From: Obrimoposthia wandeli
Taxonomy: Eukaryota
DNA length: 64,000 nt
Assembly (NCBI GenBank): GCA_977020255.1
Contig: CDROCS010000207.1
Location: 186,001-250,000 of the forward strand
Reading direction: 5' to 3'
The number at the start of each line of letters is the position of its first letter. The stretch's first letter is position 1. The notes beneath the pieces are model-generated. The model did no database searches. It was not told the DNA's origin and was given only the letters and a program-made list of their open reading frames with translations. Positions 1 to 64,000 of this stretch are shown piece after piece. The position numbers were made by a program, and so were the translations under genes.

Positions 1-439
1 ATACAAGCTCAGAGTTGTTGCATAAATTTATTATGTCGGATTTAGAAACATAATGTTATTTTACACAAAATTATCGAAGAAATTGATGCACCCAGTGATA
101 TGTTAGAAGGTTAAAATTGCTATTCTCACAAATATTCAGAACAAAAGGGCAGGTTTTGAAGTTGATATTTATTGTTGGCAATATATCATTACATATACGA
201 AAATTTGGATAATAATTTAAAGAAACATGCAACACTTCATAAAATACATGAAAGAGAAAGACATTTAAAGCATAATGCCCAGCTTGCCAAATTATCGTTA
301 GACTTCGATATTAGAATTAGTAGTCAAAATATATTATTCAAAACAGCTAAGGATAGTAGAGAAACGTTAAAAAAATCTGTTTTGCCATTAAAGAAGAAAA
401 ATCAGTTTTATAGAGGTACTTTTTAATAAAACTTGCAGA

Positions 440-900
440 AGTAATTTTGATAGTAGACACAGCTATTTTTTAACATATATATATATGGTCCAAAGGTCAA
501 TTTATTGATGTAAAATCTTTTAGGCGAAGGAATCACAATTGCTATTTCCCAATAGAGAAATATCGGTTCAACCCCATGGTACTTGTGGTTTCTTTTCAGC
601 CTTAACCTGACACTACGTGATATAGCAATTTTTAAAGAGACTTGTGGAAAATCTGTACCTTTTATTAGAAAAGATGTTGATGAAGTTAACAGTTGAAATG
701 GTAATCATCTACAATGAAGTATCCTAGCTGATAAAGGTTATAAGGGTGCTGAAGTGTTTTGTAGAGCTTTAACACAATCAACTGCTGACAGCTATCAATT
801 TCATTTTCAGAAAGATCTGTTGTTGAACAATACTTTGGACGCCTGAAAATGTTGTTCTCTATTTTTATAAATACTTACAGAGGCTGTCACGATCATTTAT
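440..900 (+). mobile_element. Degenerate PIF/Harbinger (DDE_Tnp_4-like) transposase remnant
   Basis: Translated fragments IVDTAIF (~450), ILADKGYKGA (721-750) and RSVVEQYFGRLKMLF (813-857) match the LADKGY and R..VE..FGRLK..F motifs of Harbinger nucleases. Interrupted by stops and frameshifts. Confidence 0.7.
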
Positions 901-1768
901 TATATCTCGATTGCATTTGCAAATTTTCACTTCGTTATCATCCAATAGTGGTAAAAGAGTTAAAGTTCTTTAAACAGATCGGATCAGAAATCAAAATTAT
1001 ATTATTCGATTAGTTTTTAATATTTAAAAATACATTTGGTTTTTATTTATTTTAAATACTCTGATCCCATTTAATCATAATATTATATTTCTAATGTTTG
1101 TGCACCATGATTAAGAATTGAAGTAGTTATATAAATTGACACTAAATAAAGTAGTTATAAAATAGCTTTGCACATTAAAATTAGTAGGAGGCTGTGTATA
1201 AATTATGTAATACAATTTATTCATAAAGGATTAAAATGAATAAATTAATTATGTTTTCTATTCACGCTTCTTTGGCGTTTTGGCCTAAATTTTTAAATGT
1301 ACAGATACATTACGATCACTGTGTATTATTATATTGTATTAATAGAATTGACTGCTCTATACAATTATACTTTACTAAAAGGAAAAAAAATTACAGAAAA
1401 ATAATATTTTGATTATCAAATTATTTTTTTCAAAATAAAACAATTTTTCAGTATAAAAATAATGCATTTTCATATTTTTTTAAAACAACTTATGTTATTG
1501 TTTTAAAAAATCAGGTTTTATGCATATAATTAAGTTTTTGCACAATTTATCCTTTGTTGTACATGATTTGTTCTCCCGCCTTGGATCTGATGGATTTTTT
1601 TATGTAATTTTCTAAACACCACGGGAATTTGTTATATATCTTTACACTGTACTTTTCACTAATAATTATTTTGAGTTTTCCTCAATAAGAATATTATTAA
1701 AAACAGTTTACTATCACAAAAGAGTAGTATTTAACATCAGAAAATATTAATAAAAATAAACTACTACC

Positions 1769-2120
1769 ATGTTTATGATTGCTATTGTTACTTCTACGGT
1801 AGACTTCGACAATTCAATATTGTACATTTTTGTACAATTTTATTTAAACAAATTACAAGTAATTATGAACAAAGCAGTGATGATTATTTACCAATTATCT
1901 ATAAAAGAAAGATGGCTGAAGAAATATACATCTGAACTACATTGGCTGTCACATCCATATTTGTTTAAACTTCCAGAAATTGAAATTCCAAATCGAAGAC
2001 TGGCAATTCAAAGATTTTGGGGCACGTTTTCCAAGTGTATAAGAAAGTGTAATAATATTGGAGAATTCAGAAGACACATCAATACATTCCTGTTTAGAAA
2101 ATACACAGTTAACTGCTCAA
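1769..2120 (+). mobile_element. L2/CR1-clade LINE ORF2 C-terminal fragment
   Basis: ORF 1769..2371 reads IAIVTSTVDFDNSILY...LNKLQVIMNKAVMII...ELHWLS...CIRKCNNIGEFRRHINTFL, resembling the post-RT 'SRLDYCNS..LNKLQ..QN.AAR...LHWLP..FK..LKT.L' tail of L2 elements. Confidence 0.65.
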
Positions 2121-2389
2121 AGTCGCTGATTTGTAAATTGCCTTTTTGTGTTTTTAGAAAAACTTTAAGTGATAGTAAAGTAAAATTAAAGCTTGAATTT
2201 TGTTGTTCTTTTATAAGTCAAAAGTGTCAACAGTTTTGCTATATACTGTTTGACATAATTGAAATTAATTATCGAATAAAAATATATTTGTATCTGTTCT
2301 GTTTTATTATACAAACAAAATTGGAAAATTACTTCTTCATTCCCCATCCATTAGTGGAAATATACAATTAGTCATTCAAAATTATAATT

Positions 2390-3400
2390 AGGGATAATCA
2401 ATTTCTTTATAAGATAAAACGTTTAATTGATTATGCAAATTACGAACCGAGATGAGTAAATTGCCCTTAATTTGTCCACGAGACATGAGTGGGATTAGGA
2501 TTATATTATGGGAAATCATCTGAATTTCTGTAAGGTTAAAATTCATAATATCTGAAATGTATGGTTGAATCAGGGAATTGACGAAGATATTCACAAAAAA
2601 TCTAAACACGAGAATTTTTGTTTATTTTGCGTTTGAAGTGGCGAAAATTCCCTTTTATATTCACGATATTTACAATTTAATGCAATTTCCTATTACACAA
2701 GAGTCGGTTTAAGATGAATTTAAAATTTTCATTTACAGTCATGTTGAAAATAATTATTTTAAGAAAATGTTACGGTTGTGGTAAATTTACTAAAAACAGT
2801 AAACCTGATCAATATAAACATTTTCAATTGGCTCGGTTGTTTTTCTCCATGATAAACGTCAATAATTTTCCATTTCATTTTTTATCATTTTTTGTCTTGT
2901 GAAGATTAATTTAAAATATTTTTAAAGTTTTTTGTTGTTGCATATTAGTAAGCTTTGTAACCTGTAACGATTGGTTCTATTTTTGTATCCTATTCATCGT
3001 TTACTGTTTCTAATGTTTCGGAATCTTACTGATTATGCTTCTCTTCTATATCGAATAAAAGCTTTTCATCTATTCTGCGGTTAATATCAAAACATGAAAA
3101 GTCATCATATTCAAAGTCCAATTTTTCAATTTATGCATTTTTAAGAGATTTGGTAACACAATCAGAGATAGTCATGTCTACATATTCCTGCATCTATCTT
3201 TTCATCCACGAATCGTGATTCACTCTCGCATGATATGATATGTCTCGAAATAAATGAATTAAGCCAATCTTTCAATGCCTTAAAATCATAATTTTCAGAG
3301 TTTTTTCCCATTTTAGTGCCTGTAGTTTATCGTCACTGATACTTATATTTCTTGTTCTCTGAATCTGAAACCATTTAAGCAAACAGCATCAATTCTATAT
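2390..3400 (-). mobile_element. Degenerate pogo/Tigger (CENP-B HTH + DDE_1) transposase remnant
   Basis: Minus-strand fragments in the expected order: LLKWFQIQRTRNISIS and DFKALKDWLNSFISRH (~3370-3230, CENP-B HTH), LKPTLV/VIGN (~2710-2680), SLIQPYISDIMNF (~2575-2540, DDE_1 'SLIQP.D.GII' motif). Confidence 0.65.
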
Positions 3401-4405
3401 CTACTACACAAATATGATTTTCTTTTTTCTTTAATATTTAATTTGGAAATCAAAATGGAATCTCGGGATTTCAAAATATTATTTACGCAGTCAAATTAAA
3501 TTTGAAATCAGTGTAAAATGTAAGTTTTAATTGAATTAATTCCCCTCATCAAAACAAATTTAATCTAAATTTGTCGACATGAAGTGAAAAATGGATTTTG
3601 GTTAACATATATGAAATCAATGTACAACTTGCGTTAATTTAAATTTGAATTCTGCACAAAATTTGAATTCAGAAAGTTTTTGAAATCATTTCATAATTTT
3701 GACATATGATAAAAGTCCATAAATTGCAGGCACATTAGTCATATGACTTTTGTAGTTTCATATCATGATTATCTAAAATTAATATCTCAAAACTGTTGTT
3801 CTTAATTATTATAATCCCAGTATTCAAATTATGTTAATCGAAAATTGTTTCTTCAGTGTACCGTGAAAATATTGGTATTTGTAAAGTGTGCTGTGGTGTT
3901 AAAAGGTGAGCAGCACTGGCTTAAGCTATATTTTTATTCATATGATTTAATATCATACGTAGGTTTGCATCTATACACAGAAAAGCTAATTAGCTAAAAA
4001 CCATTCATGTTCACTGACAATGAGGAAGATTATTTAAGATGTGCAAATTTACGAATTAGCAAAATAATCACTGATTATTTCTCAGGAATATACGGGGGTG
4101 TTTTCAATTTGTTAGGCCGTGGTCGTGGTGTAGTTTTTCTTCTCGTGGTGCTGTCGAGATGCAAGTGGGCGCTTGGACGGTAATGATGAAAATAGACGGT
4201 ATATTTTGATATATACTATACATGAAGACCTTTAGAAATTTATTTGGAACTACATTTTCATGATTAACTTTTACACAATATAATTTTAATCTATGTATTT
4301 TATTTAGCTTTTCTATATATTTTTTGATTTTGAAATATTTCAATCATATTTAGAATTTGAAATACAATCCTGAAGTAGCGGTTGACTGCTCTTTTCCACT
4401 TGCAG

Positions 4406-4577
4406 CTTGCCTGGGAGTGATGTACCTGTACGGCTTGGGCGTCCGTGTGAACTGGGAAGCTGCTCTCGTCTGTCTCAGCAACGCCGCAGACCGGGGTAGC
4501 GTCTACGCACAGGGAAATCTCTGCTACTACTTCTACAAGCGCAAGCTGTTCACCAAGGCAGCCGACCTCTCTGCCAA
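4406..4577 (+). CDS. LRP2BP: LRP2-binding protein-like (SEL1 repeats), internal exon
   Basis: CLGVMYLYGLGVRVNWEAALVCLSNAADRGSVYAQGNLCYYFYKRKLFTKAADLSAK matches LRP2BP as recalled (LGLMYLYGQG..DTEAAL.CL..AAERG.VYAQGNL.EYYYK.K.FTK). Acceptor ctcttttccacttgcag ends at 4405; an alternative in-frame acceptor ends at 4353. Donor gcaagt at 4578. Confidence 0.85.
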
Positions 4578-6779
4578 GCAAGTCTCGCGTTTGCTAGAGC
4601 ACAAGTGTATCTCTACTTGGAATCAATAATTAATTAATTTGTTATGCTTGATTTTATGATAATACTGTAAAATGCGGATGCCTATGCATTTAAGTAGTAA
4701 AACAAGGTTATTATTTTAACACATTATAGGTTCGTTATTAAACTCTCGCGGACAAGTTGGCAATTTTAAAGTTTAATTTAAATTATTGATATTTAAAAAT
4801 ATCTTCTTCAACTACATATTTCCATTCCCGTCGGTTTTTTGACTAACAAGAGAATATTATAATTCAAATAATGAATATATTTCAATTTTATGTGGTACAT
4901 TTGTTTACTTTTTATAACACTTTTCTTATAATTTTTATAGGCTCTCCTTAATAATGTTAGAAATAAGAAAGAGTAAAACAAAAAGAAATTAAAGATAAGA
5001 AAACATATTAATAAGTTTATTGAACCAAAGGTTGAAGATGAAGATAACGATGCTGTTACGAAGATTTAAAATCATTTCAAATCTATTAAAAATCACCCAG
5101 GAGCCAATACGGAAGTGATATGTTAATGATATTTTAAGAAAGGACTAGGAGCTTATATAATGAGGTCAAATCGCAATGACAAGATGTCTTGGAGCACGAT
5201 ATATTTTGAATTCTGCCGTTTTACCGATTAGAGAATATTCAAAGAAAACCTCAAACCAACATATAAATTGAAGATGTTGGGTAGAGATGACCCATACTAC
5301 TTTCTAAAGATGAAGATAGATATCGCGATCCTTTTACTGATGTTGATATAGCTTGTGGTAACAAATTGGCAAACAACTCAAATTCCAGAAAGATGTTTTC
5401 TTACACGTCATAATCTTTAAAGGTAACATGTGTCTTTACTGTTGAAGTTGTCTGAGTGGCTTTGAAAGAGAAGAAATGTATTTGAACAAATGCCTCACAT
5501 CATCATTGAAACGGGTTTTACTGCCCATAGTTATTAAAGCAAGCGTTTCAACTGAACTGCACCTCATGTATTCCTGAATCAATTAGACGGCTTATTCTAT
5601 TTTCATTTCTATCCTAATACAAATCCTGTACGAAGCTTGTCAATATTTTTCCACCTCTCCATCTGTGCCTCGAAGTTGTTTTTATTTTTAAGCAATATTC
5701 CCAGTTGAATATCTGCACCAACAATGTCAGTAGTCCAAGATTGTAGATTAACAAAGCATATATTTATAAAATCAAAAAAAAATCAAATATTTTATTAAGT
5801 TAATTGGGTTGTAAATTTGTTTTAGATTAAATTTATATATTTTTAACTCCTAAATTATCATTTTAATGTCAATTTAATCAACGAGATTACTAAAAAACAC
5901 TTTAATAAATTAATCCTTATTTTATTTAGATAAAAAATGCTTGTGGAAAAGATTATGTAAATAAAATAGATAGACTGGAAATTACGTTTAAAATAGCCGA
6001 AAAACAATGATTAATATAGGTCAACAATGAATAAATTTTGTAAACAGTAAAAAACACAAACAATTATCTACATGGTACATCATTCTTTCGTTATATGTAT
6101 ATTATGTATGTGTGTTTTTATATGCAAGGCAACAACATAGAAAATGATTTAAACAAATAAATAATATTGTCAATATGGTAGTTTTTATTAATAAAAAAAG
6201 CCTTAGTGCAATGCATATGATGTTAATTAAACAGATTTATATTCATATGACTACTTATATTTAATTATTTTGACCTTTGCAAAGTACAAGCACTTTTGAC
6301 TGATTATTTCTTTTGTTTGTTTTAAAATTTCTTGGTGAGTGCACGGCTGGCTAATTGTTCTTTTGCCCAATTCTAATTGTCTAAACTAAATTGGTACAAG
6401 AAATCGAATGAATATGGACGCGCTGAGAAAACTATAACTGCGGTTATAAGGCACAATAAGGGGAAAATGATGCTGAAGTATGTTCACTTGTGAGTTATAT
6501 AAAATAATTAAACAATTATATTTAACTAGTTGTGCTACAGTTATATATTACATTTTTATTAAATAATTTTAAATTTTGCTTTTAGATTATAAAATTTTGT
6601 ATTCTAAAGAAAAAGGAAATACAAGTGAATTGTTGAAAACTTTCAAAAATATTAACAATAGAGTTATTTTCAATTAAAAGCAACTAAACATATGCGTCAT
6701 ATATTCATATATACGAGTTACAACAAATGGATTAAATGGTATGTTGGCTTGTGTAAGTTCATATCACCGCTCTTTGGGT

Positions 6780-7310
6780 TCTCAGTATCCATTTTGTTTT
6801 GAACTCTTTGTCTCAATATCCATAAAGGACAACCCATGGGATAGGTTATTCCTAGAATTATTTTGTGCTTCTGAACTTTGAGCACCAGTCTCAGTCTTTG
6901 CGTCTTTACTGTTCATAAATAATACACTCAACATCACTAACGACTTCTGGTGTCCTTGTGGTCTCATCCACTTATGCTTTGTCTCCGCACTACTAGGTCA
7001 TCATACTGTCATCTACCTCCGTAGACCAATCATTCAATACCAGAAGAGGGACACTCCTGTATTAACTGATATCTACGATTTCCTATTTGCCAACCATCCA
7101 TTCACACTGGTTTGATGATTAGTCCTTCTTCCGGACATGGAAGCCATCACATACATCCTGCGAGGGTCTCAATAACATCCTTGATCTGATGACGGCATAG
7201 AAGTTCACCACTCTAAAACGTACACAGATTCGAAATACCCTCTTATTAGCCTTCTTTCTGATGAATGCACTTTTGATAATCATGTTTTATTTTCATGAGT
7301 CAACAGTAGG
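6780..7310 (-). mobile_element. Degenerate Ty3/Gypsy reverse transcriptase remnant (in LRP2BP intron)
   Basis: Minus-strand fragments KKANKRVFRICVRFRVVN and IKDVIETLAG resemble the 'KK.DG..R.CVD.R.LN' and 'I.D.L..LAG' RT motifs. Many stops. Confidence 0.5.
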
Positions 7311-7402
7311 TGCTATTTCATGATAATTAATTATCTATCTCAAATAATGCCATCGGAAGCTCGGTCTTGGTCTCGGGCACTGATAAACCACTTTGCTTAC
7401 AG

Positions 7403-7577
7403 AGTGTCGCAGCTGGAGCTGGATGAGTTGGAAACGATGTCACATCAGTCCGCTACCGTTATTCTCGAATACCTGCGCAAGGGGGTCGCTATAGCATGTT
7501 TCATATTCGCGCGCTGTCTCCATTTCGGCAGCGGAGTTCGCAAAGACTGTGACCAGGCACAAAACTACTACTCCAAG
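7403..7577 (+). CDS. LRP2BP: LRP2-binding protein-like, penultimate coding exon
   Basis: Acceptor ttacag (7397-7402) and donor gtaata (7578). Encodes VSQLELDELETM...KGVAIACFIFARCLHFGSGVRKDCDQAQNYYSK, matching LRP2BP [20 protein letters not shown].RD...AK.YYSK. Phase 2 matches the upstream GC donor. Confidence 0.88.
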
Positions 7578-8289
7578 GTAATATTTTGTTTGGTCTTTCT
7601 TCAATTGTCCCTACTTGTAACGCCTAACCAAAATTATTAGTCGTTTTGACGAAGTGGAACACTGAAATTATGGATATAGTAACTAAATCAGACCTATGAA
7701 TACAATTTAAACTTTCACTTCAATAAAAATTAAATATTCAATGGCAAATGCATGTATGAAGACACACTCAGGACTAGAAGATGTTTGGATCGGCTTTTTA
7801 ACTTTATGAAACAAACAAGTTATGTAAGTTTACCCCGCAGCCATGTGAAAGATTGTATTTTGTCATTTTATGTATTTTCGGAGTCGGAAAGATATTTTGG
7901 AGGACATTTAACTTATAAAGACGGCCTTTCCAAGAATGTATTACAAAACCGAATGCACAATTGGATATAGAAGAAATAATATCTTTATTTCACGATAAAA
8001 CCTCCATTTAGAATGGTGCTGTCGGTATGAATTTTCAGCACAAAACAGAGCATCTTCTGTCATATAACCCGTTTTTGAATCCGACTGCATTGGTCTTATT
8101 TCAGTTTCGAAAGTTTGGAAAATTAAAGCGGTGTTCTAATAAATTAAACGATTGAAAAATGAAGCAATTAACTGCTGAAGAACCCAAGAAAGGCAGAAGT
8201 AAGAAATTGTAGGACCTACTACCAGATTATCAATGTAAAAAATCCTTCATATTCTCTATTTGATAAATTTGGTTTCCTGGATGCCAGCG

Positions 8290-8620
8290 TCTGGAAACCA
8301 ATAATACATGACTATGGGTATGAGCTGCTGTGTTGTTGTTCCACCTTCCAAAGATTTTCAAGATAGTTTAGATCTGGTTATTCCTGAGTCAGTCAAGCAC
8401 CCTTGCACCTTTGTCTTCCATATAGTTAGATATCATATGGGCTGTAAGGCAGAGAAATCGACCATGCTTAAATATGCCATTTCCGTCAAGATGCTGCTCT
8501 TCCAGCTGTCTTTTCATACGAATCTTCAAAACTGTCAAGTACTGCTTTTTCTCATGCTATCCCCTAGGGAAGTGTACTCAGAAGTGCTCTTTGTTTCTTA
8601 GTTAATGAATGAAATATTTT
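8290..8620 (-). mobile_element. Degenerate Tc1-like transposase (DDE_3 region)
   Basis: Minus strand GIFKHGRFLCLTAHMISNYMEDKGARVLD* followed by PDLNYLENLW, matching Tc1 'FQQD....HTA...VLDWP..SPDLNPIENLW'. Confidence 0.65.
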
Positions 8621-11268
8621 ACATTTCATGCTTTGACAAAGAATAAACAGCATTTGCATGCACTTCTACTAATTTAGTAAAAATACCCACCATCAGTGTT
8701 GTAAGGAAGATCAGCTTCGGCTTCATTTGCAAGTACACACCAATCAAGTTGAAAATATTAAAATTTTAAATGAATAATGAAACACAAATTTTTATGACGT
8801 TAATATGAAAATTTTAAAATTTTGAAAAAATCCTACAAAAGTTTGGTAGTTCAGTGTTTCAGATACAAGACAGACCGTTATAAAAATAATAAGTCGAATT
8901 AGATTGTTAGATTACCGGCCTTCTATCATAATCATTTCTTTCAAATCAATTGAACTTTGAATTTAATTTTCTAGAAATGTATACAAATGTGAAGGTAACT
9001 TAAGAAAATCGTCTTAAAAACAATTCCGATTGTAATGTTGGAGGGGATATGTCTGTGCCATGAATGGGAATCAGCGATTTCGCGGGATCTGTTTGGATAC
9101 ACCGATGGGCGTGAGAGGGAGTGGCCTAATCCGTGATGGTGCTGTCAGGATTCCTCTGAGTTGTCTGTCAATGGTGTCAAGGGACTCAGGCTCTCTCATT
9201 ATCGTCACATCAGAGTGGATAATACTCTCAGTAATCTGCCACTAGACTGTTGCTGTTCACCCCATAGACCCGTCCTCGTTATTGCATCAGCCCTCGAGTT
9301 GTATTCTTCGTTTAAGGCTGCCTTTCTCTTTCTCAATTACAACCATATTCAGTAGGCATTTGGTTTAGAACACATACTTTTTTATTATATCTTCTTGCTC
9401 CTAATCTTAAGTAACTTTATCATTTACCAATGTAGTATATTAGTTGAGACCAGACCTTGATAACCCGAAACTAGAAATGAGTCACAAATAGGATTTGAAA
9501 AGATTTCTTAATGAGTCACTAAAAATTTATTTAAATAAGCATTTTTAACACTCATTATTTAAAAAGTACCAAGAACACATAAAAATATAAAATTATAAAA
9601 AAATTTAAAAAATGTTATCGGTATAATTCAGTACGGCAATTCCGTTATTTTAATAAGCTAGAACTGTAGATTTAGCAAACCTTCGTTTCATCGTTTCTGC
9701 CTAGTTTCTTCAGCTTACATACAATTTATTACAAATCAATAAAGAAATAAGAGCACGCAACAGTCATATCAAAAATATTTATCTAATAATAAAGTACTTT
9801 ACTACTGAGATAACTACAATGTTAACGAATTCGATTATTATCTCAAAACTTGATTTTAAAAATTCTTTACAATTTAATATTCCAGCGTATTAATTAGATC
9901 GCTTGCAAAAATTTTAAACAAAACTGTTAGAATTATAGTGAAATTAAAGAGACATGATCAAAAAAATTGAATTTTTAATGAAGCTTCATTGGCTACCGAT
10001 CTATACCAAAATGTAATTCAAGATCCTACATATTATCAAAAAATGTATTTTCTTACAAAAGCCCAAATATTTTTATTATCTTAGAGCCCAGTGCAGTGAA
10101 CACGTACATGCATCTTAGGAGCAACAATGTGAACTGCATTAATTCTCAAATAACAAACAGAGTGATGGAAAATAGGAACATTATGATCCGATTCTGTACA
10201 AAGATTTATCCAAATTGAAGACTATTATTCAGAAAATATTACGAAGAATAAAATCTATCTTGAAAAATGGCCAAATCGTCAAAGTTTCATGTATCATAAC
10301 ATAAAATTAGGCGAAACTGAAAACAAGTGTCATAATCTATTGTGTGAAATCTAACTGCATGTGTGAACGAAATGAAAATTGGCTATCGTTTTAAACAGTA
10401 CAATTGTTCCAAGTCTTTGGAAAACATCAATGGTCATTTGTCGGAGTGCTCATATTAGAGAGATGGCCAATGTATCAGGTCACAGTGTTAAATGACCCTC
10501 AGATTGAAAAGTATTTGGAGCCTCTTTTTCAAACGATTAAAATGAACATACTCGATTTAGCACTGACACATTTTCAGAGATAATATGTTCTGGTCATCAT
10601 TATCAGCATACAATCAGTCTACTTATATTGAAGTCGAATTAATTTATAGACGGCAAAGAAGAGTAATAAAATGATTTTTTGAAAAATTGTCCATATGTTA
10701 TAATTTGATTCTGTGTACGACATTTTCTCGTCTATGTAAAGGTGTAATTGACTTCGTAATCATTTCGCCGAAGAGCGTCAATTTGAAACACAGAAAATCC
10801 AAATTTAAATAAAGTTTCTATATTTCTTCAATATGTCAGTTTTTGTGCACCTATTCGTTACGAATATTTCCCGCAGTCATAAAATACGTTTTTTATTGAT
10901 CTGTGTATGTAAAATTACAGTACGAAGATAGTTATGATTTACATCATTCAATTATCGTGAGCGCTGTCTAATAAATCACTGCATGCCTCCCTTTTCAATA
11001 ATTTCAGGATTTTCCGTAATGCAATCTCTGATCATCAGATATTTTTTCTACTCATGTTCTACACAACAAAATTATCGACTAAATAGTGATGGAAACATAA
11101 TAATGTCCGAAATGTATACATTAATTTAGGTATAATCAATTTTAGTGTGTTATTTAACTTGTCAAGAGCAAATTATTTAAAATTCCCTAAACATTAAGTC
11201 ATTTTAAAGTTTGTTTCAATATTGGTAGAATTTCTACTTAAACTGGGTTTAACTGTATTTTTTTTCAG

Positions 11269-11334
11269 AGTTTTTTCTGGGATGCGGACCTGTGTTCTGA
11301 CTTCCAGAAACTGGTCACTCTTGAACAACTGTGA
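11269..11334 (+). CDS. LRP2BP: LRP2-binding protein-like, probable terminal coding exon
   Basis: Strong acceptor tttttttttcag ending at 11268. Phase 0 fits the donor at 7578. Encodes SFFWDADLCSDFQKLVTLEQL-stop (21 aa), the same length as the tail that follows YYSK in human LRP2BP as recalled. Confidence 0.65.
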   Translation, partial: SFFWDADLCSDFQKLVTLEQL

Positions 11335-12211
11335 TCAACTGGCAATCTTCTCTTATGTACCTTATTTCATTTATGCCCGTACTCTTGTATTTAAAAATAT
11401 ATACAACATTGAGAGTATTTTCTCGGAAATTTCGGTTGTGACAACTGAAATACTTCTCCAATTAGAAATGATAAAATACATCTACTACTCACTGTATTTA
11501 ATTAATATTTTTGTCGTGGAGCTCTAATTAGATATGTCGAATATTTAAAATAAATATTTATTACTGTCAAATCTGAACAAAAATACAAGATCAAACGAAC
11601 AAAATCGGTTTAAATGGAAATGGAACTTTTGTACACTAAGATAATTTTAATTACAGAATTAGTACTGTATTACGTATATGTCAGAAATCCAATCTTAAAT
11701 GATCAGGCTAACTCTAAAAAAGCTGTTAAAATATTTCTGTATAATTTTGATAATAAACAATGGAGAATATCGAATCTAAACAAATATAGAAAAACAGTAG
11801 AAAGCAACACAAACATGTAAACACGACGATCAGTTTCTCTTTTTGAGACAGTTTAATACGACTCCATTTTTAATGTTACCAAACTTTAACACTTTGCTTT
11901 ATTGTAGTAATTTCTGAACGGTATTCAATTAATTGAAAGTTCATCAATATTGACATACATTTGCATACATATACTGCACAAATTATACTTTAGAAAGTTA
12001 AAATGAGACATTGACTAAATTAACGTCTGTATTTGATTAGGTGAATGTATCTAGGTTATTATATATCATGTGTATTTTATTTAATTCGAAATATTATTAT
12101 ATTATCCATTGTTAATTAAAAGAGAAATTGTTTTACTGCATCAATAAAATTAATTAATCTGGGAAGAGTATATAAGAGAAATATTTTAGTTTCAATTCAT
12201 TGTTTTGAAAA

Positions 12212-12397
12212 ATGGAAGATACTCGTCAAAAATTATTCAACGTATTGATGGAGAGCGAGTGCATACTAGCTGAAAAGTGCTATCTCGCTGAGGGCTTGAT
12301 GCTCTGGGAGGCTCTCGAAGTAGAAGAGATACCAGACTTCATTGGCTGGTCATCAAATGGCCAGCCACTCATCATGCCAAATGACAACTGGCGATAA
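12212..12397 (+). CDS. Orphan 61-aa acidic ORF (possible viral/TE accessory gene or exon)
   Basis: aaaATGG start context, GC-richer than its flanks, protein-like composition (MEDTRQKLFNVLMESE...PDFIGWSSNGQPLIMPNDNWR). No family recognised. Confidence 0.3.
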   Translation: MEDTRQKLFNVLMESECILAEKCYLAEGLMLWEALEVEEIPDFIGWSSNGQPLIMPNDNWR

Positions 12398-12616
12398 GGT
12401 CCTCAAACACACGCACACATAAATGAGAACAAACCCATCGTCCTCATTAGGGCTACATAAAACAAGGATGGAAGGGGAAGTGTAAAAATCTTTAGTTAGA
12501 GTTTTTCAAAAAATATATGTTTTTAAACGTCATATAGAAAATTTAATTTTAAAACTTTAGCTACATACTATTAAAAGTAGCTGGTTATAAAAATTTAACA
12601 AAACTAAATTTAATCA

Positions 12617-12760
12617 AACTATCTACTAATAAAAATAAGCATTATAAAATTTCCTAATTTTAATTAAACTATCTACTCATAAAAAAGGTATTATACAATT
12701 TAATAAATTTAAATAAACTACCTACTCATAAAAATAAGTATTATATAATTTGCTAAATAT
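12617..12760. repeat. AT-rich ~49-bp tandem repeat, 3 diverged copies
   Basis: aaacta(t/c)ctact(a/c)ataaaaa..a.g.attata unit at ~12617, ~12666 and ~12715. Confidence 0.75.
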
Positions 12761-12926
12761 ATTTAAACGTTCTTATACGTGTGTGTATAACAAAGACGGT
12801 CACGCACTGCATCTATATTGCAAAAACTGGCAAACTTTATGTAATTACTAATGAAGTATTATATAATTTCTAAATAATGATTTTTAACTACTTATAAGTT
12901 AAAATAATTTTTTAAGATCAATGTAA

Positions 12927-13136
12927 CTAAGTAACAAAGATGATTACGTAATACATATTTGATATTAGTCTTTTTAGTGAAAATTTTGTATCAAGATATG
13001 CATTAGGATTCTTTTTAATTGCACTGAATGCTTTATGTAATCCTACAAAAATATCAAGTTTACCATTCCCTTTTTGTATACCTGTAAAATAATCCATATT
13101 CTTTTTCAATTTTAGAACATTCAAATTAACTCCACC
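12927..13136 (-). CDS. Conserved orphan ORF, copy A
   Basis: GGVNLNVLKLKKNMDYFTGIQKGNGKLDIFVGLHKAFSAIKKNPNAY; homologous to the ORF at 27949-28146. Confidence 0.5.
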   Translation of the reverse strand, partial: GGVNLNVLKLKKNMDYFTGIQKGNGKLDIFVGLHKAFSAIKKNPNAYLDTKFSLKRLISNMYYVIIFVT

Positions 13137-13454
13137 AAATCATCTACTTAAAAGATTTCCTACTATAAAAAAAACCCACCTTCATCATTTTCTTTTTAGT
13201 CTTTTTAGACTTTAATGATTTAATAGCTTTTTTACTCATTTTCATATTAAATATTATTAAATTAATAAAAGTAATACAAATAAAGATACAATTGATTTTC
13301 TGTTTATCCACTGAAGTCAAATTTGATACTTCAAAATCAAATTTAAGCGGTTTGTTGTAGTTGTCCATAGATGAAAGGGTCAGACTCAGTTTTGATTTGT
13401 CTCACCATAAGGGGGGAGGGGTCAAGTGATATAGACTCCATCCTTCTAATGGTT

Positions 13455-13651
13455 GACCAACATACCCAAGGGTTGTGGTCGTCCATAGATTAAAGGGTTG
13501 GACTCAGTTTTGACTTGAAGGTTTGAAGGTATGACCATGACCGTCTATAGTCGACCAACATACCCAAGGGGTTGTGGTCGTCCATAGATGAAAGGGTTGT
13601 GCTCAGTTTTGAATTGAAGGTTTGAAGGTATAGTCATGACCATCTATGACC
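13455..13651. repeat. 98-bp tandem duplication plus a partial third copy at ~13363-13398
   Basis: gaccaacatacccaagg...gtccatagat(g/t)aaagggtt...ctcagttttga.ttgaaggtttgaaggta starts at 13455 and at 13553. Confidence 0.85.
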
Positions 13652-14899
13652 ATCTTCAAGAACAAAAAATTTAAATATTTTTAAATTTATGCCAAATTAT
13701 TTTGTTAGTTTTTGTTAAAGTTAAACAAATTTTAATTTAACGAATTTTTTAAAAATAAATATTAAAGTATTATTATTTTAAATAAATATTAAGCAAAAAA
13801 AAATTTACATCAAAATTTTTAAAAAATAAAATATTGAAATGTAATTTTTTTTAATATAAAAATAAACTAAGCAAAAAGTTTAAACAAAAGTTTAAAATTT
13901 TTTTTGTGAATATTTAAATTTACGCAAAGTATTTATTGTTTTTTATTGATGTAGTATAAAAAATTTGATATTAAACTTAAAGAAACCAAACATATTGACG
14001 GAGTAAAACAATATAAACACAATATTCAACTGCTTGACGTCAAGGAGCCGTCGCAACCACGTTGACAATATTCATCTTGATGCCAAAATAATCAGTTGTT
14101 GACTGAATCACGTCAAGTTGTCTGAATTGTCCTCAAGACTGTGACAATATCAACCACAGTTCCTGCAAACTTGCAGAAATCACCTTCTTGGCAAATCATT
14201 AGCAATAGGCACGAATCAACGAGTACAGAAGATATTTAAGAAAAGTTTAAACTATTTTTCACAATCTTATATCATATATGTAATAGATAATCGAGACGAA
14301 TGATTAGCAGACATTTTTCAAGGATTGGGCAATGAATAAAAATGAAATCTAACTAAAAAAAAGTTAATCTTACTGAACAGGATGCACAAGCTGAAGGATT
14401 AACAGAAAATAGGCAAAGTAATTTTTCCAGTAATTCTAAAAGATTGTAAGCAATATCGAGACGAAGAATTAGCAGGAATTACTCAAGAATTGGACAATGA
14501 TTTAAAATGTATTTGGTAATTTATAATGGACTCCCGAGTTTTACAAGTAGCTAATTGAATTGTGAGAGAAATTAAATGTCGAAATATTAAATTATAATTG
14601 AAACGTAAATTTATCAGTAAAGAGGAAGTATCTGAAATCAAAAGAATATAAATTTTAATTGTTGATGGAACATTTGAGTGATGGAAGTTTCAATTAGAAC
14701 AAAATTGATTATTCTCAAATACTGCAACTGACACCATGAATATAATATTGGTTAAAAAACTTATAAAAAGGCCTAGACTCAACCTACTAGAAAAACGTTC
14801 CATATCGTCTATCGGGAAGGTCATTTGGAAGTAGAGTCGACAAGCTTATAACTTGCTCATTTTCTTTAGTCTAGGCTCTGCCAGAATATTTTTGAATCA

Positions 14900-15600
14900 A
14901 CATAATATTTGGCCTAATTCATATCAAACCTATATCACATTACAATAGTTTTGGGAGTAAATGTTGGATAATTGAACACAGAACGAACTCACAAACTCAA
15001 AAGAAACCCCAACATCAGTAGAAATGTATTTTCTTATTATATACATCTTTTTGATATGACTGTTTTTCTTATCACTTTATTAATTTGACAATTCATTTAA
15101 TTTTTTCGTCGAAGATGCAACTAATGATAATTCTTTTATGTTTTAAATCAAAAATCTTTCAAATGGCAGGTATTAAAATCTTTCTTTCTTTATTACAGTT
15201 TACATTTTTTCTTAGATCCAAATAATATAGTTAAGGTTTTATTTTTGATTAATATTCAATTGTCTTGATTTCATCAATATAGCCATATATATACTGAGAT
15301 TTTCCATTTCATGGCCATTAATCGTTGTGTGTCATCTGCATAAAAGGGAAAATAAATATCACCGTTCTATGTAATCGTTACGATTGACAATGTATTAATC
15401 CAAAATAGGATTGGAACAACAATCGATCCCTAAGGAGCATTGTACTTTAAGGATATTCAGGATCTGAGACTGTTGTCAATTTTGGAAATATTAATGCAAC
15501 TTTAATTTAAAAATCAATTGTAATTTCTTTATGATTTGACAAACTTAATCACATGATTAAAATAAATGTATTTACTTAATATTTGCTTATTTTTGTTTTA
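14900..15600 (-). mobile_element. Degenerate LINE (L2/CR1-like) reverse transcriptase
   Basis: Minus strand AP*GSIVVPILFWIN (~15440-15395; GVPQGSVLGP.LF motif) and FYADDTQ (~15350-15330; YADD catalytic motif), preceded by YFQN*QQSQI (SYL.NR.Q.V). Confidence 0.72.
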
Positions 15601-16599
15601 AAACACGAAGCATCTTAAGTATCTCAGATTTCAAATATATTTCAAATAAATACATTAGATAAAATTAGAAATATTTGTTCTACAAAGAAATATTTCCAGC
15701 AATTTAATGAGGACGTTATTTTGAATGTAATTGATGTTGATAATATTTCTAAGTGAATTTTAGCTCCTCAACTGACAAGTAGTATTTAATTTCAATTAGT
15801 AATTGGATATAGCAGATATCTCTGAGCACTATCGAATATCAAAGAGCTCCAATATCGAATTGGGGTAAACATTGTTTTAGTCAGATCCTTGCTCGATAAA
15901 GAAGACAAATCTCTCTGTCAATTGAGGTTCAGTTCACCCACATAGTCGTTATATTTCCTAATCATAGTTTAAAGCCACATTAGGAATTGTTTTCATTATG
16001 GAAGGCTATAATTAAATTTTCTTCTGTATCGGTTATACTTAATCAAATAAGTAATGTCTTACAGACAAAGGATCATTCTTCTAAATTTTATTTCTTATTT
16101 ATTTATTTTAATTAATAAGAATGGTTGCTACTATGGTGTTTGTAACACAAATTGAGCAATAAATATATTGGCTTCTATGAACATTGCATTAAATCTTTCT
16201 CTAAATTTTCGAAACAGGTCTCCACTTCTTCGTTGAAAAAGAACTTCAAATGGAAATGTTAGGACACAGCTTTCAAGTATCTTGGAAAAACTGACAGTCC
16301 TCAATTTTAGAAAATGGGTCTTCATTAAAGATTCGGACAGTTTATAATTGCTATTTAATAGTTTTGTGGTGACGTTGGATCAAAATGATTAAAGTAATAA
16401 CAAAATGATTCTGAGTAGTTTTGTTTATATATTCACAATTTGTTAGAATAAAAAGTTTAAATCTACGACTTACGACTTCTACAGTTTAAAGAGTACTTTT
16501 ATTTTAAAGAAAGAATACGTTTCTCAGGGTGAAATTTACTGAAATATGTGTTTAATTGAAATTCAATGAAAGTAGCATATTAATGAGGAGCAATTAGTA

Positions 16600-16950
16600 T
16601 AAATTGGGACATCATTTACCAAGTAAATCAGAAATATTTAAGTAAATTGCAGAGCTTCCTCGTACTGCAGTTTCTCGGAAAACGGTTCTTCGCACAACCT
16701 TATATGGTACATTTAAAAGGTATGGAAGAAATGCGAGATTGAACGAGCAAGGTTAAATGCCAGAGAGAAAGTGAGAAAGAACTCTAAGTTTAAAGACATT
16801 TTTTCAACGAGGTCTTGACAATAAATTCAATATTAGTCTGTCATATTTAAGTAAACTTATGCATGAAGAAGGTGTGAAAGCATATAAAAGTATGGTTTGG
16901 AAACATGTGAATTAATCCCAGCGTTGAAACGTTTTGTAGGAAGACGAGGA
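16600..16950 (+). mobile_element. Possible Tc1-like transposase N-terminal (HTH) remnant
   Basis: Fragments VRKNSK and MHEEGVKAYKS resemble the Tc1 'V.KNP...L...G..VS' region. Highly decayed. Confidence 0.3.
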
Positions 16951-17149
16951 TGACCCAGAATTATCCTGTCAAATAATAGAAAGATTTTTATCAGGAACTG
17001 CAAAGTACTTAAAATAGCAGGTCAGATATACGTATAAGATAAAAATACATTTGCATAAAAATGATATAAGATGGGTTTTTAACTGATATTATGCCAGAAA
17101 CATTGAGGAAGAGGTGTTCAAAAGTATGATGAAGTGCACAAAAATACCA

Positions 17150-17600
17150 TGTATATACTCCTAATAGCAGTGGACATCACCGATGAAGAAATGGAGACAG
17201 TATTGATCAATTCCATATCGATCAGAATAAAATCTATGGCCCCGAATGAGAGTGACGTATGGACACCAAGTCACCTCTTAATTAAATAAGCACATGAATA
17301 AACGGACTTGGAAGGAGAAAGGTGGCGCATAATGAAACGTTAGATATTAGTGCAGAGATTGGCCACAACTATATACAAAAGTAGAATGGAGAAGATAGGC
17401 GCCAAAATAGTGATGAAATCAAGAGCGCACGCATCTAACAGGGGACGATTTGGTGTGGGTTGATTTATAGATAAAGTGAGAGAGAACAATGGATTTTGGG
17501 GGAATTCGTAAAAGTGAATCAGAAAGTAGATCAGAAAGTTAGAGTGGCATAGTGAAGATTGAATGAAAGGTAAAACTGAAGTCAATAGGTCATTTGCTCA
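17150..17600 (-). mobile_element. Possible LINE ORF2 remnant (endonuclease/linker)
   Basis: Minus-strand fragments GAIDFILID and PTPNRPLLDACALDFITILAPIF loosely resemble APE 'IDYIL' and pre-RT 'IP..LLK.C...L.P.I' motifs. Confidence 0.3.
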
Positions 17601-19028
17601 GATTGAAGTGTAATGATTAATGTGAAGGTCAGGATTGTTGTGATGATTGAATGGATGTAACAGAAGGAGCTTAAAGTAGCACAATTAGGCTATCCTTATA
17701 TGTATTGATCTAGACTATAATGGTAGGAAGTGTGTAGTTATCATATTAATTTGCTAAAGAGTTGATATTGTTGATCTTGTTAGATATGTTAAGAATTTAA
17801 AAATATATTTAATATAATTTAGTAGTAAGAGACCAAGTGATGCCAAATGTGAACTAACAAGAATAAGTTTAAGTTAATTTATTGTTTTAATAATACATAT
17901 AAATAAGTAACTTCGTTAGAAAGTGTAGTCCCTTTTCATTGATTACATGGTTTCCCTTTGGGAAGTCTTTCCGGAAAATATAAATTTCGTACATAACTCA
18001 GAAGAAAATCAATTCTAAAATTAAAGAAACTGATTTTAAAAACAGCAAATTTTAAGAAAGGCAATGAAAAAGCTGATTACTATTTAATTCTTGAATACAT
18101 GCAGAAATAAACAAAAGAAAGAAAAGTAAAAATAAGAGTAACCTAGAAGGAAAGAAGTATTTAAAACATAAGAATATGAGGACATTTAATTTTCCACATA
18201 GGTAGATTTTTTTCTATTTCATCCTTATTCTAATCATAAAGTCCAATTGTTACAATTCATTGCTTAATTTTGGAAATGCATCAACATTTATTTCTTTTCC
18301 CTATTCATCTAAAAAGGCTGTATCATCTCCTAGGAAATAAAATTCATTCTCTTTGAATGTAAAACTTGACATTACTTTTTCAACTTTCTGTTTAAGATAT
18401 AGAAAATCTGGTTTTTGAATATTTGATAGATATTAGCTAAACATTCTTCTTTCAATTGTCACAGGATTTACTAAAGCAATCAGTTGAGCCTTCATCATGT
18501 ACCTGGCTTTGAATTTGATAACTTTTTCATCACTGATAATTTTCTTTAAAATGAATGCATGATTTGTTTTCCAATGAAACATTTTTATACTAATTTGTAA
18601 CAAAGACATAAATATTATTGGTTAATATAACTAAGCCATTGTATTTATTTTACAAAATATATATATTTTATTTTTGTTATCTTTGCTATAAACTATAAAC
18701 AAACCCGTTTAAATTAATAAAAAAAATCAAATACAGACAATGACGTGGATTGATTTGTCGACGAAATATTTTCTGGAAACTTTAAGGTTAAACAAATTTT
18801 ATCAGAATTAAAAAATAATGATATCACAAGAGATAACAATTGGAGATAAATATTGGTTAGATCACACGTTATTCGAGAATTTAGAAATTGAACAAAAATA
18901 AATAAAATTATAGCCAAATATTCATTAATTAATTTTTGTATTTCATCTACAAAGCTCTAACAGTGTACATTTCAATAAGGAAACTTCTATGATAATATAA
19001 ACAATATTAAAATGAAAGAGTGTATGTA

Positions 19029-19692
19029 ATGGAGCTAAATAATAATGCTGTATTTCAAATAGTTGGTCCCAGTAGAAGTGGAAAGACACATTTCGTATGT
19101 AAATGTTGCAAAATGAATCTCTTTTCAATTCTAGTTTCAAAAATATTAATTGGCATCATGATGGAGGAGGGGAAAGCGGATTAACCAAAACAGAAGTTTG
19201 CAAGTTGAAGGGAATAAAATTTATAGAAGGATTTGATGCGAATTGGTGTGGAAGATTGAAAAAAGAAGATGTAATAATAATTGATGATTTGTATCAGGAA
19301 CTAACAAGGAATTGGACTTTAATAATTTATTTACAAAGTTTGCAAGACATCGTGAAGTAACAGTTATATTTATAACTCAAAATCTTTTTCACAAAGGAAG
19401 TTATCATAGAACAAGAAATCTTAATGTACATTACTTAGTTTTATTTAAAAATCCTAGACATCAAACAGTTGTAAATTTCGTAGCTACACAGGCATTTCCA
19501 CAAAATAAGAACTTTCTAGTTGATTCATTCCTTGATGCTGCTAAACATGCACATGGGTATATATTTATTGACTTTACACAAGCTTGCCCAGATGATTTAC
19601 GAGTTTTAACAGATATATTTAATTTTAAGGGAGTAACTGTTTATAAACAAACAGAGAACAATTATATAAAATTAATTTTCAATGTATTTTAA
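19029..19692 (+). pseudogene. Polinton/Maverick A32-like (FtsK-HerA) packaging ATPase, two frameshifts
   Basis: ATG at 19029: MELNNNAVFQIVGPSRSGKTHFVCK (Walker A), IIIDDLYQE (Walker B), then LFTKFARHREVTVIFITQNLF...RNLNVHYLVLFKNPR...YIFIDFTQ, the typical Polinton ATPase signature. Frameshifts near 19103 and 19310. Confidence 0.9.
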
Positions 19693-19859
19693 GAAGTTGA
19701 TAGTAAAACGTAAACGCAAAGTAAAGTCAAAGCATAAGAAATCAAAAAAAGAATCAGTAAGAGAAAAGAAGTGAGTAAATTAATTAAGTCTGTAGTTCGA
19801 AGTAAAGGAAAACTTAAATGGCTTCGAATATAAACAATATTCAAATTGAACTTTTTTAA

Positions 19860-20170
19860 ATGAAAAAGTACAAAGAAGCATACCTTATTTAAAATCTTTG
19901 ATCAAAGCTTCTTATTATAAGAAATGAGTATTCTTAAAGCTTTTCCATCTTTCGTTGTAGATGATTTATTGGAAGTTTGTATAATATAGTTTTGGGTCGA
20001 ATAAAAATTGGAAAACGAAAAAATATAATCAAGAATATAGAAAAACTCTTCTAAATATTGCTAATGTAAAAAGTAAAAAAAGGAAACGAAATATTATTCT
20101 TAAACATAATAAAGGTTTCATAGGAGCTGTTATACCCGTTCTTGATTTAATTATTAGTAGTATTATAGCT
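19860..20170 (+). pseudogene. Small basic Polinton-type ORF between ATPase and integrase (frameshifted)
   Basis: Fragments LKAFPSFVVDDLLEV / YNIVLGRIKIG / YRKTLLNIANVKSKKRKRNIILKHNKGFIGAVIPVL. A related sequence recurs at ~24120-24390 in the same position. Confidence 0.5.
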
Positions 20171-20260
20171 GCAACACGGACATAAACAATTATTTCAAAA
20201 ATCACGTAAAGATATATTCTTTACCTTAATTTCAATTTTATATATATTCAAATTGTTGTA

Positions 20261-20485
20261 ATGGAGAAAATATTGTTCAATCCAAAAGATCCAATTGGCT
20301 ACACAGGAGTTTCAAAATTGGCAAAAAGAACAAAAGATAATTACAAGAAATCGCAGAAACCGCTGAGTGATCAGTTAGCCTACAGTCTCAACAAACCGAT
20401 GAGAAGAAGGTTTTCAACTAGAGTATACAAAACCAGCGGTCCTTATAATTTATGGCAAATGTATTTGATGGAGATCTATACTTAT
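20261..20485 (+). mobile_element. Polinton retroviral-like integrase, N-terminal fragment
   Basis: MEKILFNPKDPIGYTGVSKL...DQLAYSLNKPMRRRFSTR...NLWQMYLMEI matches Polinton INT 'YDP..P.SF.G..KL...Q.AYTLHKP.RR.F..R...WQADL.DM'. Truncated by a minus-strand polymerase fragment. Confidence 0.85.
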
Positions 20486-20499
20486 CCACTTTCGCTTAT

Positions 20500-21620
20500 C
20501 ATCTCTATTACTCAATGCAATTTTCTTACTAATTATCGTAAAATTTGATCATTAATACTCAGAAAGTTTTGTTTATCAACCTTTAATATTTCACAATTAC
20601 GCCAATTATTAATATAAGCCGAATGAGATATTTTAGTATCCTTTCTTGTCTCCTTCGCTTTATGTTTTTCTGTAACTTCATAAAATACAAGACAGTATAG
20701 TTTTGTCCTTCAAAATCATCATTCTTTATACATTTCTCCTTCAATCTTATCCATAAATTTTCCTACGATACTTTCAAATCATTACTAAATAACATCTGAT
20801 TTCTCGGATAGTTTGGCGTGTCTAAAATACCATATGAAATCATTTGAGGTAGCTACCGTTCAACTAAGTTTACACCTTTAGATTCCAACAAAAAAAATCA
20901 GTATCACCAGCTGCTGTAATTATACTAAAGTTAAACATCTGACGATACCTATCCAACTGTTCATATTGAAAATGATAAATGCGCAGCTATGGCAGATATA
21001 GAATTGCTTGCCCTACATATATTAGTGTATAAAGCAAAACAACTTCTTTATCCATCAAAACTATAACTAAATCATAAGCAATAACACAAGATCTCCTCAA
21101 TGTAAGCTTCGAACTTAGACAAAGGAATTTTGTCGACATACTACAAAATTTAATATTAAGTCGCTTCTTCAGATTCTTTATTATTTTTCCAAACAAGCTA
21201 CAATTTTTAAGTTTATTAAAGTTTTTCTCAAATTTGAATTTTGTTTCTAAATTCTTTTTTGTATTAAAATCTCTATATTTTTAAAAAAAACTCTAACTTG
21301 TTTAAATCTAATCACACAGTGAATATTACTTGTACTCATAGGGGAACATAAAATTTGAGAAGTCGTAAACGAATAATATAATTTCTCCTAGGTTCATGTG
21401 TGAGGAGAAATTTCTTGACCTTACTATTAGGGGACTGTTGTTTGATATGAGCTACAGTCAAAATGTCGAATTTATCATGGATATTTGCTGATATATACAT
21501 ATCAACTTCCAATACATAACTATATTCATCATTCACTTCTTTATGTTCATCCAAATCCCATAACAAACAAAGTAAAGCATCTCCATCATCAATCCATTTT
21601 AATTTGGATTTATACACTTA
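20500..21620 (-). mobile_element. Polinton protein-primed family B DNA polymerase (C-terminal half, decayed)
   Basis: LKWI...YSYVLEVDMYISANIHDKF...KKFLLTHEPRRNYI (21617-21336), FGKIIKNLKKRLNIK...LMDKEVVLLYTLIYVGQAILYL (21196-20987), GDTDF, LDTPNYP, GKFMDK. These follow the pPolB order 'GY.LEVDL.YP..LHD', 'FGKT.EN.RKR', 'PIYVG.AILDL', 'YxDTDS', 'GKFKDE'. Confidence 0.85.
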
Positions 21621-21713
21621 ACGGGTATAAGTGAGTCTGTTTGGATTTTACGTTTAAACGTATGCTTCTTAGTCGAGGCATATGTTAACTTCTTCTTTTT
21701 AAAATCAGAAAAG

Positions 21714-22394
21714 TGCTCTTGGTGTTTTTCATTAAAACATCTCATAACTATCAATAAAATATGTACTATAACTTGGACATACATAGTAATTATTACCAAT
21801 ATATTTTAGTTTGTAACAAGGTTCATGTAATAGAATGAAAATTATTATGAATCAACGCTAAACAATAATATGGTTATAAAAATTGTTACTGATAGGTTTT
21901 GAAAATAACTGCAGCTCTACTACACCTGATGTGGTAGGATTTTTTAGCTTCGTTGTCGCTGTCACCAACGTAGAAGTACTTTGCAGCTTCGTAGCAGACG
22001 ATGTGAAGAGTTGTTGGGGTGTCATCTGCATATATTTAAAGGGATTGTCAAATTCAGATTATGCTCTTGGTGTTTTTCATTAAAACATCTCATAACTATC
22101 AATAAAATATGTACTATAACTAGGACATACATAGTAATTATTACCAATATATTTTAGTTTGTAACAAGGTTCATGTAATAGCATGAAAATTATTATGAAT
22201 CAACGCTAAACAATAATATGGTTATAAAAATTGTTACTGATAGGTTTTGAAAATGAATGATGTGGTAGGATTTTGTAGCTTCGTTGTCGCTGTCACCGAC
22301 GTAGAAGTACTTTGCAGCTTCGTAGCAGACGATGTGAAGAGTTGTTGGGGTGTCATCTGCATATATTTAAAGGGATTGTCAAATTCAGATTATG
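21714..22394. repeat. Tandem duplication, ~348-bp unit x2
   Basis: gctcttggtgtttttcattaaaacatctc...aattcagattatg starts at 21715 and again at 22063. The second copy lacks the aactgcagctctactacacc segment. Confidence 0.9.
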
Positions 22395-23404
22395 TTCACA
22401 ACATAATTACAAAGGTATTGTTTTTACAAGTTGTTACTCATTTAGAGTTTAAATGGAAACCAAAACCGCACATAATTAAAACTATTGGTTGTACTATTAT
22501 AATATTCAAGACAGATATACGTTGAATTATTGGTTTCAAAAAACCTATATTATTCATCAACACTCCATCGAATATTCGTAGTGATAAAATTCAATCTATA
22601 GCGATATCTATAAGCTTCAAAAAATCAATAAATATATACAAACTTTAACGTAAAGTATCATGTATATATAAGCCAGAATTATTTCCATATTTATGCTTGA
22701 AGTTCAACCTGATATGTGTAAATATTTTTTCTATCTGAAAAGTTGTGATTTTAGGCATCAAATCATTAAACTATAAACATCAAATCAAACCAATAATGAA
22801 TCATATTGAAGATTGTATATTATTGGTTAAAATTTTACATATAAACATAATGTATATTAATTCACATCATTCTTTACACATGGAATACAAAAAGTCATTT
22901 TAATGTTTCAGTTACAAAATGAATACATTGAAGAGCAGCTAGAAATTTACCATTTCGTTACCAGTATTAATTAGTTTAGCCAAATTCAATCATCTCTATT
23001 ATATTACAATGTCAGATGTGGAAATTTGAATAAAACACTGAAGCGAATGAACATCAAGTATGCTTTTGAAAAAACGTTTATATTTATAAGATGCCAGGAT
23101 TTCTTTGATCGCTTTGAGAATAAAATAAACTTTGAAGATGATTATGAATGGTTGGTTAACATATCAATACAAGGATTCAATGAGAACGAAGGTCAATTCA
23201 CTCCAAATCTGGAAAATAAAGTCTGTTTATCAGTGTTTTAATTCATGTTATAACTCTATTATACATAAATAAAACCATAATAATATTATTTTTACATTTT
23301 ATAAATCTTTTATATGTATATTTATAAGCAAAATTGTTGAAGTAGTAACATAATAAATGTATTTTCTAGTAAAGTTTTATTTTGATTTTTTCAATAATAA
23401 TCTA

Positions 23405-24000
23405 GTTTATCAGGTGGTAGGGTTTTCTGGTAGCTGTAAAACGCATTTTGTTTGTAAATTATTGAAAAGTAAATTATTTAGAAAATCCTTAAAATGGATC
23501 AAGGTGTTGGTGGTAATGCCGGATTAACTAAAAATATATTTTGTTGTTTGAAAATGTTGATGTAATTAATGGTTTTGATGAAAGTTGGTTAAATAGTTTA
23601 AAAAAGAGAGAAGTTTTTGTAGTAGATGATTTGTATCAAGTAGCTAATAAAAAAGCCGATTTTAATAATATGTTTTCTAAAATTGGTGGTCATATGGAGG
23701 TTACTAAAAAATTCCAACACAAAATTTGTTTCATCAAAGAAGAGCTCATAGAACATGTAATATTAATGTACAATATTTGATATAATCTAAGAATCTTGTG
23801 ATCAAACTGTTGTGAATTTTATTGCCAGACAGGCTTATCCACATAATAAACGCTTTCTTGTTGATTCATTTCATGATGCAACAAAGAAGGCACATGATTT
23901 TTATTCATTGATTTTACACAAGATTGTCATGATGATTTTCGAGTATCTTCTGATTTATTTAATCCTGATGGTTATATTGTATATAAACAAACAATAATTG
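23405..24000 (+). pseudogene. Second, more decayed Polinton packaging ATPase
   Basis: YQVVGFSGSCKTHFVCKLL (23408 onward), INGFDESWLNSLKKREVFVVDDLYQ, FNNMFSKIGGH, FIARQAYPHNKRFLVDSFHDATK; collinear with 19029-19692. Confidence 0.82.
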
Positions 24001-24119
24001 ACAGCTAAATCAAAATGTTTTAAAATAATGTTATGATACCACGTGAGAAACGAGAAGTTAAAAAATTAATTTCCAATGTTTCATTTTTTAGAAATCCAAT
24101 CCTTATATTAATGTTTTAT

Positions 24120-24510
24120 TAAAGACACCTAATGCTCGTAGAATAAAAATTTTAAAGTCTTTCCCGACACTTGTAATATATGATATAATTAAAGTAATTA
24201 AAATCCTTAGCGGTAAAATTAAAGTTAGTGAAAACGCTAATGCATAAAGCAGTATAAACAACCACTTTTGCGTATTTTAAAAACAAAGAGTAATTTAGGT
24301 GAACTTAAAATATTTCTGAAACAATCTAGTGGTATTCCTCCAGTTTTAGCACCAATACTAGCATCACTTGCAGAGGGCGTTATAATTTAATTATTTTAAT
24401 GGGTCTCGGATCATCATAGATGTCAAATTTAAAATTTAATTTAAAATCTTCATACTGTAATGGAAAAAATGATGTCGATATGGTTTGATCTTAAGAATCC
24501 TGTTGGATTT
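24120..24510 (+). mobile_element. Second small basic ORF remnant plus integrase start (IWFDLKNPVG)
   Basis: LKSFPTLVI... and LKQSSGIPPVLAPILASLA fragments, then atggaaaaaatgatgtcgatatggtttgatcttaagaatcctgttgga at ~24460, paralleling 20261. Confidence 0.55.
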
Positions 24511-24889
24511 TTATAAATAAATGTTTGAACTGTTATATTTTGTTGGTTTGACAATTTGTTATTGACCCCAAATATCATGTCAAGAAATAGTTTTCTGAAA
24601 ACTAACTATTTCTTATAAATTGATTCAAAACAGTTAAGTCCGAAACTTGCTACCTTAAAAAGGCAAGGCCGAAACGTCCGTACCCGAAAAATGTGTCCAA
24701 ATGTATGGTCACCATTGTTTAGATACTTGTATAAGGTTTTTCTTAACATCGAAATTTCAGTTAAACCCGTTTTTTAAAAGAAGAATAAATTATGATTTAG
24801 TTCAAATATATTATTCTAGGTATCCGTACTAGAGAATACTAGATGAAATACTAGACATTGCATGTTCACAAGAATGTCAATGTATGTAC

Positions 24890-25570
24890 GCGTACAAAAT
24901 ATAGAAAACAAAGTTATTGACACTCTTCACATTTCAATGTTGGTGAACTTTCCTATTCAAGGTACGGGGGCAGATGAAGCAGATCTGTTTGCTCTGCGCA
25001 TCAGCTGCTGGTATAGCTGCACGCTATATTCGCTGTTCCACCACAAATCCGAAGTCTTTGGGAGGATCAAGGATGTGCTTCTGGAAACAATTCCGATGAG
25101 CGGCGTCGGTGTAGAAAAGTTGGACAGACGAAAGATTCACCGAAACTCTTTATGAAATAAACCACCTTTTCACGAACCCTGGAATTTTAATTGCAGCTGG
25201 CTGACGCTCCTTGAAAATAACGAATGCCTTGTATGCAGCAATGTCAAGAATGTCAGTAAAGATTTCCATGTGCTACCGCCTTGACCTACGGTAGCAAGTG
25301 TAGTTGTATATCTTCTAGTCCATGGCATCGACAAAACTCTGGGTGTAATTGCAGTATCTAATGGCATTATTAAGGTGAAGATTTCCATGTGCTACCGCCT
25401 TGACCTACGGTAGCAAGTGTAGTTGTATATCTTCTAGTACATGGCATCGACAAAACTATGGGTGTAATTGCAGTATCTAATGGCATTATTAAGGTGAAAG
25501 ATTGACAGAGGAAGCAGAGCCTTGGACTATTTTTGTTTGAAAGAAATCATGATGATACAGTTGTTCCGAT
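24890..25570 (-). mobile_element. Degenerate piggyBac transposase, C-terminal part
   Basis: Minus strand IRYCNYTQSFVDAMD*KIYNYTCYRRSRR*HMEIFTDILDIAAYKAFVIF matches 'YN.TKGGVD..DQ...Y...RRT.RWP..IF..ILDIA..NAFV'. KQICFICPRTLNRKV matches the C-terminal Cys-rich domain. Confidence 0.8.
25259..25497. repeat. 119-bp tandem duplication inside the piggyBac remnant
   Basis: gatttccatgtgctaccgcc...ggcattattaaggtg at 25261 and 25380, differing by two substitutions. Confidence 0.92.
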
Positions 25571-27589
25571 ACGCAAACATTGAGTAATTTCAGAATTTTA
25601 TATTTATCATGGTGATCTAATTCGACTTTCTAGATCAAAATTTTCAAATGCCATAAACGGAAAAATAATTTTGAAATATCTATTTAATGTAGTTGACTTG
25701 TAAAAATCTAGAAATATATGTTTATGTCAGCAAAAGTCACATTCTAATTAACGTAAAAAGGAAATTAAAAATTGAAATACTTTTAATTAGATAATGGACT
25801 TTTCTAGTCTTTGACCATGATAAGAAATGTTTTTCAACGTGTAAATAACTTCAAAGCAGTATTTGAACTACATTTTAATTAGATAATTTTAATTAAACAT
25901 ATTTTATCAAAATAATAATATAATTAGCAGAAGCTGTGGCCTTGAAGTATATTATGAAAAGTTTAGGTCCATCAAAGAAACAAACTAGCGACAAATAACG
26001 GTTAATTTGACTGTTTATGACGGAAATGTAACCTAGACTTTGGATAATAATAGTAATGAATATTCCTTCCAAATTTCGTAATAGCTGGCTTTTGTTAACT
26101 TCAGTTAGATTTGCTGAATGATAGGTAGAGATAAAAATAAAGAATAATATAAAAAATTACAAATAAAAATTCTTTTAAAATATAATATTTGATAAAACCC
26201 TCAGTAATTTCAATTACCTCTATTGAAATTTGATTTTTTGTTGTAGTATTTCACTATGGTATTTAAATTTTTTAACTAAAAATTATTAAAATTTTTTTTT
26301 AATGTAAAATAAATTTAATTCATAATAATAATTTCAGATCTATAAATTAAAATTTTAAAAAATATAAAATTTTAAGAGATTGGGGAAAGATCTTAAACAT
26401 GGAAATGTGTAAAAGTATAAAGTTTTTTAGATTTATTCAAAATTTTAAACTATTATTTATGATTTGGTACATTTTGAATCGTACTCTAACGGATGATCAC
26501 TATAAATTAACAGTTATTATATTTTCAAAATATCAAGAGCAATATACTCTATATATACATAGGCATTAACAAAATATGTGTTATCTGAAACCATTAATTA
26601 TTCAATGAATACAGTCTGAATCGCCTTTTTTAGCATAATATGAAATTTTTCAATTATTTCTTGAATACAATATATGTCCAACTTTCGAACGTAATATCGA
26701 ATTCGGGTTTCAAGTTGCTTCGCGTCTTTCGTCTGCTTATTTTCCAGTAAAATTTCACTTTCAGGAAACCACAGAAGTCCTAAATGGATCTCAAGTGGGA
26801 GACACATGGATAGTTGTATTTCTTTTAACAAAATAGATGTCCAATTGTTGTCAATGTCTGTTTTAATTAATGCAAAGTTACCAAATCTGAACTTAAGAAG
26901 TAATTATTTTTACTGAAAATTTATGATATTTGGCAAAATGTCTTTATTTGTTGTGGTTGATGATGGGGTAATAAAATTAGATTAGTAGAAGGAAGTGGGT
27001 CTTCTTGCTCACCCCGTGTGCAAGTGAGCCAGAAAACCCTAGCAACCAGGGACACGTGTGTTTCCATGACTACCGTTCCACGTGTAGTAACCATGTCAAC
27101 TAGTATGTATTGTTTTCTCACCAACATATGCATGTTGCTGCCATGGCTACCAAACCATGTTATAAACATGGCTTTGTTTTAATATTTAATTTTTCAGGCG
27201 AATTTTGAAAATTTTGAAAATATTTTTCAATTTTCTAAAAATAAAATTTTTATAAAGAAATTTTTACTAAGAAATTTTACATATTTTAAAAATAAAATTT
27301 TACATAGAATTTTTAACATTATTTTAAACGTAAGAAATAAAATTTTACAAATAAATTTTTACAGAAATTTTTATGCTTTAAATATAAATTTTACATAGAA
27401 ATATTTTTACACAAGAAATTTTTTATGAATATTTTACTTAGAAATATTATAATTAGAAATATTTTAGAAATATCACGAAAAAGACAGACAGAAAAATTAG
27501 ATACAAATATTTATTAAACCAAATAGTAAAATGTAGGTACAATAAATTTGTGACATAAATTCAAACATAAAAGAACAATCATTCCAGTG

Positions 27590-27860
27590 AAAAAATGTCT
27601 GGATATCGGTGATATCCGTAGGCAATTGACTGGTTTTTCCATACCCATTTTCTCTTATCCTCATTGTTACTCAATGTGATCTTACTCATATTTACAACAT
27701 AGAGCCGGTGATTACTTCAATTAATGCGTTTTTGAATAATAGATAAATTGAATAAAGATTCATATGTAATCCTGGGATAAACTATTATGTATGCATGCTT
27801 TAGAAAACTGTTATGATCAAATGATGTCATTCTGTATGGAATGCACACAGTTGTTAGGAT
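27590..27860 (-). mobile_element. Polinton pPolB extreme C-terminus remnant
   Basis: Minus strand HRLYVVNMSKITLSNNEDKRKWVWKNQSIAYGYHRY (27710-27598) matches the pPolB terminal 'K..LS..DDKR......T..YG' motif. Confidence 0.68.
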
Positions 27861-27948
27861 CGAAAAATATTTTACTGTAGGTTACGTCATAATGTTAAAA
27901 AAAGAAGATACAAAATCCACGAAGTAGTTTATTTTATTAATTTCATAT

Positions 27949-28146
27949 TTAAAAAAAGGGATTTTTGGATCTTTTCACAATAAATTCTTTACAAATATAT
28001 ATTTTTGGGTCCTTCCTGACAGCAGTTAATGCTTTATATTGTCCTACAAAAATATCAAGTATACCATTTTTCTTTTTTATACCTAGAATATAATCCATAT
28101 TTTTTTTCAATTTCAAATATCTCCTATCAACTCCACCAAGCAACAT
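27949..28146 (-). CDS. Conserved orphan ORF, copy B
   Basis: LGGVDRRYLKLKKNMDYILGIKKKNGILDIFVGQYKALTAVRKDPKIY; 32/56 identical residues to copy A by hand alignment. Confidence 0.5.
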   Translation of the reverse strand: MLLGGVDRRYLKLKKNMDYILGIKKKNGILDIFVGQYKALTAVRKDPKIYICKEFIVKRSKNPFF

Positions 28147-29479
28147 ATTTAAAACAATATTTAATTATATTTTCTTCCCAGTATTATAATTTGCGAGCAC
28201 TCTCAAGTCTAGGCTTCCTTCTAAACTTTAGGATCTCACCTTCACTCCGCAAAAAGAATGCTCAATTGGTAGTAAACAACCAAAACTACTTCTGACCCAT
28301 TACTTTAAAAAGCATTATATGTGCATCACAGATTGCTTTAAATGTACATAAGATTTGGTGCGAAAGTAGATTATGTACATAGAGCAATACGGTTTGCTCA
28401 AACTAATGTTTTAGCAAAATGTTAAGATTAAGAATTTAGGAATTTAAAGTAAAAGAAAAGAAAAAAAAAACTATTTATAGGAAAAATAGAACCCTAAAAG
28501 CAAGGGTAAATAAAATAAAATAAATAAATAAAAATTTAATTTAAAATAATTTAGATTTAAATAAATGTAGGACCTTGAGAGGTCATGTTTGTTGTGTAAG
28601 TATATAAGAGAGTTTAAATTATTAGAAAGGCCCAGAAAAATAATAAGAATAGTCAGAAAGTAAAGAAGAAAGAAACGAGAAATTTATTCGTGAATCGAGC
28701 GAGTGGAAACAAATTAGCAAGAAGCAGCGCCAACAATTTGCAGACGAGAACCCATTAGGGACGATACTGGTTGGAGCAAGAATTCAATTAGGAACGTCGC
28801 ATCCCAAGGGCAGTAGACTGTTCGCTGCGCGTTGCAGACAAGGCGAGCGCATTTAATTAGTGAACTTCCATTAGCACTTTATTTTAGACAAAGTATATAA
28901 GCGACGAGGAATATCCCTACACCCAGTCGTTACCCAGTCGTTTAGTCAGCAAATTGCCAACGAATTTGAGTGAAAGAATTGAAATTACTACTAAATGGAC
29001 AATTTAAATGATCCTAGATTATTCGAAGACAATCTGCCAACTTTTTATTTCGTAAGTTATGAAACATTAAAGCAGAGGTATTTGAAGGGGTTACTAAATC
29101 AGATTTATTATTAAAGGCATTTAATTTTTAACGACTTTAAATAATGCTTGATCATCAAATTCCAATTCTATTTAAATATTTGTTATCTTATTTTAATACA
29201 TGAATTAAATACAGATTTTCTGTTCAAAAGGTTGTTTAATATTGTTTTTATTGAAATGTGACATATTAGAAATAATGAAAAATAAAATCTGAATTATTCT
29301 TCTGACAAATTGACAAAAATTTGATTCAAATGATTTCCCATAATCACGATTTATTTATCTTAGAGCTCCAAATTTTAGAATCCAATTGTTCATAATTTAT
29401 GTTGCTGTTGATTCGTTTTGATCAATTATAGCAATTATGTATTTTTTCCAATTATATTTGTTTTCAATGGCCTACAACT

Positions 29480-30200
29480 AAAAAAAGACTGTAATCCGAA
29501 TTCGCTTTATCTGATTATTTAGTTTTTGTTGTCACTACTTTTCGTTTCTGACAATTTTCACAAATTTGATGAATTGTAATCTTTTGATGAAGTCAAATCT
29601 ATGAAAAATGTTTTCATATACTTTTCTCCAAGCTGACATAAACTTTTGTGAACATGCATTATGAACTCCTGTATATTCTTTTTTGGTAGCCATACTTTAC
29701 CAATCTTCGTCATTAATATATTTTCAATCATTTATAATCATCTTCTATCCCTATATTTACTTTTAATTTTCTTATCTCTTCGGAATTACTAAGAATCTTT
29801 CATATCAAGTAACAAAACTTTTGTTGTAGATTCCCTGTTTTTGGATTTTCATGATTAGTTTTGCATTAAACACAAGTTTCACATTTACTTCTGGAAAGTG
29901 CATCAGCATTTGAGTGGTTTTCACATTATTTTTCTGTACTCTAAAACCATATCAAGGCTACTCAGGTGATTGCACCACGTTTGGAATTAAAGTGTTATTG
30001 ACTTTTTTATTTTAATTATGAAAATTATAGCTTTGTGATCAGTTCGTAAACGAAACCTTTGCCATATAGATAGTGTTTGAAATAATCTGTAAAATGCGCA
30101 ATGGCCAGCATTTCTTTCTAGTAATAATTTTTATGTTACTGATGAAGTCGACAAAACAAGAATTATACTAGGAAACTGAAGAATATATTATAGGAAACCC
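29480..30200 (-). mobile_element. Ty3/Gypsy pol remnant: RNase H and integrase zinc-binding region
   Basis: Minus strand KEMLAIAHFTDYFKHYLYGK, LRTDHKAI, HSNADALS, then GKVWLPKKNIQEFIMHVHKSLC and CENCQKRK. Confidence 0.85.
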
Positions 30201-30678
30201 ATTGCTAATCACTATTATAACATTGATAAATTAGTACAGTAGTATATAGTGGTCTAAAAAATTTTGTATACTGTCATTTTTTAGACAGAATGTCGTTAAA
30301 ATGTCTAAAAATAGCTTATAATGACTCAAAATGACTCAAAATGACTCAAATTTCTACCTTTTTACTGCAAAAATCTATTTGAGTTCGTATGTGTGATTTC
30401 CGGACTTGACCAAAAAGTCTCGAAATCGCGCATACTAACTCAATGGTAATAGGTCACCCCTCCCGGGGGGGTACCTTTTACTGCAAAATGTATTTGAATT
30501 CGTATGTGTGATTTCGAGTCTTGACTTACATTTGGTCTGAAAATCGCACATACTAACTCAAGGCAATATGTGGGGTACCTTTTACTGCAAAACTATTTTT
30601 GGCGTTCTATGCATGATTTCAAGACTTCTTATTAAATATGGCGCTAAATATCTTGCCATTTAAAACAAAAGGTGATTT

Positions 30679-32670
30679 TGTTGGGTAATTAAAAATTAAT
30701 TAATTTAAGTCAATTTAAATTGACATTTAATATTTATCTAAAATGCCCACAATTAGGGAGGAATTCAAATTCAGCCTCCGACGGGGTGGTCCCGTTTCGC
30801 TTTGCCAGGCTCATCAGGAAGGCGGCTTGATAACAAGATTAAACACAATGATTTTTCCGCCCAGCATTAGCAGCAGATGCGGCGGCGGTCTGCCCTTTCT
30901 CGGCCAGCGACAAGTCTGGTCCAGCTCCTCCACCATCCTTCTCCACCATCCTTCCCCGTATTCCCCGTCATCCTAATCGGCAGGCTGAACAGCGACCTAA
31001 ATCAGTTCCTCTCTGCCTCCCTCGGCCAACAACAATTACGGGATTTGCCAATCTGTTGGTGTGTGTGGAGCTGCGGATTTTGATGTGTGTATAAAAGCAC
31101 CACAGTCCACAATTTCTCCAGCCTACCTGTCGGAAATCGGATCATTATCAGTGTGCACAACAATTGCTCCCTCTAGTGAACTCGGCAGCACACATCATTT
31201 CTCCCTACTGTGCCTCGGTTACCCCGCAACTGCTGCTTCCACTGATGTCCCTGCCTCCCCTCAAACAATATCCTATCTCCCAACAACCGCCGATTCTCAG
31301 ACTGCGACCACGGTTGTCTGGGTCAAAATCAATATCGACTTTACATCCCTCTCTCTCAAACTATCTGTCACACTCTGCTGATCGATGTACTGAAAATCTA
31401 AATCCAGAATCTCTCGACTGACATCTCTCCAAGTCCAATGTGTGCGAAGTCGGGCTATCGATCTCCCTGTCCTTGACTTTCTCGTGGATTTGACATTTTC
31501 CCATTTATATAAAACTGCAGATTAGCAGCAAATGTACACAACAACATTAACAAAATTTATGGAGAACATCTGTTGGTGTGTGTGGAGCTGCGGATTTTGA
31601 TGTGTGTATAAAAGCACCACAGTCCACAATTTCTCCAGCCTACCTGTCGGAAATCGGATCATTATCAGTGTGCACAACAATTGCTCCCTCTAGTGAACTC
31701 GGCAGCACACATCATTTCTCCCTACTGTGCCTCGGTTACCCCGCAACTGCTGCTTCCACTGATGTCCCTGCCTCCCCTCAAACAATATCCTATCTCCCAA
31801 CAACCGCCGATTCTCAGACTGCGACCACGGTTGTCTGGGTCAAAATCAATATCGACTTTACATCCCTCTCTCAAACTATCTGTCACACTCTGCTGATCGA
31901 TGTACTGAAAATCTAAATCCAGAATCTCTCGACTGACATCTCTCCAAGTCCAATGTGTGCGAAGTCGGGCTATCGATCTCCCTGTCCTTGACTTTCTCGT
32001 GGATTTGACATTTTCCCATTTATATAAAACTGCAGATTAGCAGCAAATGTACACAACAACATTAACAAAATTTATGGAGAACATCTGTTGGTGTGTGTGG
32101 AGCTGCGGATTTTGATGTGTGTATAAAAGCACCACAGTCCACAATTTCTCCAGCCTACCTGTCGGAAATCGGATCATTATCAGTGTGCACAACAATTGCT
32201 CCCTCTAGTGAACTCGGCAGCACACATCATTTCTCCCTACTGTGCCTCGGTTACCCCGCAACTGCTGCTTCCACTGATGTCCCTGCCTCCCCTCAAACAA
32301 TATCCTATCTCCCAACAACCGCCGATTCTCAGACTGCGACCACGGTTGTCTGGGTCAAAATCAATATCGACTTTACATCCCTCTCTCAAACTATCTGTCA
32401 CACTCTGCTGATCGATGTACTGAATATCTAAATCCAGAATCTCTCGACTGACATCTCTCCAAGTCCAATGTGTGCGAAGTCGGGCTATCGATCTCCCTGT
32501 CCTTGACTTTCTCGTGGATTTGACATTTTCCCATTTATATAAAACTGCAGATTAGCAGCAAATGTACACAACAACATTAACAAAATTTATGGAGAACATT
32601 TTGATATTGTAAAAAGAAAATCGAATCGTGAATTTTACTTATTTTTCCCAAATAGAAAATATATATAACA
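30679..32670 (+). mobile_element. Solo-LTR-like insertion (1992 bp) in the left TIR
   Basis: Begins TGTT (30679), ends AACA (32670), flanked by a 4-bp direct repeat attt (30675-30678 / 32671-32674). Removing it restores ggtgattttaagtag as seen in the right TIR. Strand is inferred from the TATA-like motif. Confidence 0.8.
31051..32597. repeat. Near-perfect 3x ~515-bp tandem array (517, 515, 515 bp)
   Basis: Units start atctgttggtgtgtgtggagc at 31051, 31568 and 32083. Differences seen: one extra tc in unit 1 and one a>t change in unit 3. Confidence 0.95.
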
Positions 32671-35232
32671 ATTTTAAGTAGATTTTAAGTGGCCAAAGTC
32701 TCCCTCACGGAGCCTTCTAAGAGAGGAAGCCCTTCATCCGAAGACCGGGCAGCACCTTTGGCAAAGATTATATGTATATTGATTTTGTTTATAGTTAAAG
32801 AATAATAAAATTATTTATTCATATGATAAATAATATTAAAATAAAATCAATAAATCATTTATTCATCTGATACTTTGATGTAATGATATTGATATTCCTT
32901 AAGGTTGGTGCGAAGAGCACATAACATATCCAAAGTACCTAGAGTCATAATGATGAAATGATTTTAAAACTAAAAAGTTTCTATTATATAAAAACCTAAC
33001 TTCAATATAATTGGTCAACTAATCAAATTAATCCTATATAATAAATAAATAGATTAAACACAAAAGTTGTATTAATACATACAAGTGAATGAGTTCGTGT
33101 GTGTGTATGTGTGTGAGTGTGTGTGTGAATGAGTGTGTACAAATTATGACATTAAATAACAACAACAATAACAAAACTATATAACTTATTTAAAATTATT
33201 AAGTTAAATTAAAATGACTGCAAGCAAGGCTTTTATTCTTACTAATTCTTTCATATCTTTGAAAATAACAAATGTATTTGCAAGTGTAAAAGTTTTTTAA
33301 ATTTATTTTGTAAAATTTTGTAAAATTCTAACGAATATAAATTATCAAATTATAAGTTTAAATATTTTATTTACCTAAATTCTAAAAATGTAAGATTTCT
33401 TTTTTATTTATTTCATTTTATTTTTTCTATATTATTGTTTTATGTAATTTAGTATGATCTTAGAGTATTTTTTAGAATTTTTAATTAAAAATCTATGAAT
33501 TTAAATACTTTTATTTAATTTAAAAATCTATGATGTTTAATACTTTTTACAAATAATGTTTTAATTTTGAAATATTTTTTGAATTTATTTGTAAGTGTAA
33601 AAGTTTTTGAAAATTTTTTTTAAAGTTTTTGTAAAATTCTAACGAATCTAAATTTTTAGAAAAAACTAATTTTAATTTAATAAAGTTTTTTGTTAAAAAT
33701 TTATTTACAAGTGTAAAAGTTTTTTAAATTTATTTAGAAATGTTTTGTAAAATTCTAACGAATCTAAATTATGGAATATCGAAAATTTATTTGCAAACAC
33801 ATGTTATTCAAAGTTACTGAAAGTTTATTTTGAAATTAGAATACCAAATCTTTAATTATATTGTTTTATATGTAAATAAATCAAATAGTGTACATATTCG
33901 ATTATCAACTTAGTATTTCTATTTATTATTCAACTTTCTAAAATATTAAAAATCTCTTATGACAACAAATAAAATTAAGTATCGATTGTATGAATTAATA
34001 CCAGTGTAAATAAAAGCAAGTAAAATTAACAATGAAGTACAAGTATTAATGAATGCAGCTACAAGTAAGAAAGAATACGATTGCAAGTACGAATGTCAAG
34101 TACAGGTATGAATGAAAATTAGTAAAAATATTAATGAATTTGAATGATAGTTTGAATAATGATAGTTAGAATGAATATAAATGAATGCAAGTATGAATGC
34201 AAGTGAATGTGAATACAAGTAAGAGTCTTAGCAAGTGAATGTAAAACTACAAGTGTGAAATTTTAATTGAGTAATTGAGAGAAAATAATAATAAGAGTGT
34301 TGAGAGAATGATTGAATGTGAGTGTAATTTAGACTATAAGTAAATTCAAATAGAGTTTTCGTATTTATATGAGATTGCTAGGAAATGTTATGAATGAAAA
34401 TAATTCGAAATGTGAGTAAAACTATAGACAAGTTAGTCATTAGAAATGTATGATTGAATGTAAATGTAAATCACAATGTAAATAAATTAGTTAGAGATTA
34501 TGGTTGAAAAATAAAAATATCGGGAAATATTGTGGGTTAAGAAGAGAAGTATAGAGTTGGGTTTAAAGTAGAGAGACATCTCGACGTGGTTAAGATGTTT
34601 AAGAAGAGAAAATTAGAGAAATTAATGATATTTTCAGGAAATTATGATATTCAAGTGGATAGTGCATAAATTCGTGAGATAAAACATCAATATTTATTAA
34701 TAATTTATATAACATTATACATCCTTCGGTAATCTTCCATATAGGTTTTATGTCATATTTGGTCATAAATCCTTGAATCATGATGAATAGGGGTCCATTT
34801 TTCATATCCTTTTCAACATTCCAATAATCTGCAAAAATACGTTCATTAGCTCTCACCAATATAGAATTTCTATGAATTTTATATCCAATATATATTTAAT
34901 TTTGTTTACTAGACATTCAAAAATTACTTTTAAACATAATGTATTTTGTATATATTTAGTTTACTATGTTGTAAGTTATTACTGTAATAGTCCATTACAT
35001 AAAAAGTAATTGATAGTTTACTATCGTTTACAATAAATTGAAAATTTATAAATTAGTTGTAAACAAATCAGTACTAATTGATTTAAACTAGATTAACTTT
35101 GTTTAATCTCGAGTATATTATATTCTTTGATTTCAATAAATGTACATTTTAAATATTATTTTTCTATTAATGAATTAAAAATTTGTTTTCTCAATTAAAA
35201 GTTGAATGATTTCTCTTTTTTAACAATGATAA

Positions 35233-35235
<3 letters not shown>

Positions 35236-35267
<32 letters not shown>
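35236..35267. repeat. (TA)16 microsatellite
   Basis: Perfect TA run. Confidence 0.95.
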
Positions 35268-35273
<6 letters not shown>

Positions 35274-36340
35274 AAAATGTAAACAACTCTTTATACATAA
35301 TTTTGAGATTATTAAAGAGTTTTTGCTCATATTAAAGATATTTTTGTATTTTTAATTAATTTAAAGTCAATAACGTTAATTAAAATAAAGTCTGTCGCTG
35401 CTTTGTAACAAATTAGTTTACTATTTTTTAATAATTTTTTTGATCAAGTAATGAAAACTGTGAACAAAAAATAAATAAATCTGTTTTACATATGTACAAT
35501 TCTTTAATTAAAAAAATTTGTGAATATTTCAATATTTAAAAGTGATATAAAAGGTAATTATCAAATAAAAAATAAAAGTAGATTAATTAAATTTTAATTA
35601 ATAATATTGCAATTCTAAATCCTTCTTTATAACCAATGTTTACCATGAAAAATTTAAAATTGATACTTTTATCAGTAACTTTATTTAAAACGTATATGTA
35701 CCTGATTGATATAATATAATCATAAATATGCAAATTTCAGTTATGAGTTGTGCAACTATAAATATTATTAACTTTTTTCATGATTTTTCAACAAAACTTT
35801 CATGTAGTTTACCTATTAATCATTACTATAGAATAAAACACACACAACTCATAATTAATAACCAGTTTCAACATATTATGGTTAGATGTAGTATCAAAAA
35901 TAAGATTATCTTGAAGTATGCCACCTATTTGAGTACTTGTTATTGCTTCAAGGCCTACAGTTGCTACAAATCATTATGTAATTCATCAACAAATGGCTTT
36001 TCATGTGTGAAAAGTAAATCATTAAAATCTAGAGATTTATTTAAATACTTATCTAATTCATTATCATCATTTCAAAATGTAGTGAAATCAAAATTAGAAG
36101 TAAATATTGGACTATTGGGACGTGACCAACAATCAATTATTTCGAAGTCAAAACTATTATCAAAATTATCAAAACTATCAACTGGAACATTGAAATTTTT
36201 AGATTCATATCTTTTTACAACAACTAGCCTTGAAAGATTGGTTAGTTATCTAAACTTCTATTCAATCATCATCATCAACCAGTCGCTCCAATACTTCAAA
36301 TAAATCGTCATCAATAATAGAGGAGATATTAAGGAATTTT

Positions 36341-37148
36341 TGTTTAATCAATGTATTTATTATATAGGATTAATTTGATTAGTTGACCAATTATATTGAA
36401 GTTAGGTTTTTATATAATCGAAACTTTTTAGTTTTAAAATCATTTCATCATTATGACTCTAGGAACTTTGGATATGTTATGTGCTCTTCGCACCAACCTT
36501 AAAGAATATCAATATCATTAACATCAAAGTATCAGATGAATAAATGATTTATTGATTTTATTTTAATATTATTTATCATATAATAAATAATTGTATTATT
36601 CTTTAACTATAAACAAAATCAATATACATATAATCTTTGCCAAAGGTGCTGCCTGGTCTTCGGATGAAGGGTTTCCTCTCTTAGGAGGCTCCATGAGGGA
36701 GACTTTGGCCACTTAAAATCTACTTAAAATCACCTTTTGTTTTAAATGGCAAGATATTTAGCGCCATATTTAATAAGAAGTCTTGAAATCATGCATATAA
36801 CGCCAAATATAGTTTTGCAGTAAAAGGTACCCCACCTATTGCTTTGAGTTAGTATGCGCGATTTTCAGACCAAATGTAGGTCAAGTTTCGAAATCACACA
36901 TACGAATTTAAATACATTTTGCAGTAAAAGGTACCCCCGGGAGGGGGGACCTATTACCATTGAGTTAGTATGCGCGATTTCGAGACTTTTTGGTCAAGTC
37001 CGGAAATCACACATACGAACTCAAATAGATTTTTGCAGTAAAAAGGTAGAAATTTGAGTCATTTTGAGTCATTATAAGCTATTTTTAGACATTTTAACGA
37101 CATTCTGTCTAAAAAATGACAGTATACAGAATTTTTTAGACCACTATA
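36341..37148. repeat. Intact right TIR of the 6.9-kb element
   Basis: Continuous reverse complement of the split left TIR, containing ~105-115-bp internal sub-repeats (gcagtaaaaggtacccc...gagttagtatgcgcgattt). Confidence 0.9.
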
Positions 37149-37559
37149 GTGTTGGTACTAACTCAAAGCGACAGAGCCCCCCACCTAAAAATAGGATTTT
37201 ACTGCTTTCAAATTTTGCTTCTTAATGCTCATTTCAGGCACATAATTTAAAGGCAGAACACAATGTATTTTTTCAACTTCACAAACACAACTTTGGTTCA
37301 TATAACAGGTGTGGAGTTTGAATCCACTTTAGGAAAACAACTTGTATGAAGGTTTACTTTTCTTTGCAGCCTGAAAGTCATTTTCTGAAAGAAATTATAG
37401 TAAGAGGTGATGTCTTGAGGATTGAGAAAAAATCTTACTTTTTATTTGGTGCATGTACTGCTCCTTTACACATTACATCATGTTTCATGAAATTCCATAT
37501 TTGATTCATAATTGAGTATTCCGACAATGTTTTTCAGAAATTCAAATTAATTTCAAACA

Positions 37560-38250
37560 AAATAAAGGGTTTTGAAAAAAGAGCTTACCGACGTTTAGGG
37601 TTAATGATAAAAAATTCAAATCTTACAATATATTCCAATGTCAGTTGCAACTAATGAATGGTCCCATAGCCAAGACAAAATATTTAAGACTTTCTTAATT
37701 TTTATAAAAGACGATGAAACTAGAAGCTTTTTAGTTTCAATATTTTTGTAAAAAAGAATTCGGTATATATCAAAAATAAACGTTTGCGTAATTATTGACA
37801 AATTTAAAATAACTATTTTACTAATCAAAACCAGTTTAATACTAGTTTAAAACAAGGACGCATGCCAATAGTTATTCTCTAGTAGAAGTAACGTTTTTAA
37901 AATAACTTATTTGACTGTCACTCATAACATATTCGTTGGCTGGTATCCAATTATATGGATAATATACTTAAAGAAATTGACGAATTGGAAAATAGAGATA
38001 GTTAAAATATGTTTCCAACGGTTACTAAGTTTACTAAAACTTGTACATATGTTTGTCGAAGACACCACTGACTAAATTTATAAAATAAATATTAGGGCAT
38101 TAGAGCAGCCACAGCCATAGTAGAGATCGATTTATTTACTTGCAATTACTAGCGAGAGTAATTTATATAATAAACTAAGGTACCAGCTTATCGCTTTTAT
38201 GTTTTTCTTTGATACAGAAAATATTTGGAAATTTCTAACTAACCACGACA
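37560..38250 (-). mobile_element. Possible decayed hAT transposase fragment
   Basis: LSNRWKHI (TRWNS-like) and IKKVLNIL fragments only. Confidence 0.3.
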
Positions 38251-38849
38251 TGTGATAAAAATATTAAATTATATATAAATAAATAAAGCTATTAAAAGCT
38301 GAAAGTATTGATATACTTAACCTTTTTGATTAGTTAAAATATAAAAATTCAAATATAGTGTAATCTAATTGATTAATTTGGACAGCGTTGGAAAATCCCA
38401 ATAATGTTGACAGTTTGTTTCCATTGATTAAATTGTTTAACTTTTTTAAATAATTGTTTTCTACTTTATCTGACAATTTTATACGTTTATACTGAAGGCC
38501 GTATTCGATAACCTTCCTTGATTTGAGGGATTTTTAACTAAAAATAATTCTCTAACTAAGGAGCTCCTTGACGTTTACCGTAAGTCCGTTTCGTAAATAA
38601 AATTTGCTTTTCTTTAAGCTCAAGAAAAGTTAAGTAAATTATAAAAAAACATATTTACAAAACGGAATATTGCAGTTTACATATTTCAGAATTGTAACAC
38701 AAGTCGAAGTAATAAAATAATTAACAAAATGAAATTTAATATGTAAGTTTAACTTTATATCGAAAGATGTTTCATTTTGGACTTTTTCCTATTGTTACCA
38801 AGTGAATTGAGGTGCTTTATATAAAAAATAATATATATTTGTATGTCAT

Positions 38850-39631
38850 CACATTGATCTTCCATTTTTAAACAAAATTTACCGAAACGCCCTATTTCGT
38901 CTATTTGTAGGAGCAGAAATGAGGACTGTGTAAGATTACTGTAAGATAAATGCAACTATTTGAATCTTTGAAGGACTTTTTAAAGATAACCCTAAAATGA
39001 AGATACTAGTAACATTTGATGGCAAAGCTTTGGTGAGTTATTTAGTTGATATATTTGAGAAACTTAATGTATTAAACAAGCATATTTAGTTACTGTTATT
39101 GATTCAAAAACTAAAATATTTATATTTTTTGCTTTCTGAAATTAAATCATAATAATATTTCAGATTGAAAAATTTACTCGTTTTATTGGCTAAATAAGTG
39201 TGAACTAACTGATTTGGCTAAAAATAAACGTTCTCAATTTCATAATTAAAATTACATAATTATTATTCATAAAATCGATAAATTAGAGTTTCATTATAAT
39301 CTCAATATATATATATATATAATTATTATTATATCTACAAAATGCCTGACAAAACAAAATTAGATTCTGAAACCAAACCATTAGTAAATCTTTAGTATAT
39401 TGGCCCTACTAAAAATATAAATATTTCAATTCTTCAAATAAAATTATTGAACATTACCATGAAAGAGTAATCTTTAATAATTTTACGAAGCTATTTTTTA
39501 CGTCAGAAAGTTGTTTATTAAAAAAGCTTTTGCATTAATAAATATAATTGTGTTTCTAATTTTTTTAAAGAGCGGCACGAAAGTTTTCCTTTTTTTACTG
39601 GGGCACCTTATAAAAAGTTTGGAAACCGCTG
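38850..39631 (+). mobile_element. hAT (Buster/Charlie-like) transposase remnant with 3' end
   Basis: ALVSYLVDIFEKLNVLNK (~39030-39085) matches 'LAYL.DIF.KLN.LN'. Terminus aaaaagtttggaaaccgctg ends at 39631. Confidence 0.55.
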
Positions 39632-40699
39632 GTTTAGATAATGATCCATAAAGTTAAGAAAAGTTCTTTAATATGGTCCAAAATGTTTAATTTCGGGATG
39701 GGAAACTCAAACTCAAAGTATTTTAACGTTCTACAGATAAGGATTTATTAGAGGCAGGTTTGTGAAATGTGTTAATGAAAATATTAAGGGAAAAAGATTT
39801 TGTTTTACTCATTTTAGAATAATTCCTGGATACTGCCCTTATAAACGTTTTATTTTCTGACATAATTATTAGTTAATAAGAGATAACAGACTTATCAATT
39901 TGTTTTATTAAGTAATATTTAATGTATCGCATACACTTGTTCAATCTGAATACTTTTTAAATGATCTTCCATACTCATATCAATCAGCTTTCAGAGTAAT
40001 AATATTGTTTTGCTTTGTTCTCTAATTGTAATATTCTACTTATTATATAAGTTCTCCTGTGAATGCCTACAATTTCAGATTAATATACTATTATTTCACC
40101 ACCGAACTGAAAGTGCCTTTCTAAATTGTACTTGGGATTATTTTAGAAATCATATCAATGCAGTGGGAGATCTAGGGTTTCTGAGGGGGCTGACTAGAAG
40201 TTATACACATGATTATTACTTAGTACTAATTGTAAAAGAAGTCTTATGACAATGGTTATCAATCTTGAACAATATATGTTTTATTCCATTACATCGTTTT
40301 ATTTACAACGCATGATGACAAATATCAATATTTTGGTAATTCAATGTGATCCTTAAGATTGATGCTTACTGCAAAGAGATTTAATATTTGACACTAATTT
40401 TGTTAGCTTCAATCGCAAATCTTCTAGCTTAGTAATGTCAAGTTGATTTATTTTCTTATGTAATAAATCCGTTACCAAACATGAAGAAGGAAATAGTCGC
40501 AGTAATTTTCTTGCCAAACTCGTTACATGTGAGTATTTACTATATGTCACACCAGACAACCACATTTTGATTCCTTTGCACTTGAATAAATATTTAATTG
40601 TGCCAATTCGTATGTGGCATATGTAAGTACAATGTCTGATAAATGATGACATGCCTGAAGTCGTCGTGAACAGCCAGCCATAAATTGGTATACTTGTTC

Positions 40700-40855
40700 C
40701 ATTCGTAGATATTACGGCTAGACCAGATATTCGTTCAGCTCTAATGATCGTCTTCAGACAGGTGTTTTTCTTTTAACACAGGAAAAGGACTCATCTGCTT
40801 CTGTGCTGCCGATCGATAAAATAGACACGATCCTGAGGAGTTCACGCCATTTTCA
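40700..40855 (-). mobile_element. hAT dimerisation-domain remnant
   Basis: ELLRIVSILSIGSTEADESFSCVKRK then LKTIIRAERISGLAVIS match 'LL.I..TLP.T..E.ERSFS.LKR.K..LR..M...RLS.LA'. Weaker hAT-like fragments extend to ~42400. Confidence 0.65.
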
Positions 40856-42543
40856 GTATGATAATGAAAGTACAGATACGCTACAAAACGTTTAATTCAA
40901 ACAGGTTTGATCGTAGTTATAATAAAAAAGAGATTTATACAATTAGCATAAAATTTATTGTACAAGATGATTCAAGTTATCTTGTTGGTTTATAAAATTA
41001 GAATAAAGATTAAGAGAAAAAATATTTGTAGAGGGTTTTTCAGTATTATCCCTCATCATCTACACATAGTCTGCACTGTTTATAGAAGCTCGATAAAATA
41101 TTTTCAAAAAATCTTTTCATCGTGTTACAAAATCTTGAAATAATTTAACGACGTTCTCTAAATACGTTGTCAGTTAAATACCTATAGAGCCAGATGTCAT
41201 TGACTTGTAAAGTCAGAAGTATGGAGAAGCCATTTTACTGAACCGTACCTTCCTAACGTTGTTGCTGGCTTTCACAATCGATTACCATAGAATATCTCAC
41301 AATTTCTGTTTTGTTTTCGTTTGTAAAATTAGGATACTCCTTTTAAGATACGTGTGATTACAAAAACAAATAGAATCAATAATAACGTCATTCAATACAC
41401 TAGCATTCCTCAGAAAATTAAAAAAAATATAACATAAAATATGATTATTAAGCGAGAATATAATTATGTAATTTAATTGATACTGCATAATTTTACAAAA
41501 CAATATTATTTTCATTGTTACTACATTTTTATTCTTATTTTGTTAACTAGCATATTCATATGAACAGCAGATATTTTGATCTATAAGTAATTTAATTTAT
41601 ATGACCTTTGATTATAAAAATAAAAAGATTCAACTGTCAAATTTTAATTAATTTATATTTATTCCTCTATCAATACCAAATTTATAATATATGCTTCGAA
41701 TCTTCGTATTATTTTTCTAATCAATTTTTGTAAGGTTTAGTTAAATGAGTAAAATTTTTTGAAGGGTTTAATAGTTAGAATAATGTTTAGTTCAATTCAT
41801 TTTTGAGCTTTAGCAGCCTGTATAAAATTAATTAACAATTTTGTATTTGAATTTACTGAATGGTTCTTCTTTAAATCTCTACATAAGAATCCAATAAAGT
41901 CTTTATCAGCGACTTAGCAACCCGGTTCGCCATTATCAATATTAATAATATAAACTGTAATTTGTAACATTATTTTCTTCATGAAAGGGAATTATCTAAT
42001 TTTTATTCAGATGTGAATTAGTAAAATGATCTCATTATAATTCTCGTATTTTAGAAATCCCTGCATATTTTTCAATATATTGTTTCTTTCTCTTCCTTTT
42101 AAAACAGACCAAAAACAAATTTCAAATGATACGGAAACGTGGACAGATCAGATTTCAAAGTGCTTTATTAAAGCACTTTGACTAAACAAGTTGTTCACTT
42201 TAAACTTCTGCAAAACATTCAATGAAATTGTCAACTCAACTTCGTATTAGCATTATTAAAATGTGCAATCCATGTAAATTTGTCATTTACATACGTCCAA
42301 TATTGGAGATTTGATATAGTAATACAACCTTAACAATGAATAAAAACAAAGAAATTACAAGAGTAACAATATTTATTTACTACATCAAATATATATGCAC
42401 TCGCTGTCCTTTGATTAGTTGAATAGAGAAAATAATAAGTGAGTCTTTTATTAAGTATGTGTACATGTGTACAAAATAGATAAATACAAGTAACAAAATA
42501 CGAAAACTGAGACAGTTATAGACCAAATAATTATTATATTTAG

Positions 42544-44110
42544 TACAAATGAATGGTGATATGAGTCAGGTGAATTATGATGCATCCAATATTTGCATAC
42601 ATAAAATCAATAACTGCTGTTTTTGTAGTTTTTGTAGTATTTGTATTACAGTTTTTGTATACTGTATTTGTAGCTATGTATGGTTTCGTACATGATTAAT
42701 TGTGATCTTTATGATCACATTATGAAGCGAAATCATATATAATCTCATAATTATATTTATTTATTATGATATAGTTTTTGTTAGTGATTAATTGTGATCT
42801 GTATGATCACGTTATGAAACAAAAACATCGCAATGGAATGTAATGGAAAGTAAAAAAGAAAATGTAAGTCATTTATTATTTATTAATTTATTTGTAAATA
42901 AAACATCAATCTCCTAAAATATCCTCTTTATCTAGTCTTCTTATAAAAAATTCTTGAATGTGCTTGTAATAATTCTTGAGGTTGGCATACTCTTCTTTTC
43001 CTATTTCTTCACTTATGACTGTCTGCATCGCTTCAATTCTTCCTGATGTTGTCTCTTGCAGTCCAGAACTATTCATCTGCCTTCTTATGTGTGATTTCAG
43101 CTTTGAAAACACTGATTCAATTGGATTGAGGAAGGGACTGTATGGAGGTAGATTAACTATCTTCTTGTTTTCATTAGGTAGAGTTATACCTCTGTGGATT
43201 GAAGCATTATCGTAAATTAAATAGTGCTTCAAATGAGGCTCGAGCTTCTCACAAACCTCCTGAAGAAAAGCAATATATTTTTCTTTATTGAAGGAGCCCT
43301 TCACAATCTTAAAGTGAACGGGTCCGGCCTTTTGAATGGCCAAAACCAGGCTTATGTTAGGTCCTCTGCTGGTGGGAATCATCGAATATAGCCTTTCTCC
43401 TCGTGGTCCCCATCCTCTTTGACTTCTCATCCATATGTTGAAGCCACATTCGTCAATATAAATGCATTGCTTCGTGGTATATTTGCCGGTTTTTCGGTAT
43501 CGGTAAATAATGTTTCTTACGGTGTTGGGCTTTATTCTTAGCATTTTACCGAGCATAACATAATCTTCACCAGCTTCATAGGCTCTTATTAGGTGCGCTT
43601 TATCAGACAGAGGAACCCTGATTAAAACATTAATTAACTTAAAACATCAATAACTTACATTTGAATCCTATTTTCCTTACATGGCATGGTTTCTTCAGAA
43701 TTAAAAGAAAAATTTTCTCTGAAAGGTATTGTATTACTTTCACTGTCGGAGGATACATCTATCCTAAAACATTAATAGACTAAAATAAAAGTTATTAACT
43801 TACAATTCAACGTTATTTGAGGTCCCCGGAACATTAACTTCTTGTAAAATAGCATCACGGTTCATTTTACTTATCACGATTGAAATGAAATTAATTTCTA
43901 TAGTATAAGAAATACATGAAATCACATACAGTACCTTGTCTGTATGTGTATGTGCGTTTCTAAGTTTATATCACCGTTGATTTTACTTATCACGGTTCAT
44001 TTTGAAGTTAGTGTGTGATTCCTATAGTAAGTATTATTTATTTGACCTAAAATTGCATTACTTTATTATAGGAAATTCACAACTATGACTATTATCACCG
44101 TTGAGTTGGA
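42544..44110 (-). mobile_element. IS630/Tc1/mariner-superfamily DNA transposon, ~1.57 kb, with imperfect TIRs
   Basis: Left end caaatgaatggtgatatgagtcaggtgaatt resembles the reverse complement of the right end, caactcaacggtgataatagtcatagttgtgaatt. Encloses the transposase CDS. Confidence 0.7.
42906..43865 (-). CDS. IS630/Tc1-like DDE_3 transposase, spliced model complement(join(42906..43617,43659..43763,43804..43865)), 292 aa
   Basis: Catalytic motifs YIDECG, YDNASIH and LPPYSPFLNPIE. Two gtaagt...ag introns (43618-43658, 43764-43803) link the ORF in frame to an ATG at 43865; total 879 nt with no internal stop. Confidence 0.85.
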
Positions 44111-46656
44111 TTAGGTGTATAAGTATTTTGACAGGATATATTTTTTAAATTTATGACATCTATTTCATTAAATCTATTAAATTATGCACACATTCTGTGC
44201 AGGTGTATTCAATCAATATAATCTGCACTATTTTCATATGCACCAACTTTGTTGTTTTTGTCATCTAAACTTATTCTTTGAAAAATGATTAAAAATACAA
44301 AATGTCATTGTTTTCTTCATTTGATAAACGAATATTCAAAAATGGCAGCCGTTTTATCGGATTCTGCCAATGGAACTTCCTTCAAAATTGAGTTTTTTTA
44401 TTTTACCTATCCATTTTAAGTGAGATTTTTGAAATTATGAATGTTTTTTAGGAGCATCATATTCATTATTTCGATCTCCCAAAAACTATTTATATTGATC
44501 ACAATCATAAGTTGATTTGTGTTTGTGTGTATTGCATGCAATTAATCTATGTAATTATTCATTTAAATTTTTTTTAGATTCAGTCAAGTCATAAAGCTAA
44601 GTAAGGAATTAAGCTCTGCCAATCTGTATGAGGTAATTAGTTATAAATTTAAAATAACTCCTTCATCTATTTTCAGCAAAAATATCAAATATTAAAATCT
44701 ATAATTATTATCATTCAAATTTTTCCTTTTGCTTCTAACCATTGTTGCTATTTTCAGACATACCTTTTCAGATAGTTAATTAGAAATGATTTAAAAGAAT
44801 ATTTAGATACGACTTTTAAAGAATTATATTTTGTTCATTAAATCTGTACACTTTTTAAATTCGTGTCCATTGAATAATTTTGAAAATAACACGGCTTCTT
44901 CATCAACTTTGTATTCAAATTAACATAAAATTACATTGTCTTTATAACCGCTAAAACTGGTCACTCAACACATTTAAACCATAAATTCAATATATCCACC
45001 ATTACAATGTCGTATTGTTCTTTTCATAAAATTATTATATTTTTTATCAAAATCTATCATTCATTATTACAGTAAGAAAAGTCATCAATTTTATTCCATC
45101 ACCTTTATTTCACTAAAAAACAATAATCTTTCAACATGGCTAATATACATTGGCTAATTAATACACAGAAAAATATTTCGCACATACATTTGCTCAACAA
45201 CAAACAAAGCATTATAAAGTGCAACCACACACATAGGGACCTGATTAGCCAATTTGAAATATCAATGAGAATTAATCAGTAACAGTAAATCACACAAAAG
45301 TTATTGTTTCAATTTTTAAACTTCTGTCCACTGTTAACAAACAGAAAGGAAAATTTTAAATAGAAAAACGTATTTTAATAACTGCATTAATGCATACGTT
45401 CTTGTAACATTATAAAAACAGGTTATTCTAGAAGAGTAATTTTTGCATTATTCTAATCTCAAATTTCATCAGTATACCACATGAAAGTTAACATGCTAAT
45501 TTACTAATAATGATTTAAATAAAATGAAGGTTAAATAAGAAGAAAAAATACAAATATTGTTAAAAAATCAGGACAATCAAAATAAATTTATTTTGCACCG
45601 ACATCCAAATTCTGAAAAACAGAATATTTTTGAAAACCACTTTTTTGGATCAAAACTATAATAATAGTAAAATTTGTTATTTAGGATTAAATTACCTTTA
45701 TATTTTAACTGCAAAATGTTATTTCTGAATCTATTGTCAAAAAATTGATCTGCATGAAATATGATATTGATGATATTTAAAAATTTATCTTGTATATCTA
45801 TGATAAATGAAAGTAAATTAATATCAAACATTAATCTAAAATGGATTATAGAATAAACTTAAGTAGGCTACATCATGAAATAAATGTATTTAATATCATT
45901 AATTATCAATCAATTTTATAGATTAAATTATAATTGTATATAAAGCTTATAAATAAAAATATATAATGAAATTAATATATTTGAAGTTAAACAAAAATAA
46001 AACTGGCCACATTTTTTAGATCTAAGAGTAAAGTAAAACGGATAAAAGAACATGTAAATTATATTTTATTCAACATTATGCACAACTTTCAAACGAAAAC
46101 TTTTTTTGTTTGTATTTTAGCCTCAACAATCTCCTAATGGCATTATCAAGTGTATATTCTTTATCTTTACATTCCTCATTTTTACTTCAATTTTGCAACT
46201 GTTGACTGACAAATTGTATTTTTCTTGTTATATCAGATTATTTAATCGTTTTAATTCATCGACAATATTGATGTGGGTTGAAAGTGTTAAATAATTTCAC
46301 TTTCTAATTAATTTAAAATATTAACCGAATTTCTTCGTAATACCATTTCGACTAATTCAAATAGGAAAATATAATTGTATAAGCCAATTAAAATGAATTA
46401 AGGGTATTTTATGCTGCATTCAATGATAAAGTGTACATGTAGAATTTCTGAGCTGTAAAATATTCACCAAGATAAAATTGTTGACTGCATCTCCCCAACC
46501 TCAGCAAGACGACACACTGGCCGCAGCCCAACCAATCACGAAACCCCAACCCGAGATGATAAGGACGACTCTGGTTGGCGGATCACCAAGGCCATAAAAG
46601 CGCGTACGTCGTCAGTGCCAGTGATGTGATGTGACCTCAGTGCAGCCGCCGAGACA

Positions 46657-46941
46657 ATGTTGTCATCTTCTTCAGAGAGCCAGCACCAGTTTGTGTCAAT
46701 GACCATCACGACTGTGCTGTTGGTGGCGGAGAGCTGCGTCGGTACGGTGGGAAACTGCCTTGTCATTGCGGTGTTCAGACGCTCCGCTGCGGCTGGCCAC
46801 ACCGTCACCAACCTGCTCATCACCTCGCTTGCCACTATCGACCTCATCATCTGCTCCGTTGACATCCCAGTCACCATTGCCTGGATCATCTGGCAGTACC
46901 CCACCGTCGACCTCATCTGCAAGCTCATCATCGTGCTCAAG
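46657..46941 (+). CDS. Class A (rhodopsin-like) GPCR, exon 1 (TM1-TM2-ECL1)
   Basis: GTVGNCLVIAVF (TM1 GN), TNLLITSLATIDLIICSVDIP (TM2 LAxxD), WQY...CKL. Phase-0 donor AAG|gtactc at 46942. Confidence 0.88.
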
Positions 46942-47739
46942 GTACTCAAATATTGTTATATTGTTTACGTCATCATATCATGATCAACTAAAGTGATAAT
47001 AAGAAATTTGTTTCCAATCTATCAATAAGAAAATCACAATTGATGTATAACACTGAATGGAAACATTTGCAGAAATTCCATGAATTATTCATGATGTCAA
47101 CTTTTCCAGTCGGGATTCAGTTATGTTTCAAAATAATTCATTTTCTCAAAGTATAACAGTTGAATTGCTTACGATAGTTATGGATGTTTACGATTTATTT
47201 TCAAAGTCTTACTGAATTGAATTGGAAGTCATGACCCCACATTTCAATATTTCTGCACTAAAAACTAAAATTTCAATTCGGGTATGGGTCTTCCATGCAC
47301 CTAACTCACGAAATTTCTGTGCAATTTCGTTATTGCTTTATACTTTGAAAAAATCCAATTATATTGAATCCCAGCCGACGTCCATTCAGTTACAAGATCT
47401 TCAGACCATCGAGTAAGTTCGAATGAAATTTCTAATTTTCAAAATATTGTTTGGATATTTCATGAGACTTTCATGGGTTCTATCGCACACTAACTACAAA
47501 CATTTACTCCATCACCCTAACTTATAGCGCAAAATGTGTTGTGAGCCAATTTAAGTCTTAAATACCTCCGAACGGGGAGTTCCAAGCGCACTGCGCGCAT
47601 AAAATACCCTCGAGCTTTGCTTGAAGACTATATGGGTCAAAGCAAACTCTTCGGGCAAGTGGTGGCCTTCTGAACGTAATTAAAAATGATTACGTTAGGG
47701 GTAATTACTAGGTAAAATCTTGCAAAAAAATCCATATCA

Positions 47740-48680
47740 ATTTTGATGCTGATATCCAAGTAGAATCTGAATAACCATGCTATTTAACAAAGTATTGCTT
47801 ATGTTTACAAGTACCCTTAGATTTTAATATTTTTGAACATGGAAAACAATAGGTTTATTTTATATAACTTGTTTTTTGATTATAAAATTTACCATGAATG
47901 ATATTATTGTCAGCAACTTTAATAGTATACATTATCAGATTAGACCTTTAATCAAGTTAACGTATACGAAATATTTCCTCGTTCCAATTCTGACCAATTT
48001 TTTTTTATAAATGGAGTAGAGCTAATTTTAGAAATTCGAACTTATTCGAGTCTTTCATATTTTGCCTTTAATATTTAAAATTTTTATTACTATTTATTCA
48101 AAAATCTATGGAAGGTGTATCAGTAACATCAACTGGTCTCATTTCTTTGAGACTTATCTGTTTAGAATTGATATTTGCATGTATAATTTTGGGTGAAACT
48201 TGGATTTACTTTTTTTCCTTCTAATATATATCTTGAAGTAAAATTAAATCCTTATACTGATGCTGTCTTGTACTGCGAAAATGCAGAGTAGTGATTTATA
48301 TAACTTTCTATAAAATAATGATTGAACAAAATTACTTTCCTAAATTGGTTTTCACATGTTGCAGACTGTCGTCTTTTCATATTTCTTTAATAGTTTCAAA
48401 CATGGTATTTGAAGACTTTGCTTTAACTAAAACTCTACGAGCAAACCTCCTAAATACATCAATACAATTTAAAATACTTCTGTCGTCGTCTTCAATTTGT
48501 TATCGATTATTATGCTCGTTGATTTTGTATGCTCTAGTTGGAACTCTTCTTTTCATTGGCTTGTTCAGACTGAAAGCTAACTGATGACTTATTTCTATGT
48601 TGTCTTGTAAGGTTTTTTACCAGATTTGAAACTCCTATGTTGCCAATTGGATCTTTTGGATTGAATCATATCTTCTGCAT
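47740..48680 (-). mobile_element. Near full-length decayed Polinton integrase with chromo-like C-terminus
   Basis: MQKI*FNPKDPIG..., QLAFSLNKPMKRR, LNCIDVFRRFA, MRPVDVT, VRISKISSTPFIKKIGQNWNEEIFRI, YFVK*HGYSDSTWIS, in the canonical order. Confidence 0.85.
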
Positions 48681-48700
48681 CTCAACCAGTTGTATATGTA

Positions 48701-48780
48701 ACGAAGCTGAATAATAACGATGTAATTCAAATAGTTGGTCCCAGTGGAAGTGAAAAGACACGTTTCGTATGTAAATTGTG
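48701..48780 (+). mobile_element. 5' stub of a third Polinton packaging ATPase
   Basis: aataataacgatgtaattcaaatagttggtcccagtggaagtgaaaagacacgtttcgtatgtaaa (IQIVGPSGSEKTRFVCK) is closely similar to 19038-19105. Confidence 0.8.
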
Positions 48781-49759
48781 TTGGGGTTTACTTTCAAACA
48801 CTAGAATTCTTGTATCGAAGCCCCCAACGTGAGTTCTGTAGCGATAGGGTTTACTGATGGCTGTGAAGCTCATATGGTGTTTTATATTTGATATGCGTTG
48901 ATTTAATAAATGTATTGAAATTAATTTTTGTATGTTTTTTCTCCCAAAATAAAATTGAACTTAATATTTTTTGCTATCCACCTCTTCTTAACAAACGTAA
49001 AAAATGCAGTTATTTATTCACACAAAATTATCATCAAAAATCTCGTATACGACAAGTCGATTCTTTTTGTTATCAATTAAATATGTTTAAAAGTTATGTT
49101 TAAAAAGATGTGTTATATTTCCTACATTTAAAATATAAATATCTCTACTCTAAAATCATAGATATCCAAAGGCTTATATAATAAAATTAATTGATGCAAA
49201 TTGAGGGTGAGCCTAATATCTAATATAGATTCAAAATCATAAAACAACCACAACAGAAAATATATTCAAATCTATCAAAATCTTAATTTGATTCAATATT
49301 GAACTTTTCCAATAGTATGACACAATTATTAGGAATGTAGTTACTTTTAAAATCTACCTTTATAACAATCAAGAGTTACTTAATATAGATGATGGATAAC
49401 CTTCTATCATCACTTTTCTCACTGAGACCAAAATCGTCGACTTGAATGATTTATTTATTAAAATATCAAATAGTTAATGCTTTTTTATGAGACCTCCTGG
49501 AATGACTGCTAATTGAGTATATTCAGTCACCTACTCTTCATATCCTCTGTAAGATGCGACTGTGCAGCTTTTTTATTTATTCGTACAAGAAAATTAAAGT
49601 GAAAATACGCTTAAATTTTCAAGAAACATTAAAAAAACTGTTTTTTTGACACGTCATATGATATTATAGATCCATAAATTAATTGTGTTAAAAATATTGT
49701 TATATATTGAAGAGTGCTTAAAATTATCACTACAATACTTAGAAATTGAGATGCAATGG

Positions 49760-50200
49760 ATAAACCAAGAAAATGGAATATTTCGGAAGTTTATTGCTAC
49801 AGGAACTGTACATGATAAAGAAAGAAGTTGACGTCAATCAATCAATGTAGACAAAATTAAAGAAGTTTATGATGACTTTCAAGAATGTCGAACAATCTCT
49901 TTAAGGTAAGCTTTATCAGAACTCTGTATCCTTACTCAACACTTTGGGATACAATAAAATATAAAACTGGGATGTTTGCGTATCATCCATCAAGAATTCA
50001 ATTTTATGAGACATACAGCAATTGATTAGTAAGGACAGTGGATTACTCCATATTTAAAGACTGGTGATCCCAAACAACTACAGGATTTAGGGACTAACAA
50101 AATGTAGCATTGCAGCCACATTGCTGCAATTTTTCATGACCGAATAATTGGACTATTCCTTTTAAAGGAAACGTATTTAGCAACGCTGGATATTCTTTAC
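49760..50200 (+). mobile_element. Decayed mariner-like (maT/rosa-type) transposase
   Basis: ATGTVHDKERS*R (TGSV.D..RSGRP) and AIFHDRIIGLFLLKETYLATL (AI....IIGP.FF...YL.ML). Confidence 0.55.
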
Positions 50201-50634
50201 TTCAATTAAAATTGTCTAAACGTCTCTCCACTACACTCTTTCTTCATTGGACTCGTGGAGTTATAACATTTATTAACTCTCAATTTCCTTCCTTATGAAT
50301 TGGAAGAAATGGTTCATTTACTTGCCTTCATGAAGCCCTGCTTTAACTCCGTTAGAATATTTCTCGTGGAGTTATGTAAAAGACAAGATTTATAAGAAGC
50401 GTCCTATATCTATTAAATACTAAAGCAATTTATAACAAATAAAAATTTAAAAAATCCTCGAGAAATCATTGAAAGTTTTAAAAAACAACTTGAGAAATGC
50501 CAGATTTAAAGAGGTGGTTTATTTTTTAAGTAAAAGTAGTGTTATGACATTGTTGATGATCTGAAAAAATCTTAATAAAATCTTCTTACAACTCAGCTTA
50601 CTTAATCAACAATCCAACAAATTTTTCCATTTTC

Positions 50635-51150
50635 AATCTCACATAAGAAGGCAGATGAATAATTCTGGACTGCACTAGACAACACCAGGAAGAATTGAAG
50701 CGATACAGACAGTTATACGTGAAGAAATAAGAAAAGAAGAGTATGACAATTTTAAGAATTATTATAAACATATTCAAGATTTTTTTATAAAAAGCCTTGA
50801 TAAAGAAGATATTTTAGGAGATTGATGTTTTATATAAAATAATAAAATAATAAAAGTCTTACTTTTTCTTTACATTTCAATGACTATTCATATTAAACTT
50901 AAAAGCCCCTTTGCAAAATATTGATGTTTTTGTTTCATAACTTGATCATACAGATCACAATTAATCCCAAACAAAAACAATAGCATTATAAATAATTATC
51001 GGAATATACATGTTTTCGTTTCATCATAAAAATCACAATTAATCATGTAAGAAAACATACAGTAGTAATATTCCTCAATTGAATATCGATTTACTACTCA
51101 GTTTGAATGTGTGCATCATCATTCACCTGACTCACATCATCGTTCAGTTC
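50635..51150 (+). mobile_element. 3' fragment of a second copy of the 42544-44110 Tc1/IS630 element
   Basis: Reverse-complement similarity to ~42550-43100, including the C-terminus KHIQDFF...LDKEDILGD-stop and the 3' subterminal gatcatacagatcacaattaatc. Confidence 0.85.
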
Positions 51151-53448
51151 ATCGATAATCCATTATAATCACATAAGCTCGCACACAAACTCTTAAAAGT
51201 GCATTAATAAAATGTCACACAACCTGGCCTATCACTGGCCAATTTCAAAATGTAAACAGCATTAGTAACCAACAAAAATACATTTTATTAATTTAAATAA
51301 AAGAAAAACATCCAGTATTGCAGCTTCATTTGAATATCATTGTTTTTATTTTAAATCAATTTAAAAACGTGTGTTTTACAGGAACATAAAAACATTTTCT
51401 TCTGTCTGTTCTTTTTATTTCTTAATAATTAAAAATCCAGTCAAACAATGTTTTATGTATACTGTTGTTATAATCTCCAGTTAGTTAGACTAGAAAAATC
51501 AGAAATTTTTTAAATGTATGATTTCACATAAATACTTAATTTTTGCTAGTTGCAATTAAAAATTGATAAACGAGAAGTCGATAAACACTGAAACTTCTAC
51601 TTTCAATTTGAATTCAATATTCATTGAAAATATCAGATTTCTATGAAGTTTATAACAGCTTGGCAAACTGATGTTACATAGCTGTAGTAAAGTATTTCTA
51701 TGGAAACAATTTATGTTATTTAGACAAGTTTGGGATGCTAATAATGACTACGAGTAAGGATTACAGCCAAAATACACTTCAATAGAAAAAAAATTAAGCT
51801 GTAACAAAGATTTTAAATATAATTGAAGATTAGAATAAAACAGAATGAATAATAGTTGATAATAAAAATATTAGATATGTTGATGTATTGTATGTATTGT
51901 ATGTTTTATTTATTGAACTATAAGAGAAAAGAAAATGTATATCAAAGATTTTTTTTATTAGATTCAAATGATTGTTATTCAATGGATAGATCAAGATCCG
52001 TCGATATAGATTAAGCGAAGTGACTATGGGTTGATTGTTTTTTAATGTTTTTTGATTAAAAGGAAACAATTTTATGCATATAAAAGCTGTCTTACGATTT
52101 GTTTGGATCTCGTCTTGTGTCGTCGACGAGTTTTGATAGTTTTGATTGTTCAAATTGATTTCAAATTGTCTTTGATTTCCAAAGATGAGATTCTAATTTG
52201 TTCATGTTGTGTCTCGATTGTCGAGAGGAGTATCCTTTTGAAAAATTGAAAATTTTCTGACTAATGGCACTATTTGTCAGCCTCAATCTAACACTAATTT
52301 TGCAACTCAGGTGACTCTTTTAGTAATAGCTTTTAGAGGTTAACTGATTTCAATTTACTTTTTTCCGGTAATTTTAAAGTTATTTTACTCTTTCCCTTTT
52401 TTTATTAATTCAATTAATTTTAATTTGTCCCTTATATGTCCTTGGCCAGAACATTAAATATTGCCAATTTTAATATTAGTTTTCAATTTAGTTGTCTGTT
52501 TTTGGATCTTAACAATTAGTTCAAGATTAGAGTTTCAGAATTCTCTGTTATGATGCTTACCAACTATTACCTCCAAATTATTCTTTACAAAGCTACAAGT
52601 TTAGTATCTCAACGAAAATTGGATAGCATAACTTATAATTGTAGTGATTAACTTAAAACTAATTATAAGAGCAGCGACTAAAAAATAAAATATACTGAAT
52701 TTTTGAATATTTTTTTATACATGTTTAAATGTATAATTTTCTACAAATATGTATTTAGAAATTTCAGAATACAAACATGTATAAATCAATACTCAATACT
52801 GCACTTTTTAAAGAAATACTACAAAGAGTTCACGCAACTTTAGAATGAAAGTACAATGAATTTATGTATGAAAATTTGATGCGCCTTTGTGTAGGATGCC
52901 ATTAGAATGTAGGGCTTTAAATATATACATATATATGTGTGTGTGTTGCAGAATTTGAAACGATTGAATATTACTTGGTTCCTGTAAAATACCATACTGG
53001 GAGAAACCAAAAAATAAGAAGCTAGGCTTCAACTGATATTTTCATCGGTTGAATTTGCCTAATTAAATATTAGATATAGTTATTTGGATTGTATCAGTTA
53101 TTTTCAGAAAATTTATATATAATTTATGGAATCAAATATAAAGGAAACCTTAAGAAGCGCATATCGTATAATCTACATTATAACGGATGTTCGGATAAAA
53201 TAATAGCAGCTTAACAGTATACCTATCATAACCATTAATTTTATTGTCGATGTGAATATTCTAAATTTGTACAATTGTTTAAAATACGGTGCATAATGCA
53301 GTATAATATAGGCATGTTGGTATTTTATTTCAGAAATATGTTATTTATTTATAAATAGTAACATTAAACAGTCTTTGATAATTTAGAAGAAAATAATTTT
53401 TGTATCAGTATACAACTACAAAATTTAGTAATATTACGCTTCTGCTCA

Positions 53449-53569
53449 ATAATTCTTTTTATTTATACAGTGTATGACAAACGTTTAAAAAAAATATATA
53501 TAAACATAATTCTTTTTATTTATACAGTGTATGACAAACGTTTAAAAAAATATATATATAAACATAATT
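53449..53569. repeat. 57-bp tandem duplication
   Basis: ataattctttttatttatacagtgtatgacaaacgtttaaaaaaa.atatataaac at 53449 and 53506. Confidence 0.9.
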
Positions 53570-53614
53570 TCATATTTTATGAGATATATCTGTTTGGATT
53601 TCTAATAAACTTGA

Positions 53615-53680
53615 TCCTCGTATGGAGGCTCCCAACGTGAGTTCTGTAGCGATAAGGTTTACAGATGTTTGTGGCTTACT
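53615..53680 (+). mobile_element. Possible LTR-retrotransposon primer-binding-site/leader motif; second copy at ~48810-48865
   Basis: tggaggctcccaacgtgagttctgtagcgata.ggtttac is shared with 48820-48856. The TGG...CCCAACGTG pattern resembles tRNA-complementary PBS sequences; the primer tRNA was not identified. Confidence 0.35.
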
Positions 53681-54413
53681 TTATTACTTTATTACTTACT
53701 ATTCTGATCTTACTTTATTTGAATCTCAAATCTAAAGGTTTTCTTTCTTGTGTGTTTTGGAGTTTGAGAGGTGTGTAGAGAGTTGTGTGCAAATAAAACT
53801 GGAAAGGACATAAAACTAATGTAGTGTTATGTAGGTCTAGGGTAATTTGAATTTTAAGTTTAGAGTAAGTCTGGTGAAAAACCTAAACTAAATAGATATC
53901 GAAGAGCCGGAGCCAGGCAACGATAACAATTTTCCTCCAGTAATATTGGGACACAACAATCTGCAAATATCCCAGTGCTTGAAACACCGTCACGTAGTTC
54001 TCTCAGATAGCCTATAGCTTAGTGGGCTCAACAATCTCGCTGAGTTAATAACGCGAAACAAGTTTTGTTTGTCTATTCTAATTACTAAACTTTATTTCCT
54101 AATACACTACACTCAAGGGCTATAATAAAACAATAACATGAATTCACAATTTCACAAACAGGGATGACACTCTAAGTCTTTTTCTATTTATTGATTTCGT
54201 TATTTAATCAATCTTTTAATACTCGTATGCTCTCCCTATTTGAACCTGTCGTACAACTTTTACTGTTAAGTATAAACTTGTCTTATACTTTATTGAATAT
54301 ACGGATGATTGACTTCGTATAATTATCCTAATATCGTCTTGTGGGCTGTCAACAATACCGGTAACGTATGACTACTATAACTCGTGCAAAATTTGATAGC
54401 TGTCAATCTACTC

Positions 54414-54559
54414 AAATTCGTATGAACAAATTACTCAAATCGTATTACTAAAGTGATAAATCAATTAAAATTCGTATGAACAATTTACTCAAATCGTATT
54501 ACTAAATTGATAAATCACTTAAAATTCATATGAACAATTTGCTCAAATCGTATTACTAA
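54414..54559. repeat. 54-bp tandem repeat, ~2.7 copies
   Basis: aaattcgtatgaacaa.ttactcaaatcgtattactaaa.tgataaatca.tt at 54414, 54468 and 54522. Confidence 0.9.
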
Positions 54560-55659
54560 TATTCTTCACAAATTCAATAAATTTCCGGCAATTGACCCAA
54601 CGGCTACTAACGGTGTCTCCTTTGATAATATCCAATGAATTGAGTTATTAACTTGTAACTCCTGCTTTGTAGTTTCCTTTCCAATGTTTCTCGTAAATCA
54701 ATTCTTAGTTTCTCAACTGCGTACTATCAGATTTTTAGTTTCCTCCCAATCTATACGTTTCAATCTCTGCTAAATCACATAATGAATCTTGTTTTATATT
54801 AAATTATCTTGTAGTTGTTAAATGGCTGCTGAGCTGCTCCAATGAATGGGGATCGAGACTCCTATCCTAAATGTCTGCTGCTTACCCCGGATCGAGGAGA
54901 TTGCTGCACAGGTGGTGTGTTTCCCACACTCTCTTGCAATCTCAAATGGATTTTTCTCGGAATCTCCTGTAACAAAACGATTGCTTCCACTGGTGATCGC
55001 TACGTGTTTTGGTTAAGTTGTTTTTCTTCAGATACTTAGTTGTTGCACAGATGATTATTCTCTTCGATACTTATTTCGTGAATTTTTGTCAATTGAGTTC
55101 TCTCCTGTTTCTTAATTAGTATCTTTCTTGGGGGCGTTTTTACATTGTTTTCCCCTATATATTTTTTCTGATGACCTCCTCAAGGTCTTAATTTTTTCAA
55201 AATACACATTTTAATTTATTTTAACTTTTTTAAAATTTATTAATTTTCTTTCAATCTTCAATGTTCTAAGGTTAAATTATTACTATAAATAATTCTTAAT
55301 ATTTATTTTATTCTAATTTTCTTCAATCTAACAGACCTTCAATTTCTTTGCCATTTCTAATATCTGTGAATAGGTGAATGTGTCCATTCTGTCTCTGTCC
55401 TTTAAAACCATGAATGTTTGCTGAAAGTAAAATTTGTGTATTGAACAAAAATTTTAAAAATATTGAATACTATCTCTTAATAACCAAAACCACACTGTCT
55501 TACGATTGTTCAAATGGATTTTTTTACTCTTTTTGGATGCACAAAAAATTAAACAGACGTGGGGTAGTGAGGTTAAATGGCTATTGGCGTATGTAAAAAT
55601 ATAATGAAATACTTCTCAGTGTATTAGCGCATGTATTGCAACCTCCGCCAGAATGGACA

Positions 55660-55780
55660 GGGATGCACAAGACGAAGCGCAACCTGGTGACTCTGGCGGA
55701 GGTGGTAATCTCATTACAGGAGAATCTGCAGAAGCTCATAGACACCGGATCACAGTTGAACAAGAGGATTTCGGTAACAT
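55660..55780 (+). mobile_element. Possible retroviral aspartic protease remnant
   Basis: In-frame LQKLIDTGSQLN (DTG catalytic motif) in a GC-richer decayed patch. Single motif only. Confidence 0.3.
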
Positions 55781-56905
55781 AAATTGAGGTTACTCCTCTT
55801 CCTACACTTGTTGTCCAACATACATACTCGCCTCAGGCAGAGGCACGGTCTCGATACTACTCAGCGGCCATTTCAGATACCACATATGACGGAACAGCAG
55901 ATACTACAAGATCAGACACTACTTATCTTAGAGGAGTAAATCTGGTGCATTGGGGAATGTGTGCATCAGAATGTCTACACAATATACCAGTGGAAACATG
56001 AGACAGTTGTTCACTGGCTAGGGAAAGAGAAGGAGAAGAAGGAAAAGCGGCAGCTCAAGAAGAAATCGTATACGATAGACAATAAACTTGTGAAACATCA
56101 GAGTTCGACTACTGTTACTCATCCACTAGAGCCGACGTCTCCAGCAAATTATCATGTTATCCTCCCAAAACTGTATGAGGAATGTAAATCAGCAGATTGC
56201 AAAGGCTCCACCCAAAAATGAAACTGGAACTACCACGGAAACGAAGAAAAAGAGCGACCTCAATGGAGGAGCAACGAGATCGTGATTCACATGATCCAGA
56301 TAATGACTTCGTGAAATTTTTCAGGAAAAATTCAATTTTCAAATTATTTTTTTGAATTCCTTAATATTTTAAAAAATATTAAAGGAAAGTTAAAGATATT
56401 TTTAAATAAATTATTTCAGTAACAAATGTATAGGAAAGCAGTTTATAATTATATTATACAAGGACCGGAAAAAATTAAATTTAGTAAGATAGAAGTTGAG
56501 GAAAAATATGAGGGTAGATCTCTGGCAGCAGGCCATGAATCAGGAGATTCATATGAAACTCGTTGAAGATTAGAATAATCTGGAAAAAGCCATTTTTGTA
56601 TTTTGTCTCTTACCAATCAGAAAGTAAAGAGAAATAGATGTGATGTGTTTCCGAAAAAGAAGCAATGGACTGTAAAATTCGACCTTATGGTTACCAGAAG
56701 GAAGAAATTGGAACAAAGTTACCTGTCTGGAAAATTGAACGTACTCATATCCCTATGTTTTAACTATTTCTTTACTTTTACCATGTTTCTTTCATTTTAC
56801 ATTTATAAATTGTAATCAGTTTAATTTCCATTTATTTCATAATATTTGTATCTTATATATATATTTTTATAAACATTGTATTTTAATCAGTTTCTTTATT
56901 TTAGA

Positions 56906-57247
56906 ATGGATCCTCTACTGAGATATATAGGAAATTTTTATTATCCGGAAAGAATTTCAAAAGGAAAACGATATAATATTTTAAAGAGACTTCAAATTAT
57001 ACGAATTATGAATCCTGTGAAAATATCAAAAGTGGAAAACAAATATCTGATTGAAATTTTAACAACATCTGATATTGATCAATTGAAATATATTTTGGGA
57101 TATTACATACCTGATTATGTATACGAAGGAAATTATTTCCAGCTTGAAACTGATCCCAGTCTGGCTTTAAGAGATTATCTAGGTTATTTGATTACTCCAA
57201 TTTTAGAAGAAGTAAATTTTCTTCATGTCTCTGGCTGTGACCATTGA
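56906..57247 (+). CDS. Orphan 113-aa ORF within the GPCR intron
   Basis: Uninterrupted MDPLLRYIGNFYYPER...LHVSGCDH, preceded by an acceptor-like tttctttattttag. No family recognised. Confidence 0.4.
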   Translation: MDPLLRYIGNFYYPERISKGKRYNILKRLQIIRIMNPVKISKVENKYLIEILTTSDIDQLKYILGYYIPDYVYEGNYFQLETDPSLALRDYLGYLITPILEEVNFLHVSGCDH

Positions 57248-58329
57248 CAATAAGTCGCTTAAAAAGCAAAAATAATGAAATATTTTATCTTATAGACAAT
57301 ATCGTGGAACCTCGAGCAATTTATTGACCAGCAAAGTTACGGGATTTAAATTCAATATAGAATATATGGTGTATCTTTAGAAACGGATAAGACAGAATAT
57401 ACGAAGCACGGTAATTTATTTACCATATCGACAATTATCAAAGAATGTTTAAATCAAATCCACACACCATTATAGAGGAATAATTAAATAGTATCAAAGC
57501 AAATAGATAAAAGAGTTTCGGGAGTTAATTATATTTTTTGGTTTTATTTTATATGTAAATGAACATTTGTTGTTTTTCAAAAAGAACAATATACGGGATG
57601 ATAATATTTTTGTATATTACTAGAAGTACTCTTGTGAACCAATTTATATTCAGAAAACGTAATTAAATCTACATTTTAAAACAATGATGATCGACAAATT
57701 CTGAATACAAATGTGTTTGTGCTGGGTTTAGATTCCATTTTAAACACCAAATTAAAACTGGCCGTGAGACAGGTGGAAATTTGAGTTAACGATTATCACA
57801 ACCCCATATTTATGGTTTCTATTTTACAATAAAACATGTACGCTATGATTAGCTTGCATATTGAAATAAACATCCGATTAATTTAATATTTAAGTATCAT
57901 TTGTCTCAAAAAGATTTCCCTAACTACATTTTAATATGGACCATTACTAGTGCCTCAGGAAAAGACTTGAAATGTAAGTATGTTAGAGATACCATAAAAT
58001 TAATGTTTATTGAAAGAAATATTTCATTAAGAGTTTGGTTAAATATTTTAATGAGAAAGATTCATTTCATTTCAAAAATTAAATTTTCCAAAACATATCT
58101 ATATTACAAAACAACAGTAAACACTGTTTTATTCAAAAATTATTATTTTATTTAACTTTAATAATTGTTATGGTATTTTTCAGAAAACTTAATTCAATCT
58201 TCTATAATTGTGCGTTTGAGGCTCTCAACGTCTTCATAAGTAGATTAAGATTTGAAAATTTCCCCAAACATTTCCTATAATATTGAGGCATGGGTCCAAA
58301 ACGGGTAAGCAATACTATTTTCATCTAAC

Positions 58330-58720
58330 TAAGATAGATTATATTTAGCGGCCTGTGATTGTGTCGAGGTTACCAGGAGCAACAGAAACTCCTGAGAGTT
58401 TTGGAGAATGGCATGAAAATACAGATGATAAATTAGTTTCCTGAAAAAAGGCAAAATTATGCAAGATCGATTTATCTGTCTTACAGCCGAGATCATATCT
58501 AATTAACTGGAAGTCAAGCGTTTAAGCTCAGATCTTAACCCTATTGGAACTTTTAGGCAGTTGGAAAAAGATTGTTGAACACGTAAAAATGAAACAACAC
58601 AATATCAGCTCTTTTCCGTAGTCATTAATTAATAAAATCATAACGCTGATATCCAAGAAATCCTTAACAAACTTATCAAATCAGTGCCTCGCAGAAAGCA
58701 ATTCTGATTATGATTCGTGG
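58330..58720 (+). mobile_element. Degenerate Tc1-like transposase, related to the remnant at 8290-8620
   Basis: MQDRFICLTAEIISN, SSDLNPIGT (SPDLNPIE) and KLIKSVPRR fragments. Confidence 0.6.
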
Positions 58721-59062
58721 CTTTCTTCGTTGGAGTCACATAATTTAATACAAATCTCGAATGGGTCAGGCTTGGTACGTATAGCTGGAGCTGTGTGATG
58801 AACCCCGTACTATATCTGTTTATAGTGTTTTTTTTTCAAAATAATGAAATTTTTAGATTTCAAGTGATCTTTTATTGAATTAGATGAAATAGTTGAGTTG
58901 AATGCATTTAAAAGCGAATTTGTCTATGAATTTAGAAGCCGATATTAACTTGCAAGAACACCGAGTATCATATAGATAGTAGAATCAAGTATCTGACACT
59001 GAAACATAACCTGTAACATTCCCTCATTGTCACTATTGATTGGAATATATATACGTACACAG

Positions 59063-60067
59063 GCCTTCTGTGTTCCCGTGTCTGCTCTAATTCTCGTTCT
59101 GATCTCCATCGACCGGTTCCTCGTCATCTGCTTTGTGCCATCAATCCTCATCCACCGCTCCACCTCAAAGGTCATCCTGACACTGATATTTCTGCTCGGC
59201 ATCGTCCTCGCCATCCCAATGGCCCTCCACACTGGAGTTCAGCTGCAATTACCGCCACTATTCAACGACAGGCTCATGCAGACTCTAATGCTGAAACCGC
59301 GTCAAACCAACCTGTCCAGTACCTCCTTCCTTCCGCCACCGCGACCGCAGTTACATCAGCCGCCACTGCAGATCTTCACAGTCGGAATATGTACTACAGA
59401 TGAAACCTTCATCAGCAAGAAGAACTATGCCTACTACAAGGTTTCCTTATTTGCCCTATTCACATTTCTGATGCTGCTGATTGTGCTCTTTTACACAATG
59501 ATATTTACCTTCCTCTGGTTCAAGCATCGCAAAATGCGCGTCTATCGGTCCACCAAGAGTACAACTATCCCCGCTGCATCATCCACAACACGCAGCTTCA
59601 TACGCCACAAAAGTGCAACTTCCCACTGTCTGGACGACAGCACGACGTGCACAAACCTGGCCGACAAGACCGTGGTTGTTAACTACCACAATCGCCGACG
59701 TAGACCGCACATTAAGACTGCATACACACTCGGTTTGATCGGCATCACCTTCGTAGTCTCGTACTTGCCCTACTTGCTCATCAGCAACGGCTTCATCTTC
59801 ACGAAGACCAGCAGAGACGTCTTGGCGTTGTCCTCTTCTACCAGCAACTTGAACTCGTCAATTACCGACAACAGCGACCTGAACGATAGCAGTAGCATCG
59901 GTAGAAACAGCTACGGGATCTATCTGGTGTACGTATACAAGCTGCTCTTCTATCTCTACTTCACCAACAGCGTACTCAACCCCATCATATATTCCGTGAC
60001 GAACAATCAGTTCAAGAACGACGTGAAGAAAACCTGGCTATTTCAGATTATTTTTAAACGAAGTTGA
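59063..60067 (+). CDS. Class A (rhodopsin-like) GPCR, exon 2 (TM3-TM7), peptide-receptor-like
   Basis: Acceptor cacag ends at 59062, phase 0. Motifs ILVLISIDRFLVIC (DRF), TM5 LFYTMIF, TM6 FVVSYLPY, TM7 NSVLNPIIYS (NPxxY). Joins exon 1 as CKLIIVLK|AFCVPVSAL, giving 429 aa. Confidence 0.92.
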   Translation, partial: AFCVPVSALILVLISIDRFLVICFVPSILIHRSTSKVILTLIFLLGIVLAIPMALHTGVQLQLPPLFNDRLMQTLMLKPRQTNLSSTSFLPPPRPQLHQPPLQIFTVGICTTDETFISKKNYAYYKVSLFALFTFLMLLIVLFYTMIFTFLWFKHRKMRVYRSTKSTTIPAASSTTRSFIRHKSATSHCLDDSTTCTNLADKTVVVNYHNRRRRPHIKTAYTLGLIGITFVVSYLPYLLISNGFIFTKTSRDVLALSSSTSNLNSSITDNSDLNDSSSIGRNSYGIYLVYVYKLLFYLYFTNSVLNPIIYSVTNNQFKNDVKKTWLFQIIFKRS

Positions 60068-60453
60068 TTTCTGAGATATCTGTTGACTTGTTGACTATTC
60101 GTTTATTGTAATTCACACCTTATAATTCAGTTGAAAATTTGCAAATGACATTTACCTGTATTTATTGCATTAAAATTATTTTATTTACTAAATATAAGTA
60201 AGGCGTAAAATCCAAAATTTCACATGAATTTTGTTTTTAATAAATTTCCCAAAATATTCTAAAATACAAGACAAACTTTGTAAAATATGAACGGGCATGA
60301 ACAAAATCATTTCATTTTCTATCATTACACAAGTCAGCATCTACTTCATATAGAAGATCCCAAAAAGTTTCAATTTTTACCATTAATTAAATAAATGTCA
60401 ACCAATATATATCTAAACAATATAATTTTCATTATTATTAACTATATCTATGT

Positions 60454-60758
60454 CAGGAGTTCCCAAATGTTTTGGACGCGGAACCTTTAGGTATTATTAA
60501 ATTTATTTTGGAACCCCTACCTATTAAAAATACTTAAAACCATAAAGAGAAGAATAAAAATCAAACAAATTTATATTGATTTTTTTTTTAAAAAATTAAA
60601 GTTAAACTAATGAAGTATTTATTAAGTAGTTAAGTATGGCGTCCTGGTAGGAGTAACGTTAATGCCAATTTTTTTAAATATTAAATTTTGGCTTGCAGAA
60701 CCCCTGATTTAGTCTAAGGAACTCTAGAGTTCCGCGGAATCCACATTGGGAACCCCTG
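60454..60758. mobile_element. hAT-type MITE (305 bp)
   Basis: TIRs caggagttcccaa / ttgggaacccctg. Both flanks (atctatgt, acatatac) fit NNNTANNN but are not identical. Confidence 0.7.
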
Positions 60759-60899
60759 ACATATACAATGGTTCTTTATTCATCTTTGCGTTAGAAATTG
60801 AATTGTTTTCGCACAATTTTGGAATTCTCTTTTGTGCCTGTTTTTTTTATAATAACTATCTCCTTCGAATTTAGAGCCAAAATTTGCCTGAACACCTTT

Positions 60900-61330
60900 A
60901 TCAGTTTGGGTTTTTAGTGCAATTGACTTTCTTGGTCACCCGAACCATTGGTAACCATTTGAAGCACTAATCGAAAGAAAATCCTTTATTAGTACATATA
61001 ATAAAGTTCTTACTTACCTTACGCTTCATTTTACTATAAGACATCAAAGATCGCTGTGCAACGAGTAACTCTGGTTTCCTTGTGTACATCAGTTAAATTA
61101 TGGGGAACATATTTTTGCAGACTGATTCAGTTTGAGTTGAGAAGTAGGAGGCCTATTTTTCTATCTCAAATGTAGTCTTTACCAACTGTTTACTGATAGG
61201 GAGATTCGTCGAGCTTCACAAGACTGTCACTTTGGATAAGATTTGAACAATCTCAAATTGGCCAATTCTTTGAAATATATGGTAGTTGGTTCCAAACGAA
61301 AACCTAAGGTGCTGGAGATAATAGCTAGTC
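60900..61330 (-). mobile_element. Decayed mariner transposase remnant
   Basis: KYVPHNLTDVHKETRVTRC (~61115-61055) matches the mariner 'WVPH.L...K..RV..C' motif. Confidence 0.5.
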
Positions 61331-63329
61331 TCCGAGCTTATTTGTAATTTTTAGTTTAGGAGTTTTGAAATCAATATATGAATTTGGTAAAACATGAATT
61401 AATTTTTATTTCAACGTAATGTTTGGTTCATAAAACTATGACTTGCTATTACCTAAAGAGTTTTTATAAACATTTTATTATTATTTGAAATAATAAAAAT
61501 GCAATGTATGTGAAATATTTTGCGCCGACAGTGATAGAACTTTATAATGTACTTCTGGGTTTAGTTTAGATTCTCAATTAAGATCATCATATGAAAAAAA
61601 TTTCAAGAATTTAATTAATATTACGTAACTATCGAGTAATATTACAAATCAATGGTTGATTTTAATTGAATTATTTTTATTAAAAAAGTGATTGATCATT
61701 TGTTCTAAATTCAGTATTTCAGTTAATTTTTGTGAAGAAAAATTTTTTTTTTATATAATTTCTAAATAACAACAATTTAAAAATTCGAAAATTTATGCAT
61801 CATTGAACATACGCTGAGAAAACAATTTTTCAGAGAAAGCTATAAATACCATTTACTAATTCTATTAAAAATTAAAAAATACATATGTTAAATAAAGTGA
61901 AGGAAATGAATATAATTTCTTTTAAAATGATTATAATGTATCTTTTCGTTAAACACTATCATGCAGTAATGTATATTTATATATTTCTTATCAGTGAAAA
62001 TACAGATACAGTGATAGCAATAAATAAATGTTCATGCACTCACGTCTCCTTGTATAAAGTCGTGTCCTTTCTAGAAGATAGGAAAATGCCAGAAACTGGT
62101 TTATAATGGACCATAATAATTAGATGAATAATTTATTTCTAGTAAGTCACCTTTTATGTAGAGATCACCGTCACGCCACCATCACTACCCTGGATCAAAA
62201 TAAGATAAATTGATAAAAAAGAACATTGTTGGGCTTTACCGAAGTGATTTAAACTTCCAGTAAATAAATAGCACAGCATAATATTTATAAATATAAACCT
62301 TCAAATAAAACTCTGGTAAAACTGCAGTTAGTACAAGTGATAAAATTAAATTAATATAATACTCAACAAATGGACACCAAAAGTATGAGTTTTATATTAA
62401 AAATTTGCTTATCAATAAGAATAATTAAATGATATTTCGAATTTTAAAGGTAAATAGAGTTTACCTTTGATAGCGTCTGAGTAGAACTTACCCTCGTGAA
62501 ACGATTATCATGAAACATATTATTGAGTTTATTGGTTAAATGAGCTATAATAATTAATTCTACTTTGCTTTACAATATTTTTAGTTCAAAAATATATTCA
62601 AACTAAATAAAACTCACATTAAACATAATTAAATAAATTGATAAAAAATATTTGAATTTGATGGTATTTAATAAATTTAAATGCAGGATAATAAAATTTA
62701 TCGATTAAAATCAAAATTAAGAATTTAAGGTTAATAATTAAAATGTAATTTAAAACTCTTAACTATTTAATAAATTATCTTTAAAGTTGAAATAAAATGT
62801 AGTCTTTTGACTGTCCCTAAATAATTAATATGTATCAATGCTTAAAATGCCTTAGGACGGTGACTGCATTGTCACAAGTTCACATATTCAAGTGATCAGT
62901 GTCAACAAGTAATACACAGGATCATTTAAAATTTCGACACAATTTAGCTGAGACTTAAAAATTAGTTTATAATTGTACAAAATCAGCATTAGATTATTTC
63001 AACCTAAACAAATTATTCTTAGGGAAAATATGTTTTTAAAGTCAACAGAGATATGCTTTCATTTGAGATAATGAAATATATGGGTTTATCAATTAACTAA
63101 TAAAGACAGTAAAATACGGATATCTCGTCATCTCAAGAGAAAAAGAGAAAACGACGACTTAACCGTGGTGACGACTTACTCGTGATTAAGCAAAAATTAA
63201 AAATCTAACATTCATAAATATATTTACATTTCAGAATGAGTTTCTCAGTGAATAAACGTGTGAAGTACGTAATTTAGTATGCATGTTATCAATGTTTTAG
63301 TACATGGTTGAAATCATCTTTAGAAGGCG

Positions 63330-63760
63330 AATTCATCCATAAAGGTATGGTTGACCATATGTGAAGGGGTAAAAAAGTTGGGATTATCAAAATATTGTGC
63401 GTTTAATAATGTAAAAATTTTATGGTCGTCCACAAGTTAAGGGTCAGATTTGGAACAAACTTGAAAATTGTATTACATGGTTGTATTTGTTTATCAAAAT
63501 TGAGTTCATTCAAACCCTTATGGTCTCGCATAAGTTAAGGAGTCCTGATGAAAAATAAAAATACTTGTAATTTCAAAAATAATTTTTTGAAATTTAAATT
63601 TGTACCAAATTAATTTGTTAGTTTTTGTTAAAGTTAAACAAATTTTAATATAACGTTTTTTTTTAAAAATAAAATATTAAAGTACAATTATTTAAAATAA
63701 ATATTAAGCAAATATGTTTAATAAACTCAAAATACTTTACTAATATTTTTTTTTAATAAA
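63330..63760. repeat. Dispersed repeat related to 13450-13800
   Basis: ccaaatta.tttgttagtttttgttaaagttaaacaaattttaat.taacg...aaataaatattaagcaaa is shared with 13690-13800, with similar upstream tggtcgtcca...aagggt motifs. Confidence 0.75.
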
Positions 63761-64000
63761 TATTTAAATTTATGCAAAATATTTATTAATATTTTTAATC
63801 TAGTTAGACAATTTTGTTTAATAAAATTCAGGGATCCTGGTGAAAAAATAAAATACGTATAATTTCAAAAATACTAATATTTTTTTAATTTAAATTTAGT
63901 AAGTTTGATCGAAAAGAGATTGAAAGTAAAGCTTAATTTGTTTACCCAGTTAAAGTAAAACTGAATTGTCCCACATTTGATTAAGTAATTTTTGAAAGAG

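What the first reader, a model, noticed from the sequence alone, without database searches (positions are those of the whole stretch)
42906..43865. IS630/Tc1-type transposase with two tiny spliceosomal-type introns
The ORF track shows only 216 aa. Two short introns with gtaagt donors and AG acceptors (43764-43803, 40 bp; 43618-43658, 41 bp) join 62 + 105 + 712 nt in frame to an ATG at 43865, giving a stop-free 292-aa protein with an acidic, Ser-rich N-terminal extension. Two independent phase-2 junctions both restoring frame is unlikely by chance. Tc1/IS630 transposases are usually intronless, so this may be an intron-gaining lineage or a domesticated gene.
Basis: partly seen in the sequence, partly recalled or inferred. 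Interest (0 to 1): 0.72.

Follow-up and report, generated by a model that had tools for sequence, protein, structure and literature searches.

The report
Defective copy of intron-bearing Tc1/IS630 transposon
This is a broken copy of a very abundant jumping gene whose transposase gene really does seem to carry two tiny (40- and 41-base) introns near its start. Related jumping-gene families in the same genome share these introns, so it is a mobile element and not a host gene. No RNA data could be obtained to prove the splicing.

Summary
GTAAGT..YAG intervals at 43803-43764 (40 nt) and 43658-43618 (41 nt) join 62 + 105 + 712 nt into an open 292-codon frame. None of 2000 shuffles gave such a solution with strong donors.

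- **Not domesticated.** The locus is one copy of a high-copy (about 1000 candidate matches, 96-99% identical) 1.84-kb Tc1/IS630-type transposon with about 37-nt terminal inverted repeats (TIRs) and TA target duplications.
- **Defective copy.** The window copy (42546-44117, minus strand) has an in-frame 282-bp internal deletion that removes 94 residues, including the second helix-turn-helix (HTH). It also lacks the last 9 nt of the 3' TIR. Full copies encode 386 aa.
- **Introns well supported by comparison.** Eight diverged subfamilies in this genome (29-70% protein identity among the seven compared) place an AG acceptor at exactly the same codon before the first HTH. Six have a plausible GT donor 36-46 nt upstream.
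- **Upstream exon codes.** In six subfamilies the junction codon is not ATG, so the upstream exon must be coding. It carries a conserved SD..[PT]FR[ED][NS] peptide.
- **Intron 1.** Its position is shared by three subfamilies. One further subfamily has an uninterrupted exon there.

Intron-bearing Tc1-like elements are already known (Tc1, Tc3, TLEWI). The scan flagged the same kind of element on another piece of this genome (s1-198761).

The parts
44118..44119 (.). TA target-site duplication at the 5' end of the element
   Evidence: 15 of 17 complete copies elsewhere are flanked by TA/TA.
44081..44117 (-). 5' terminal inverted repeat (CACCTAATCCAACTCAACGGTGATAAT...)
   Evidence: In the full copy L004 the arms are 584-620 and 2396-2432, 37 nt, 78% complementary. 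The window sequence is identical to other copies here.
43854..44107 (-). Subterminal direct repeats of the TIR core (AAC[CG]GTGATA...). They are candidate transposase-binding sites. The innermost one overlaps the ATG at 43865.
   Evidence: the repeat finder families D2 (43969-43983, 43988-44002, 44093-44107) and D4 (43854-43881 against 43970-43997). Their function is inferred.
43804..43865 (-). Exon 1, 62 nt, from the ATG: MNRDAILQEVNVPGTSNNVE plus 2 nt
   Evidence: The ATG and the open frame are kept in 24 of 24 copies that have a complete 5' region.
43764..43803 (-). Intron 1, 40 nt, GTAAGT..TTTTAG, phase 2
   Evidence: The acceptor lies four codons before the conserved 'SD' in subfamilies B (L129 888-926, 39 nt) and D as well. 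One subfamily (L142) has no intron here and reads through with a homologous peptide.
43659..43763 (-). Exon 2, 105 nt: IDVSSDSESNTIPFRENFSFNSEETMPCKENRIQ. It carries the conserved SD..[PT]FR[ED][NS] module.
43618..43658 (-). Intron 2, 41 nt, GTAAGT..AATCAG, phase 2. It splits an AT|G codon that lies where relatives have their start Met.
   Evidence: An AG acceptor sits at the identical codon position in 8 subfamilies.
42906..43617 (-). Exon 3 of the window copy: HTH1, the deletion scar, the DDE_3 catalytic domain and the TGA stop
   Evidence: Full copies have 330 codons here and the window has 236.
43477..43478 (-). Junction of a 282-bp (94-codon) in-frame internal deletion with 2-nt microhomology (AC). 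It removes TQGPRGG...EEKW, that is HTH2 and the linker.
43452..43454 (-). First catalytic Asp (YIDECGF)
   Evidence: Invariant column D149 in alignment A1. DDE_3 match.
43209..43211 (-). Second catalytic Asp (DNASIH)
   Evidence: Invariant D230 in A1.
43116..43118 (-). Catalytic Glu (NPIESVF). There are 30 residues between D and E, so the signature is DD30E.
   Evidence: Invariant E261 in A1. The spacing was counted.
42684..42828 (-). Two 53-nt subterminal repeats, each holding the palindrome GTGATCA.A.AGATCAC, in the 3' non-coding part
   Evidence: the repeat finder family D1.
42546..42582 (-). Remnant of the 3' TIR. The terminal 9 nt (AGTCAGGTG) and the flanking TA are missing or replaced.
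   Evidence: One search compared with L004 2396-2429.

Best explanation
**What the locus is.** Window 42546-44117 (minus strand) is a dead deletion derivative of a recently active, high-copy cut-and-paste DNA transposon of the IS630/Tc1/mariner superfamily. The family has about 37-nt TIRs, TA duplications and a DD30E catalytic triad.

**Gene structure in autonomous copies (1825-1872 bp).**
- The transposase gene has three exons of 62, 105 and 994 nt, encoding 386 aa.
- They are separated by two phase-2 spliceosomal introns of 40 and 41 nt, each with a perfect GTAAGT donor.

**Why splicing is obligatory.**
- The unspliced RNA stops inside intron 1 (GTA AGT TAA).
- With intron 2 retained it stops at ATG TAA.
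- The first in-frame ATG of exon 3 lies inside HTH1.
- A DNA-binding transposase can therefore be made only from spliced mRNA.

**What the small exons encode.** Exons 1 and 2 add about 55 acidic, Ser-rich residues with a conserved SD..[PT]FR[ED][NS] motif in front of the paired-like HTH.

**Defects of the window copy.** It lost 282 bp in frame, probably through abortive gap repair after excision (this step is inferred). This removed the second HTH, and the copy also lost the tip of its 3' TIR. It can neither make an active transposase nor, probably, be mobilised.

**Shown:** the anatomy, the copy number, the TIR and TSD, the deletion, and the conservation of intron positions and of the exon-2 peptide.

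**Inferred:** actual splicing, which AUG is used, the function of the N-terminal module, and the origin of the deletion.
For: **Family and mobility**
- Pfam DDE_3 2.7e-26, NCBIfam IS630 7.8e-43, and a match to the SB100X catalytic domain.
- The DNA search gave 1002 candidates, of which the 40 scored were mostly 98-99% identical.
- 15 of 17 complete copies are flanked by TA/TA in unrelated flanks. TIRs.
- 17 of 27 copies keep an intact 330-codon exon 3.
- 24 of 24 copies with a complete 5' region keep the ATG, both open exons, both GTAAGT donors and both acceptors.

**Introns**
- No ATG lies between the upstream stop and HTH1.
- The junction ATG sits where intron-less relatives start: M plus about 5-10 residues, then DK.
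- Shuffle test: 0 of 2000.
- Eight subfamilies place an AG acceptor at the same codon. The seven whose exon-3 proteins were compared are all open and 29-70% identical.
- Six subfamilies have a plausible donor 36-46 nt upstream (GTAAGT, GTATAT, GTAAGT, GTAAAT, GTAACA, GTAATT). Two further elements have weak donors (GTCATA, GTTTGT) at 41 and 40 nt.
- The junction codon is ATA, GTC, AAA, TCG or AAG in other subfamilies, so their start must lie in the upstream exon.
- Exon-2 peptides align from acceptor to donor, with S5, D6, T11, F14 and R15 invariant.
- L142's uninterrupted first exon is collinear with exon 1 plus exon 2 of subfamily B.
- A host proteasome gene has a 38-nt GTAAAT..TAG intron.

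**Deletion**
-.
Against:
- Within-family copies are too alike (96-99%) to show selection on exons 1-2. The one older copy (C373) shows equal change in exons and introns and has lost the exon-1 ATG.
- Exon 1 of this family has no recognisable similarity to exon 1 of the other subfamilies. Its ATG lies inside a repeated TIR-core motif, so it could be fortuitous.
- Host introns measured in CCT genes are longer, 69-586 nt. Many host genes are intronless. The claim that 40 nt is the host's modal intron size is therefore not established.
- For subfamily F the donor is ambiguous (65 nt or 40 nt).
Confidence: 0.8

Rival explanations
1. Both introns are real, but in this family exons 1-2 are only a 5' leader. 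Translation would start at the AUG that splicing of intron 2 creates (AT|G). That gives a canonical 331-aa transposase (MVPLSDK...) with no N-terminal extension, or 237 aa from the window copy.
For: - The junction ATG lies exactly where intron-less relatives have their start Met.
- It has A at -3 and G at +4.
- The exon-1 ATG is part of a repeated TIR-core motif.
- Exon 1 is not similar to the other subfamilies' exon 1.
- Subfamily F may also form AT|G.
Against: - In six other subfamilies the junction codon is not ATG, so the upstream exon must code.
- The exon-2 peptide of this family keeps the conserved SD..PFREN motif in frame.
- A 56-codon open frame through two junctions is rare by chance.
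- Under ribosome scanning the upstream AUGs at 43865 and in exon 2 would be met first.
Confidence: 0.15
2. The GT..AG intervals are chance features of a decayed 5' region. The element would make only the 216-aa (window) or 310-aa (full copy) protein from the internal ATG at 43556, or no protein at all.
For: - No RNA evidence is available.
- AT-rich sequence offers many GT and AG dinucleotides. With any GT allowed, 1.75% of shuffles give a comparable solution.
Against: - The internal ATG cuts HTH1 in half.
- The family is young and abundant with many intact ORFs, so it needs a working transposase.
- The donors are perfect GTAAGT (0 of 2000 shuffles).
- Acceptor position and phase are conserved in 8 subfamilies down to about 30% protein identity.
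Confidence: 0.03
3. The locus is a domesticated, host-co-opted transposase gene that acquired introns, like the TLEWI genes of bivalves.
For: - It has introns and an extra N-terminal domain, features typical of co-opted transposases (bioRxiv 10.1101/656579).
Against: - There are about 1000 candidate copies at 96-99% identity.
- Copies have TIRs and TA duplications in unrelated flanks.
- The window copy is internally deleted and end-truncated.
- Many copies have independent frameshifts and stops.
Confidence: 0.02

Closest known systems
Tc1 and Tc3 of Caenorhabditis elegans (Tc1/mariner superfamily)
   Same: They are cut-and-paste elements with TIRs, TA duplication and an HTH plus DDE transposase. 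[quoted passage not shown]
   Different: - Tc1 is DD34E and this family is DD30E.
- This protein scores far better against the IS630 model (147 bits) than against Sleeping Beauty (E 0.003).
- There are two introns here. Both lie ahead of HTH1, one splits the start-equivalent codon, and there is a conserved N-terminal extension.
- Whether the Tc1 intron position is homologous was not tested.
TLEWI, Tc1-like elements with introns of pteriomorph bivalves (bioRxiv 10.1101/656579)
   Same: They are IS630/Tc1/mariner transposase genes interrupted by GT-AG introns, with the same exon-intron structure in different copies.
   Different: TLEWI are DD36E, low-copy, lack TIRs, have 2-5 introns spread through the gene, and are proposed to be domesticated. 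The present family is DD30E and high-copy, has TIRs and TA duplications, and has two tiny introns confined to the 5' end.
Bacterial IS630 family transposases (NCBIfam NF033545)
   Same: This is the best curated-model match, over positions 2-280 of 299, at 147 bits against a cut-off of 100. It shares the HTH plus DDE_3 architecture and TA target.
   Different: The present element is eukaryotic, has spliceosomal introns and an N-terminal extension, and lives in an animal genome.
Drosophila P element (splicing-controlled transposase)
   Same: By analogy only: an active transposase requires removal of introns by the host spliceosome, so transposition can be gated by splicing (Laski et al. 1986, as cited in 10.1101/656579).
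   Different: It belongs to a different superfamily. Regulated or tissue-specific splicing is not shown here.

Membership tests
IS630/Tc1/mariner superfamily | DDE/D catalytic triad in an RNase-H-like domain | tested here: met
   DDE_3 8.6e-27 and 2.7e-26. D149, D230 and E261 are invariant in alignment A1. IS630 model at 147 bits.
IS630/Tc1/mariner superfamily | TA target-site duplication | tested here: met
   15 of 17 complete copies are flanked by TA/TA. The window copy has TA at 44119-44118 on its 5' side only.
IS630/Tc1/mariner superfamily | Terminal inverted repeats | tested here: met
   37-nt arms, 78% complementary, in L004. The 3' arm of the window copy lacks its last 9 nt.
IS630/Tc1/mariner superfamily | N-terminal bipartite (paired-like) HTH DNA-binding domain | tested here: inconclusive
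   There are only sub-threshold Pfam hits: HTH_23, HTH_SB, HTH_32, HTH_33, HTH_Tnp_Tc3_2 and PAX. They lie at the expected places. The window copy lacks the second HTH.
Tc1 family sensu stricto (DD34E) | 34 residues between the second D and the E | tested here: not met
   There are 30 residues between them, so DD30E. No paper in the library uses the term 'DD30E'.
TLEWI (Tc1-like elements with introns) | DD36E signature, low copy number, no TIRs | tested here: not met
   The family is DD30E, has about 1000 candidate copies, and has TIRs. TLEWI definition from 10.1101/656579.
Spliceosomal intron | GT...AG boundaries with donor and branch-like signals | tested here: met
   Both introns are GTAAGT...YAG with TTAAT about 7-11 nt upstream of the acceptor. 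All 24 copies with a complete 5' region keep them.
Spliceosomal intron | Position and phase conserved among diverged homologues while the intron sequence is not | tested here: met
   Intron 2: the acceptor is at the same codon in 8 subfamilies. Intron 1: same position in 3 subfamilies and absent in one.
Spliceosomal intron | Removed from the RNA | not testable with these tools
Spliceosomal intron | Length within the host's intron range | tested here: inconclusive
   One host proteasome gene has a 38-nt intron. CCT genes have introns of 69-586 nt. Many host genes are intronless. The sample is too small to give a mode.
Domesticated transposase gene | Single or low copy, immobile (no TIR or TSD), conserved as a host gene | tested here: not met

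The most novel reading that the evidence does not exclude
These elements form an undescribed, old clade of IS630-like 'DD30E' transposons whose gene structure has been inherited through family diversification. That structure is two start-proximal introns, one of them at the start-codon position, plus a conserved acidic N-terminal SD..PFREN module. The read-through 'R[VIL]S' N-termini of the closest metagenomic relatives suggest the clade also exists in other organisms. The introns would make transposase production strictly dependent on, and possibly regulated by, host splicing, for example germline-restricted as in the P element. The N-terminal module would be a new regulatory domain.
Probability: 0.3. 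Interest if true: 0.6.

Novelty: new variant of a known kind. Interest (0 to 1): 0.4.

Why it matters
- **Gene callers will miss the real protein.** Without the two 40-nt introns they report only a truncated 216-310-aa ORF that starts inside the DNA-binding domain.
- **Introns can persist in active DNA transposons.** It is a clear comparative case that spliceosomal introns are inherited, gained (the HTH1 intron in subfamily G) and lost or absent (intron 1 in L142) inside actively transposing elements, not only in domesticated ones. That bears on how mobile elements depend on, or exploit, host splicing.
- **The copies suit experiments.** The family has many apparently intact copies, so genomic and cDNA versions could be compared directly.
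- **The locus itself is ordinary.** It is a dead deletion derivative.

Tried and rejected
1. **A third intron.** In the first full copy I read (L004) the frame broke at GGTAAGC...CAG, which suggested a third 42- or 53-nt intron. Comparing 28 copies showed that L004 alone has A4 instead of A5 there. Exon 3 is continuous, so there is no third intron in this family.
3. **DNA of the closest protein relatives (P0003, P0005, P0007, P0008).** The single metagenome scan returned only relatives at about 30% identity. The shared intron in those organisms therefore rests only on their read-through N-termini.
4. **Selection within the family.** The copies are too similar. The 87%-identical C373 copy shows equal decay in exons and introns.
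5. **Host modal intron size.** Tubulin, dynein, CCT and proteasome searches showed mostly intronless genes or introns of 69-586 nt. Only one clear 38-nt host intron was found.
6. **Organism identity.** PSMB5 gives only 65-69% identity to bivalves, annelids and cnidarians. Rfam found nothing in the window.
7. **The joined spliced model.** It was deliberately not assembled, translated as one piece or searched. Junction-spanning patterns were not searched either. All work was done exon by exon, by reference.

Full report
**Observation**

- An ATG lies at 43865.
- 62 nt of open frame follow, then GTAAGT...TTTTAG (43803-43764, 40 nt).
- 105 nt of open frame follow, then GTAAGT...AATCAG (43658-43618, 41 nt).
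- 712 nt follow, ending in TGA at 42908-42906.

I translated each exon by reference in its own frame and read the two junction codons by eye (tt|g and at|g).

Exon 3 carries a DDE_3 domain (8.6e-27) and a weak helix-turn-helix (HTH) match. Upstream of exon 3 the frame is closed by a TGA at 43649-43647 and has no ATG before 43556. The plain 216-aa ORF therefore starts in the middle of the first HTH.

In 2000 dinucleotide-preserving shuffles of the 320 nt upstream, none gave an ATG-initiated two-intron extension of 55 or more codons with donors matching GTAAGT at 5 of 6 positions or better. 1.75% did when any GT was allowed.

**What the locus is**

The genome is 1.35 Gb in 6912 contigs and about 29% G+C. 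It belongs to a metazoan with no close sequenced relative: PSMB5 is only 65-69% identical to bivalve, annelid and cnidarian proteins.

A DNA search of the whole genome with the element found 1002 candidates. The 40 that were scored are mostly 98-99% identical. Every copy except the window's carries about 280 more bases between query positions 617 and 624.

Complete copies have these features:
- They are 1825-1872 bp long.
- They begin CACCTAATCC... and end ...GAGTCAGGTG, with 37-nt arms that are 78% complementary.
- 15 of 17 are flanked by TA on both sides in unrelated flanking DNA.

The transposase matches NCBIfam's IS630 model at 147 bits against a cut-off of 100. It matches the Sleeping Beauty catalytic domain only weakly. 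The catalytic residues are invariant in an alignment with 13 relatives (D149, D230, E261). The second D and the E are separated by 30 residues, giving DD30E.

This is a young, abundant IS630/Tc1/mariner transposon and not a domesticated gene.

**The window copy is defective**

Compared with full copies it lacks 282 bp (94 codons, in frame, 2-nt microhomology) at 43478/43477. The deletion removes TQGPRGG...EEKW, which is the second HTH and the linker. Its 3' TIR stops 9 nt short of the end, at 42546.

Autonomous copies would encode 386 aa from exons of 62, 105 and 994 nt.

Of 27 copies examined, 17 keep an intact 330-codon exon 3. All 24 with a complete 5' region keep the ATG, both small exons open, both GTAAGT donors and both acceptors.

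A tempting third intron in the first full copy I read (L004) turned out to be a private 1-nt deletion in an A5 run.

**Are the introns real?**

Within-family comparison has no power because the copies are 96-99% alike. One older copy shows equal decay in exons and introns.

The decisive evidence is comparative, from this same genome. A protein search with a 45%-identical relative revealed further subfamilies. I fetched representatives and compared seven exon-3 proteins: this family plus L129, L135, L133, L132, L136 and L140. All seven are open, 329-341 aa long, and 29-70% identical to one another. They are 33-54% identical to this family.

*Intron 2*
- In all seven, and in an eighth subfamily (L137 and L142), an AG acceptor lies at exactly the same place. 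It is followed by 1 nt, a V/I/L codon and then the conserved ..DK.. motif of HTH1.
- Plausible GT donors lie 36-46 nt upstream: GTAAGT 41, GTATAT 42, GTAAGT 42, GTAAAT 42, GTAACA 46, GTAATT 36.
- Two elements have weak donors: L140 (GTCATA, 41 nt) and L142 (GTTTGT, 40 nt).
- In one subfamily (F, L136) the donor is ambiguous.
- The junction codon is ATG in this family but ATA, GTC, AAA, TCG or AAG in others. Those transposases can only start in the upstream exon.

*Exon 2*
- The exon-2 peptides of this family and of subfamilies B and D align from acceptor to donor, with S5, D6, T11, F14 and R15 invariant (SD..[PT]FR[ED][NS]).
- The intron sequences are unrelated.

*Intron 1*
- Its acceptor lies four codons before that SD in all three subfamilies, in phase 2 each time.
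- Subfamily member L142 has no intron there. Its single 113-nt first exon (MYENLSNISSVESERTLPFRSN...PKSRQ) is collinear with exon 1 plus exon 2 of subfamily B.
- This natural "intron-less" version supports the predicted junction.

*Further points*
- Subfamily G has an extra 42-nt phase-2 intron inside HTH1 (L137 1236-1277), so introns have been gained or lost within the clade.
- The closest relatives outside this genome (45-52% identity, all from metagenomes) either start at an internal Met or read through as ...[FIY]R[VIL]S..DK. That is what a YAG|G acceptor at the same place would give. This is an inference, because their DNA could not be fetched.

**Host introns**

- A host proteasome gene has a clear 38-nt GTAAAT..TAG intron.
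- CCT genes have introns of 69-586 nt.
- Most proteasome, tubulin and CCT genes are intronless.
- Tiny introns exist in host genes, but I cannot say that 40 nt is the mode.

**How it most likely works**

Transcription from the left end yields a pre-mRNA that cannot encode a DNA-binding transposase.
- Intron 1 holds an in-frame TAA right after the donor.
- Intron 2 turns the start-equivalent codon into ATG TAA.
- The next ATG lies inside HTH1.

Removal of both introns gives a 386-aa protein: an acidic, Ser-rich N-terminal module, a paired-like bipartite HTH, and a DD30E catalytic domain. This protein would bind the TIR and the subterminal AAC[CG]GTGATA repeats and carry out TA-targeted cut-and-paste.

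The anatomy and the conservation are shown. Splicing itself, the AUG used, the role of the N-terminal module and the binding sites are inferred.

The main open alternative (about 15%) is that in this family exons 1-2 are a leader and translation starts at the junction AUG.

**Comparison with what is known**

The rule that Tc1/mariner genes lack introns (PMC4120734) has known exceptions.
- Tc1 and Tc3 contain introns (PMC6829131).
- The TLEWI elements of bivalves have 2-5 introns, but they are DD36E, low-copy and TIR-less (bioRxiv 10.1101/656579).

The present clade differs in four ways. It is high-copy and mobile-looking. It is IS630-like with DD30E spacing, a term found in no paper of the library. 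Its two introns are confined to the 5' end. It has a conserved N-terminal extension.

I rate it a new variant of a known kind, of moderate interest to transposon specialists. The window locus itself is an ordinary dead copy. Another (s1-204538) reports 39/40-nt host introns and the absence of RNA data.

Noticed in passing
L137:1236-1277 (G000:C2872) and L142 (G000:C4468): A sister subfamily of the same transposon clade has an additional 42-nt phase-2 intron inside the first HTH (..NVVYR|YKKNG..). L142 lacks intron 1 altogether and has one continuous 113-nt first exon.
   Followed up: partly
L136 and L140 (G000:C2537:86824-87819 and 89942-90964, both minus strand): Two intact transposase genes of the clade, 70% identical to each other, lie 3 kb apart on the same strand.
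   Followed up: no
G000 genome-wide: There are large families of intronless housekeeping-type genes: about 25 intronless CCT-like ORFs of about 550 aa, more than 150 tubulin-domain matches, and most proteasome subunits without introns in the domain. The same genome also has introns of 38 nt up to several kb.
   Followed up: partly
L126 (G000:C2330:141200-142500, minus strand): A host proteasome beta-subunit gene has a 38-nt GTAAAT...TTGTAG intron between ..IERLHK and INSSCVLGYSGD... A possible 42-nt GTAAGT intron follows the next exon but was not verified.
   Followed up: partly
window 59027-60067 (+): A 346-aa single-exon ORF matches the rhodopsin-family GPCR domain (7tm_1, 4.9e-12). It is probably a host gene.
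   Followed up: no
window 43623-43673 and 43765-43818: The 3' halves of introns 1 and 2 and the adjoining donor regions resemble each other (TTAATGTTTTA..; families D3 at 72% and D6 at 86%). This could reflect shared branch-point and polypyrimidine constraints, or duplication of one intron.
   Followed up: no
I did not examine it.
   Followed up: no
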